From NCBI RefSeq assembly GCF_000143415.4, contig NW_003314378.1, forward strand, positions 136,110-200,109: a stretch of DNA of 64,000 bases, read 5' to 3'. This document shows, piece after piece, positions 1-64,000 of the stretch; positions within the stretch are counted from its first letter, which is position 1, and the number at the start of each line of letters is the position of its first letter. The position numbers and the translations under genes are program-made. The notes beneath the pieces were generated by a model. That model had not been told where the DNA came from. It did not search any database and saw nothing but the letters and a program-made list of their open reading frames with translations. The DNA is from Selaginella moellendorffii. Taxonomy: Eukaryota; Plantae; Lycopodiophyta.

Positions 1-140
1 GATACGCTCGGTTTCCCAATCGCGAGCGTCATCATGCTCGGAGATTGGGACGGGCCTGTCTGTGATCCCCTGAAACACGAAAGAAATTAGGGAAAACTTA
101 CTCTCTAAGAACCATTCCTTCTTGTTCCCTGAGCCGTCCA
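1..140 (-). pseudogene. Degenerate fragment of CSP41a (exon-intron-exon piece), runs off the window edge
   Basis: The reverse complement (…ggctcagggaacaagaaggaatggttc…gtaagtttt…cgtgtttcaggggatc…gcccgtcccaat…cgagcatgatgacgctcgcgattgggaaaccgagcg) aligns with internal deletions to the intact CSP41a at ~22610-22830, including its intron. Confidence 0.75.
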
Positions 141-297
141 GCATCAATTCGCTTGAGCTGAGAAGAAAAGTAAAAGGGGTTTCACACCCACCATTAATTT
201 ATAATTTTTACATTAGAAGATTTTAACTTAATTTAAAATCATTAGTCATTTTAACACAATGGCGTTTTGTTTGCGCCAATTAAATTATACCTAAGAG

Positions 298-2901
298 CAT
301 TAGTCTTGATTTAGAGGTGGTGACTAGCACCATAAGAATAAAGATCTCTCAAGAATGTTGAGGATGGGATGGAAAAGAGGATTTCACATGCAAGGAATTA
401 GAATTTCTTTTGTGTGAGAGGGAGAAATAATAAAATGCTATGGATCACAAAAGAACTTTCATTATGAAAATTTCCAAGAATTGAGTTGTGTGAGAAGGGA
501 AAATTCAGGGTAATAGGCCCATTTCTTGCCAGACTTAGCAAAAAAGTGTATAAATTCATTTATTTAAATATAATTTTTGTATATAAAGGTACAATATAAA
601 AGTTTATATGATTTATTGCCTATAAACTAACTTTTAGAAAAAAACACTCACAAAAACTTCATTACCAACAAGTTTACTAAATCTATCCATTTATCACCTT
701 TTATTTATACTTATAGTTACCTAGAGAATGTTGTTATCCCACGCCACCTTTACTCCTCCTTATGGCAACAAATGGATACATTGATAAACAAAAAAATTGG
801 CTAGGCCTAAAGACATTAGAGTAGAAATAACTAAATTTATCACCTTTGATTAAAGATTCCAAAACCTCATTCATTTATTTATTTATTTTTCCATTACTTC
901 CTTTCTTTTTCCCTTGGTTTTTTCAAGGCTTTCAATTTTTTTTTCTCTACTGCTTTAGGTCTTGGTTGTTACTTCTTCCCTCTCCCTTTTTTTAATGGCT
1001 ACTATTTCTTTATTTTTTATTACAACTTCTTCTCTTTCCCTTTTCTTTGCAACCCTTCTTATTGCTTCCAATTTTTTTTGTTTCTCATGTGCTTCTTTTG
1101 CAATATCAATTGTTTCAACAACACTTGTGAATTTTAGACTTGTTAAAATAGTTCTAGCACTAACTTTCAACACTGGTCTAAGTCAAAAACAACTTTGTAC
1201 CTTTGAAAATAATTTTACATGCAAGTATGCCATCTTGTTGTTTTTTTATTGCTATCCAGGCACATACACATGTTGCTCGTGTTGCTTGTGTTGCTCAACT
1301 TGATGCTCTAGCAAAACTCCTATGAAACAAAGCCATAGCTGAATGAGAATTAAAAAGTGTTTTTTACCTAATTACCCAAGCTATCTAAGAAGTTTAGAAT
1401 GCTTGAGCTAATTAAAATGTTACTTAGGCTACCATCAATGCTGTAGATGAACCTCAAGCTACAAACACTTTCACTACTTCTTTTAGCTAATTGAAAGTGA
1501 GTGGATAATTGATTTTAACTCAAGCTTTCACCAAAGATGCTTGATAATGTAAAAATGGTGGAGGATTTCTAAAAGAAAAACTATTTAAGAATTTAATATA
1601 CCTCGGATGACTTTGCAAGATCTATTAAGGGGATGTAGCACAGGATGACCATATTTTTTTATTGATTCTTCATTCTAAATTCTAATCACATGCTTCTGGC
1701 TACGTGCTTTGGTTAGAAGTTGACTTCCAAAACATAGAAAAATAATAGAGAAGTTAGACATTTCTTTCTCTTTCAGCTTAATAGTCTTTTACTTTTGTAA
1801 TGCCAGAACTTTGGCTTTTGTGCACACTTTCAGGGACAAAAACTACTAGACTTCTTTGCACTATGGGCTAAAAACAAGTGTAGTTAAAAAATTTAAAAAG
1901 TTATTTCTAGCTGCAAAGACAGCTTAGAATAGGATAGCTTCTGGGAGCTGTGAGTGTTTGTGCACAAACTCTTGAAAGTTGTGTTTTTTGCCCTGTAATA
2001 TACTGTTTTATACCGTAGCATTTTAAGCAATTAACTAGCTGGTTGGAACCTATCTCCTAACTAAACAAGGAAGTGGCGTGTAATGTGCTTTATGTATACA
2101 TATTGTGATGGTTAAGCTTTGTAATTGTCTTTATGTATGCATATTGTGCTGGTTAAGCTTTGTAATTGATTAAACAATAAACCTTATAATAGGATTTAAA
2201 AAATTATTAAATTTTTTTTTTTCAAAACAGTGGCAAACCTCAAGATTTGATGTGTTCTTTCCACCTTCTTCACTTTTTTTGCCCACTCTTGAGATATTTT
2301 GACCTGATGATGAAATGTAACTTGATAGATAGCTGAACTTAATAAATTTATTACTCCTATAATTTTTATTATACTCTTTTTTCTAAATTCGGGAATATAG
2401 ATGAAATAGAGTAATTGAATGAGTTCCTTTTCTTCCAAATAGCTACATTTGCAATTGAAAAAAGTGATTTTAATTTTAATTATGTTATTTAATAGATTAT
2501 TTTCTTTTTTTGTAGACTAAAAGATTAGTTAGTGTTGAACCAATAATCTTTGAAAAAAGTAATCAATATTTTGATGACACTAAAATCCATCATAACCTAG
2601 AATGTCATGAAACCCACCAAAAAATTATCACATAATTTTCCATTTATCACAAAGATATGGTTTGGGCCAAAGGTGGCCCAAATTAAGAACCCATGCGAAA
2701 AATGGGCCTATTACCCTAAAACTTTGTTTTTTTTTTACAACTACTACCTTGAAGAAGAATAATGAATATAACGATCTATTGCATCATCCATAGCAATAAT
2801 GTCATTGCAAGATTAACCATTTCATCTGTAAATACATTGAGTGTGTGTAAATGATTAATTTTTCCCTTCTGCTTTAGTCACTTAACCACACTTTTAACCA
2901 T
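298..2901. mobile_element. AT-rich relic of a putative non-autonomous DNA transposon/foldback element with long degenerate terminal inverted repeats
   Basis: agggtaataggcccattt (507-524) is the exact reverse complement of aaatgggcctattaccct (2700-2717). Weaker inverted matches continue outward (tgctatggat; cattagtctt/cattggactt). No transposase ORF and no clear TSD. Confidence 0.4.
2088..2168. repeat. Tandem duplication of a 41-bp unit (2 copies)
   Basis: ctttatgtat(a/g)catattgtg(a/c)tggttaagctttgtaattg occurs twice head to tail. Confidence 0.85.
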
Positions 2902-3099
2902 AAGTCCAATGTATATATCATCGCAAACTATAAGTTCTTCATCTCTCAACTTATGTCTAAAGGCAATTTGAGCATTTTCAGTTTTCTGGGAAGTAACAAT
3001 TTTACTAGAGGCCTCCCAAACCAGCTCTCAAGAATTGTTGACTTGTACATAGACTGCAAAATCGTTTTCCTCTTCTAACCAAGTACATCACATCTTTGC

Positions 3100-5270
3100 A
3101 TATATACAGAGATGTATCGTTCAACAGGCTGACTGGACCTGAGTGAGTATGCATTTTTTCTGCTAATTTCTCTGAACTTGCATAGGAATGCTACCATTAT
3201 TGGCAATCCGTCCTCAGTTAATAGAACTCAAGGGTATGGTTCTCTTCATGTTCAACAAGGTTCACCTCACCATGTTTTCATTGCAGACAAAATGCAAATA
3301 CTGCTACGTGTTTACAGGATATATCAAACTGCGGCAGTGTGAACCAAGGAAATAGTTGAGTGATATTTGCTGCATAAAGTCTTCACTTGATATAGACATA
3401 TTTCCTATTCAGATGTTATCAACTGTGGTGGACCTCAGATCACTTCGGATGGGACAGATTTTAACATAGACATGCCAAGTTCTTTTACTATTCCACTGGA
3501 GGATGGGTATCTAGCAGCTCTGGTTTGCGGAACCCTTTCAAAATAACCCGACTTGGTTTCAAAGCATAGATGGTTCCACTGGTCAGCAGGCTGTACTATA
3601 TCAAACTGCCAGAACTGCGCCAACATCTTTGAGGTGCCTCGGAGTTGGCATGCGAAGTGGTTCATATACAGTACACCTCCACTTTGCAGAGATTATCATC
3701 GACACTGGCCAGGACGGACCAGGAGTGGGTATCCAGGGCGACAGAAAGCTCAAAGATTTCAACATACGGGAAGAAGCCAATGGGTCTCTTAGAGCTTTGA
3801 GAAGGAGCTTCACTGTCGTCAATGTATCTAACGGCGTTCGTGACATTCATCTTCTTGGATGGGGAAAGGAACATGTTGCGCTCCATTCAGATCTTTCAGG
3901 TCCTCTGATATCCACAATCCAAGTTCTACCTGGTAAGTGTTAGATACTGCTGCCACTACGAAAGTTTGTCTTCGTTCTAACATTGCGTTTCAGAATTTGA
4001 AACTGGTGGCACAAGTCAGAGTGAAAACAGTTCCAAATGCGTAAAAATAGGTGTTGGAGTCTCGGTGCCACTCGTGGTGCTCTTTATGGTTTCCGGTTAT
4101 TTGTTGTGGAGGAAACGACACAGAGAACAACGATGAAGGTCACTTAATGCTTTTGCGAATTAGTTTTACTAATGTTCTGTGCCATGCAGAGCTCAACCTT
4201 CTAGACGGAAAGCTGCATATGTTTTCTTACAATGAAATAAAAAACGCTACGGGGGGATTTGACCCCCTGAGATTGTTGGGGACAGGAGCATTCGGCAAGG
4301 TCTACAAAGTAAAGTTTTCTTTCTGGTAAAGTGTTTGAACTTTCAGGGGGTATTATCTGATGGTACGGTGGTAGCGATCAAGCAGCTTAATAGGATCACT
4401 GGAGATGTTGTGAACGAGGCCACACTTATCTTCATCACAATCTAGTCAAGCTTTATGGATGCTGCACCGAAGGAAACAATTGGATGCTTGTTTTTGAGTT
4501 TATGGAAAACAACAATCTGCATCAGGCGCTCTTGAGTAAGTTGATCTAATACTGCTCTGAGAACACATAGTTTGTTTTTCCTTTAGGTCCCGTGGGTGTA
4601 GCTTTAGAAAGCTACACCTCAGTTGGCCAATTCGCTTCAATAGATGCATTGGAGTTGCAAAAGGGCTCGCTTATTTGCACGAGGAGTCATCACTGCGTAT
4701 CAGACATCGAGACATCAAAGCTACCAATGTACTTTTGGATCAAGCTCTGGTGGCAAAGATAGCGGACTTTGGTTTGGCAAGGCTCCTCGAAGATCATCAG
4801 TATGAGGGTGGCAGGAACAATGTGAGAGCTCAAAGTTGTTGTAATTGCTTGATCTGATCATCTCTGATTTTTCTTTCTTCTTTCAGGGATACCTGCCTGC
4901 AGATGTCTACAGCTTTGGAGTTCTGGTACTAGAAATCGTGAGCGGAAGAACCAATCTGGACACCACGAGTGAAGACATGACCCATCTTCTCGATCACGTA
5001 CGTATAAAGATTTACAAAATGTTTGCTCTTTAACTCGCGTCAATGATCAGTACCAAAGCGATAAGCTACTACAACTCCTGGACAAGAGAGGGATGCTTCG
5101 GCGTCATGGAGATGTTTCCCCGGATGCGAGAGTTGCTAAGCAAAGACCGACAGAGCCGAGAGAGCCAATCGAGCAAAGACCCCAGCAGCAGTGCCAGTGG
5201 CAGCATGATCGGGACTGACTCGCCATGGCAAGGATCTTCATTGGCAAACAACAGTATACTTCCAAGGTAG
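3100..5270 (+). pseudogene. Malectin-domain (LRR-VIII-like) receptor-like kinase pseudogene
   Basis: Malectin motifs INCGGP and YTVHLHFAEI…DFNIREEA…GPLIS. Kinase motifs [13 protein letters not shown]…[23 protein letters not shown]…KIADFGLARL and ADVYSFGVLVLEIVSG. Frames are broken and subdomain VIII is collapsed (GYLPADVYSF). Confidence 0.8.
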
Positions 5271-5306
5271 AGCCTCGAGTTTTGAAGCCATAAAGATGCC
5301 AGGAAT

Positions 5307-6430
5307 ATGCCCAATCCCGGCATATTGAAAGCCCACATCCCTCCTCCGTGGATGCCGCCACATTGGCAAGGTCTCGCTCATCCACGCCCACGTCTCCAGC
5401 AATGGCTGGATCCGCAAGACCTTCGTCGCTGTCCAGATGTATGGCACCCTTGGCGGCGGTGGCACAGGAATCTCTTTTCCTGGAACATCACCCTGGGCCA
5501 CGAGGGGCTGGAAGATGCCTGGGACCTCTTTCGGAAGATGCCCAGCCGCGATACTGTGTCGTGGAATCTCATGTTTGCAGCATATGCCCGATCAGGGCAT
5601 CTTGTTGTGGCCAGAAATCTCTTTGATTCCATGCCCAGGAAGAGCCTCGTGTCCTGAACTCAATTGTGCAAGCCTGCAGTAGCCATGGATTCCTGGACGA
5701 GGCTAGGGTTTTGTTTGATCGCACCCCGGGCAAGAACGTTGTCTCCTGATCCAAGCGTACGCCGAAAGAGGGAATTTGCGGGGGGCCAGAGATGTCTTTG
5801 ACAGAATGCCGCTCACGGATCTCATCTCCTGGACGATGATCGTCACGGGTCACGTCGCGTGGGGCAAGATCCAGGAGGGATCCAGGCGATGCCGGAGAGG
5901 AGCGCTGTGGCTTGGGACGCGATGATGCAGGCGGCTGTCAGGAAGGGGATGTGGATGCCGCAGCGTCGCTTTTCACGGCCATGCCGCCTGGGCGGGATTG
6001 TAGCTCCTGGACGTCGATGATCTCTGGCTATGCCAGGAACGACTGAATCGGGGCGGCAATGGCGGTGTTTTGGCGAATGCCGACGTGGAGCCTGATTTCC
6101 TGGAACGCCATGGCCATTGCGCTGGCCGAGAGCGGCGATCTCTCCTCGGCCAAGAATCTCTTCGATCGCATCCCAGAGACCTGGAACGCGATGATCCAGG
6201 CCTACACCGCGAGCGGGGGTTTGATCGCCGCTGTAGAGGTCTTCGATCGAATGCCGCAGCCCGACGTGATCTCCTTCACTACGATTGTCGTGGCGATCGC
6301 GCAGGGCGGGGATCTGGATCGCACCAGGGCGCTGTTCGATGCCATGCCAGAGCGAAATCTTGTTTCCTGAAACGCGATGGTGGCCGGCTACGCCCAGAGT
6401 GGAGTTGGCGACCACGAAGTTGCCGTACAT
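5307..6430 (+). pseudogene. PLS-class PPR pseudogene
   Basis: Repeated motifs (LFRKMPSRDTVSWNLMFAAYARSG, LFDAMPERNLVS) interrupted by TGA stops in place of TGG and by frameshifts. Truncated by a retrotransposon fragment. Confidence 0.85.
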
Positions 6431-7135
6431 CAGTCTGGATGGAGTAACGATCTGTCCTCCATTGAGACTGTAGGAGCCAGCACTGTAGGAAGAGGAAGAG
6501 GTCTGTGATGGCACTTCAGCTCCGAAACGTGCATCACATCATGAAGCTTAGTTCCCAATGGCAGCTGCAACCTGTATGCCACCTGGTTGATTCTTTCTAA
6601 AACCCGGAAAGGTCCGAAGAATTGCAGGTGCAGGTGCAGCTTGGAGCGAGAGTGAGTACACTCTCCCACCGAAACCGTACATAAACCCAGTCCCCAACCT
6701 CAAAGGCTCGAAAAGTTCCGTGCTGGTCCGCAAAAAACTTCATGGAATCCTGGGCAGCATGGAGATGCTTGCAAACAAGAGTATGGAGTTCCTGTATGGC
6801 GTGAAGATGCTCTTGTAGACCAGAATCTTGAACGATCAGTGGAGAAAATAGACCAGGCACCTCTCGACCATATAATGCTGCATACGGGACATTCCAATAG
6901 CAGAATGATGACTCGTGTTGTAAGCGTATTCAGCATGAGCCAACCAGCGGAGCCAAGATGAAGGCGTATGCACGTAGAAGAGCCTCTAGAGTGTGATTGG
7001 TTCTCTCTGTCTGGCCATCAGACTCTGGATGATAAAGTTGACAAAAAGCTGAGAAAACTTTGGATCCCGATCAGAAACAATGTCCTGAGGAATCCCATGA
7101 AAACGAACAATCCCCTCCCAGAAAAATTCAACAAC
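6430..7135 (-). mobile_element. Ty3/gypsy LTR retrotransposon integrase fragment (degenerate)
   Basis: Minus-strand peptides GIPQDIVSDRDPKF, HLHAAQDSMKFFADQH…FEVGDWVYV and FFGPFRVLERINQVAYRLQLP…HDVMHVSELK (integrase core end and GPY/F module), split over frameshifts. Confidence 0.85.
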
Positions 7136-7389
7136 TATCTACTGCTCGCCAGTACTTTTCCCTTCTCAAATCACGACGTCAAAACAAGCACGGAGAAAAT
7201 CGAACAGAAATCCGACTCACCACATCCGACTCCAGCGTGACAGTTTCAGAGATAATTATCTCGCTGGGAATCTCAAGGACGAAATCTCCAGCTTTTAAAT
7301 CGCACGCTGCAGCCCCTCCTCTACCATATCCTTCAAAATCTGTTTTGTCACAAAGCTCTTAAGATCGTCATAGAAAAAAATACCAAGAC

Positions 7390-7925
7390 TCACCAGCTAT
7401 GCCAATGTTGCTTTTGACTCCTCTATCCTTTGCCCATTCAGACAAAGATTTCTCTGCGTTCCTCTCGCACGGAGCGGCGAAGTTGCCTACATTGCTTTCA
7501 TCAGTGCCAAATTCATCCAGCCTTTCCAAAACCATTTTCTCGAGCTCGGAATCCGTGCTGGAAACCAGCAAAGATCGAACGACGCCGGGGGCCGCCATTT
7601 CGGTTCGAGCACTGATCATGCCTCTTTCATCGTCTTCCAGAAAATAACATTCTGTCTGAGAGCAATGAAGAAAAACAAAAGAAAACAGCAAATCTGCGAT
7701 AGAGCAATGACGAACTCTTACCTCGTTGAGCTCTAGAATCCGTGCTCCCTCTAATACTTCCTCCAGCCACTGGCATTTCTCTTTGCTGGGCACAGCTTGA
7801 GGCCTCGATCCTCCAGAATCCTCTGCATTTCATCCAAACTTCATCCTCTATACACTCGTGCCCCCCATCAATCAGAGATTACCCCTTTCGCTCGCGGATC
7901 CGCTGCCCCTGGCAACTCCAATCCT
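7390..7925 (-). pseudogene. 5' fragment of a SET-domain (Rubisco LSMT/SETD3-like) protein gene
   Basis: Spliced peptide ARILELNE|TECYFLEDDERGMISARTE…EKSLSEWAKDRGVKSNIGIA resembles the N-terminus of plant SET-domain methyltransferases. GT-AG introns are visible and the gene is cut off near the gypsy fragment. Confidence 0.45.
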
Positions 7926-8075
7926 AACGAATATTCTCTTAAATTTTAAAAATTAAATAGCTGCCACGTATACCAATCTTTTGGTGCCGCGTAACGGTGA
8001 GCTAAACAGAAAATAGGGCAGGCTATGGTGAGCGAGGCCGCGATGGCGCTGGCGATGCCGCTCGGCTGCTGGTGA

Positions 8076-9070
8076 GTGATTCTTGCCAGATCGTCTGGGA
8101 GTACTGATCTTCGCCGAGCACCTCAAGATGAGAGGGGGCAGATTTCTCAACTCTCTGCGGCAGCTAGCCAGGCAGCCAGTGAGCAACACGCCTTTGATTC
8201 GCAACGCATTCGAGCTGGGGCACTGCGTTTTCAAGCCGATCAAGCATGTATGTCACCGCTGTCCAAGGAGAAGCAGTACTTTTTGATCGGGCTCTCGTCG
8301 TCGATGAAGCAGCAGCACGCTGCTGCCACGAAGAACTTGCTGACTTTCACACACATCAAGAACAGCAGCTCGGCCGCTGCTATGGTGCAAGAACCTCTGG
8401 AAGATATCCGGTGGAGGACAATGTGGTTCCTCCTGCACTGGAAACATCTTCTCCAGCAGAGCAAGTTTGTGATGCTGGGATTTTACTGGGGCGTGTGTTT
8501 CGGCAAGCCGAATGATGTTGGGTCGAAGATTTGGAATTCCTTTTGGGTAAGTTCGTATGTTTTTTGAGTCCGATCATTGATGGTTCTAGCCATCGGAGAA
8601 CCGGATAATTGAAGCTGAGGTGAGTATCGACATAAACAAGCACAGGAACCCAGAGAATTTCTCCGACCAGTTTGCGAGGCTGGCCGTGATGGCTCTAAGA
8701 TTTCCCACCGACTTGCTCTTTCGGGTGATGCTGAACAACCATTTCTAAAGTTTCATATAAGTTTGACATCTAAAGCAGTAAGAGTTTTGGCTTTCTCATT
8801 TTTCTTCTTTACATTTCTCACGCTCGCTTTTGCTCTCTCGTTATTGCAGCAACGTTACATATGTTGAGCGGCAATGCTAGAAACCATCTCTGGTGTTCTC
8901 GGAATGGTTGGGGGGATGGTTAGTCTCTGAGGCGAGTAGAGCACAGTGGAGGGTGGATCAAGGCTTTTATGGAAGAAGCAGAAAACAAACAAATGCATGA
9001 CATTCATGGAGCTGTCCAAACCATCGTGGCAGGAAGGGGCCCTAGTTTTTACTGCTTAAGGGATGTTTAT
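8076..9070 (+). pseudogene. Unidentified coding-like remnant with frameshifts
   Basis: GC-rich, coding-like overlapping ORFs (8083-8286, 8076-8567) followed by short GT-AG introns. No family recognised. Confidence 0.25.
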
Positions 9071-9074
9071 GAAG

Positions 9075-9300
9075 CAATCAGGACTTAGATAATTTGGCGA
9101 GGAAAAAGAAAAGGAGCTAGAACAGTAGGAACACAGACCCAATATAAACCCCGAATTTTTGTTAATATTATAAGTACTTAGAGGTAAGAGAGTTATGTTA
9201 GATCAATCGGTAAGTGGTAATTCACCACCACAATATGGAGGTGGTATATAAATTCCCAATAAAAAAATAATTAAAGTTAATGGTTATGGCTAATTAATAT
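9075..9300. repeat. Third (direct) copy of the inner part of the palindrome arm
   Basis: aatcaggacttagataat…gaggtaagagagttatgttagatc…tggttatggctaattaata matches the reverse complement of ~10860-11090 and directly repeats ~10635-10860. Confidence 0.75.
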
Positions 9301-10033
9301 GGCTAAGGCCATACTTGAACTTTAGAACAACCCAAGCAGAATGCATAACACATCAAGAAGGAGAAATGCCAAGGACACAACCACTGCCTACAAATACCAT
9401 TAAGATTCACAAAGAGATAACCACCACAATAGAGCACAGCAAAGAATAGTAACACCAAGAACTATTTCACCTGGATGCTAGGTTCTTGCCACTGCACCTT
9501 CAGCAATATGCATTGAAGAGCTTCATCAAGAGGCAAAGGCAATAGAAGGATCACTAGTAAAAGAAATGCTAAAGGCTCAAAGAGAAGTAGAGGAAGACAC
9601 ACCACCTCTAGTTGGGGAAAGTGTTCCACCCAGTCTAGCCACTACATGAGGGGCAAAGATAAGCTGAGGGATACCCAAGATAAACTTCCATTGCCACTCC
9701 TTAGTAGTGCCAACAATGATGACCGCCAAAACCACACTAATCCTATTCCTCCTACCACCCATCTTTCTTCTTTTTCCCTCCAATTATTACAATTGCTATT
9801 TTTTTTATCTTTTCCTGTTCTAGGTTTATGAAGAACAAGGCAAGCATCTCCATCCGAGTGCTCCACGGGCGGGAATACAGGTGGAAAAAGAGTGCCAATC
9901 AAAGCTGGTTCATACAGAAAGGTTTAGGAGGAATCATCGAGGTATTTGCCAACAAGGCAGTTACCATAGATGGGCTGTTCCTCACCAACATAATCATGGC
10001 GATAGATGAGTACAAGAAGGTGATTAGAGTTTA

Positions 10034-11693
10034 TGGGAGGAACATCTGGCTTTCAACAGAGTTCTTCAACCAGGTATTTGATTATCCAGAATTCCAGGGA
10101 CACATGAAGAAGCCCAGCCAAACCATCTGACCAAGTGTGTATGGACATTTATTCAAAGAAACAACTACAGGTAGAAGAAAATAGAATATCCATCTCGCGA
10201 GAAGAAAGGACACCAAACGGGTGAAAAGCATCCAAGTTAGGGATTTTCCAGATGCACATGTTGACAGGCTTTGACCCCTCATGGCTTTCATCGGATGCAA
10301 GAAGGAGTTGAATACGATCCCGGCAAATATAATGTAGGCTTATGTGAGAGCAGAGAAAATGCAATCGGTGAACTAAGGTTGATTTTCTGGATTTCATTTT
10401 TCCGGGTGATTGCCACTCAAAAAAGTAGGATCTTAAGTAGTCAGAAAGGATTCACCGATTTATACCCGTATCTAGTAAGGATAGTAAAATACCTCGGGTT
10501 AACATCAGAGGACGAGTGGAATTTCCGACCCTTGTATGAACAGTTGGAGTACTTGCTGAAGAAGCAGATAGACGACTTCATCAACGGGGTAAAGAACAAT
10601 ACTAAAGGTTGGTACAAAATGCTACACTACATTAGTGATCAAGATTTGGATAGTTCAGCGAAGGAAGAAGAAGAAGAGCCAAAGCCGAAGTAACAAAAAA
10701 ATGGGGTTGACGTGGGCCATGAATCCCTGTCGATTCCATAAGTACCCAGAAGTAGGAAAGCCACGCCAAATCAACTGGTAGGTGGTAACCTACCACCACT
10801 TTACAAAGGTGGTATATAAATTACCTATCGAAGAGTAACCAAAGTTGGCGATTCTAATTGTATTAATTAGTCATAACCACCAATTTTGGTTTCTCCTTGA
10901 TAAGCAATTCATACATTACCTTCGCACTGTGGTGGTGGGTTACCACTTACCAATTAATCTAGCATAACTCTCTTACCTTTAAGTAATTGTGGGATCGACA
11001 GGGATTCAATACTTACATTAACTTTGTCTTTTTGTTACTCCAACTTTGGCTCCTCTCTTTTTTCTCTACCGAATTATTTAAGTCCTGATTACTGGTGTAG
11101 TGTAGCATTTTGTATAAACCTTTGGTATTGTTCTTCACCCCGTTGATAAAGTCGTCTATTTGCTTCTTTAGCAAATACTCCAATTGTTCATATAAAAGTC
11201 AAAAATTCCACTCGTCCTTTGATGTTAGCCCAAGGTACCTTGCTATCCTCGCTAGATATAGGTATAAACCAATGAATCCTTTTTGACCGCTCAAGATTCT
11301 GCTTTTTTGAGTGGCAACCACAAAAAAAAATAAAATCCAAAAGATCACCCCCTAATTCAGTAATTGCATTTTCTTTGCTCTCACATAAACCCACATTATA
11401 TTTACCGAGATCGTATTCAGCTCCTTCTTGTATCCAATAAGAGCTATAAGGTAGAAACCTATCATCATGTGCATCTGAAAAATTCCTGAGTTGAATGCCT
11501 TTTACCTTTTTGGTGTCCTTCCTTCTCATGAGATGGATCTTCCATTTTCTTCTACCTGCAATTATTTTTTTGAATAAATGTCCATACGCACTTGGTTAGA
11601 TGGTTTGGTTAACCTTCTTCATGTGTCCCTAGAATTCTGGATAATCAAATACCTGGTTGAAGAACTCCGTTGAAAGCCAAATGTTCCTCCCAT
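10034..11693. repeat. Giant imperfect palindrome, ~830-bp arms with almost no spacer, centre ~10862; probable transposon relic
   Basis: Position 10034 onward (atgggaggaacatctggctttcaacagagttcttcaaccagg…) is mirrored by the sequence ending at 11693. Mirrored ORFs 10271-10693(+) and 11188-11529(-) both encode QEG(V/A)EYD(P/L)GKYNVGLCES. Confidence 0.9.
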
Positions 11694-11731
11694 CCGTTGA
11701 AACCAATCACAATTGCTCCACTAAGAATTGC
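11691..11731 (+). pseudogene. Tiny remnant of a heparanase/GH79 C-terminus
   Basis: LKPITIAPLRIA versus LKPISVDSKQPITIAPLSIA in the intact gene at ~32647-32706. Differences are mostly at third codon positions. Confidence 0.5.
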
Positions 11732-11739
11732 CAAATCCA

Positions 11740-14700
11740 TGTCACTAGCTGCTTGTGCCTTGCATCAAAAACCAAAGCTGGACAGTGTCCTGTGGCAAAA
11801 CTTGGAGCACCTCCCTGATGGCCGCCACATTTCCCTGAGATCAAACAACACAAGTGTATAAAACGAGTGAAAGAGCAAAGGAAAACAATGCCAGTACCTG
11901 AATGTCAATATTGAGAACAATGTTTAGCTGGTGTGACTCAACACTAGAGTCCTTTCAAGACGCTACAGCACTCGCAAGGTTCGCAAGCGTCACCTTTCCT
12001 TCACTAGCTTGAGAGGCTAGACAAGAATCACGCATGCGTTCTGCATATTTGGCAGCAGCGTCTCTAGCATCATCAATCGTGTCACAGATTTCAAATTTGT
12101 ATCCAGCAACTGGTACACTACTCAGTCCAATCACCTGAGATAATCGCAGTCAGATGTCGATGCTAAAAGAACTTGAGCAAGAATCGAAGAAAACCTGCAC
12201 TGCGGTTGATGGACCAGCCTCATTGACCGACTTCCCTTTTCGTCAAACAATGCTCGCACCTGAAAACGTAAAAATAAGAACGTTGCTTCGGTAGCTATGC
12301 TTGATTAGAAGCTTACCTTTCCATAGCCTTCACCACAGAGAACCACGTCTCCTTTGCTTAGTGTACCATTTTGCACGAGTAACGTAGCAACTGGTCCCCT
12401 TGCTTGCTTCAATGATTGTGCCACTGGCCTCACGGTGAGGATTGGATCTCAAGTCTTGCAACTAGCGGGAAAGCAAGCAAACATGAGCTCCAAGCTACAA
12501 GTTTTAATGCACAGTACCTCGGCAACAAGCATGACCGTCTCCAGTGACGAATCAATGTTCTCTCCTGTAAGAGCACTAACCGAAACCATCTGCTCTTCTC
12601 CACCCCACTCTGGTGGAACTACACCCGCTTTTGCAAGCTCTTCCTTGACACGATCAACGTTTGCTCCCGGCTTGTCAATCTACAACGAAAGGAAGAGTTT
12701 AGTCACAAGAACGAATGATCTCATATACAAACAATACCTTGTTGATAGCTACGACAATTGGAACCCTGGCAGCTTTGGCGTGAGCTATTGCTTCCAAAGT
12801 CTGTGGACGGGTTCCATCATCTGCTGCTATCACGATAATTGCAATGTCTGTGATTCGTGCACCACGAGGTCGCATAGCACTGAAAGCGAGAACAAGAAAG
12901 CCTTTAGCATTTCCAAAGAAGACATGTACCTGATGCCCCGGTGTGTCAAGGAAAACACACGTTTGCTCCTCCCCATCGACTGTCACAGGCACTTGATATG
13001 CACCAATTGCTTGTGTGATTCCTCCAGCTTCTCCGGCAGCCACCTGAATCATGAATGCAGAGAACTTCCTACATGAGAAACAAAAAAGAAAAGAAAAGAA
13101 AAGAAAGAAAAAAGAAATAGTCTGTAGCACAAAACAACATCAAAGTGTCAAAAACAAAAAAGAAAGATCGAAATCAAAGTTCTCGTAATTACCTTTCCAT
13201 GATCAACATGTCCCATGACTGTTACCACTGGTGGACGTCTCTCCAGTGACTCCAACTCTTCTTCGTCGAGGAACTCCTCCTCCTTCTTGGCCATGTCCTC
13301 GACTTTGACAGAGCCGGCTTCGATAACTTCCACTTTGTATTCATTGCGCACAATTTTCACAGATTCTTCATCCAGCATCTGGTTGGTCGTCACTGCTATT
13401 CCCTTCGTGAACAAGACCTTGACAACGGCCGCGCCAGCTTACTCGCCAAGTCTCCACGGTCATTCCCTGCTTCCCCACCTCCAAAATCTCCACTTTCACC
13501 GGAGCCGAGGCCTTTGCAGCCTCTGCTCGCTCGGCTTTCCTTCTAGCCTTCGAGTGCTTCCTGCCGGACTCACACCTGAAATGCTGATACCAATCTCTTC
13601 CGCGTCGTCCATGGGATTCTCGTCACGAGCAACGGTTCTGCGCTTAGCTCCATCCATCACTTCCGATCTTTTCCGCTTGTCATCCCTGGCCTTGTTCGCT
13701 AAACCCGGCTTCGATGATGGCGGACCTCCAGCTCCAGTGTCTTTGACTTTGAGACCTGTCTGCTTCTTCGTTGCCTCGTCACTCTTTGTCGAAGAAGAGC
13801 CACCCGAAGGAGGAGGGGGAGGTGTAGCGCTCGGTTCCACCACCTTCCTGAAAGTATCCACTCATCTCGGTCCCTTGGGCGCCACCGGCGGTGCCGCTGG
13901 CTTTGGAGCAATCATCGGCTTCGCTGACATGAGAGCCTCTTTTCTCACAACGGGCGGAGGTCGCATCAAAGGTGGCGAGCTGAGAATCGGAGTTCTTGGT
14001 GGTGCTGAAAGTCCAGGAGCTCTAGCGATGACGGAGAAACTCCTGGAGATGGAGCCGGAGCCGGAGCTTGTGACGACGGAGAAACTCCTGGAGATGGAGC
14101 CGGAGCGGGAGTTTGTGGCGACGAAGAAACTCCTGGAGATGGAGCAGGAGCTGGAGTTTGGGACGACGAAACCCTTGGAAATGGAGCCGCAGGAGGAGCT
14201 TGCTTCGACGCTGATACATCTGTCTGTGGAGGAGCCTTTGGTAAGTCTTGGCTTACCTTCACAGCGGTCGAGCTCTCCGGGGGCTTTGGAAAATTCGTTT
14301 GTGGGGGAGTCTTTGGAGCAACGGGCTTGCTCTTCACAGCGCTGCTGTTAGCACCATTTACCGGCGTGAAGGATTGCTGCCTTCCCATCACCGGCCTAGA
14401 ACTTGGCGAATTCGTGGGAGGAGAATTCGCCAGCCTCTCCGCGCTCTGTAACACTTTGTCCAAGTTTTGCATAGCTCCACCGCCCTGGCCCTGCTGCGAT
14501 GGCGCGGAAGAAGAAGCATTCTCCCTGGGCCGATAAACTTGCGCAAAGCTACCACCACTTCCACTTCCTGGCCTTCTCATCTGGTTGCATTCGCAGGAGG
14601 AGGAGGCATCATCACTGGCTTGGGCCGCGAGAGTGGGATCATCGGCGTTGGCGATGGCTTGAGCAGCGGCATACTCTCACCATCGCTCGCAGCTCCCGCG

Positions 14701-15058
14701 CTGGGCTTGGCCGATTTGCCACCGCCATCGTCGTCGGCGGCACTGGCGCCATCGGCATCCAACACCCGGACGCGCTCCTCGGCAAATGCCACGCCTCCTG
14801 GAGCCGCCGCCTTGCCGGAGCCGCGATCTGAGCTGCGCGCCGGGGCTGGAGAGCCCGAAAATCGCCGGATGCAGCCGCGCAGTCGGCATCGCCCCTGGGC
14901 CGGCAGACGACGAGCTGCCCTCCCAGGGCACCCAATGCGGCGCTCATTCTTTCATCATAGCTGGAGGAGAGCCTCGCACCTTTGCCGCATAGGGTCGCCC
15001 CGGAGCATCCGGAAGAACCCTAAAACCCGGAGAGAGGATGTCTGTCGCCCCGACGCCA
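11740..15058 (-). pseudogene. infB: Chloroplast translation initiation factor IF-2 pseudogene, 3'-truncated
   Basis: [51 protein letters not shown]…[13 protein letters not shown]…VAINK and a long Pro/Ser-rich N-terminus. Several frameshifts (~14580, ~14020, ~13570, ~13450) and an in-frame TGA at ~13863. Confidence 0.9.
14028..14200. repeat. ~45-48-bp coding tandem repeat (SPGVSPSSQAPAPAP) inside the IF-2 pseudogene
   Basis: gacg(g/a)agaaactcctggagatggagc… occurs three times, plus one degenerate copy. Confidence 0.8.
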
Positions 15059-15249
15059 TAGCGCAATGTGGATATGCTCCACGGCATACGTGGCACTAAT
15101 GGCAGGCTCGGAGGCCTTTGCAAGGCCATCGCCCGTGCGGGACCTTGGGGTTTCCGGCGGTTGGCCGGCCCCACCTCTGTTTCCCCGCTCGGATGGTCAC
15201 AATAAAATATGCATTTGGTCAACGGTCATTATAAAATATTCGCTAGATT

Positions 15250-16560
15250 CGACTAGGGCTTTGATGCTCCAGAAATCGCGATCTGGAAATGGGCAGGAGC
15301 GTCCGAGAGGATGCGATCCACTGATATCGCGAATGCGGTGCTGGGGATGTACGCCAAGTGCGGGAGCATGGGCGAGGCATCCAGGTGCGCCGGCGCGATC
15401 TGGTGTCGTGGAATTCTCTCATCGCGGGAATTGCCGAGAATGGGCAATCGCCTCTCGCGTTGGATCTCTTCCAGATCTCTTCACTTCCTCGCGGCATTGA
15501 AGGCGTGCTGTGCCTTGGCATCGAAGGAGGAATCCACTGCCGCGATGGGCAAATAACTACACCGAGAAGCCTCGCGATTTGGCTGCGCGGACGACGTCTT
15601 CGTCGCCACCAACCTGATCGACGCCTACGCAAAATCTGGCAGCATGGAAGACGCGCAGAGAGCTTTCGATCGAGTGCCTTCGCCGGCCACGCTCCCAATC
15701 GAGATGGCGCTGCTGGGCTGCAAATCTTCTAGCGAATGGATCCTTGCTACACTCCAAACTCTCACACTTTCGTGGCGGTCTTGAGCTCTTGCTTGAGCAT
15801 CACCGAGAAGGAAGAAGAAGATCATGGGATGATTATGATCAAGGTGGTGGCTCTAGAGACTGCTATGGCGATCCATTCTCGAGCAGCTAAACACCACCAA
15901 ATGTGCTTGTTCGTGGCCAATGCTATGATCGAAGTCTACTCCAAGTGTGGAAGCATGGGCGATGCTCGTGGATGCCTTGCCGCGATGTGATCTAATCTCG
16001 TGGACGTCTGTCATGTCTGGATACGTCCACAACGGTGAGCCCGAGCTTGCCATAGCTCTCTTCGAGGACATGAAACATAGAGGCTTTGCTCCAGACGCTC
16101 CAGCTCTCGCAATTGCCCTGAAAGCTTGCGGCAGCTTGGCGTTGCTCAAGGCCGGGAAGAAACTCCATGCCGAGATTTGCTGGAGAGGTGGAATCCAATC
16201 ATCCTTGGCTCTGCTCGTAGCTCTCGTGGATTTCTATGGTCGATGCGGGAGCATGGGCGATGCCGAGCTCGTACTCTTGCAAGACTCCATCGCCAGTAGA
16301 GACATCACCGTGTAGAACTCTCTCATGGCTGGATACAGTCGCCAAGGAAAGATGGAAATGGTTTCTAGAACTTTTCACCGATTGTAGGACGAGGGCCACA
16401 AGCCTGATGCTGCGACGTTTGTCGGAATTCTCGTGGCTTGCAGCGGTGCCGGGCTGGTTGAAAGTGAGAAGAAGTGTTTCCATGCCATGAAAATCTTGCT
16501 CGCCATTGTTGCGGTCCTGCATGATTTGATGAGCTCCAAGTATTCTGCAATCCATTCCTA
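15250..16560 (+). pseudogene. PLS-class PPR pseudogene
   Basis: IANAVLGMYAKCGSM, RRDLVSWNSLIAGIAENG, DLISWTSVMSGYVHNG and ALVDFYGRCGSM in shifting frames with internal stops. Confidence 0.85.
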
Positions 16561-17603
16561 AAGCCTCCGATCAAACAATTTCATTTCATCAGAACGGTTG
16601 AGCGTGCTAAGCTCAACCGTTATATTTGAGCATATCAAATATAATGTCTTATAATCGATTTGAGCAGATGCCACTCATGGGCATATGCAATCCAAGCAAC
16701 TGCCATCTTGAAGAACTGATGTTATAGTTATGCATAGGCATTCATTTTAAATAAACTGCTGCTTAAAACAATAGTAAAATAAATTTTTATAGTTGATTAA
16801 TCAATCATCCTATCTTTTATCTCAGGCAGAATAATATCTATGATGCAAAAAAAATGACAATTATAAAAAAAGGACATCTTATTCAGCCACACTCTATAAA
16901 TTAACTAAGACCTGGAGCAACCTTAGCTCTGGAAATCGTAAGTCCATAGAATGCCATATTAATATTAACCTCTAAAGGGCCTTTTAGGGCAACAATAAAT
17001 TGAAGATTGGCAGTTCAACACAGTGGGTGTTCTTTCGAATTCCCTCTTGGATTCTTAGTTGATCTCAGTTTCTTGATCTTGCTCCTTGCCAGTTGCTTCA
17101 GGTATAGAGAGATTTTCTTTGGTCATCTTTGGTACACCTTTGGTCAGCAACAAGTGCAAGCCTTGGGTTCTGCAAACTGCACAGAAACTATTCAAGTTAG
17201 CAACAAGTGCAAGCCCCAAGGCATCCAAGTGGGTTGTGCAAACTGCATAGAAACTAGGATAGCCTTCTCTCATCAATCGTCAAGTAAACCAAATAAACTT
17301 CTAACAAATAGCTTGTTGTGGTGGACTCACACTAAAAAATGTGAATGTGGATGTGGGCATAAAAGATGATGTGGGGTGTTGTGAATGTGACTGTGGGTAT
17401 CAAAAACTATTTGTTGGTTAATCCTTTCAGATATTTTTTCTTTATTGCCACAATGACAAGAAGTTAATATTGTTAAACCCTTTATCAATCCCTTTGAGTT
17501 ACCTAGGCATTTCATTTAGACCAGACGAGCATAAGGATGAAATTCCTACATACTATTAGCTAAACATATTTAGCCTAGTAAGGAGTTTTTGTTTCATTAT
17601 GTC

Positions 17604-19875
17604 TTGCACTGGCTAGTAATAAGAACCCTCACATATTAAGATTAGTCCTTTAATATCCCTAGATAATAGCTTACTGTGTTTGCCAAACACCCTTGCTATT
17701 ATACACTTTATGTTAGTTCCATTCGGTCTTAATTGCTATTTATGGAAAGTGTTTAAATTTGCTAATTTGGCATATTTATGGAATGTAGAGATTGTCTTGA
17801 ACACAATAGTGTTTGTCCCATGACCAAATCTAGCACCATTCCATATTTAATAAGTTTCAAGTTATAACTCTTGATATTAAAGGTGGTGTAAGTGACTAAA
17901 TTTTCCATTTTACTTTAATCACTTAACCACACTAGAGAAGTCTCACTTACAACCTCTATAAATCCTATTTCCTAACTTGGGATATACTAGCCCTATGAAG
18001 AGCATCTATACCACTTAACCTTTGCATTTGGTCCAAGTGCCCCATGTGTTCAATCCCATGATTAACATTCAAAGGTACTACTAATATATTAACCCATTAT
18101 GCTAAGGCCATACCCATTCATGCTTGTCACATTAGTAGTCCAAAATCACCTATATCACAATTCTATCTTTAAAAAATTAAACCATTTATCCATGAGTGGT
18201 CATCCTTTGATCACACCTTAGCACCCTTAGGATGCCATAACATATAAGGAACACCCTTCCCCAATGTCCCTTCTTCCATCTCTACCAAATCCCTCTTCAT
18301 CCATGATCATGCTTACCAATACTGCCACTAGGTCAAGGCCCAAAGGCTTGACCACTAAGTCCCACAATCCTCTGGGACTTCTTTATTATGTGACCGTATC
18401 CTTCCATAAAACTACTCTTCTTCTTTTCCACAGTTTGGGACTTTGGGATGACAGTTGAAACACTATGGCCCTATGTGAGACTTATGGGTACTCTCCCCAC
18501 CTTCTGCTTTTGAGTGTCCTGGCCATGGGACTAGAGTGAGGTTCTATTGAGCCACACTAAATATCCAAGTAGGTAGTGCTACCCACACTTAGACTGAGAG
18601 TATCGACTTTTCGATCTTTTAGGGGAACTAAAGCCAACTTTTGAACATTTCACTAAGTTACCCTGTTTGTTGGTATGTATTCACTTTAGTCTTAGACTCC
18701 TCGGTGGATATATCATCACCCAACATGTGGGCATAGCCCTCCTAAGTCACACTAGAGTTTCCTAGCTAAATTGGTTCTATTGGAGTCCAATCCCCACACT
18801 CTTTTTACTATACTTTTGGAACCCCTTGCAGTCCCCCGCCCCAATAGCCAACAACTTATATTAGTATTCAGACTCAAACTCGGACTTGGACTCAATCTGG
18901 GTCTCGAACTTGGACTTGGTCTTGGTCTCGGTCTTGGTCTCGGTCTCATCTCGGTCTCATTTGGGGTCCATCTCAAACTCCATCTTGGATCCATCTCGGA
19001 CTCCATCTATGGGTTTATCTTGGACTCTATCTTAGACTCCATCTCAAGTCCATCTCAGGTCTATCTCAGACTCCATCTCGGACTCCATCTCAAGTCCATT
19101 TCAAACTCCATCTCAGGTCCATCTCAAACTCTATCTCGGACTCCATTTTAAATGCATCTTAGACTCTATCTCGGATCTACCTTGAACTCCATCTTGGACT
19201 CCATCTTGGGTCCATCTTGAGTCCATTTTGGCTCCATCTTGGCTCCATCTCGGACTCTATCTCGGGTCTATCTCGAGTCCATCTTATATCCATCTCAACA
19301 CTTCCACGTGTTAGTTATTAGTCCTTTTGTGTCCCTTTTCTAAAAATTCACTTATTATTTGCTTTGTTGTCGCAAATATGACTTTGAGTATCGAAAGTTA
19401 CCTGTCGGCCAATCCTTATGGACACTTTTTCTTACTACCATGATGGCAGGAGGTCTATATTGCTGGTTCCCTTTATCATCCCCTCTTGTTCAAGTGTTAG
19501 TTTACTGGGCTTAGCACCTGTACTTAGTCAAATGGACATAAAGTAGAAACTTCTATGTGTTTCTAGTTGAGCATACTCGGCCTAGCTCTTAGTTCTCTTT
19601 TGCTTTGTTTTGCACTGGCTTGATAAGAACCCTCGCATATTGAGATTAATCCCTCAATATTGCTGGATGATAATTTACCGTGTTTGCCAAACACCCTCGC
19701 TATTATGCCCTTTGTGTTAGTCTCATTTTAATCCCAATTACTATTTATAGAAAGTGTCCAGATTTGCTCATTTGGCATATCTACGAAATGTAAAAATTGT
19801 CTTGAACACAATAGTGTTTGTCCCATGTCCAAATTCGCAATCTAAAAATGTTCCATATTTAGTAAGTTTTGAGTT
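17604..19875. repeat. ~270-bp direct repeats (17604-17863 and 19609-19875) in a decayed retroelement region
   Basis: ttgcactggct…ataagaaccctc…gtgtttgccaaacaccct…ttgtcttgaacacaatagtgtttgtcccatg…ttccatattta appears in both places. Confidence 0.8.
18870..19296. repeat. Minisatellite of 6-bp (ggtctc/ggactt) and 12-bp (ggactccatctc) units
   Basis: Visible tandem array. It accounts for the spurious low-complexity ORFs 18752-19006 and 18771-19151. Confidence 0.9.
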
Positions 19876-19941
19876 TGTCCTAGAGACTAACTCCTAATAC
19901 TAAGGGAGGCTTGGGGTGAAAGCTCAAAGTGTGTGTTCCTC

Positions 19942-19966
19942 GGGGGGGGGGGGGGGGGGGGGGGGG
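19942..19966 (+). other. G25 homopolymer; probable polypurine tract before a retroelement LTR
   Basis: 25 consecutive G followed by atatgagggg, in a retroelement-rich context. Confidence 0.45.
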
Positions 19967-20444
19967 ATATGAGGGGTTTTAAATGTATAGTAGTGGGTAG
20001 GTTGGGCATGGCTGACCAACCTGAGGCATAGTCTAGCTCTTGCTTGCATGCCTATCCTTGTTTTGCATTTGGCTTGGGTCTAAGCCCAAACTCCACACCA
20101 TGCTAGCTGGTGGAGTACCCATGTTCTCGCGTTACACCACCAGTATGCTGAAATAGCGCCAAAATCCATTTAGCTCCGTTTTACGTGCTAGTCCTGGCAT
20201 TGGGATGTTGGATACTCTATGACTATTCCAAGTCGCTCCAAGCTCCTGTCCCTTCACTCCTTGGGCTGTATGCTCGGGAGTTGCTCCGTGGTTTGGTTTC
20301 ATCACTTCTTGGCATCATGTTTGGGGGTTTAGCACTGTTCCTTTGTTTAGTGGCCCAAGGTCCTAAACCTTGGGTTCCACACCATTCTCTTATGGACACG
20401 TGGCATATGACACATGGCACATAGAGGGTCTAGGTTCCGTCAAC

Positions 20445-20688
20445 TTATGGTGCGATTCACTTATCCAACCAACAAAGTTAGACCTGAGACCCAAGCTCTT
20501 GAATTTGGACTTCTCGGGAAGTCACCCAACCCAATACTATTCAAACCCAAAGACGCTTAACCCTAATTATCCCAAGACCCTTAATTGATTGGAAAAGGGG
20601 GTGCACTTTTATTCATAGGCCCTTTCCCTTTATATTTGAACCCCTATAGATCGTCTCTTAAGTTGTTCATTCCCTTTGGTTACTTACA
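20445..20688 (-). mobile_element. Cassandra-like TRIM, copy 1: LTR with 5S rRNA-derived segment plus part of the internal domain
   Basis: The minus strand begins TGTAAGTAACC at 20688. 20561-20507 reads GTTAAGCGTCTTTGGGTTTGAATAGTATTGGGTTGGGTGACTTCCCGAGAAGTCC, colinear with the plant 5S rRNA A-box/IE/C-box region (GTTAAGCGTGCTTGGGCGAGAGTAGTACTAGGATGGGTGACCTCCCGGGAAGTCC). The LTR end and PBS are deleted. Confidence 0.75.
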
Positions 20689-20735
20689 GAGACTAGTTGC
20701 TCAATTTTATTGGATAGTACTCGCTAAGACGTATC

Positions 20736-20756
20736 CTCTAATACCAAATGTAGCAC
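20736..20756 (-). mobile_element. LTR end plus tRNA-Met primer-binding site of another LTR element
   Basis: The minus strand reads …gctACA tt TGGTATTAGAG, i.e. a CA terminus followed by a near-canonical TGGTATCAGAG PBS. Confidence 0.5.
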
Positions 20757-21044
20757 ACGTGGTTTTTACCCTTTATCCTATAGTGATTATTATAGGATAA
20801 CACCACATTGATCATTTTGTTCGAAAACCATTTCTTTTCTATAAGCCAATACAAACTATTGAAAGGGATGGAGTTGACTTTAATTAATTTAAATTTTAGT
20901 ATGTAGTTTGTATGATGTGGCTTGAAAGGGATGTTGAGTTCTTAAGGGCTAAAACAATTAAATTGGATAGAGTCTAAAGTTGATGCAAAAAAGTGGTTGT
21001 AACACTTTTCTAGAAAGGTGACTCTTGTGCTTTTTTTATATTAG

Positions 21045-21295
21045 TGTAAGTAACCAAAGGGAACGACTTAAAAGACGATCCAATGGAGTTCAAATATATA
21101 AGGAAAAAGCCCATGAACAAGAGTGCACCCCCTTTCCAAATGGTTAAGGGTCTTGGGATATTTAGGGTTAAGCATCCTTGGGTTTGAATAGTACTGGGCT
21201 GGGTAACCTCCAGTTTAAATTCAGGAGCTTACATTTGGTATCGGAGCAGTCTCAAGTCCAACTCTGTTGATTGGCTAAGGGAATTACACCACATG
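21045..21295 (+). mobile_element. Cassandra-like TRIM, copy 2: 189-bp LTR (21045-21233), PBS (21236-21247) and internal stub
   Basis: TGTAAG…CTTACA inverted termini; 5S-like GTTAAGCATCCTTGGGTTTGAATAGTACTGGGCTGGGTAACCTCC at 21167-21211; PBS TGGTATCGGAGC. Homologous in inverted orientation to 20445-20688. Confidence 0.8.
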
Positions 21296-21717
21296 ATGAT
21301 TGAGTTTACAATTTAGGAGCTTACAATTAAGTGGTAGATTGCATTTTGCATTTCATCAGACTTTATGAGAGTAGGGAGTTCTTATTAATCTTGATTTGGT
21401 CTTAGTAGCTTAATTTGAGCTTAGTTTAGCTGTTTAAAGTTAAGATATTAGTACCTATATTATAACTTTGTCTATAAGGAGGTTTTGTACTAATATGAGT
21501 CCATCTCATGATGTTGGAACGAGGAAGAAGACGACTGCAATGCGGCACTTGGCAGAAGTGATCCTTCTTCTTGGGGGATCATCCATCGATTCTGTGGTAG
21601 CACAGCTTCCATCAGATGGATTGATCGAGCAATTGCTTACTTATCAGGTAAAGAAATTCCAAAATCTCCTCATTTTATTTTTCCCTTCCATCTTGGCTAA
21701 GGTGCATGTGAGCGGCG

Positions 21718-23225
21718 ATGGCGCTCTCTCTCCAATTCCCGGTCTCCACGCCCCGGCAAGCATCACTGGAGATTTCAAAGCTAACGCCCGGCTACATTGC
21801 ATCGTCCTTCTCCTTGCAATCTCCTTCCACTTCTTCGCTCCATTCTCTCGGCACAAGCAGCAGCATTGCCATGGCCGTGAAGAAGAGCTCGAGAAGATGG
21901 AGAGCAGCGAAGACGGTGGCGATGGCGGCAGCCGCTAACGAGGTGTCGAATCGCAAGGTACTGATTGTCAACACCAATTCCGGTGGACACGCCGTGATTG
22001 GCTTCTGGCTTGCCAAAGATCTCGTCGCTGCTGGCCACGAAGTTACTGTCATGACTGTCGGTGAGGAGAGCTCGGATAAGATGAAGAAGCCACCATTCTC
22101 GCGGTTCTCGGTATGTTCTTGACCATGTCTTCTGTATATTCGTGCTTCCTCTTCCGTTTTTTCTTTGCAGGAACTGCGAGATCTTGGAGTATCAACTGTG
22201 TGGGGCGATCCGAAAGACGTTGGAGCAGCCGTGGGTGGCAAATCATTCCATGCCGTTTTGGACAACAATGGAAAAGATTTGGATGCTGTGAAGTATGTGA
22301 TCATCGTTCTCGTCTTAGAGAATGAAGTTGGCTGGTTTTTTTGCAGGCCTGTTGTGGACTGGGCGAAATCTCAAGGTGTGGAGCAATTCTTGTTCATCAG
22401 CAGCGCAGGAATCTACAAAACTAGTGACGAGCCTCCGCACCTCGAAGGGGTAAGAAACCTCCACTTTCTCTCTTTTCTTTCTCGCTTCTCAGCTCAAGCG
22501 AATTGCTGCAAACAGGATCCTGTGAAAGCGGACGCAGGCCACGTCGGTGTGGAGGACTACATTTCAAAATTGGCTTTCAAGTTTTGCTCCTCGTTTAGAC
22601 CCCAGTACATGACTGGCTCCGGGAACAACAAGGACTGCGAGGAATGGTTTTTCGACAGTAAGTTTTTCCTCCTTCCGTTCGTGTTTCAAGGGATCATGAA
22701 AACTTCTTGGACAGGAATTGTTAGAGACAAGCCCGTCCCAATACCTTCTCCGGGCATCCGAGTGACAAACATTGCTCATGTATCCGACTTATCGAGCATG
22801 ATAACACTGGCGATTGGGAAACCGAGCGCGTCCAACGCTACCATCTTCAATGCTGTGAGCGACCACGCTGTTACTTTCGATGGTCTCGTCCGGTTGTGCG
22901 CTAGAGCTGCAGCGAAAGAAGCGAAGATCGTCCACTACGACGCCAAAGCTCTGGGAATCGATGCGAAGAAGGCATTTCCTTTCCGAAACATGGTATGCCC
23001 AACCTTTGATTATTTTGGTTCTCATATTTTTCTTTCGTTGCTTGCGCTGATGTATAGCATTTCTATGCGGAACCAAGAGCAGCAAAGGAGAAGCTCGGGT
23101 GGACGAGCTCGATAAATCTCTCAGAAGCATTGAAGGAGAGGTACGAGGAGTACATCAAAATTGGGAGAGACAAGAAGGATATCAAGTTTGAGATCGATGA
23201 TACCATTCTGAGCAAAGTCGGATAG
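21718..23225 (+). CDS. CSP41a: Chloroplast stem-loop binding protein CSP41a (NAD-dependent epimerase-like), 6 exons
   Basis: Ser-rich transit peptide, then [48 protein letters not shown]|[10 protein letters not shown] and [18 protein letters not shown] introns restore the frame. Confidence 0.95.
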
Positions 23226-23450
23226 ACATTGCTTTGCCAAATGGTTCTTCCATACGACGTGGTCAGTAGTATCTCGTCTCAGAGAAACAGTGATGTCACT
23301 TTCAGATCGAAGGATGTTTGAGCTTCTCTGAGTTTTTTCTGAAAGCCTCGCGATTTCTTCCTGACTTGCTAAACTACAAATGAAGGTACTCTATAATCGG
23401 GAAAAAGGTCTACGTTGGCTTACGAGGACAATTAGGGTTGGTGAAGCTTG

Positions 23451-23819
23451 ATGGATCTCGAAACCAGATGTAGGATTTTAGTACACGATCTCCTCAACTT
23501 CGAGAGCGAGGAGGCGCAGGCGAGGCTTTCCTTCGATCCAGCAGCGCGATCTTTCCTCTCTCGGGCTTATTTTGCCCCAGAGGAGGTGGACAAACTCAGC
23601 AAGACGCAGACTAGCGAGGGCAAAACATTGGGCGAGGCGCTGGAGGAGGTTTTGGAGCGGAAGAAGGGCAAGGGGGACTACCAGCTGTGCACGTCACACG
23701 ACATCGCGCCCATCTTGCAACAGGCGCTCGGCATCCACAGGGATTTCCAAAAGAATCCAGCGTTTAAGAAGGCCTTGAAGGCATTCAACAAGGAATGGAA
23801 GAAGAGAAAACCTTTGTAA
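23451..23819 (+). CDS. Intronless 122-aa protein of unknown function
   Basis: Clean ATG-TAA ORF with GC-rich third positions, a telo-box-like ttagggtt just upstream, and globular-looking sequence (RILVHDLLNF…YQLCTSHDIAPIL). Confidence 0.65.
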   Translation: MDLETRCRILVHDLLNFESEEAQARLSFDPAARSFLSRAYFAPEEVDKLSKTQTSEGKTLGEALEEVLERKKGKGDYQLCTSHDIAPILQQALGIHRDFQKNPAFKKALKAFNKEWKKRKPL

Positions 23820-23847
23820 AGACTGCTTTGTAAAAATTACAAGTAAT

Positions 23848-23912
23848 CGGCCAGAATCGAACCCGTAACGTATGCTTTGAGAAACCGAGGTCTTAACCGG
23901 CTGGTCTAAGTT
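23848..23912 (-). ncRNA. Degenerate tRNA-Glu-like sequence (pseudo-tRNA/SINE head); second copy ~24935-24998
   Basis: Minus strand TAGACCAGCCGGTTAAGACCTCGGTTTCTCAAAG…CGGGTTCGATTCTGGC has A-box and B-box and a CTC anticodon-like loop, but the stems are broken. Confidence 0.45.
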
Positions 23913-23960
23913 GTTTTAGTGAGCTAGCGAACCAGAACAAGGGCTAGTTAAAAGCAAGAT

Positions 23961-24070
23961 TTTGCATAAAAGTCCTTGTTGAGTGGACCCTTCGGGATCG
24001 AACCCGGGTCTTGTACAACGGTTTACCTCTACACTTACCTGATAGCCATCATCTCAGCAACCGGGTTCCA
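23961..24070 (-). ncRNA. tRNA-like (Gly-like 3' half) structured element; near-identical second copy at 25040-25149
   Basis: Minus strand TGGCTATCAGG (A-box-like) … GTACAAGACCCGGGTTCGATCCCG (B-box, resembles plant tRNA-Gly-GCC GTACAGACCCGGGTTCGATTCCCG), followed by TTTT. Not a canonical cloverleaf. Confidence 0.45.
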
Positions 24071-24089
24071 GTATTAAAAAAATCATACC

Positions 24090-24476
24090 ATGTACTTGAA
24101 CCATGTGACAGGGGTCTTTGCGAAATCCATGGCGTTTTTGTTAGATCGCCCACCAGACGAGATTATCCCCCGCATTCGTGCTGCTCGGCGTTTCGTCCTT
24201 GGCAAAGCCCCCTTATGGGTTGTGGAGTTAGAAGGACTGAAGGAATCGATCATCGTGGTAATGGATCGTCAGAGTTATGGCCTGGGTTGCAATAGAAACT
24301 CGCAGAGCAATCTCCACAGCCACAGGAGCTTTGGGATCTTCTGCTGGTGTGAATCTCATCAGTCCCAAAACTCCACGTTTTGGCAATCCAACGAAACCTG
24401 TAGCGTGTGGCCATACAAACGAACATACCTCGGTGTGATCACTCACTCGAAAATCTCTACTTTACGAGTGGAGTGA
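24090..24476 (+). CDS. Hypothetical ORF (128 aa; alternative ATG 24129) immediately upstream of the TPP aptamer
   Basis: Open ATG-TGA frame with no THIC or THI1 similarity visible in the frames I translated. May be a decayed gene. Confidence 0.25.
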   Translation: MYLNHVTGVFAKSMAFLLDRPPDEIIPRIRAARRFVLGKAPLWVVELEGLKESIIVVMDRQSYGLGCNRNSQSNLHSHRSFGIFCWCESHQSQNSTFWQSNETCSVWPYKRTYLGVITHSKISTLRVE

Positions 24477-24601
24477 ATCATCTTCCGAGTGTGTGGTTCT
24501 CGGCTGCTACTCTCTGTTTTTTCAGTAAGCATTCTTCTGTTTGCTACTACTTGTTTGGTAATTTGGTTTGCAAGCTTAAGCTCTTGAAACTGATGAAATC
24601 T

Positions 24602-24706
24602 GGCACCAGGGGTGCTTGCCCTGAAAAGAGTCTTTCTTCTGAAAGGGTAGGCTGAGATGAGACCCTCACGACCTGATCAGGATAATTCCTGAGAAGGGAG
24701 TGTGCC
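24602..24706 (+). promoter_or_regulatory. Plant-type thiamine pyrophosphate (TPP/THI-box) riboswitch aptamer, variant
   Basis: GGCACCAGGGGTGCTTG…GGCTGAGA…ACCCT…ACCTGATCAGGATAATTCCTGAGAAGGGAGTGTGCC. P1 GGCAC/GTGCC, P2 GGGGT/ACCCT, P3 GCTTGCCCT/AGGGTAGGC, UGAGA motif, P4 CCT/AGG, P5 CAGG/CCTG. Colinear with the plant THIC 3'UTR aptamer. Confidence 0.92.
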
Positions 24707-24780
24707 GACGCTGTATTTTATTTTTCTGTGCAGTCGCACAGAATCGAACTTGTGCACCGTATCTCAGATATCCAAGTTGA

Positions 24781-24860
24781 ATCGAGGATGATAATGGGCA
24801 ACCGAGCGCGTCCAACTTCAATGGTGTGAGCGACCACCCAAAGCAGGCATTTCCTTCCCG
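24781..24860 (+). pseudogene. Second degenerate CSP41a fragment
   Basis: atcgaggatgataa…accgagcgcgtccaac…ttcaatggtgtgagcgaccac…aggcatttcctt matches 22791-22985 with large deletions. Confidence 0.75.
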
Positions 24861-25556
24861 AATTTAAATTGAATTATTCTACTTTGTAAAAACTTATTGT
24901 TTCCTTTATTCTTTATTCTATTTTAAGTTAGTATTGGCAAGAATCGAACCGGAAACGAATGCTTTGAGAAACCGAGGTTCTAACTGACTGGTCTAAGTTG
25001 TTTTACTGAGCTAGCGAGGGCTATATAAAAAGCGAGAATTTTGCATAAAAGTCCTTGTTGAGTGGACCCTTCGGCATCGAACCCGGGTCTTGTACAACGG
25101 TTTACCTCTACACTTACCTGATAGCCATCATCTCAGCAACCGGGTTCCAATAAAAAAATATCATACCATGTAGTTAAACAAGTACTGGACGAGATTATCC
25201 CGCTCGTTGCAAACGGGATCTAGATGGATCGATCACGCTCGATCGCCTCGCCTCTTCTGCTCGACCGCGTAGCGAGCAGCCTCAACCGATCCAATACAGC
25301 GTTCAAGAAGCTCGCGATTCAAGATGGAGAAACCTCAAGGCGGTCTAAATGCTTGGCCCCTCTCGGCAGACCCACAAATTTTCAGCCAGCGACAGAAATA
25401 AGGGCCACAACATTTTCTAACCCCCAGCTCCATTTTCTTGAGAAATCGTCGCCTCTTCCTGCGTTTGCTGGCACATTTTTGTGGAACTGAGAACGAGGAG
25501 AAGAAACAATCCTCAATGCTTGAGATATATTTTTCTTCTCTGGGTTGTGGTGTTTG

Positions 25557-27377
25557 ATGCGTGCTTATGCCACTGATTTAAGCTTGGATTTTCCAAAGTG
25601 CGCCGCTCTCTTGCGCCAGTGCACCGGACTAGCCAGCCTCCGCGAGCTCCACCACAAGATCGCTGCTGCCAATTTGGATGCGCACACGTTTTTGGGCAAC
25701 CATCTCGTCCAGATGTACGGCAAGTGCGGGAATACGGCGGAGGCGTTTCTCGCTTTCGAGCGCATACGGAACAAGAATCGCTTCTCGTGGAACATCGTTC
25801 TCACGGCATATGCCCAAAATGGGCATATTCTGGAGTCGAAATTTCTCTTTGAAAAGATGCCGCAGAGAGACCTTTACTCTTGGAACTCGATGATTGCGGC
25901 GCTAGCACAAAACGGATGTTTGGAAGACGCGTTTGCGCTGGCCGAGAAGATGCCCGAGAAAGATACTGTTTCTTGGAACACGATACTTGCGGCATATGCC
26001 GATTCAGGAAGCTTGCCTATGCTAAAGACGATGTTTGATCGAATGGAGAAGCGCAATGCCGTCTCCTGGAATGCAATCATCTCTGGATATGGCCAAAATA
26101 ACAGTGTGGAACTCGCAGGAAAATGTTTAGCAAAAATGCCGCATAGAAATCTCTTGTCTTGGAATGCCATGCTCGCGGCATATGCCCAAAATGGGTATTC
26201 TGCTATGACAGTAAAGCTCTTTGCGGAAATGTGCGTCGAGGGATTTGAACCCGACGCTTTTACCTGCGTGAGCGTATTGGACGCCTGCGATCGCTCCTTG
26301 GGCGAGGAGATCCACGACGAGGTGCGATTCAATGGCTGGGATTCCAGCGTCTTTGTTGGTACGGCGCTCGTGGCCATGTACGGGAGGTGCCAGTGTGTGG
26401 ACCGTGCAAAGGAGGTCTTTGGTTCGATGCCCGAGCGCAACATTGTGTCATGGAACGCGATGCTTACCGCATATGCCGATAATGGGCATCTGGAAGATAC
26501 CATGGCTGTGTATGAGCATATGCCAGCTAGAGACCTTGCATCTGGAAATGGCCTTGTGTCTGGCTATGCGCGTTTAGGGCAGTGGGAGAGCGCCCGTGCG
26601 GCATTTTGGTCTCTCCCCGAGAGAGATGTGGTTTCCTGGAACACGATGATCGCGGCGTGTGTCGAGAGGGATCGTCCGCAAGAATCGTTCGCGCTCTTCC
26701 GGCAGATGGATCTCGATGGCGTTGCGCCAAACAGGATCACGCTTGCGAGCATCTTGAGCGCCTGCGATGGAAGCCAGGAAAATATTGCGCACGCGCTCAT
26801 CGCTGGGCTGCGGGATCTCGAGCCGGACGCGATGATCGGCACGGCGCTGGTGATCCTGTATGGCCGGTGCGGCAGCTGCGAGAAATCCTTGGAAATCTTC
26901 CACCAGATGGAGGAGCCGCGCGATCCAGGCGCTTGGAATTCGATCATCGCGGCGCTGGCACGCAATGGCCACACCGATGCGGCGATCGCGATGCTCCGCC
27001 GGTTGGAATGCGAGGGGATCGGGCCGGATTTCGCCGTTTTCAACAGCATTCTCTTTGCATGCAGCCATGGCGGATCTCTCTGTGAGGGCTACGCGCATTT
27101 TTTGATCATGGCTGGGGATTACGGCATCGCGGTCAGCTCCAGCCATTTCATGTGCCTGATCGATCTGCTGGGCCGCGCCGGGAAGCTGGAAGCCGCGGAG
27201 GAGCTGATCGATTCGATGCCATTCGAGGCGGACGGCCTGGCCTGGACGATTCTCCTCAGCTCTTGCAAGAGCCACAACGATGTGGAGAGAGGGGCCATGG
27301 CGGCGATGAGAGTGGCCGAGTTCGAATCCTGGGAAAGCTCCACTTATGTGATGCTCAGTAGCATCATGAGGAATTAG
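25557..27377 (+). CDS. PLS-E class pentatricopeptide repeat protein (organellar RNA-editing factor type), intronless
   Basis: ~606-aa ORF of PPR motifs (…VSWNAMLAAYAQNG…) ending in E-domain CLIDLLGRAG…AWTILLSSCKSHNDVERG…STYVMLS, with no DYW domain. Confidence 0.93.
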   Translation: MRAYATDLSLDFPKCAALLRQCTGLASLRELHHKIAAANLDAHTFLGNHLVQMYGKCGNTAEAFLAFERIRNKNRFSWNIVLTAYAQNGHILESKFLFEKMPQRDLYSWNSMIAALAQNGCLEDAFALAEKMPEKDTVSWNTILAAYADSGSLPMLKTMFDRMEKRNAVSWNAIISGYGQNNSVELAGKCLAKMPHRNLLSWNAMLAAYAQNGYSAMTVKLFAEMCVEGFEPDAFTCVSVLDACDRSLGEEIHDEVRFNGWDSSVFVGTALVAMYGRCQCVDRAKEVFGSMPERNIVSWNAMLTAYADNGHLEDTMAVYEHMPARDLASGNGLVSGYARLGQWESARAAFWSLPERDVVSWNTMIAACVERDRPQESFALFRQMDLDGVAPNRITLASILSACDGSQENIAHALIAGLRDLEPDAMIGTALVILYGRCGSCEKSLEIFHQMEEPRDPGAWNSIIAALARNGHTDAAIAMLRRLECEGIGPDFAVFNSILFACSHGGSLCEGYAHFLIMAGDYGIAVSSSHFMCLIDLLGRAGKLEAAEELIDSMPFEADGLAWTILLSSCKSHNDVERGAMAAMRVAEFESWESSTYVMLSSIMRN

Positions 27378-27411
27378 CTAGGGTTCTTGGATTGGCCCTA
27401 GGCCACAGTGA

Positions 27412-29543
27412 ATGGCGGACTGGGGAGACGACAACGTCCAAGAAGGGGAGGAAGAGGATGGATCGGAGGATTTCGAGCTTCCGGAGGAGGAAGAAGGCGC
27501 TGGATCGCAGCAGAATCACGGCAGTGACGAGGAGAGGAGCAGCAGCAGTGGCAACGAGGAAGGGAGCAGCAGCGGTGAGGAGAATCAAGGCGATGGCGAT
27601 GATCCGGTGGAGATTCAGGATGATCTTTTCGGCCCCGATAACGAAGATTATATGCGCACTACTCCGCAGAGCCAGCTTCCCATACCAAGTAAGAGCGATT
27701 GTTCTTCTTCTCCCTTTTTATTTTTGTTGGTCACACACATTTTTTGTGTAGTCCTTCCCGAGCCCCGGAATGACCAAAGGAATGATCACGAGTACCGGCG
27801 AGGAAATCCTCGTGGAGAAAGAAATTCATCCTTCTACTCTGGCGGTTTCAAGTCGAAGGATCTCGTTGCTGACCTGAAGCTTGGCCCTCCTGGCCACTTG
27901 GACGAGACCTTGCGCATTGCATGCCCCCCTTTTCAAGAGGTAATCGTCAGGTTTGTGGTTCATTTTTTCTCCACTTACGTAGGCCTTGATTAACAGTGGA
28001 GAAATTTGGCTTGCATGGTGGTTCTTTGGAGCAGCCAAATCAGATTTGCTGTTACAGTCGAACACCGGATGGAACCGTTTACTATGACGAAAGGTGTCTG
28101 GTGAGTGCGGTGCTTTTGCGAGTGGTTCTCTAAATAATTGAGTTTTCTTTCCTTTTTTTTTCCCCTTGTCGACAGAGAAAATTCAGGAGGAGAGTTCTCT
28201 CAAGTTTTGAGGCCGACTTAAACGAGGGATTTGACTCTTTTGTTCAGAAGAATGATGGTTGGTGATCTGTGATTTTGCGTGGTTGAGTTTCTTTCTGATT
28301 CGCGAGCATTGCAGATTCGGAATCAAGTGCTTTCGGCGACTTGCTGGCGTGTGTGCGAACAAAATTGACTTCTTTCAAAGACATTCATTTTGTTGTAAGT
28401 TTTCACAAATCTCTACAAATTACCATCACCCACCGTTTTGTTGGCGCAGACATTTCGGAACAACTTAAATAAGATACTGGGGACGACCTATAGTAGACGC
28501 GACGCCTGGGAGATGGGCGTGCACAAACGTTCTGGAACAGTGTATTTGGATTGTCGTAAAACTCCTGAACCTCCCCAGACTGAGCTTCAACAACGACAGT
28601 AATCACAGCGCTTCTTCCTCCACTTTTTACTTACGAAAAACTGGTTGTTGCAGATGTTATTGGGGCTACAAGTATGAGGAGGTTGCGACTGAAAATCCTC
28701 AACGAGATCTCTACGAGATGTCGGGCGACGCAGGGCCGCCTGTCGCTGTGGATGCGAACGTTGAGTTTTGTACAGTTGTTAGAACCAAACTTGGTCCCCA
28801 TCGGATCATTATGGGTGCCGAGATCGACTGCTATGACGTTGGCTCCGACGGTACGAAGCGATACACTGAGTTAAAGACCAGTCGCGAGGTGAGTGCTTGT
28901 TTTTATGTTCTCTTCGACGTTTAGGTGTTATGCTCGCTTGCAGTTGGACAAGAGAAGTTTTGAAAGATTCGAGAAAGAGAAGCTTTTGAAATTTTGGGTG
29001 AGAGTCACTTTCTTAGATATAATTTTCTCTACCTAACTTGCTTACCATCGCAGATACAATCGTTTTTGGTTGGAGTTCCACGAATTGTATGCGGCTTCAG
29101 GTAATGTTGTTTCTTTCCCTCCTTTTCGGGCAGAGAAATGAATATCTTGATCTGGTCATGAAAAACAGGGACGACAATGGTAGGCTTTTGCGCTCTGACA
29201 TGATGCTCACTCAAGAAATTGCACGTAAGATGAAACAAAAGCATTACTGGGAGGTAAGGCATCTACGTTTTCAGCGATTCAAGTCAGCAATGGTTGTGAC
29301 AGGGAGGTGTGTGCCTGGCATTTGCGGATAGAGTCCTCTGCTGGCTCTATGGCAGCGTAAACGATGGTAACCACAGAGATCTCTTTCTCTCATTTTGGAT
29401 TTCACTGAGCTCCAAAACTTGATGCAGGAGGAGATTATACTCTTCGTTACATTCCCAATAGCAACAGGATTGAGCTAGTGAACTGTGATTCCTGTCCAAG
29501 AGTTATCAGCGAGCACATTGAGCTCCTGGAATCCTCGAGCTAG
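27412..29543 (+). CDS. DXO1: DXO/RAI1-family decapping (deNADding) exoribonuclease, plant DXO1 type, multi-exon
   Basis: Acidic N-terminal extension with [11 protein letters not shown], then [62 protein letters not shown] and [17 protein letters not shown]. Confidence 0.9.
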
Positions 29544-30394
29544 AAAGCTGCTCGAGAAACCATTTCTAGCAACACAGCTACTTCATGGAAAAGTATTCCC
29601 AAGCACATAGTTTAGTTTTAAACACTGCGAGTGTATGGACGACAGAGCCACGACAAAAGGATCCAAATAAGAAAACTTTAACACGTCGTTTTTCGCGGGC
29701 CAAAGTTTGAAAGATTCCCAGCGAATCAAATTCAAATACTTTCACTTTACACTGGTTTGGCAGTGTTTAATCAGCGCGGCTCAGCTCCAGCCATTAGGGC
29801 TAAGATAAGCGATCCAAATTCCAATCCATCCAGCGCTGTCCAGCCCACCTTGACATGACATCTCTCTCTTACGCCATAGCCGGCGGATAGCACTTCCATT
29901 CTCTCTGATCAATGAATTGGGCGGATGGAGATCCATTTGAATCGTCCATCCTTTGAAGCTCTTCCTCGTTGGCGCTGCTGTTGGAGTGTCGGATCGAAAG
30001 GAATTTGGTACCGGACTGATCAGAAAAAGCAGCTCCTCTCTCTCTCTCTCTCTCTCTCCCCTTTGTCTCTTTGATCTTTCGTTTTCTTTGGTCCGTGAAG
30101 AAATGACAGTACGTGCGACAGTCGCCCCCACTAAAACGCACTAAAGAAGAAGAAGAAAAGGAAAAGGGAGCGAATTCTTTTTTCCCTCTATCTATCTAGC
30201 GTTTTCGGTGTCTTCCCAATCGAGAATCTCTGGGAAACAAGCAAGAAGCGATCGATCAGGCGGCTGCCCACATTCCAAAGCGATCCTGGAAATGATGGGC
30301 TTGTGCTGAAATTGCGCAATTTCGTCGCGCCGATTGCGATTCGACGCAGCGAAAACAGAGGATCCGTCTTCCTCTTTTTTTCCTTTGGGGAGAG

Positions 30395-32757
30395 ATGGGC
30401 AGAGCGTTGCTGTTCTTGAGCTGCTGGATCTTTCTCCTGGGCTGGATTCACGAATGTGGCAGCGCAGCAGCAGCAGCGGCAGTCCCGGGCAGATCCAAGT
30501 TTCTGGCGGAGAAGATCGTGGCGAAGGCGGCGGCGGTGGAGATCAACACGAGCAACACAATCTGGCGGGTGTCAGAGGGATTTCTGTGCGCCACGCTCGA
30601 TTGGTGGCCCGCGGAGAAATGCGATTATGGGACTTGCAGCTGGAAGGATGCCTCGCTCCTCACCATGGCAAGTTTGCTCGCCAAATCCCTCCTTTTATCT
30701 CGATTTCTTCCTTGCTCATCAGATTTCTCCATGTTTGGTAGGATCTCAAGCACCCACTGCTGGAAAATGCCATCAAAGGTGAGTGAAGAGTACAGGGAAT
30801 TCCAGCTCTCAGCCACCAAAGTTTTGGTTTTTTCTCGCAGCTCTCTATCCACTCACATTGCGCCTGGGCGGATCGCTCCAGGACCGATTGTTCTACAAAG
30901 TCGGGAGGAGCGCGCAGCGGCCATGCTCCAACTTCGTCAAGCAGCAAAATTCCATCTTTGGATTCTCCGAGGGCTGCCTCAACATGTCGCGCTGGCTGGA
31001 GCTCAACTCACTGTTCCAAAGGACAGGGTATAGTTAGTAAGCAAAACTTTCCCTTCATCTCCTCCCTTAAATTCGCCTCTTCTTCGTGCCAGAGCTTCTG
31101 TGGCATTTGGATTGAATGCTCTCAATGGCCGCCAGCGCGTTTCCAAAGGGGTTTACTCAGGATCCTGGGATTCGACAAATGCCGAAGATTTCATCAAGTT
31201 CACCCACGACAGTAAAATCGCCATCGCGGCTTGGGAGCTTGGTAAGATCTTCACAACTTTTGCACTTACAGCAAATGCCCAGTCAAGGTAACCATTTGAC
31301 GTTTGCATGTTTCGAATTTCCAGGCAACGAACTTAGTGCCAATGGAGTTGGCACGACGATCAACTCTCGTCAGTACGCCACCGACGTGAAATCTCTTCGC
31401 GAGATCATCGACGGGATATATGGCGACCAGATCGACAGGCCGATGGTGGTTGCTCCCGATGGATTCTTCGTGGCGGCGTGGTATCAGCAGCTCTTGCAGT
31501 CGACAGGGCCGCGAGTGCTGGACGCAGTGACGAGGCACATTTACAACCTTGGAGCTGGCGTCGATCGCCACCTCATCCAGAAGATTCTAAGCCCGACATA
31601 TCTCAGCCAAGAGGCCGGAGCTTTCAAGCAAATGCGTGACACCGTCTCGAGATATGGTCCCTGGGCTCAAGCCTGGATTGGAGAGGCCGGAGGAGCATAC
31701 AACAGCGGCCAGCACCTTGTCAACGATGCGTTCGTGTCTAGCTTTTGGTACGTAAAATTCCTCTCTTTAGCGTTTCTTCTTTCGGTCTTTTCCTTTCTTT
31801 CTGATTGAGTGAAGATAGTTCTATTGTTGTGAGTTTCGATGGTTGAAGGTCCCGTTCCTGGTTTTGGAAGATAGAAGCTTGGTGTTTCTGGTTGTGCTTT
31901 TTTGGTAGATTAAGAATCAAGATGGTGTTTTTCCTTGTTTGTTTTGTTTTTTTTTTTTTTTGTCTCTGTGGTTCAATGTGTGGTTTTTTGGAATCAGGTA
32001 TTTGGACCAGCTTGGCATGGCTGCATCGCACAGCACTGCTGTCTACTGTCGTCAAAGTCTCGTAGGCGGAAACTACGCACTGCTTCGGACAAATAGTTAC
32101 AATCCCAATCCGGACTACTACAGGTGTGTCTTGTGTTCTCGTGCGTTAAGTTCTTTCTTCACTGTTTAACTTATAGTTTTTCTTTTTGTTGCATTCGTCA
32201 ACTGGGCTGCTAAGAGTCTCCCTTTTGTCTATGGTGTTTTGCCAGTGCTCTTTTGTGGAAACAAGTAATGGGCAATGACGTCTTGCCTGCGACAGTGGTC
32301 AGCGAGACTTATCTTCGCGCATATGCACACTGTGCAAAATCAAACTCGGTAAAGAGATTTGGAAAAGCTCCTTTGGATCCACCACTAAAGTTGTATTTCT
32401 TCTTTGTTTTCTTTGTTTTCCATTCATCCCCAGGGTGGACTAGCCGTTCTTCTCATCAACATGAGCAACTCCACGGTCTACAGCGTGAGGCTCAAACTCT
32501 CGGGCTTTGCAAAGAGCAGCAAAGGCTCTAGTCGAACGCCCCGGCTTGAATACCACTTGAGTGCTCCCCTGACGGATCTCCAGAGCCAGCGCATACACCT
32601 TAACGGCAAACTCCTCGACGTGACTCCAGATGGCAACATCCCCGTTCTGAAGCCAATCTCGGTGGATTCCAAGCAGCCCATCACGATTGCCCCGCTCAGT
32701 ATTGCATTTGTTGTGCTGCCTGATGCTAAGCTCCAGGCATGCACCATAATTGAGTGA
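30395..32757 (+). CDS. Heparanase-like protein (glycoside hydrolase family 79), secreted
   Basis: Signal peptide; CATLDWWPAEKCDYG, LRLGGSLQD, WELGNELS, AWIGEAGGAYNSG, FWYLDQLGMAA, CRQSLVGGNY. Confidence 0.95.
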
Positions 32758-33443
32758 AACTTTTTAGGAGGAAAAAATGTACAAATGGAGCAAGTTCCAC
32801 TAAACGTATAAGTTGACAATCTACGTTATAATTTTAAATATTTGTATATTTGATTGAAGACTATTTTGGCCTCTAATATTCAAGCACCTCTAAGTCCAAG
32901 TTCCAGCATTTTTTTTTTCATTTCTAGCATTTTTAATATAATATATAAATCATTGATTTGTTTACACTTGTTCTTCTATCTTGCTTTAATTATTATTTTA
33001 ATTTATATTATGCTTAATATTTTAAAATTAATTATTTTATGCCTATCAGGTTTTTTAACCCAATAAAGAAGCACAGCAGTGTGTTGTGGATAACATTTAA
33101 ACTGGGCTATTTAATGAGTTTTCAAAACTTTAAGTAGGATGAATCACACTTGCTTTTGTTATAATCTTTAAAAGTGGTATATATAAACATGAAGCATGGG
33201 ACTTAACCATCTCTACCACATGCTAAACTCAATGGAAATTACTCAACAAAAACTTTTTTTGAAGATATGAAAATTTTAAATTTCAAATAAATTGAATTTA
33301 AAAGTTAAAAATTATTTAAAATATATAAAATTGACTAAAACTGAAAATGTATTTAAACTTAATTTTATGAGTTAATCTAACCAGTTTAATAAAATTAATT
33401 AGATCTCCCAAGGCTCTGTTTTAGGGTTTTCCGAGCGGTGGCG

Positions 33444-34363
33444 ATGGCGACTGCGATAACGGGGACGACGATGGAATTGGCTGTGGGGGTGGCCCTGTGG
33501 AGCTCGCTCTTTACCGCAGTGCGCTTCATCCTCTTCCCAAGCAGATCTCACGATTTCTCCAACCGCATTGTCTCCCTCGTCCACGCCTTCGTCGCGCTTG
33601 CGCTGTGCACGCTCTCGCTCCACGACTGGCGGCACCCCTTCCAGCCCCTCGCCTCGCCCGCCTCCCCAGCGCAGGTGAGCGATAGAACTTCTCCCTCCTG
33701 CAAGAAGAGATCGATCCATGAGATCTTCGTCCACAGGTCAGAGCAATCACCGTGAGCCTCGCCTACTTCATCTACGATTTCTTCTGCTGTCTCCTCGAGG
33801 TCCCTTTCGATGCCGCCACCGCTCTTCATCATCTGGTTAGCATCATGGGCCTGTGCTATGGATTTCTCTACAAAGTGGTGAGGAAGAGCAAACTCATTCG
33901 TTTTTAATTGGTTGATCTTTCATCCAGTCTGGAACTGAGCTTGTGGGCTGCCTGTGGCTCATGGAGATGTCCAATCCATGCATGCATGCACGGGAGATTC
34001 TCAAGGAGCTGGGCGTCAAAGATCGACCACTCAACTTGTGGAACGACGCAAGTTCTTGGCCATGGATCTCTCCTCGCTTTTTTTTTTAATCTCTCTTTCA
34101 CTCTTTGCCACTGCATTGCAGCTCTCATTTGCGATCACTTTCACCATCGCTAGGATGGGCTTCGGACCGTACCTCACTTTCATCACCTTGAGAGCCAACA
34201 ATCCACTGACTGTCAAGGTGAGTTCTCACAAATAGCTCGAAAAATGAAAGAAATCACCTCGCAGTTGGGAGCTTCCGGGATTCAAATCGTTAGCGTCTTT
34301 TGGTTCTACAAGATCGCCAGGCTCATCCGCTACAAGCTAAAGAAACAAGTCAAGTCCAGCTGA
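33444..34363 (+). CDS. TLC (TRAM/LAG1/CLN8)-domain membrane protein, TMEM136-like
   Basis: DFSNRIVSLVHA, SLAYFIYD…LHHLVSI, SGTELVGCLWLMEMSNPCMHAREILKELG, FTIARMGFGPY, IVSVFWFYKI. Confidence 0.9.
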
Positions 34364-34450
34364 TCGAAAACGCGGGTACCTTGTTTTGTTTTTACTTCCT
34401 TATTGGTGCTCCATAACACGAGCGTCGCAACTTCGAGCTTGTTGGAGCGA

Positions 34451-34960
34451 TCAAAGCTTTTTGTTGGCAATGAGAATTCCATCGATGTCCGAGTAGCACC
34501 ACTCTCCTGGTAAGATCCTCACGCCACCAAAGACCACAGCCACGTCCTTCTCGCCCTGTCCTCGTTTGAAGCTCTTGAGTGGATGCGGAGCCAGCGCTCT
34601 CACTCCCACTTCCACCGCGTTGATCTCTTCCACGTCTCGGACGCATCCGTTCACTAGAATTCCTGCCCAGCCATTGGTCGAAGCCATCGCTGCCAGGTTT
34701 CCTCCCAGCAGCGCGCACCTCAGGCTGCCACCTCCGTCCACGACCAGCACCTTTCCATCACCCTGCTGCTCCAGAGCCGCACGAACCAGCGAGTTGTCCT
34801 CGAAAACCTTAAGAGTTGTCACCGGACCCGAGAAGGAACGACGCTTCCCGTACACTTGGAAAGCTGGCGCCAAGACGCGGACTGTACCACCGGTGATTAT
34901 CTCCTCATAGTACTTGTCACAGAGGTCCGTCGTCGGCATGGTCATGAAGCCTTGCTGCAT
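34451..34960 (-). CDS. rraA: RraA-like / 4-hydroxy-4-methyl-2-oxoglutarate aldolase family protein
   Basis: [65 protein letters not shown] 5'UTR intron is likely at ~34983-35075. Confidence 0.93.
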
Positions 34961-35759
34961 TGCGGAGAAAACCGTTTTGGACCTGCACAAATCAATAAGA
35001 ACACTTTTGAGAAATCAGAAAGATTAAAGAAACACGAGCAAGCTCAAAATTGAGTAGCAAGACATCTAGCCATACCTGGTGCGAAGATGAAAAAGCCCTC
35101 TAGACCCTTGCCATGGCTATAGTTCAGGGAAAGCGATTCGAACCTGCGAACTCGCGAGTCGTGACGAGAAAAAGTTTTCCATTACGTACGTTCTTGAGTG
35201 TCTGAATGCCTTCATTGGAGCTGACGGTCTTCAATCAGTCAGTCACAGGTCTATAAAAGTAAATGTGAAATCGCTGCTGCCTGGTACAAGACGCCATAAA
35301 ACCACAATACGTTAACAGAGTAACAACAATGGTGAGAGTATTTTTACCTTCGTTTCGTGTCTTGCTCTCCTTTTCTATACCATAAAACTTTCTTACAGAT
35401 GCAAGCGCGACCACCCATCACGTCCTGCTTCTTTACGGCTGCTTTTGCAATCACTCCATGCTGAAGCTTTGCAAAAGCTTGTGGAGCGAATTAGGAGCCT
35501 TGGCTGAGATTTTCCAAAAGCGCCGACTCGCGCCTTGAATGTGAAGCGGGGAATCCAGATCGTGACCTCCACCACAGTTCCTGCATAGGCCTCACTGTGT
35601 CACACAGTCTTTCAAGGAAACTCTTGCTACCTCGATATCTGTGCTGGCGTTGGAGGTGTTGGAGAAGCGGGAACCTCGTGTTCCTCTCTCTCTTGCGCAG
35701 GTAGCGATTTCTTTTCTTGCTTTCTGTCGAAGTCGTTTCTGTCTTAGGCTCCTGAAGCA

Positions 35760-37620
35760 ATGGAGAATGAGCTGCTAGCAATCGTCTCCGTTTTGTTGCT
35801 GTTGTCAGCTGTTGTTGGTGCACAGCCAGGTATTGCTCTCCTGTTGGATTCAAGTCCGACGAAGTTCAGAGTTGAAGAGAATCAAAGTGTTTTTCTTACC
35901 ACTATACAGGGAAGTTCACGTTCTTGCAAGAGGCCTCTTCCTCGGCCTCGTCCAATGAGGAGTACGACTACATTGTCGTCGGCGGTGGCACTGCCGGTTG
36001 CCCCTTGGCTGCTACGCTGTCCGAAAAGTTCAAAGTCCTGCTACTGGAACGTGGTGGAGTGCCTTACGGCAATCCAGACATCGAGAGAATAGAGATGTTT
36101 GTCCACAATCTGGTCTGGACCAATGCAACTTCCCCGGCGCAAGCCTTCATCTCGGAGGATGGAGTCATCAACAGACGGCCCCGGGTTCTCGGTGGAGGGA
36201 CCTGCTTAAATGCGGGGTTCTACACCCGTGCAAGCCAGGAATTTATCCAAAAGGCCGGATGGGACGAAAAACTTGTCGACGAATCTTACTCCTGGGTGGA
36301 AAACGTGGTCGCTTTTGCTCCGGAACTAAAGCAGTGGCAATCTGCGGTCAGAAGAGGTTTGTTAGAGGTTGGAATACTTCCAGACAATGGAGTCACGTAC
36401 GATCACTTGATTGGTACCAAGACCGGAGGATCGATCTTCGATAGCAATGGACATCGCCATACGGCCGCAGATCTACTCAAATACGCAAATCCGAGCAGCA
36501 TCAAAGTAATGCTGCATGCAACAACAAACAAAATACTATTTACCGGTACGAAGTCTCATCTGTGTTTTTACCAGACAGTTCACTGACATTGAGACTTTCA
36601 GCTGATAGCGAACGTCCAAGAGCATACGGTGTCGTGTACACAGATACGTCTGGTATGGAGCACCGCGCAGTTCTCAATTCAAATCCACGCAGCGAGGTCA
36701 TACTATCTGCTGGAGCACTGGGGAGTCCACAATTGCTGATGCTGAGTGGAATTGGTCCAGAGGAGCACCTAAAGGCGTTCCAAATACCAGTAATCATGAA
36801 CGCACCAAATGTTGGTCAGGGAATGGCAGACAATCCTATGAACGCAATCTTTGTACCTTCACCGAAACCGCTCGAGGTATCGCTGGTGGAAGTCGTTGGC
36901 ATCACGAGCTTTGGCAGCTTCATCGAGTCTGCTTCGCCGGCTCTTGGTATCACGATGATCAGCAGCGTTCCTCCGCCACTGCGAACACCGAGTTTCATAC
37001 AGGCTGTTCAGAATCAGCTACAAGAGATGTCTTCCTACCTCCCGCGTACTGGAGTTCTGATGGAGAAGGTAGATGGCCCAGTCTCCAGTGGTTATCTCAA
37101 GCTTCGCAACACCGACCCTCACGACAATCCCGCAGTACGGTTCAACTACTTCTCCGATACCCAAGACTTAAACAAGTGTGTCCAAGGAATCCAGCTTATC
37201 CAAAGAGTCATTGGTTCGTCCTCAATGACATCTTTCACGTACGTGAACCCCGAGGAAATACCGGAACCGATGCTCAAGTTCGTGAGTCTGCTCGGAAACC
37301 TTTTGCCGCTGGATACGTCAAACAGGATCGCGATGGAAACTTTTTGCAGAGCAACTGTGAACACGATTTGGCATTACCACGGCGGGTGTCAAGTTGGACG
37401 AGTTGTAGACGACAGCCATCGGGTCATCGGTGTGAATAACCTCCGAGTCGTAGATGGATCGACGTTTCTGTCATCTCCAGGAACCAACCCGCAAGCTACT
37501 GTCATGATGATGGGAAGGCAAGTAAGCTCCCTTTCCAGTTGCATCCGACTGAATCTCTAGTAACTCGTCTGCAGGTATATGGGTGTGAATATCCTCAAGG
37601 AACGTGGATCAGGCTACTGA
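35760..37620 (+). CDS. GMC oxidoreductase, HOTHEAD/mandelonitrile lyase-like, secreted, 4 exons
   Basis: Signal peptide; YDYIVVGGGTAGCPLAATLS, RVLGGGTCLNAGFY, EVILSAGALGSPQLLMLSGIGP, TIWHYHGGCQVG, SPGTNPQATVMMMGRYMG. Confidence 0.95.
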
Positions 37621-37737
37621 TAAGTATATAGGAAATTATTCCTGCTAAGCGGACGTAAGCAGCAGCTAGGAAAAAAAAAAAAGAAATCGGTATAATTTGT
37701 ACCTGAATTTAACAAATGTAATTCCCTGTCCAGAAGA

Positions 37738-39342
37738 TTACTTTAAGTCCTTGGCAGCTGAGCAGCAGACTTGCTGTAAGAACTTGCGTTTTATGGCGTC
37801 AACCACAAGTTCCATTCTCATTCCTCTGCTTCCCTTCACGAGCACAACGTCACCGGGCGTGATCCTGGCAGTAAGTTCCTCGGCAAGAGCAGCGGAGTTT
37901 TCACATTTCACCACCTCGCACTTTTCCAGTTCTAGACCATTAAGCGCGTCAGAAAATGCAGGCCCTGCTGTACCAATAACATCCACATGGAGCTCTTGAC
38001 AGCACTTAATGGCCTTCATGTGAGCGCCCCTGGTGAAATCTCCCAATTCGAGCATATCACCCAGGGCCACAACTTTCCTGCCTTTGCATTCGACACTGGC
38101 CAGAATCTCCAAAGCGACTGTCATACTCATGGGATTCGCATTGTATGCGTCATTGATCAGCTGGATGTCGGAACAAATAGCTTCCAACCTCGACCTCATC
38201 CCAACCGGTGAAAACTTGGAAATCGATTCTGATGCTGCCTTCAGTGGAACCCCCAGACTGGTCGCAACACACGCTGCTGCGCAAGCATTTGAAGCCAGAT
38301 GGATTCCCGGGCATGACAAAAACGTTGTCTCGGAACCTGGAACACCTTGTTGTTGCAAAGTAAATTTGACACCCTGACCACCACTGGTGACTTCTCCGTT
38401 TAGCAAACGCAAGTCACTTACTTCCGAGCGTCCAAAGAATCTCTAGAAAATGTTTTAACAGTTAAGAACACAAGCGGAGAAAAGAAAAGAAAAACTTACA
38501 ATCATTGCATCTGGTGAGACAGGCATAGCCATCACTAAAGGATCATCCGCATTAAGAATGCATACGTCTCCGCGTCCAGAATCCCTGAAAAGCTCTCCCT
38601 TGGCCAAGGCCACTTGTTCTAAACTGCCAAGGTTCTCCATATGAGCAGGACCGACGTTTAAAACCACCCTCACCGACGGCTTGCAAATCCTGGACAGCTC
38701 CAAAATCTCTCCCAGGTGGTTCATTCCCATCTCTATAACGCACGCCGGAGAAAAAGATGGCAGCGCTAGTAGTGTCAAAGGAACGCCAATATGATTGTTC
38801 TCACTCCCCTGTGTCTGGTGTATGTGCCCGAGAGATTCCAGAGCCAGTGCGACCATAGCCTTCGTGGTTGTCTTCCCACAACTCCCAGTAATTCCCACTA
38901 CATGACCTCTATATCTGTTCCTTGCATCGACCGCCAGCTTGTGCAAAGCTGCCAGAGAATCCGACACCTCCACGAATCCCACGGGCCAGTCTCTCGGCAT
39001 CGATCGGCCAATCGCTCCAGCACACCCGGCGGCCAGGGCTTGCGCAAGGAAGCTGTTCCCATCGAAATTTCGACCTACGAGCGCTAGAAACCAGTCACCC
39101 CGGTGGATTCCCCTAGTGTCTGTGCAAATGCTGCCAGGCGATCCCTGCTTCGCTAAAATCCCGCCCACCGCCTGCGCGATCTGCTGGCAATCCCAGATTA
39201 TCCCGCGAGGACCGTCCTCCCAATCTCCAAACGAGCGGCCGGAAGACGCTAGCGTCTTCGATCTAAAGCTCCTGGAGCAAACTATCGTACCTGGAGCTCG
39301 CGTCGTGCTGGGCGGAGCGCCGAGGACGACGCCCAGCGACAT
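37738..39342 (-). CDS. murF: UDP-N-acetylmuramoyl-tripeptide--D-Ala-D-Ala ligase (MurF), probably plastid-targeted; intron 38443-38499
   Basis: N-terminal extension; ICTDTR, FDGNSF, GITGSCGKTTTK, NNHIGVPLTLL, IEMGMNHLGEI, INDAYNANPMSM, LGDMLELG, VLVKGSRGMRME. Confidence 0.95.
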
Positions 39343-39444
39343 TCCTCACCTCAAGAACTAGGGTTTAATCTATGCCGTTGGAATCTAGTTTGAATTTGAC
39401 CGTCGGATTAAAGACCTGTTAGAGAAAAAGAAAAAAATGGAATT

Positions 39445-39516
39445 TATCAGAGACAGGTTTCGATCCTGTGACCTGTGGGTTATGGGCCCACCACGCTTCC
39501 GCTGCGCCACTCTGAT
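39445..39516 (-). tRNA. trnM-i: Initiator tRNA-Met (CAT)
   Basis: ATCAGAGTGGCGCAGCGGAAGCGTGGTGGGCCCATAACCCACAGGTCACAGGATCGAAACCTGTCTCTGATA: A1-U72, GGG/CCC anticodon stem, ATCG T-loop, followed by an oligo-T terminator. Confidence 0.97.
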
Positions 39517-39610
39517 TTTGTTATTAAGTTTTCTACCTGAAAGAAATTATCGGATTCTTGGTGTAAGGAAGTAAATGAGAGAGTTTAGGTCTTTCTGGGG
39601 GGAAGGAAGG

Positions 39611-42587
39611 ATGAATGCCGACAGTGGCCATCGCAAGGGCGAGATCGCGGAGCTTAAATCCCAGCTCCGGCAGCTCGCGGGTAGCCGGGCGCCCGGCGTC
39701 GAGGAGGTGAAGCGCGAGCTCTACAAGAAGGTAATCTCCTACATGACCATCGGCATCGATGTCTCGTCGCTCTTCAGCGAGATGGTGATGTGCTCCGCGA
39801 CATCGGATCTCGTCGTCAAGAAGATGTGCTACCTCTATGTCGGGAATTACGCCAAGGTCCATCCAGATCTAGCGCTGCTCACCATAAATTTCCTCCAGCG
39901 GGATTGCCAGGACGATGATCCGATGATCCGGGGCCTGGCGCTGCGAAGCTTGTGCTCCTTGAGGGTGATGAATTTCGTGGAGTACTTGGTCGGGTCTCTC
40001 AGGAAGGCTCTCAAGGATAACAATGGTTACGTGAGACAGGTAGCTGCGATGGGAGTGCTCAAGCTCTACCACATTGCTCCTACTGCTTGCATTGAGAATG
40101 ATTTCGTGGCTACATTGAAGAGCATGCTTTCTCAGGATCCCGATGCTCAGGTTCGTGAGTAGTTCTTCCTTTTTTCTTTTCTTTCTTTCTTTCTTGATAT
40201 CTTGTTTACTCACTTTGTTACCTTTAGGTGGTCGCGAACTGTCTGTGTGCGCTGCAAGAGATTTTGGTTCTGGAGAGAACCAACAATGACCGTGCAAACA
40301 AAGATCGGGAGATACTACATAGCAAGCAAATCGTTTTCTCGCTACTAAACAGGCAAGGCTCCGGTTTTGAAAGCTTTGCTGCTCTTAATTGTTGTGCTTG
40401 ATACAGGATCAAGGACTTCTCCGAATGGGCTCAATGTCTCGTGCTTGATATGGTGTCGAAGTACATTCCGGTGGATCCAAATGAGACATTTGATATCATG
40501 AACCTGTTGGAAGATCGGCTGCAGCATTCCAATAGTGCGGTGGTGCTAGCAACTATCAAAGTTTTTCTTCAGCTGACAATCTCTATGGCCGACGTGCACC
40601 AGCAAGTGAGTTCGTTTGTTTTTCGTTCGCTTTATTAAGTTTGGTTGGTTCTTCAGGTATACGAAAGGATAAAAGCTCCTCTGCTTACTTTGATAAGCTC
40701 GGGTAGCCCAGAGTTATCGTATGCGGTGCTCAGCCATCTCCATTTGTTGGTAATGAGAGCACCCATACTGTTCTCATCCGATTACAAACATTTTTACTGT
40801 CGGTATAGTGACCCGTCTTACGTGAAAAAGCTGAAAATTGAGATGCTTACTGCCGTTGCGAGCGAGAGCAACATGTACGAAATTGGTGAGCATCTTTCCT
40901 CCAACACTTTAGTTCTTGATGTTGAAGTATTTGATCCACTGAATGCAGGCTTTGTTTTTTGAATTATCAGTGACAGAGCTTAGCGAGTACGCGGCAAACG
41001 TGGACGTTGGAATAACGCGAGAAGCCATAAGGGCCGTGGGAAAAATCGCGTTAAACCTTTGCGACGTCAATGCGATCGTTGATCGGCTGCTTCAGTTTTT
41101 AGAGATGGAACGGGATTATGTTACTGCGGAAACACTGGTATGGCTATTCAATTTAAAAACATCCCTTACGCTTTGGTTTCGTTTCAGGTCTTAGTGAAAG
41201 ACTTGGTGAGAAAGTACCCAGAATGGAGTCATGACTGCATTGCGGTTGTTGGAAATGTGAGTAGCAAAAGTATTCAGGAACCGAAAGCGAAGGCAGCTCT
41301 CATATGGATGCTCGGAGAGTATTCTCATGATATGCTCGATGCACCTTATGTGCTTGAAAGTTTTGTGGATAACTGGCTGGAAGAGGACTCTCCCGAGGTT
41401 AGTCTTGCTCTCTACGTTTGTCTTTCAGTTCTGAAAAGCAGTTATTGTTTACAGGTTCGTCTGGAGTTGCTGACAGCCGCAGCAAAGATTTTTTTCAAAC
41501 GACCACCTGAAAGCCAAAAGCTTCTTGGAGCTGCATTAGCAGCAGCGGTTGACGATCCTGATCAGGTACTTTTCTTCTTAATCCGTTATTTAATTGATAA
41601 TTGCTTGTTAATCTTTGCCAGGACGTCCACGACAGGGGTCTGTTCTATTATAGGCTTCTTCAACAAGGGGTTCAAACTGCGGAGTCAATAGTCAATCCAC
41701 CAAAGAAGGCAGTCTCTGATTTTGCAGATATCCAAAACAGTGAAATGAGAGATCGAATATTTGATGAATTCAACAGCCTATCTGTCATCTACCGCGAGGT
41801 GAGTTGTTATTTGAAGTTTCTACCATGTATAACGTGGACTTTTTGCAGCCTTCGTACATGTTTTTGGACAAGGAACATAGAAAACTGTACGAGTTTTCTG
41901 ATGAAGCAGCGCCAACCGATGTGTTGCCGACACAAAAACTGGACGCAAACGACAATGATTTGCTCCTTGGTGCGTTTGATAAGGAAGAAAGCCAAAGTGG
42001 CGTGAGCAACGGGGATGATGGACCACTCAGTGCGCCACGATCCCCATCTCCAACGCTACTAGGTGACTCAGTGCCTCCAGTGTCAGCTTCAAATATTCCT
42101 GCGGCATTCGGGATTGATGATCTCCTCGGCCTGAACATCTCTACGCCACCTCCTCCTCCTCCATCATTGGTACTCAGCTCAAAGCCAGTTCTCGACTCTG
42201 GCACGTTTCAAAAGAAATGGTCACAGCTTCCTGTTGCTCTAAGTTTCGTAAGTACCACTCAGTCTTACATGGCGTTCGCTGACGACGTGCTTTTGTTAAC
42301 AGGAGCATCCAATCTCAGCGCAGAGCCTCAAGACCACTCAGCCGCTTCTGCGCCATATGCAAGAAAAATCTGTGCAGTGCATGGCGTCGGGTGGCCAGAG
42401 CCCGACTTTCAAGTTCTTCTTCTTCGCTCAGAAGGCCGATGGGATGCCTGGGACAGGTTTCTTCCTCGTGGAGTGCCTGGTCCATACGAGCGCAGGAAAG
42501 GCCAGCGTTAAAGTAAAGAGCGAAGATTCGACATTTACAGCGGCCTTTAGCGACCTTTTCAAGTCCGCACTATCGTCCTTCATGTAG
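39611..42587 (+). CDS. AP4B: AP-4 complex subunit beta (beta-adaptin-like A), multi-exon; alternative ATG 39575
   Basis: KGEIAELKSQLRQLAGSRAPG, KKVISYMTIGIDVS, LALLTINFLQRDCQDDDPMIRGLALRSL, DVHDRGLFYYRLL, DRIFDEFNSLSVIY, and a C-terminal appendage ASGGQSPTFKFFFFAQ. Confidence 0.95.
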
Positions 42588-42772
42588 GTGGCTGTAATAT
42601 CCTTTTCTGTACTTCTTCGTACTAACGTCTTACATTTCGCAGCATTTGACCAGTAGCTCCCTCACGGAATCGAGTTGTCTAAATGAACAAGTGCAAGAGA
42701 AAGAAAGAAATCCTTGAGGTTTGCGGCCTACATTGTGCTTTCAAGAATATCGTGTAGGATATAGTTGCTTTG

Positions 42773-43273
42773 CTAAAGATTCTCCAGGCTGACGACATAG
42801 AGATCGACGAGCTCTTGAGCCTGCGAGGAATCCAGGACGACGTCGCTGTTCTCAATGTGCCAGAGGAGGAGGTGGAAGAGATCGACCGGGCAGGGGATTT
42901 GCAGCGGTCCCTGGTGGCAGAAACCAAACTTCTCCTCGCACTTTTTGAGCAGCACCTTGAAGATGGGATGGTGGAGGTGATTGGTCGGAACGATGAACCT
43001 CTCCTGGTGCTGCTCGCCAACGTAGACGGCGAGGTATCCTCTGGGAACATCGGCGGTTCTTGAGTAGGAGCTCTTGTCACCGCTCAGTGGGCTGTAGCTG
43101 CCGCTCCTCCGGCTGCTCCGCAAGCTCGCCAGCTCCTGGAGGCCTTTGAGGACGAGCTTGGTGACCGTCTTGTGGAAGCTGGAGCTCCGCCCGGGCATGG
43201 TGGTGTTGCTGCTCGCCTTGCGATCGTCTCCGCCTCTCAAGAGACTTTGCTGCCGCTTGTTCGTCGTCGTCAT
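42773..43273 (-). CDS. SAUR: SAUR (small auxin-up RNA) family protein, intronless
   Basis: DVPRGYLAVYVG…ERFIVP…LHHPIFKVLLKKCEEKFGF…GPLQIPC. Confidence 0.93.
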   Translation of the reverse strand: MTTTNKRQQSLLRGGDDRKASSNTTMPGRSSSFHKTVTKLVLKGLQELASLRSSRRSGSYSPLSGDKSSYSRTADVPRGYLAVYVGEQHQERFIVPTNHLHHPIFKVLLKKCEEKFGFCHQGPLQIPCPVDLFHLLLWHIENSDVVLDSSQAQELVDLYVVSLENL

Positions 43274-44233
43274 ACACTCCCGGCCTGGAAGACTTGCAGC
43301 ATGAGAGAACACTGGGAGAGAAAAGAAGAAGAGAAGGGAGAGCGCTCGGATTTCGCGCTCTTGTGTGGCCCGGAATTTAGTCAAATGCCGCTCGGCTCGC
43401 GAGTATCATCGTCGTTATCATAGACTTTGCTTGAGGCAGGGGCGAAAGAAGGAAAGAAAAACTCTGCGTACATTCTCTCCAGGGTCGAGAGTCATGCTTC
43501 TTTGATGATACTCTGCTAGAGAAATAGTCGCGAATCACCGCTCCTCTTCTCTCTCTCCTCTCTCTCTCTCTCTCTGGCTTGAGGCATATAAACGAAAGAC
43601 AGAGAGAGAGGGAGAGACGTTCTCTTTGTTGCTGCTTTCGTCAGAGAAAGAATAAGAATTTCCTTTCCCTCCCCTCGGCTATAATTCGCATCGGTCAACT
43701 GGGAATGGACGAAAGGAGTAAAAAATAAAACCACAGTTTTAATGAAATGAGGCAAAGCACCTACCTTTGCAGAAGCTTCTCCGACCGAGCATATGCTCGC
43801 ATCGGCACACATCATGCCAGTAAGAGCTTCGGGCTTTGACTTGTCGTCCGCGAAGCTCTGATAAGAAGAGACTTTGAATGGCTCGGGCTGGACTTTCCGA
43901 TCGATCCTCACAGCTCGCGGGAAAATTTCTGGCTTGTGACGAGCGTAATACTTGAAAGATTCATTCATCGCAGCTGCAAGGAAAGATCGTCAGGACCAAG
44001 AACAAGGTGTGAACAAAGAAAATACTCATGCCTCGTGTACGGCTTTGAAAAGAACTTCCCGCTGGGTCCCGGTCCTCGAGTGCACGGAGCGCTCTACGGA
44101 CGGACTAAAGAACTGTCAAAGCAAACACAAGAGATCTGGACCAACAAGTCAAAGGAAAACTAAACATCGTGCTCCAAGCCACTGCTGAAGAGGAGAAAAA
44201 GCGAAAGGAACGTTTTATATTTACCAATGTGAT

Positions 44234-45137
44234 TCAAGCTCCATTCATGGTGACAACCACCTTCCTTGCTCCGCCACGATCACGATGCTCGCACAGCCAG
44301 ATTCCCTTCGCAAGCAGAGTTAAGTCGCAGCGAGTTTCGGAGCAAAAGTTACCTGCCAAGTTCCCAAGTTTAATCGCCCATCGGTGATCGGGATCCTGTA
44401 AAGAGCAAGCAATAAGAGCAAAGAACAATCCACACCCTCACACGACAAAAACCAGAACAAACTTACGTGACCGAGCAGCCAAACATTGACGACTTGATGT
44501 GTGCGGGCATGTCATCCGGGCCTGAAAAAGAAAAAGTGAGTTGTTTCTTTCCGCCGCGACAGAAGAATCGAGGACAAAAATAAGCGTACCTTCCATTGTG
44601 TGCTTCCATGGAGCGGCACGACCCTGTCGAGGACCACCACCGAATCAAGGAGATCAGGGACAGGGAAAACTATCGCTAACAACGTGGCCATGGCTACCTC
44701 GGGCACAGTCTTGTTTAGAAACGTTTCTACATCTTCCTGGACATCGCTATCGTAGTTCTCATTCACCGTCAGAGACGCGCTCGTGTGCTGCACTAAGTAG
44801 CAAAAAAAATAAAAATAAGGAGAAGTAAGTAAGAACGTGACAAAGAAAGATTCCTAAGAAGCTCAATGAGGAACACGCAAAGAGATGCGAGAAAAAAAAT
44901 TAAAATTAGAGAATGGCAAAGTAAAAAGACTTACAAAAGAAATGTGCCAAGCCACACTTGATTGACGAAAGGTCCGCCTCGATGTCGCGAAGAATCTGGG
45001 AGGAGATGGAATTTGACCTAGGCGAGCTAAGCGCGTGGAAGAATCCAGCGATGGGAGAGTACCTGGGACGTGACGAGATGGCAGCCGCGCTTGTGAGGGG
45101 GGAGCACCACCGTTCGCTGTAGCCATTTGCTCGCCAT
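44234..45137 (-). CDS. yjbQ: UPF0047/YjbQ family protein, multi-exon
   Basis: MASKWLQRTVVLPPHKRGCHLVT, QHTSASLTVNENYDSDVQED, GPDDMPAHIKSSMFG, GRLNLGTWQ|GIWLCEHRD. Confidence 0.92.
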
Positions 45138-45223
45138 AGCCCAGAATGAATTCTAGGGTTTAGCAGAATATCCTTTTAACGTCTTAAAATTAATTGCACA
45201 AAATATTCCTCGAAAGATGCGGC

Positions 45224-48200
45224 TTAAGCCTTAAGCCCTACTTCGTAGCGGCATATGCAGTCGTAGATGGCGCCATTGAAGAGTTTCTCTGCCAAGCGCT
45301 GGTTTTTCACCATAGCTAACTGGTAAAAAACAAAATTACCACACCACATTTTGAGGAGAGAGAGAGAAAAAAGAGGAAAATATATACCTTTAAGGCCTCA
45401 CACGTAAACCGGGCGTCATAATTCGTGTGCAACGATCTTCCCATGCCTTCCAAAACAATCTGTTTATTTGGTGTCACTTTCGTCAGCAATGCTTTCCCAA
45501 GGGACTCGGGAAGAATGGAAAGTTTTTTACCAGGTCCGCCTCCTCGGCGAGTATCGCCAGCTCCGAGCTCACTTGGCGGAAGTCGAGGCACGGGCTGCCG
45601 GAGCCGCTCTGGACGACCATGAGCCTGGGAGCTGTGGACGTCGTCGCAGATCGATCGTCGAGAGAAGTAGAATTGAGCAGCACGCCGCCAGCTATGGCGG
45701 CCTCTCGAAGAATGCTACAATGCTGCAATGCAAAGAGAGTGGTGGTCTTACTCGCTAAACATATGGAGTCTTCACGTTTACCGTGGCTGCTGCTGCTACC
45801 ACCGTTGGAAGCTCCATGTAAGTGACATCGTTGATTGCAGGGAGCGTGTTCGCAACCAGGACAACCTGTGAGTGAGAGAAAACTTAGGAGCTGGCTTGAA
45901 CGAAAGGAATCGGGACACAAACGTTGATACCTCTGTGCCGCGTCTAAGGAGCTCACGAGCAAACGGGAGCATCCCCAGGACGATATCGGCTCCAGAGTTG
46001 TCGACGAAAAGCAGTGCTCTGTAGTGTGGTTTTCCTGACATCCACCTGTTTCGAAACGCATCAAAGTCGTCCACCTGATCACAGCGAAGTAAGTTCTTGT
46101 TACAGGAACTGCGAGAAACAGTACTCTCCAGGGCCGCTGCATTTTGTTGCGACTCATGCGGTATATCTCGATAATGGTACCGCTCTGATAGAGCTCTACG
46201 CAGGCTCGAGAACCCCAGTCAAAAATGTTAGCAGCGAGGACGCCTTCTATTATTGTAAGTAATCTTGTCTCCTGTGCATATAGATGAGAATGAACATGAC
46301 AAATCTTAGGCTAGTACCGTGTCCATGGTGTCAAGCTCCGAAAAGAGGTCAGGCAAAACCGCCAGGGATGCTTCATTTTCCCTGCAATAAGAGACAGACA
46401 CTTGAAGTACAAAATAGAGGACAGTACCAACCTTTGCTTGATTGCTCGATACGCATCCGTGAAGTGGAACTCTCGAAGGCACTCTTCTCTGAGTTCTAGA
46501 AGGTTTGCAAGGCCGAGCTTCCCATACGCTGCTGGTTCTTCTCTCAACCTGAACTCCTAGCTGAACAGTTTTACGTAGAAAAAACCACAATTACCTCGCA
46601 AGATGGGCTCGAAAGGCTTGTGCAAAAGCGTCACCTCTGCGCTTTGCGTTGTCGGTGCCACCTTCACTAGCGACAGCCTGAAAAAACAGTTTTTCTGAAG
46701 CTCGGTCGCGAGTTTTTGTGAATACCTTTTCAACCAAGTTCGGCAGCTGTTCGGAAAGAATGTTAAACCAATACCTGCAAGATTATAGATAAGTTATTAG
46801 TTCCAAATAAAAACAATGATTACTAATTCCTTACTCTCGCTCATCAAGGTCTCCCAAGTCAATGGTGTTAGGCTCGTACCTAAAAGGAAACAACGTCAAT
46901 GTAGCTGATGAGAAACTAATGCTTGCTTACACACGTTTTCGGATCTGCTAGCAGCGGAAATGGTTCAAGAGAAGGTATTAGGTGAAGGACACCAACGTTA
47001 AGTGCTGCACTTGAATCAGAACGTAGCGACCTTGCACGACCTAGAGGACGCTCAAAACCACCGAGCCCAGTTGTGCTTGGATAACCTGTTGGTACTGGGG
47101 CAGTAATTTCTCCACCCTTTTGTACAAACTTTTCCATCCAAGTGATCTAACATTCGAATGCGGTTAAAAAACTGAAACAAAATATCTGCTGAGTACCTTC
47201 TCGTTTAGATCCCGAATAAGAGGGCCATGAATATTTCCCCCGGAGTATGGAGCACCCATAGGAAACCGCTCCACAAACTGGTGCGCGGTCAGGTTGGCAA
47301 GACCGTGTTTGTCGTAGCTCAAAAATGCACCTAGCGCGCCAAGAAATCCTTCATGCCTCAAGAACATTGCCTGCGCTTCACCTTTCGACCTGTGCGTTGA
47401 TCTACGTTAAAAAATTTCAAGCAGTGTTGAAAACATACCAGAAAGAGATGGCGAATGACATTGTGTCCATTGTGTATGCATGCCCGCGAATAAAAAAGCC
47501 TCCAAAAAATATGCGTTTCAATTTGTATCTAATAGCATTTAAGTAAGCAATCTGCAAGAACAGTATCAGAAGCCTACTAACCGGAATGCCTCATCGTACA
47601 CAACCTGACCAATGTTGTAAGAGATCATTCGAAGTAAGGAAAGGGCAATATCCTCTTTACGGTAATCCGAAAGACTCTTTGTTTCAGATATAACTCTACC
47701 AAAGCTGGAAGCTATTGTTGACGCAGACAATCCAATCTGTCATGAGATTATAAGTTTAAGAAACGACCGCAGCATATACCTTCGAGTAGTCTAGGCCGCC
47801 GTAGATATCTCCTACAAGCATATCGATGGCACTATTATCACCTTGCTGGCTTAGCTCCAATATCTGGTCGAATCTGCAATGCATTATTTACAGAGTATTG
47901 ACAGGAGGCCAGAAAACAGCATCTCTTACGTTTTACATCCTGTTAGCAATCGGCCAAGGCCCCAAAAGGTTCCTCCACCAACATTTGTCCCACTCACCCT
48001 TTGAAATTGGCCATCTGCATCAACCTGTTCCTCGATTTTAAATACTTTGTTGTGTACAAAGGCACCGCACCTTGATCATGCTGACACCAGATCCGATGTT
48101 AACGAGAAGGTACGGGAACATATCGCTTTGGTCAATTTGAACGAACTGCTTATTCCCTTCCAAGTGTGTGAATGCCTCGTCTCTGATAGCCTGCCTTGAA

Positions 48201-48995
48201 GAAGAAAGGTAAAAGATCCGTTTCCCGAAAATGGTGTGAGAGCTTACTCTTTGTAAGAAATTCGCTCCAGCGACCAAGCAATCCATCTCGTCCTCTTTGT
48301 CGAGTGTCACACCCAAACGTTCCTTGAACATGTCCGCGTACTTGAATGCCCCGCCACCCGTGGCCTTCATCCACCACCCGCAAAGCAATTACAAACGACA
48401 AGGAAGTCTCGTCACTCACCTTAATTGTGATTCCTTCCTCTGACCGGCTAACTACACAGCACTTCTTAGAAACAGCGGAAATTAAAAAAGAAAAGAAAAG
48501 AAAGAGCTTACATGGATCATTGCAGCAATGAAGCCGCTTTGACTCGATAAAGTCCAGGCACTCGTTGATTTTCCCGGTCTCAAACTTGACGAAGTGAAGC
48601 CGCCCGCCAGAGAAGTGACCGCGAAGGCTGGGAGATTTTGGCTGCTCCCCCGATCTTCTGGAGCTAGAAGGCTCGGGATGCCTCGAAAAATATATCAGCT
48701 TGATAAGCGAGCCTGCGATCAAAATATTGACTCGGCGATGCGATGAATGGGAAGAAGGAAGAAAAAGAAAGGAAAGAATAGAAATTCTACCTCCTATGTC
48801 GATTGCGAAGTGGCTGATGTCGTCGTTTTGATTCGGCAGAAGAATGCTGGGGTTTCGATCCTCCGTGGATCCTTGAATCGCAGCGCCGCTCAGATCCAGC
48901 TGCGGCCGCGACAAGCTCCTGGGAATCGATTGCTGCTGCTGCTGCTGCTGCGACGCCGGCGGCTCTCCATCCATGGCGCTGGATTGCGTCGCCAT
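45224..48995 (-). CDS. PANK2: Pantothenate kinase with C-terminal DUF89 phosphatase domain (plant PANK2 type), multi-exon
   Basis: HFAIDIGG|SLIKLIYF, ATGGGAFKY, PYLLVNIGSGVSM, FLRHEGFLGALGAF, LLFVDNSGADIVLGMLPFARELL, LEGMGRSLHTN. Confidence 0.95.
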
Positions 48996-49250
48996 TCCGA
49001 TGGCGCGCGCTATCTCTACCTAGCTCGAAAAAATATTCACAAACCCCTTTGCATGGGTACCTTCTTAATCGGCGAATATGCCTTGACGGCGTGAGAACAT
49101 TCCGTCTGGGCCGGCGGGCGAATATTCGTGGTCCCTTTCACGAGAGCGTTTCAGTGGCCTGTTTAGCCTAAATTGCTTCCACTGAAACGCTCCGGACGGG
49201 AAGAAAATCCCGCATTGGCTCTCAATCCATGCGAGCAGCTGGAGAGAGCT

Positions 49251-51767
49251 ATGGCGGCGCCCTGGCGGACGAATCCGTGCTGGTTCTGTCTAGCTAGCGG
49301 CATTGCAATTCTCCTGTGGAGCGCGGCCGGGGCGAGGGCCGATCAACAGCGAGCTGCGACGATCTCCCAGAGTAAGTGCTCCTGGAAATCCTTTCTGTGC
49401 GCGCTAGTGGCAAATGTAGCTCGGATTTCTTCGAGTAGACAGCAGCATCGATCCCTTGCTTGCTCTCCAATGCATGTTTCCTCTCGCCCTAGTCCTTTGT
49501 TCTTCGTGGATTCGTGCCAGTCTTCTTCCTGGATTTTCATCTCTTGCGCTCTTGCAGATACTTCGTTACGCATCGACTGCGGCGGGCCAAGAACTTTCGT
49601 GAACGAATTCAAGGAGAAATGGCTCTCGGACAGATTCTACACGGGAGGGAGCACCGCCGCGCTCGTCTCGACCTCGGACCACTTGAGGCGATCCCACGAG
49701 TGGTCTCTACGCTACTTTCCTCCCTCAACCGGCAAGAAGAATTGCTACATTGTGGAGCTCCCAAACGGCCGCTACTCCATCCGGATGTTCTTCGTCTACG
49801 GGAACTATGATCGCAAGTCCAGGCCCCCAAACTTCGACGTCTCGGTGGAAGGCACGGTGGTTTTCAGCTGGAGATATCCTTGGTCCGACGAAGAAGCAAA
49901 GAATGGTGTCTACAGCGATCTCTACACCTTCATCGACGATGGCGACGTGAAGATTTGCTTCTACAGCATTGCGACGGACTCGCCGGTGATAGGGGCCTTG
50001 GAGATCGTCTCGGTTGATCCACAGTCGTATAGCTCCCTGGCGACTGGGACCGACGTGATCCTTGTCAACTATGGACGTTTCACTGGTGGGCTCAAGGCTT
50101 TTGGAGCTGGTGTGAGCCGCGAGGGTGACAAACTCGGTCGGGCATGGGAACCGGATGCTACTCTCGCCACCACTTTCGGGGAGAGCTTTTATCTCCGAAC
50201 GGATGATCCTATCAAGAACGCCGAGGTTGCTCCAAACTATTTCCCACAGCGGCTTTACCAGTCAGCTCACACGCTAACTTCACCCGGCAGCATCGAGTTT
50301 ATGTTCACGGTGGACACGAGCCTCGACTACATGCTGTGGTTTCACTTCGCAGAGATTGATACGGCGGTCACGGCTTCTGGCCAGAGAGTTTTCGACGTCT
50401 TCATCAACAGCGAAGCTGCGTTCTCGGAGGTGGATGTTTACAAGGAGGCTGGAAGCTTTGCTGCTTATGACTTGTTTCACGTACTTAAGAACCTCACTGG
50501 CTCGGCTCTCAACGTGACGCTCTCGCCGCGAGTAGGAACACCAATTCTCAATGGATTGGAGAACTATGCAATCCTCCCTATGGATCTATCAACAAGCGTG
50601 GATGAAGGTATGTTAAAGGAAGTTTCGGACGTGATGTTTGTAAACGTTTTTTTTTTTTTTTTTTTGCAGTTCTAGCAATGCTAGCTTTGAAAGAAAGCTT
50701 GCGAGTTCCTGAGAGAATGGGATGGAATGGCGATCCTTGTGCTCCGTTTAATTGGGATACATGGGAAGGTGTCACTTGCAATTATGCTCCGGATGGGAAA
50801 TCCCTCGTCATCACTCGTCTGTAAGTTTTCAACGTTGTGTGTTTTACTTCTCTTTCTCATTTAAGGCACGAGCAGGGACCTGTCTGGTCAAGGACTGAAA
50901 GGAACAATCAGCGACACAATCACCTCACTGAAGCATCTGAGATATTTGTGAGTTCCGCTCTAGAAACACATTTCAAGGCCCGAGTTTGATGCATTCTTCT
51001 TGGATCCACAGGAACATGAGCAACAACAACTTACGAGGAAGCATTCCCTCCGGTCTTGGAAACGACAATCTCGAAACTGTGTAAGTTTTATATTCATTGA
51101 CTTGGCAAATTAATGTGCTGGACTTTTGACAGGGATTTGTCTTCGAATGATCTGACAGGAAGCATTCCAGAAAGCTTGGGCCAAGCGCAACTTGTCAAAG
51201 TGTAAGAACACGTTTTTCTCTAGAAACTTTCGCCTAATCTTTAACAGGCTTCTAAACAACAACGAGCTAAACGGACAAGTTCCACTGACTCTCTACACCA
51301 TCGGTGTACGTGGTGGATTCTTCAAGTAAGAAAAGAGCTTATAGATTTGTTCCTCTTCTTTTGGCGAACTTACCTTTCTCTCCGGATCATTGCAGCATTT
51401 CCTCCAACGACGATCTCTGCGGAGTTCCCGCACTGCCCGATTGCCCCTTCTGGCAACACCAGGAGCTCTCGACTCCTGCTAAGATTGGCATAGCTCTCAC
51501 AGCTCTAGCCGGCGCTGCTGTTCTTTCCACGCTGATCTACATTTTCGTCATCCGGAGGCGAAGAGACGACTATAACTTTGGCCTTCCTCATCAGCTCGCC
51601 TGTAAGTTTAAGCTTGTTTCTTAGGAGCAACTCCTGGCTCTTTCTTCTTTCTTTTTCTCGCAGCCCGGAGCGCACGGTATCAAAGACACAAATCTAAGCT
51701 ACGACTGGAAGATTCGTCCGCGCCAGTGTCAAAGTTTGGCTTCGCCGCAAACATGAACACGCTGTAA
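49251..51767 (+). CDS. RLP4: Malectin-like plus LRR receptor-like protein (RLP4 type), multi-exon
   Basis: Signal peptide; RIDCGG, GKKNCY, LYQSA, WFHFAEID…GQRVFDV, RMGWNGDPCAP…WEGVTC, several LRR exons, a TM helix, and short tail DDYNFGLPH. Confidence 0.88.
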
Positions 51768-51876
51768 AAACAAAACATAGATATATCTACCTTTTAACTA
51801 CAACAGTGAAGTTTTAACGGATTTTAGGGCAGGGAGGAGTGAATGGCAAGCGCGATCGGGGCGGGAGGAGCTTTGC

Positions 51877-54127
51877 ATGGATCTTGGACGCCGGAGCTGC
51901 CCGATCGCCAGCAAGCGCAGGAGACCCTCGGCTGAGGGCGGAGCGTGCATCGATCGATCGAGAATGGAGGATGTTTTGGAGGTTCTTCTCACGGATTTGG
52001 ATGCGGGGGTCACGGACGCGGCGTTGGAGCACATTTTGCACAGGCAGAGCAGCGATGACGAGAAGGTAGAGTTATTGGATCGATGCCTGGCGCTAGGTCT
52101 CCAATTGCAAGGCGTGGCCAATCGGCTCGCTAGAGAGCACGCCGCGCAACACAACTCCTCCGTGTGGCCGTTTACTCCTGATCTAAGCATTAAGGTGAGC
52201 TCGCTCTGGAATTTTTTTTCTCCTCTTGATGGGCCATGGTTTGCACGAAGCGAAGATTTTCTCGTCGCTGGGAACGCAGACTTTGTGCCAGGCAGCGGCG
52301 GCGTGTACCATGTTTAGCAAGCTCGTGCTGGAAGCTGCTTGCTACACTAACATCGATCTCACGACTGGCGGATCGACTGTGACGGATGAAACGGTGGAAA
52401 AGGTCATTCACCGAGCTGGCCGCTGTCTCAGGTTTTGGTTTCGTTCTTTCTCTCGTTCTAGACTAAGTTCCATTTGATTTTTCAGATCTTTGAAGCTCGG
52501 AGTTGTGCTCCACCATTGCCGTTTGCATGGACTGAAGCCGAGTTCTAGTCCTCTCAAGTTTCCTGTCATATATGACAGAAGCATGTTCAACAAATCTTCG
52601 GAGTGGACGGCTTGTCCTCTCTCAAAGAGCTGCCTTCGTCCATTGATTGTCGATGGTGTAGCTGGGTAAAATTTTTCCTGTTTGCAAATCCTCGCTTACG
52701 ATCTTTTCTTGCGTTTTGTTTCTCTTTCTTCAGAAGAATGTTGAAGGCCTTGCATCTCTACAACATCGAATCCATGGACAGCAAGTTTCTTTGCAAGGCA
52801 CTGATGGCCTGTCCCGCTTTGATGGATTTGAAAGTCGTTGGCCTGTAAGAAGGAATAGCCCTTTTTTATTTCTTCCGCGCTAACTTCTTACCAGCTTTTA
52901 GCAACGTGAGCTTGACGACATTGATGGATTGCTTGGGCACTACTTGTCATGAACTCGAGGGTCTATGTTGCCAACAGGCAAACCTTGGCTCATGGCCTGG
53001 ACGTAAGTTTTCTTGCTGCTGTTGTTCGTTCGTCACCGCTTAATGTTCTGTCAAATCTTTGCAGACAATGTGAAAATTAGTGCGTGTAGCACTCTCGTCA
53101 AAGGATGCCCAAAGTTACTGTCGTTAACACTGAGTGAGTACCGGCTAGCTGACAGAAAAGCTTCCGTCCTTTTGACTGTACGTTTATTGCTGGATTATTT
53201 TTATGTCAGCTCAAACTCTCGTGCTTCTCAGGGACTGGAGCACCTTACTCACGCTGATTTCTCTGGAGCCGATTACCTCAATGGTTTCTTCTTGAGGTAA
53301 GCGAGTGAAGAGTATCTCTTGTAAACTGAAAGCTGAGCTCGAGTTGTGTTTTGTTAGGAACCTCGTCGGCTGTGCTGAGCTTTGTCTCAAGACCTTGATT
53401 TTAAGAGATTGCGTGCGTTTGAAAGAGGTGCTAACTCGTCTTCACTTCCGGATTTGTTAATGGACGGAAATGCAGGTTGAAGTCCAACGTTTTCTCTTTG
53501 GCTTAAGAGCAGGCGAATGCAAGAACCTCCGTCACCTTGTGAGTTATTGAACATACCTGAAGTAGCTAGCTAACAGCAGCCTTATTGTTCCAGGACATTT
53601 CTAACAGAAACAATCTAGTTGGATCGGACTGGGGAAGAAGGATTCGTCCGAGGTACGTACGTTCCCGTTCCAGCCTTCACAAAACTAACTATGCTCTCTT
53701 ACATGGAAAAAGCTCCGAGTCGTTACTAGCTTTGCGCTCCGAACGTTCGGATCTCTGCCTCATGGCCGACTACCCAAGCTCCAAATGGTATGCCTATTTG
53801 AAATCATATCGCTCTTTGCTCAGTCCTTGATCCTTCCCTCACAGTGGCAGTGATAGCTCCGTCAGCATGGACAGCTACGAGGACAGTGAGAACGAGCAGA
53901 TCCAGCTGAGCATCGAGTCCTCGGAGTACATGTCGGAGAACAGCTTCAGCTCAAGCAGTAGCAGCAGCCAACAGGACGAAGAGGAAGTGGAAGATGACGA
54001 GGAGGACCAGTACTTGATGAGCCAAGACGAGTTTTTTGAAGGCGATCTCGGAGAGGTCAGCCGTGGCAGTGCCAGTGACCAAAGCGATGGCATCAGATTC
54101 AACCTTCCTCTACCAAGTTTCGGATGA
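51877..54127 (+). CDS. F-box/LRR protein, SKIP17-like, with acidic C-terminus
   Basis: HNSSVWPFTPDLSIK|IFSSLGTQTLCQAAAACTMF (F-box), LRR-like LHLYNI, LILRDC and LRHLDISN exons. Confidence 0.8.
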
Positions 54128-54185
54128 GACAAGCAACAGAGAAGAAAGGCCGCATTCAACAAGAAAAAACTCTGGCTCTAGAAAC

Positions 54186-57097
54186 TCAGTCTCTATCCTT
54201 ACCGAGAACGAGGAAGAGCTTCTCCCTCTCCAGCGCAAAAATGTTCCACAGCGTCTGCTCATCCGGCTCCCGCTGCTTCTGTGCCAATATCTGCGACTCC
54301 ACCACCGAAATGGCCGCGTCCTCGAGCTTCTCAATCTCGTCCTCGACACGCAAGAAACTCTCCATCAACACGTCCTTGACCGCCGACGCTACCGCGACGT
54401 TCTCGTATAGCTTCGGAGGTGGCGGCGGCGGGATCTCCTCCCCATCTTCGTTATACAGTGGCTCGGGTGGTGGCGGCGGCTCCTCCTCCTCGAGCATGTC
54501 CGGGTCGAGCCCTTCCTCTATGGCCTTCTGGCGGCGGACCTCAAGACGAGCGTCCTCCTCCGCCTTGGCCTTCGCAGCGATGTCCGCCAGAGTGTTCTCC
54601 ACCGCGTCGTGGACGGGATGGATGGCCTCGCTGAAGATCTTGAAGAGAGCCAAGTGGAACGTCGACGATGGATGAGCTGGGATCTCCGCCAGCTTCTTGA
54701 TCTTTGGACACAGGCTGAGCACCTGGCGCCGGCTCTCCTCGCTGGTGATGTTCTCGCTGGCCTTGATGGTGTTTGCGAGCGATCCGTCCCACTCTATAGT
54801 GAGAACCGGCTCTGGCTCTGGAGGAGGCGGCGGGGGTGGCGGCGGGGGGGCTCCTTTCTTGGGTGGCGGAGGTGGCGGCGGTGGTGGTAGCTCTTCTACT
54901 GGAGGCTTTCGACTCTCGGCCTCCTCGAGCAAGGTGGCGTTGATGGCGGTGACGAGCTTGCGGCAGTAAGTGTCGGCGGCTGGGTTGTGGTACATTGGTG
55001 ACTCCGACCCGAGGTTTCCTCGCAGGAATGCGTAGGCCGCGGGGGAGTACAGGTAGTCGGGCTTGCTCTTGAGCGTGCTGCATGTCAAGTCCGAGGAGTT
55101 GTCCAGCAGCTCTTCGATGACTTCCTCGACTCCGTGCATCATCTCTCGGTACTCGAGCTCCCGGGTCAGTTTGTTCCTCAGGTCCCTGCGAAAACAAGAT
55201 GAAGTTCACGCAAAGTTTGAGATGGAGGGAGGAGTTTACCCTTTGAGATCTTCGGTCGTGGCTACGCCCTTGAAGTAGATTGGCGCGGGAGGGTCGGGCA
55301 GCACGGGAGCGGTCCAGAGGACCCACGTCTCGTAGAAGGATCCCGCAAAGTTGGAGAAGAAATTGAAACGGAAGTTTTGCACTTCGCCGGGTAGTATGCG
55401 GCCGCTGGATGCCAATACGGTGAAGCGGTTGTGACGAGGAACTTGGAAGTTTTTATCTGCCAAAGGGATGTTAGAGCTTTGATGAAAACTATCTTTCCAA
55501 AGCTATAACATATTGTCTCGACAATAGCAAATACCATTCCAAGACTTTGATGGCTCCACGATTGGATCTTGAGGCCGCTTCTTCCAGCTATAGTAAACGG
55601 CAACAGTGCCAACGTTTCTCATGGTGACATCTCGACTTGCTATCTCACCTGATGCAAGCACAGGCCATGTTTCGGAGCAACGACAATTTTCGAGCTTTCA
55701 CAAACCTGCCTTTGCTGTGAACAGTAGCGATTCTGTGCTAACTTTGATGGCTGGCTGGCTGTAAACCTCGCCAGCAGGCGCCTCCTCGCTTTTCTTTCCA
55801 AACTGTAAGCCGGAAGAACAAGAAAAACACTTCAAAAACACAAGCAAATTCCTGAAAGTCGACTACCTTGATACGCTCTCCTCCTTTCCGCTGCCGTTCA
55901 GCCTCTGGTTTGATCTTGTTTCCTACAAGCTGCCAACACCAGTCCGTTGTTAGAAGATCGTTAATAGAAAGCAAACACTAGCTCTAAAGTGTTGCCTTGC
56001 TGAGAGGATCCGTCACCCCGTCTAAAACCGCCAGCCATCCATTACCAGAAGAAAAACTTAGCAAGCTTTGCAAACCCTGGCTTGTCCCAAAGAGATGAGA
56101 GCCACAAGTGGATTCCAATCCCAAAACACCACTCCTGTTAAAACATTATACAAGGTTTTGAAAGCAAGCCTCGGCTTCCAAAACCATTAGAAACTGGACA
56201 TAAAAAAGAAAACTTTCGAAGAAAACTAAAGCTCTGGTACATACCTGGAAACCATGAAAGTTTGGACGATGAGGCACTGTTGTCCGGATCCCCTTCTCGA
56301 GGCGCTCCATGTAGAGCTCAAACGGCCCCCATCGGCTTTTTCTCGTGTCCTGCCGCGAGTCTGTTTTGGTGAAGTAGTCCAGAGACATGTTTTCTTTGAG
56401 CGGGTTGCCAATCCTTTCGAGCGTGCGCTGAGCTAGAAGATCGTAAGGCATAGGCACAGCCGTTAAGTCACCAATCATAGGCTCGACCATCCAGTAATCT
56501 CGCAAGCTGATCTCCCACTGCCAAGAACCGGGAGGGAAAAAATGAGAAAACAAAAACGAGAGCTCGTGAGAAATCGAACAGAGGGAGCTTACGGTGTTTT
56601 CTCCGTAGTATCTATCTAAGTCGGACTTGGATTTCTCAAGGATGAGAATGTTCTCTTGCTTCAAGCGATAGAGGTTGATGTTTTCCATGAGTATGTCCTC
56701 CTCGACTTTCTCGGTTTGCTTCATTGCCAGCTTTTTGGACTCCTCGTAGTTTCGACAATGGTACTGGTATCGCCTGCGAGATAGAAACAATGAGCAAGAA
56801 CTTTCTTCTATCTCGAACAGAAGAATCAGGAAAAAAAAATGGAAGTGCTACTTACTTGAAGGCGTTCTGGTGCTTGCGGTCCTCGATTTTCTGGAAGATG
56901 TGCTTCTTCTCTTTGGCAACCTTTTTTGGCGGCTTGAAGATGGACACCCTTGATCGCTTTTGCAACTCAGAGGGAAGCTCCTGGAGGGGCTGCGCGAGAG
57001 CCTTGTTTGGATCAAAGCCATCGCCAGGGATCGGAATCATGGTTTCCCGGAAGGACCAATTGTTCTTCTTCACCGGGTACATGTTCTTGGCCGCCAT
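54186..57097 (-). CDS. MYCBPAP: MYCBP-associated protein homolog (motile-flagellum central-apparatus family), multi-exon
   Basis: WEISLRD, VTMRNVGTVAVYYSWKK, SGRILPGEVQNFRFNFFSNFAGSFYETWVLWTAP and VEEVIEELL resemble the MYCBPAP domain. Pro/Glu-rich C-terminus. Confidence 0.7.
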
Positions 57098-57471
57098 AGC
57101 GCCGCCCTCCGCCCTCTCTCCAATTCAAATGCTGGAAACGCGCCAAATGCCGAGCCCTAGGTCCCTGCCCGGCCGAGGTTCGAATCCCTTCCTAGCTCGT
57201 TCGATCGCTATTCTAGCTAAGAATCTCCCTCGCATCGATTACCTTGCTAGATCTTGGCGAGCCTTTCTCTTGATCTCTCATTTCTTCGCTCTAGCAACGC
57301 CAGCGATCGCGAAGCCTTCGAGTGATTTCCTCGAGCTCCGAAAGGTCGCGAGCTCGAATCCCAGCTGGGCCGGATGGACTGACGGAATGTTCTTGGTGAT
57401 ATTTGGGGGTTTAGGGCTCAAGTGACGGAATATGATAGGGCCTTGCTCGAGCTGGAGATAGCGCGCGCGCC

Positions 57472-59418
57472 ATGGCGGGCGTTCTTCCTTTCTCATGCTT
57501 CCAGCGGCGATATTTCGACGCGCCCGACACAAAATGTGGATCTTCTTCTCTTTCAGATTGCACTGAGCCGTGTTCTTCGTCCGTCGCCTCTCCGTGCTGG
57601 ATTTCGTCGAGGTATGATCCACGCGGAGCAGGGCGGGGGGTTAGAATCCAGGTAGCGGCTGCAGTAGCGAGGAATTCGCCAAGGATTAGGAACCTTAGGA
57701 ACAATCCCGGCCCGGCGTTGAGCCCCGAGCAGCTTGCGTGGGAACGGATGATGCTCGAGGTAGAGAAATCTCCCGAGCCACTGGCAATTCTCAAGAAGTA
57801 CGCTGGAGATGGAAATATTTCTAGGGAGAGTGTTGTCGGGACGCTCACCAGGTTTAAGCAAATGCAGGCGTGGAAGATAATTATCAAGGTTCGTGATCTT
57901 AGGATAGAAAAGCATCAAATTTTTGTGTTTCTCATTTCTTCTCTTCCAGTTCACGGAATGGCTCATGGAGCAAGGATGGTACAATTTCAACCAGAAGGAT
58001 TACTTCCTGGTTTTGCTGGCCTATTGCAAGGATGGGCAAGTCGACAAGACGGAAGGAATTTTCCAACGAATGGCAGAGCTTGGTGTTGTGGCCAACATCG
58101 AAATGTACACGCTACAAATCGAAGGCTACGGTCGACGACGGAGTTTTGACAAGGCTGAAGCTGTGTTTCAGAGACTGCTAACAACTGGTCCTTCGCCTAC
58201 AGCACAGACTTATCAAACCATGATGAAATCATACAGTGAGGTAAATCCTCTTTCCTTATTTCCTATCGATCAATGTGTGTTACACAGGCTGGGAGGCTGG
58301 ATGATGTCCAACGAATTTTTAAGCTGGTAACAGATTCGCCAAGTCCAACAGTAAAACCGGACGCGAGAATGTATAATTTGATGATTCATACGTATGGGAA
58401 GCAGGGCAAAGTTGAACAGGCCATGTCCGTTTATCAGTCGATGAAACGTGAGCGCGTGGCATTAACGATAGTTACGTTCAACAGTCTTCTTGCATGTCAA
58501 AAGACCTGGAAGGATGCTGAAGATGTTTTCCGGAAGGTAAACATTCATTTCGATTATTTCAGCGATGCTGAACCCGCTCCTTTGATTTTGCAGTTGCAAG
58601 CTGCCAAGCTCGACCCAGATGTCTTCTCATATACCGCTCTGGTAAATGCGTACGCCAAGGCGAGGAGGGCGGAATGTGCACACGCTGCTTTCGATGACAT
58701 GATTGCCGCTGGCATAAGGTAGTGAGTGATTGAATCCTTGTATGATCCAAATTTTTGTTTTTCAGACCGACACAAGTTGCCTATAACGCACTTATTAATG
58801 CGTATGCGAAGTGTAAAGATCCAGAGGGAGCACGAGCTGTTTTAAAACAGATGAAACAGAACGGGTATAATTCTTCTAACTATTTTTTAGTCGAGTCTAA
58901 TAGTCGAAAACAGGTGTACCCCTACCGTGGAGTCTTATACGTCTTTGATATCTGCTTATGTTAGTGTGAACCTGATGGCTAAAGCGGAACAGACAGTTCT
59001 GCGAATGAAGGAAGCGGACTTGCAACCCAACTTGCAGACATTTTGCGTTCTGATGACGGGTTACGCGAACGGGAACAAGTTAGACAACATGATGAGGTCT
59101 TTCGAGACGATGAAGCTTGCGGGATTAGAACCAAACCGTCACGTGTACACGGTACTGGTAAACGCCTATGGGTCCAACGACGATTTTGATTCAGCTATCA
59201 TCTGGTACAAGCAAATGCTAGGCACTGGATACAAACCGGATCCAATTCTGAGAACAGTACTGCTGAAAATAGCCAAGAGTCACGAGCAAACGGAGGAGAT
59301 ACACGAGCTTCTAGGAATGCAAAAACCTGCTAGGAGTTTGGAAGAAGGCTTGGACACAGGACTGGATACTCTGGTTCTGCCGCAACTGGAGAAACAGGAA
59401 CTAGTGGCTGCTCGATGA
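57472..59418 (+). CDS. P-class PPR protein, probably chloroplast-targeted, multi-exon
   Basis: Transit peptide; VVGTLTRFKQMQAW…EWL…WYNF; 35-aa repeats (KPDARMYNLMIHTYGKQG, DPDVFSYTALVNAYAKARR, RPTQVAYNALINAYAK). Confidence 0.92.
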
Positions 59419-59881
59419 AACCACAGACAGGAAATTTTGCTTTAGATCCAGGAAACTAGAGCTGGGGGCCTGCTGGAATTGTATACATAAGTCCAAAGGT
59501 ACGGCCTTTCGTTTAGTTTCGGTTCTGAGTGACTTGTGTTTTGCTCCAGGCTTCAGTTTCTCTACTGTACAGAGCGGAACTGAACTGACTGTTGCAAGCA
59601 AGTTGCTGCTGGTCGTGATTAAAAAACAAAGAAAAGAAAAAAAGAACTACTTTTTTTTATCGCTTTGGAGTTGAATGGACGTGAGTTTCTGCATTGCATT
59701 TCTTCTCTTTCTAGGTAGTTAGTTTGGATTTCTAGGATATTCTCGTGTCGAGAAATCCATATCTTACAGATCTCGTCATCATAGACCGAAGCTGACAAAA
59801 GACAAGGGGACATATTCCAGATTCTCAGCCTGTATGTAAAAAAGACTGGTTTCTTCGGTGTTCTTGAAACAGCAGCAAGAA

Positions 59882-62106
59882 ATGGCAACCACAGTTCTAA
59901 GTGTGAGCGTTCCAGCGAAGAATGATTTCCAGCATCCTGTCGAAGATCAGCAACCAGAACTGGAGTACTGCGTCAATGACAGTCCTCCGTGGGGTTATGA
60001 ATTTTGCATTTCATTTGGTTCTTGTTCCTGCTGACAGTAGTTTTATCTTCTTTTTCTAGTCGAAACATCGTTTCTGGCTTTCCAACACTACCTCACGATG
60101 CTCGGAACGACTGTAGTAATTCCAAGCATCATGGTCGACGCAATCGGAGGCGACGATGTAAGTGGAGCATTTTTTTTCTTAAGGCTGACACGCTGCACTG
60201 TTTTGTTTCTTTTTTCTCCAGCGACACAGGACTCTAGTTATTCAAGCGTTGCTCTTCGTCAGCGGCCTGACTACGCTCGGTCAGACTTTCTTTGGGACGA
60301 GGCTCCCGGCAGTGATTGGAGGATCCTACGCCTTTATGATTCCGACGCTGACAATTATCAATTCCCCGAAACTGCTTAGCATCTATGATTCCGAGGAGGT
60401 ACTTTGCGTTTGTTTCTTTCTTTGGTGATTGGATTTGAATGTTTACGTTGTAGAGATTTCTTCAAACCATACGTGCAATTCAAGGTGCTCTTATTTGCGC
60501 TTCCAGCATTCAAATAGCTCTGGGATTTAGTGGCGTGTGGGGTGTATTTTCAAGGTCAGTTTTGAAAGATTTTCTTCTTTCATTTGTTGTAACGAACTCG
60601 ACCAGGTTTATGTGCCCCATGACAATAGCTCCTGTTATTATGATGACTGGTCTAGGAATTTACGAGTATGGATTTCCCGGGGTTGGAAAATGCGTGCAAA
60701 TTGGACTTCCTCAGCTGGCATTGATACTCATGCTTTCACAAGTATGTTATCAACTTTTATTTTCTCACCTCACAATGCGTTTGCTCCACAGTACTTGAAA
60801 TCGGTGAAGCTGCGGCCTCAAGGAATACCAGTGTTTGAGCGTTTTCCGATTATCTTTTCTATGGCCTTAATCTGGGCCTACGCGCAAGTTCTTACACTGA
60901 GTGGAGCTTATCGACATTCAAGCCCCTTGGGGCAGATGCACTGTCGAACGGACCGTGCTAATCTCATCAGCTCAGCTCCATGGTAAATCGTTTTGAACGT
61001 TCTTAGACACCTTACAGCTTTAAACATATAATGCAGGGTCAGGGTTCCGTATCCTTTGCAATGGGGAACTCCAACGTTCAGTGCAAGTCATGTGTTCGGG
61101 ATGATGGCCGCGGTGCTTGTTTCTCTTGTTGAGGTGAGGAGTATTTTGGTTTTTATTCACGAGAAGAACTTCGTACGTTCTTCACGCAGTCTACGGGAAC
61201 TTTTTATGGTCTATCGAGACTTTCGGGGGCGACGCCTCCACCGTCTCATGTTTTGAGCCGTGGAATAGGCTGGCAGGTTCGTGTCACTCAATCTTTTGTT
61301 CTCTGATGAAGGTTGACCGTTCTATCAATATGAAGGGAATTGGGATCATGCTCTGTGGCATGTTCGGGACCGCAACTGGTTGTACAGCTTTAGTGTGAGT
61401 TTGAACCTTTTTTGTTATCAAATCTGCAGTTTTTCACTTCTGTGGTTTTGTAGGGAAAATGCAGGTTTGATTGGCCTAACAAGGGTTGGAAGCCGAAGAA
61501 TAGTTCAACTATCAGCTATCTTGATGATCTTCTTCTCGGTTTTCGGTGAGCTGCAGAAACCAATCAAAAAAACATAACGTATTCTCTCTTGTTTTTCAGG
61601 TAAATTTGGTGCCATCCTTGCTTCAATCCCCGTACCACTGTTTGCAGCGGTCTATTGCATTCTGGCCGGGGTGTTAGCTTCGACCGGTTTCACCTTTCTC
61701 CAATTTGCAAACTTAAGCTCCCGGAGGAATCTCTTCATATTGGGATTCTCGCTGTTCCTGGGACTGTCAGTTCCGCAGTACTTTCGAGAGTTCGCCGATT
61801 CCGCAGGCCACGGTCCCGTGCACAGTGGAGCCAACTGGGTACGATAAAAAACTCACCTTTCCTCACCAAAATCTCTACCTCTCTTTGCAGTTTGACGATG
61901 CTCTCAACGTTACGTTCTCCTCCAACGCCGCAGTAACTCTCATGGTGGCGGTTCTCCTCGACAACACGCTCGACATTGGAGCGCCAAACGCAAAGAACCG
62001 CGGCCTGAATTGGTGGAGCAAGTTCTACAACTTTGGGGACGACGTGAGGAGCGAAGAGTTTTACAAGCTGCCACTAAACCTCAACGATTACTTCCCGCAA
62101 GCTTGA
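59882..62106 (+). CDS. Nucleobase-ascorbate transporter (NAT/NCS2 family), multi-exon
   Basis: EDQQPELEYCVNDSPPW, AFQHYLTMLGTTVVIP, GTRLPAVIGGSYAF, NAT signature ENAGLIGLTRVGSRR, RSEEFYKLPLNLN. Confidence 0.95.
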
Positions 62107-62476
62107 GAAAAAAATCCAGGCAAGAACATTGGTATACTATATTCTTTTCAAGGACGCTGCTGGCTTTCTTTGCGAGGACTAAACTTTTCCTGTGCAGGGA
62201 CGTGGCAACCACTGGTGTGCCTATAATGATAAAGGCGCGACTTTGGTTGGATTCCCGCCACGTAGCCGACGAATATGCCCCTCCATGGAAGCCAGGTGCT
62301 TCCTCTTCGTCGCCCAAGAACTAAAGAGATCTGTGTGTGCTGCAGTTAGAGGATAGGGTTAGGGTTTGCGATGCGCCTTCCAGTGGATGGAGAATTCCCG
62401 GAAGCCGATGTCTAGAATGAGGTATAATACCGATCTCTTCTTTCTACCAAGCTGGTCGTCTCTGCCCACTGTGAGC

Positions 62477-64000
62477 ATGGGAATGCTAGCTCGTCTCTTT
62501 TATGTTCTTCTTCTCTTCCTCTTTTCTCGCATTGGAGGGGCGGAGCTTCCTGTTGTATCCAGGATTGCTTTTGGTTCGTGTGCTCATCAGGACGTTCCTC
62601 AGGTAAAAAAAAACATTTTTTTTGTGTGTGTGTGTCTGTTTACTGATCCATATTCTTTTGTTTTTTGTTTTCCAGCCGATATGGTCGGCTGTGCTGGATT
62701 TCAAGCCGGAGGTGTTTATCTGGCTTGGAGACAACATTTACGCGGATAACAAGCGGCCGACTCGGGTGTTTGGAAAGGAACGCACTGCTGGGCCTTGGAA
62801 GAACATCCCCCGCTTCTCTCCTGTGTCGCTTGAAGAAATGGCGGAGAAGTATCGGAAAGGGAAGAGCGTTCCCGAGTACAAGAGATTGAGAGCAACTACA
62901 CAGGTTGGTTCGTCAATTTCTGGCTTGTTTATAGCACATTGCTCTTGGACAGATTATAGGAACTTGGGATGACCATGATTATGGCCTCAATGACGCTGGA
63001 AAGGAGTTTGAAGGCAAGAGGGAGAGCCAAAAGTTAATGCTGGAGAATTTGGACGAGCCTTTGGACAGCCCCAGGTAGGCAAGCGCGTAATTTTTCTATT
63101 ATTCATCTGCTTTTCGCTTTGTCTAGATGGTCCCAGGAGGGGGTCTATACGTCTTACTCTTATGGTCCTTTAGGAAAGAGAATTAAGGTATGATCGAAGC
63201 TTCGTTATCGTTTTGAGCTCCTGAAAGTAGCATTTACAAGCAGGTTATTCTTCTAGATACAAGGTACCACAGAGATCCGATTTTCAGCGACGGGACGGTG
63301 CTGGGAGAAAAGCAGTGGACGTTTCTGGAGAAAGAACTGACCGAGACCGATGCGCAAATCAATATCATAGCTTCGTCCATTCAAGTGAGTATCTTCTGCT
63401 ATTATCATGCTACATACGTGGGATTGATCTGGTTGCGCTTGTAAAGGTGTTGGGCAACTTTTCTTCGACTGTGCGACCTTTCTTTCACGTGGAAGCATGG
63501 TCGCATTTTCCAAAAGAGCAAGAACGACTTTTTGATGTAATTGCACGCTCGAATGTAAGTCTGGATGCTGAGGCTTTGGGATTTTGACATCCAGCTCTCT
63601 CCATGCACAGGCAAGTGGTGTTGTCTTTATCAGTGGGGATGTGCACTTTGGGGAAATCACTAGGTACGACTGTGGTATCAGCTACCCGCTTTATGATGTG
63701 ACATCGAGTGGCCTTACACAGGCAGTGGAGCAGTCTAAGCTTGCTCCGCTAGCAAGGTTCTCTGCCTGGCTAATGCCAACTAGTATGAGAGTATACAACC
63801 AATGGTGCCGATACAGCTCTTGCGTTTATGGTTCGTATCAGTCTCTCTTCTCTTCTACTCATGTCTTGAGAATTTTGCAAACCTTCGTCACTCCAGGCAA
63901 ACAAAACTTCGGAACTTTCCTCATCGACTGGACCGCGGACAATGTCAAAATTATCGCGGAGATCAGAGACGTGTTTGGACGGCCTGCGCTCAAGGAGATC
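62477..64000 (+). CDS. PhoD-like alkaline phosphatase family protein, truncated by the window end
   Basis: Signal peptide; RIAFGSC, FIWLGDNIYAD, GTWDDHDYGLNDAG, LLDTRYHRD, ISGDVHFGEI, DVTSSGLT, NFG. Confidence 0.92.

Follow-up and report, generated by a model that had tools for sequence, protein, structure and literature searches.

Riboswitches of eukaryotes are known from very few genes, so that an aptamer found apart from any thiamine gene looks like a possible new target. The closest described systems are the TPP riboswitches of land plants. According to the available text of PMC10226581 (citing Bocobza 2007, Wachter 2007), the land-plant TPP riboswitch lies in the 3'UTR of THIC, where it controls a 3'UTR intron and, through it, the choice of 3' end. 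Non-seed plants, including lycophytes, are described in the same text and in that of PMC11521341 as having a second TPP riboswitch, in the 3'UTR of THI1 (PMC10226581, citing Bocobza 2007; PMC11521341). In the portions available of these two sources, THIC and THI1 are the only land-plant genes reported to carry a TPP riboswitch, and both versions occur in lycophytes.

The locus considered here lies in the lycophyte Selaginella moellendorffii, in a stretch of 64,000 nucleotides (the window; GL377682.1:136110-200109 of assembly GCA_000143415.2), and all coordinates without a locus name are positions in it. The other haplotype is represented by the syntenic scaffold GL377681.1, on which the corresponding locus is called L002. 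Evidence from reads comes from Logan contigs only: those of two RNA runs (X3 and X7), of a DNA run (X8) and of a run of undefined type (X1). A preliminary description of the window, made from the letters alone, had recognized a TPP aptamer with an intron and offered two readings: a riboswitch cassette taken over by a new gene or an ncRNA, or a THIC or THI1 3'UTR copy that had been captured or orphaned. The second is favored by the present analysis, because homology to an expressed gene (the parent) starts abruptly at 24431, where a repeat ends. We put at roughly three in four the probability that the aptamer segment is an orphaned, truncated duplicate of the riboswitch 3'UTR of a gene located elsewhere in the genome.

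The aptamer and its two alleles

The window sequence is a member of RF00059 by both score and fold. The Rfam search returned a single TPP match in the 64 kb, at 24598-24717 on the + strand, which covers the full model (1-105) and reaches 54.6 bits where the gathering score is 54.3, with an E-value of 6e-8 over the whole window and 1.7e-9 over 1.7 kb. The aptamer is of the eukaryote type, having a long P3 (26-nt extension) and no P3a. When folded alone, 24598-24712 gives -46.1 kcal/mol and the canonical P1-closed three-way junction. In this minimum-free-energy fold, P1 is formed by 24601-06 and 24702-07, and both the P2/P3 arm, which is the pyrimidine sensor, and the P4/P5 arm, which is the pyrophosphate sensor, are recovered. 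None of 200 shuffles matched the folding energy (z -3.5), and the CUGAGA of J3/2 is kept. The aptamer fold that had been claimed for 24602-24706 is therefore borne out.

Within the aptamer the two haplotypes differ at a single position, 24692 (+), where the window reads CCUGAGAAGGGA and the other haplotype CCUGCGAAGGGA. The latter is also the Rfam consensus; the conserved CG of the P4/P5 bulge is thus intact in L002, whose aptamer scores 59.5 bits, and is AG in the window allele, at a cost of 4.9 bits. Since the other haplotype carries the consensus CCUGCGAAGGGA, the difference is read as a C-to-A substitution in the window allele. In published TPP riboswitch structures, the P4/P5 bulge helps to hold Mg-pyrophosphate. 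Departures from the consensus in J2/4 are common to both haplotypes. The sequence resembles the land-plant THIC riboswitch, as portrayed in the available text of PMC10226581, in being an RF00059 aptamer of the eukaryote type situated 3' of a stop codon, and the window allele differs from it by the A in place of the conserved C of the bulge.

Absence of a host gene

From the letters, neither a THIC nor a THI1 coding sequence had been recognized in the window, and at the level of protein domains this holds: Pfam finds neither ThiC nor Thi4 in the scanned ORFs of at least 110 aa, which numbered 78 of 89, the ones left out overlapping the CSP41A or the PPR gene that flank the locus. A match to Thiaminase_I-like_N at 31116-31805 was rejected as spurious, as its 20.1 bits are below the cut-off of 27 and it lies beneath a strong match to GH79 (glycosyl hydrolase 79); we consider it a fold-level echo and not a thiamine gene.

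The "unrecognised ORF" upstream of the aptamer, to which the preliminary description had drawn attention, does exist mechanically at 24090-24476. It is, however, a chance ORF within a multi-copy repeat, as is another at 24277-24438; it has no Pfam match, and in the other haplotype it is broken, being shortened to 59 aa. No ORF at the aptamer locus is conserved between the haplotypes, three ORFs that span the junction, taken from the window and from L002, had no record on exact look-up, and neither scaffold has an annotated gene between CSP41A and the PPR gene. In both haplotypes the sequence upstream of 24431 is repeat, and the window aptamer thus does not follow a THIC or THI1 coding sequence as part of its 3'UTR. 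A decayed THIC or THI1 copy had been envisaged upstream as well, and what survives there is only the last two codons and the stop of the parent. In this the window copy is unlike the THIC riboswitch, which accompanies a THIC coding sequence.

Neighboring genes

The gene upstream of the aptamer (21718-23338, +) was identified by protein search and cluster look-up as copy 2 of CSP41A (SELMODRAFT_133157, P0242). RNA contigs, which extend as far as 23338, bear out its five GT..AG introns of 54-66 nt. This gene does not host the riboswitch. Three members make up the CSP41A cluster, one of them on GL377681.1. The gene is found twice on the window scaffold, at 21718-23338 and at 10001-11508 of a second region (L001), the two copies being 25.7 kb apart and 5% diverged, and once on GL377681.1 (L002 10001-11508). 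The single copy on GL377681.1 is preceded by the genes that precede copy 1 and followed by those that follow copy 2, and is a mosaic in its SNPs. At CSP41A the four runs carry letters like those of copy 1 and L002, not the window's. The difference in copy number would be explained by a tandem duplication in one haplotype, a deletion through unequal crossover or an error in scaffolding.

Just 3' of CSP41A, an ORF at 23448-23819 (+) is similar to the C-terminal third of a 307-aa ORF (344-aa called gene) at L001 12669-13592 (+). The two share the motifs CTSHD(I/V)AP(I/L)LQ and KAF(N/R)K(E/Q)W(K/T)KK. The window ORF belongs to no Pfam family and its RNA depth is near zero. The 344-aa gene of L001 was considered as a candidate THI1 and rejected; it has no Pfam match, and its tail is like the ORF at 23448-23819. 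L001, which surrounds the second CSP41A copy some 25 kb upstream, also gave no TPP match.

Downstream of the aptamer lies a PPR gene of the E-motif class (25557-27377, +; Pfam), which is annotated in the other haplotype with 606 aa. Its frame is intact in the window (606 aa), yet the gene called on the window scaffold has 285 aa (L003 14803-15660). Over 26114-26390, one X7 contig is identical to the window and another is 4.7% diverged. A search with the PPR protein for orthologous loci returned only distant paralogues (27-38% identity). Further along the window there is a tRNA-Met (CAT) at 39445-39516 (-), found by Rfam with 56 bits and also by ARAGORN.

The breakpoint at 24431-24434

The interval between the two genes contains two copies of one repeat family. 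TE1 (23846-24434) is a truncated copy, and TE2 (24933-25245), shorter and in the same orientation, is 87.6% identical to TE1 over 24933-25179. Contig depth in the DNA run is 240-690 over 23964-24434 as against about 21 in the single-copy flanks, which establishes that the family is multi-copy, and it is about 500 over TE2. Judged by DNA contig depth, the family has some 10-30 copies. It has no match in Pfam, ARAGORN or Rfam, and a tRNA-like nature, proposed by eye from GGTTCGATCC-like motifs on the minus strand, was unsupported by ARAGORN or by Rfam at E up to 1.

DNA contigs from other copies of the repeat fit the window as far as 24434, where they diverge from it (...ATCATCCTCGCC...), and the RNA contig of the parent fits it from 24431, five bases before a TGA. 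The two fits overlap in CGGT (24431-24434, +), so that the breakpoint carries a 4-nt microhomology. The other haplotype has the identical junction between repeat and UTR (...ACATACCTCGGTGTGA), and because both haplotype scaffolds share it, the junction is neither an assembly error nor a haplotype-specific deletion. Nor is the boundary a splice acceptor, as no AG precedes 24431. The microhomology suggests double-strand-break repair or template switching as the joining event, not transposon capture by design, the mechanism being judged from this one junction. The segment is comparable to the gene-fragment duplicates joined by microhomology, such as filler DNA at break repair and template-switch chimeras, in its size of about 430 bp, its abrupt start within the last codons, its 4-nt overlap with a truncated repeat and its lack of coding capacity.

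A separate, expressed parent gene

An RNA contig of 746 nt (X3, record 14) has a depth of 1733, when CSP41A has 18-78. It fits the window over 24431-24733 with 9 substitutions and three insertions (1, 1 and 10 nt), the RNA contigs being about 97% like the window in this aptamer segment when substitutions are counted. The part of the 746-nt contig that precedes 24431, at least 398 nt, was not found in 21600-27500, and the last 30 nt of it occur nowhere in the window at up to 3 mismatches. RNA depth steps up just past 24434, from about 25 to 1733 in X3 and to 8,800-17,000 in X7. Across the boundary the contig reads ...TCGGCCGAAGACGACGAGACCACCGCCA|CGGTGTGA, which would encode ...SAEDDETTATV* in a frame, taken from 30 nt only, that meets the TGA at 24436-24438 (+). 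This TGA would then be the relic stop codon of the parent gene. Of the remaining two frames, one ends at 24474-76 and one within the aptamer.

At a number of places the RNA contigs depart from both haplotypes. Near 24449 they have AAAAA and the haplotypes AAAA; near 24460 they have TGGT or TAGT where the haplotypes have TGCT (L002) or TAC; after 24733 they have GTTTTATGATGA and the haplotypes GTTTTATGACGA or nothing; and they have GAGAATGATAATGAGA where the haplotypes have GAGGATGATAATGGG. From L002 they differ further in ATGATGA as against ATGACGA, and in three G/A differences within a 33-nt stretch that precedes CSP41A-like sequence. Because of these SNPs and indels, and because coding-looking sequence replaces the repeat upstream, the RNA contigs are assigned to a third locus, the parent gene, which lies outside the window, L001, L002 and L003. 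Our view of this locus comes from Logan RNA contigs alone (loose-end snippets), and de Bruijn contigs can be chimeric. DNA depth in X8 is just 19 over 24555-24751, which resembles one locus and not two at 90% similarity or more; partial coverage of the bin is a possible explanation.

The similarity to the parent extends beyond the aptamer. Further RNA contigs run from 24775 through 33 nt into CSP41A-exon-like sequence, which fits the CSP41A gene from 22819 at 90% or more and is about 100 nt long, as estimated from bin depth. The window has a decayed CSP41A exon piece at 24763-24862 (+), matching 22775-22987 with four internal deletions, and this piece appears to have been copied together with the riboswitch UTR. 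A search with the 72-aa CSP41A exon peptide for parent 3'UTR ORFs gave best matches that were 76% identical and from other species. The orphan copy landed beside a real CSP41A gene, for which coincidence and homology-guided ectopic repair are both possible.

Splicing of the riboswitch intron

The intron had been predicted from three signals, and all of them are present where they were claimed: the 5' splice site CA|GTAAGC (24525|24526), a CTGAT at 24590-94 and the 3' splice site CACCAG|G (24609|24610), whose AG (24608-09) sits inside the aptamer. They define a riboswitch-associated 3'UTR intron of 84 nt (24526-24609, +). In two X7 RNA contigs the fit to the window starts at 24610, and directly before it they carry the exon end of 24525, ...GGCTGCTACTTTCTGTTTTTTCA (...TTTTTTCA). 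Because these contigs join 24525 to 24610, the predicted intron is removed in RNA. The junction that the preliminary description had proposed to look for in RNA was therefore seen, but in contigs that bear the letters of the other allele or of a paralogue, the parent, and not those of the window allele.

In its GT donor, its acceptor AG at the 5' edge of the aptamer and its short 3'UTR intron, the cassette resembles that of THIC, the junction being used in RNA of the parent copy. The two may be compared also in the masking of the 5' splice site. The best masking-helix duplex between the aptamer and the 5' splice-site region had -27.4 kcal/mol and was equaled by 395 of 1000 shuffles, in a test of low power. 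With RNAduplex, against shuffles and genomic controls that give little power, complementarity beyond chance between the 3' half of the aptamer and the 5' splice site was not found, so that in the window copy, as far as this low-power test can detect, this feature of the THIC riboswitch has no significant counterpart.

Haplotype comparison and decay

The order of elements in L002 is as in the window, namely repeat, junction, aptamer, CSP41A piece, TE2 and PPR gene, with 95% identity overall. The window allele has lost more of the UTR. In the relic 3'UTR exon segment that leads up to the 5' splice site (24439-24525, +, delimited by comparison with the haplotype and the RNA), it is without one base near 24460 and 10 nt after 24501 that are present in the other haplotype and in the parent RNA. 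Altogether, stretches of 10, 12 and 9 nt shared by L002 and the RNA contigs are absent from the window, which amounts to three deletions and 31 nt of UTR, with joints including 24501/02 and 24733/34. Because L002 keeps these stretches, the window allele is considered the more decayed of the two.

The aptamer and the intron differ little between the haplotypes, at 1 of 120 and 2 of 84 positions respectively, with no indels in either, as against 24 of 589 (about 4%) in the repeat. This could reflect constraint, the difference not being significant (Poisson p about 0.07); gene conversion from the parent would leave such a pattern just as readily.

Proposed origin and present state of the aptamer segment

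We propose that a segment of about 430 bp (24431 to about 24862) was copied from the extreme 3' end of a riboswitch-regulated parent gene. The duplicate would comprise the last two codons, the stop (in the frame given above), the 3'UTR with its intron and aptamer, and the adjoining piece derived from a CSP41A exon. A 4-nt microhomology would have joined it to the truncated multi-copy repeat, by way of break repair or template switching. In both haplotypes the duplicate would thus have come to lie between CSP41A and the PPR gene, without a coding sequence to regulate, and the window allele would be decaying, as suggested by its three deletions and the C-to-A change in the pyrophosphate-sensing P4/P5 bulge. 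The highly expressed parent would use the cassette in the manner of the land-plant THIC and THI1, with removal of a 3'UTR intron whose acceptor AG is in the aptamer.

The orphan copy itself is probably silent. Among the RNA contigs listed, none bridges the junction of repeat and UTR at 24434, which is weak evidence because contigs drop rare variants. An X1 contig, from the run of undefined type, follows the L002 orphan copy over 24502-24880, so low-level transcription of the orphan may occur.

Identity of the parent gene

The depth of the parent contigs is 20-60 times that of CSP41A, contig depth being a poor measure of abundance, and the THI1 message is among the most abundant in plants. The acidic, SAE-containing tail of the parent presumably resembles THI1 C-termini, which is a lead and not a test. 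Because of the high contig depth and this likeness of the tail, THI1 is favored over THIC and would be the likelier parent. The parent is probably THI1, and THIC is a possible but doubtful candidate. The locus is also like the riboswitch of non-seed THI1 (THI4 family), as far as the available text describes it, in its lycophyte lineage, its 3'UTR position and the very high expression of the parent (Bocobza 2007; PMC11521341). It is unlike that riboswitch in that the window copy has no THI1 coding sequence, the link to THI1 being one that we infer for the parent.

It is unlikely that the orphan copy arose as described from a parent that is neither THIC nor THI1, in which case a new riboswitch-controlled gene of land plants would exist elsewhere in the genome. 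What is known of the parent protein is 11 C-terminal residues in the proposed frame, which leaves room for such a gene, as does the 3'UTR that runs into a CSP41A-exon-like piece, an unusual arrangement. Against it, the contig depth relative to CSP41A fits THI1, and the SAE tail presumably resembles THI1 C-termini. The available text of PMC10226581 and PMC11521341 also argues against it, since the land-plant hosts reported there are THIC and THI1 only.

Alternative readings of the locus

It is decidedly unlikely that the cassette has been recruited at its present location. It would then belong to a non-coding or repeat-initiated transcript, or to read-through from CSP41A, and its TPP-dependent splicing would regulate that transcript or the PPR gene. 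Both haplotypes keep the fold and the two splice sites, and divergence within the locus is lowest in the aptamer and intron, as such a function would have it; there is, moreover, low RNA depth (13-43) over the upstream repeat, in addition to the X1 contig (of undefined type) that follows the orphan copy. However, contigs of the repeat leave the window sequence at 24434, with no bridging RNA contig among those listed, and the roughly 40-fold jump in depth falls exactly at the breakpoint, as expected of a signal derived from the parent. A new host is also hard to find, since there is neither a haplotype-conserved ORF nor an annotated gene. The window allele has lost a conserved base of the ligand pocket along with the 31 nt of UTR, and the second copy of the repeat intervenes between the aptamer and the PPR gene. 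The suggestion of recruitment in the preliminary description is thus not supported, and the orphan copy is most likely a genomic relic and not a new riboswitch target.

That the window aptamer is instead the true 3'UTR of an expressed gene, with its coding exons distant (spliced) or lost from the assembly, is very improbable: the approximately 97% match in substitutions over 24431-24733 and the single-copy depth of the DNA run over the aptamer would suit it, but it conflicts with the want of an AG acceptor before 24431, the coincidence of the boundary with the end of a repeat family, the presence of the junction in two independently assembled haplotype scaffolds, the SNPs and indels that separate the RNA from both haplotypes, and the absence from all 64 kb of the last 30 nt of the upstream part.

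Significance

The orphaned duplicate indicates that the plant cassette as a whole, consisting of donor, intron and aptamer, can be duplicated in one piece of a few hundred bases and come to lie beside unrelated genes. The two haplotypes, with C or A at a conserved base of the ligand pocket, provide a natural pair for comparing TPP binding. Genome-wide Rfam counts of plant TPP aptamers include relics of this kind. There is an outside chance that the orphan is transcribed, by read-through or from the repeat next to it, and is a TPP-binding (at least in the allele that keeps the CG) and thiamine-responsive ncRNA or a regulator of the PPR gene, or alternatively that the parent is other than THIC or THI1; if the orphan were active, a plant riboswitch cassette would have been caught in the course of recruitment to a non-thiamine locus. 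Copies such as this one are the raw material that recruitment of the riboswitch to new hosts would need.
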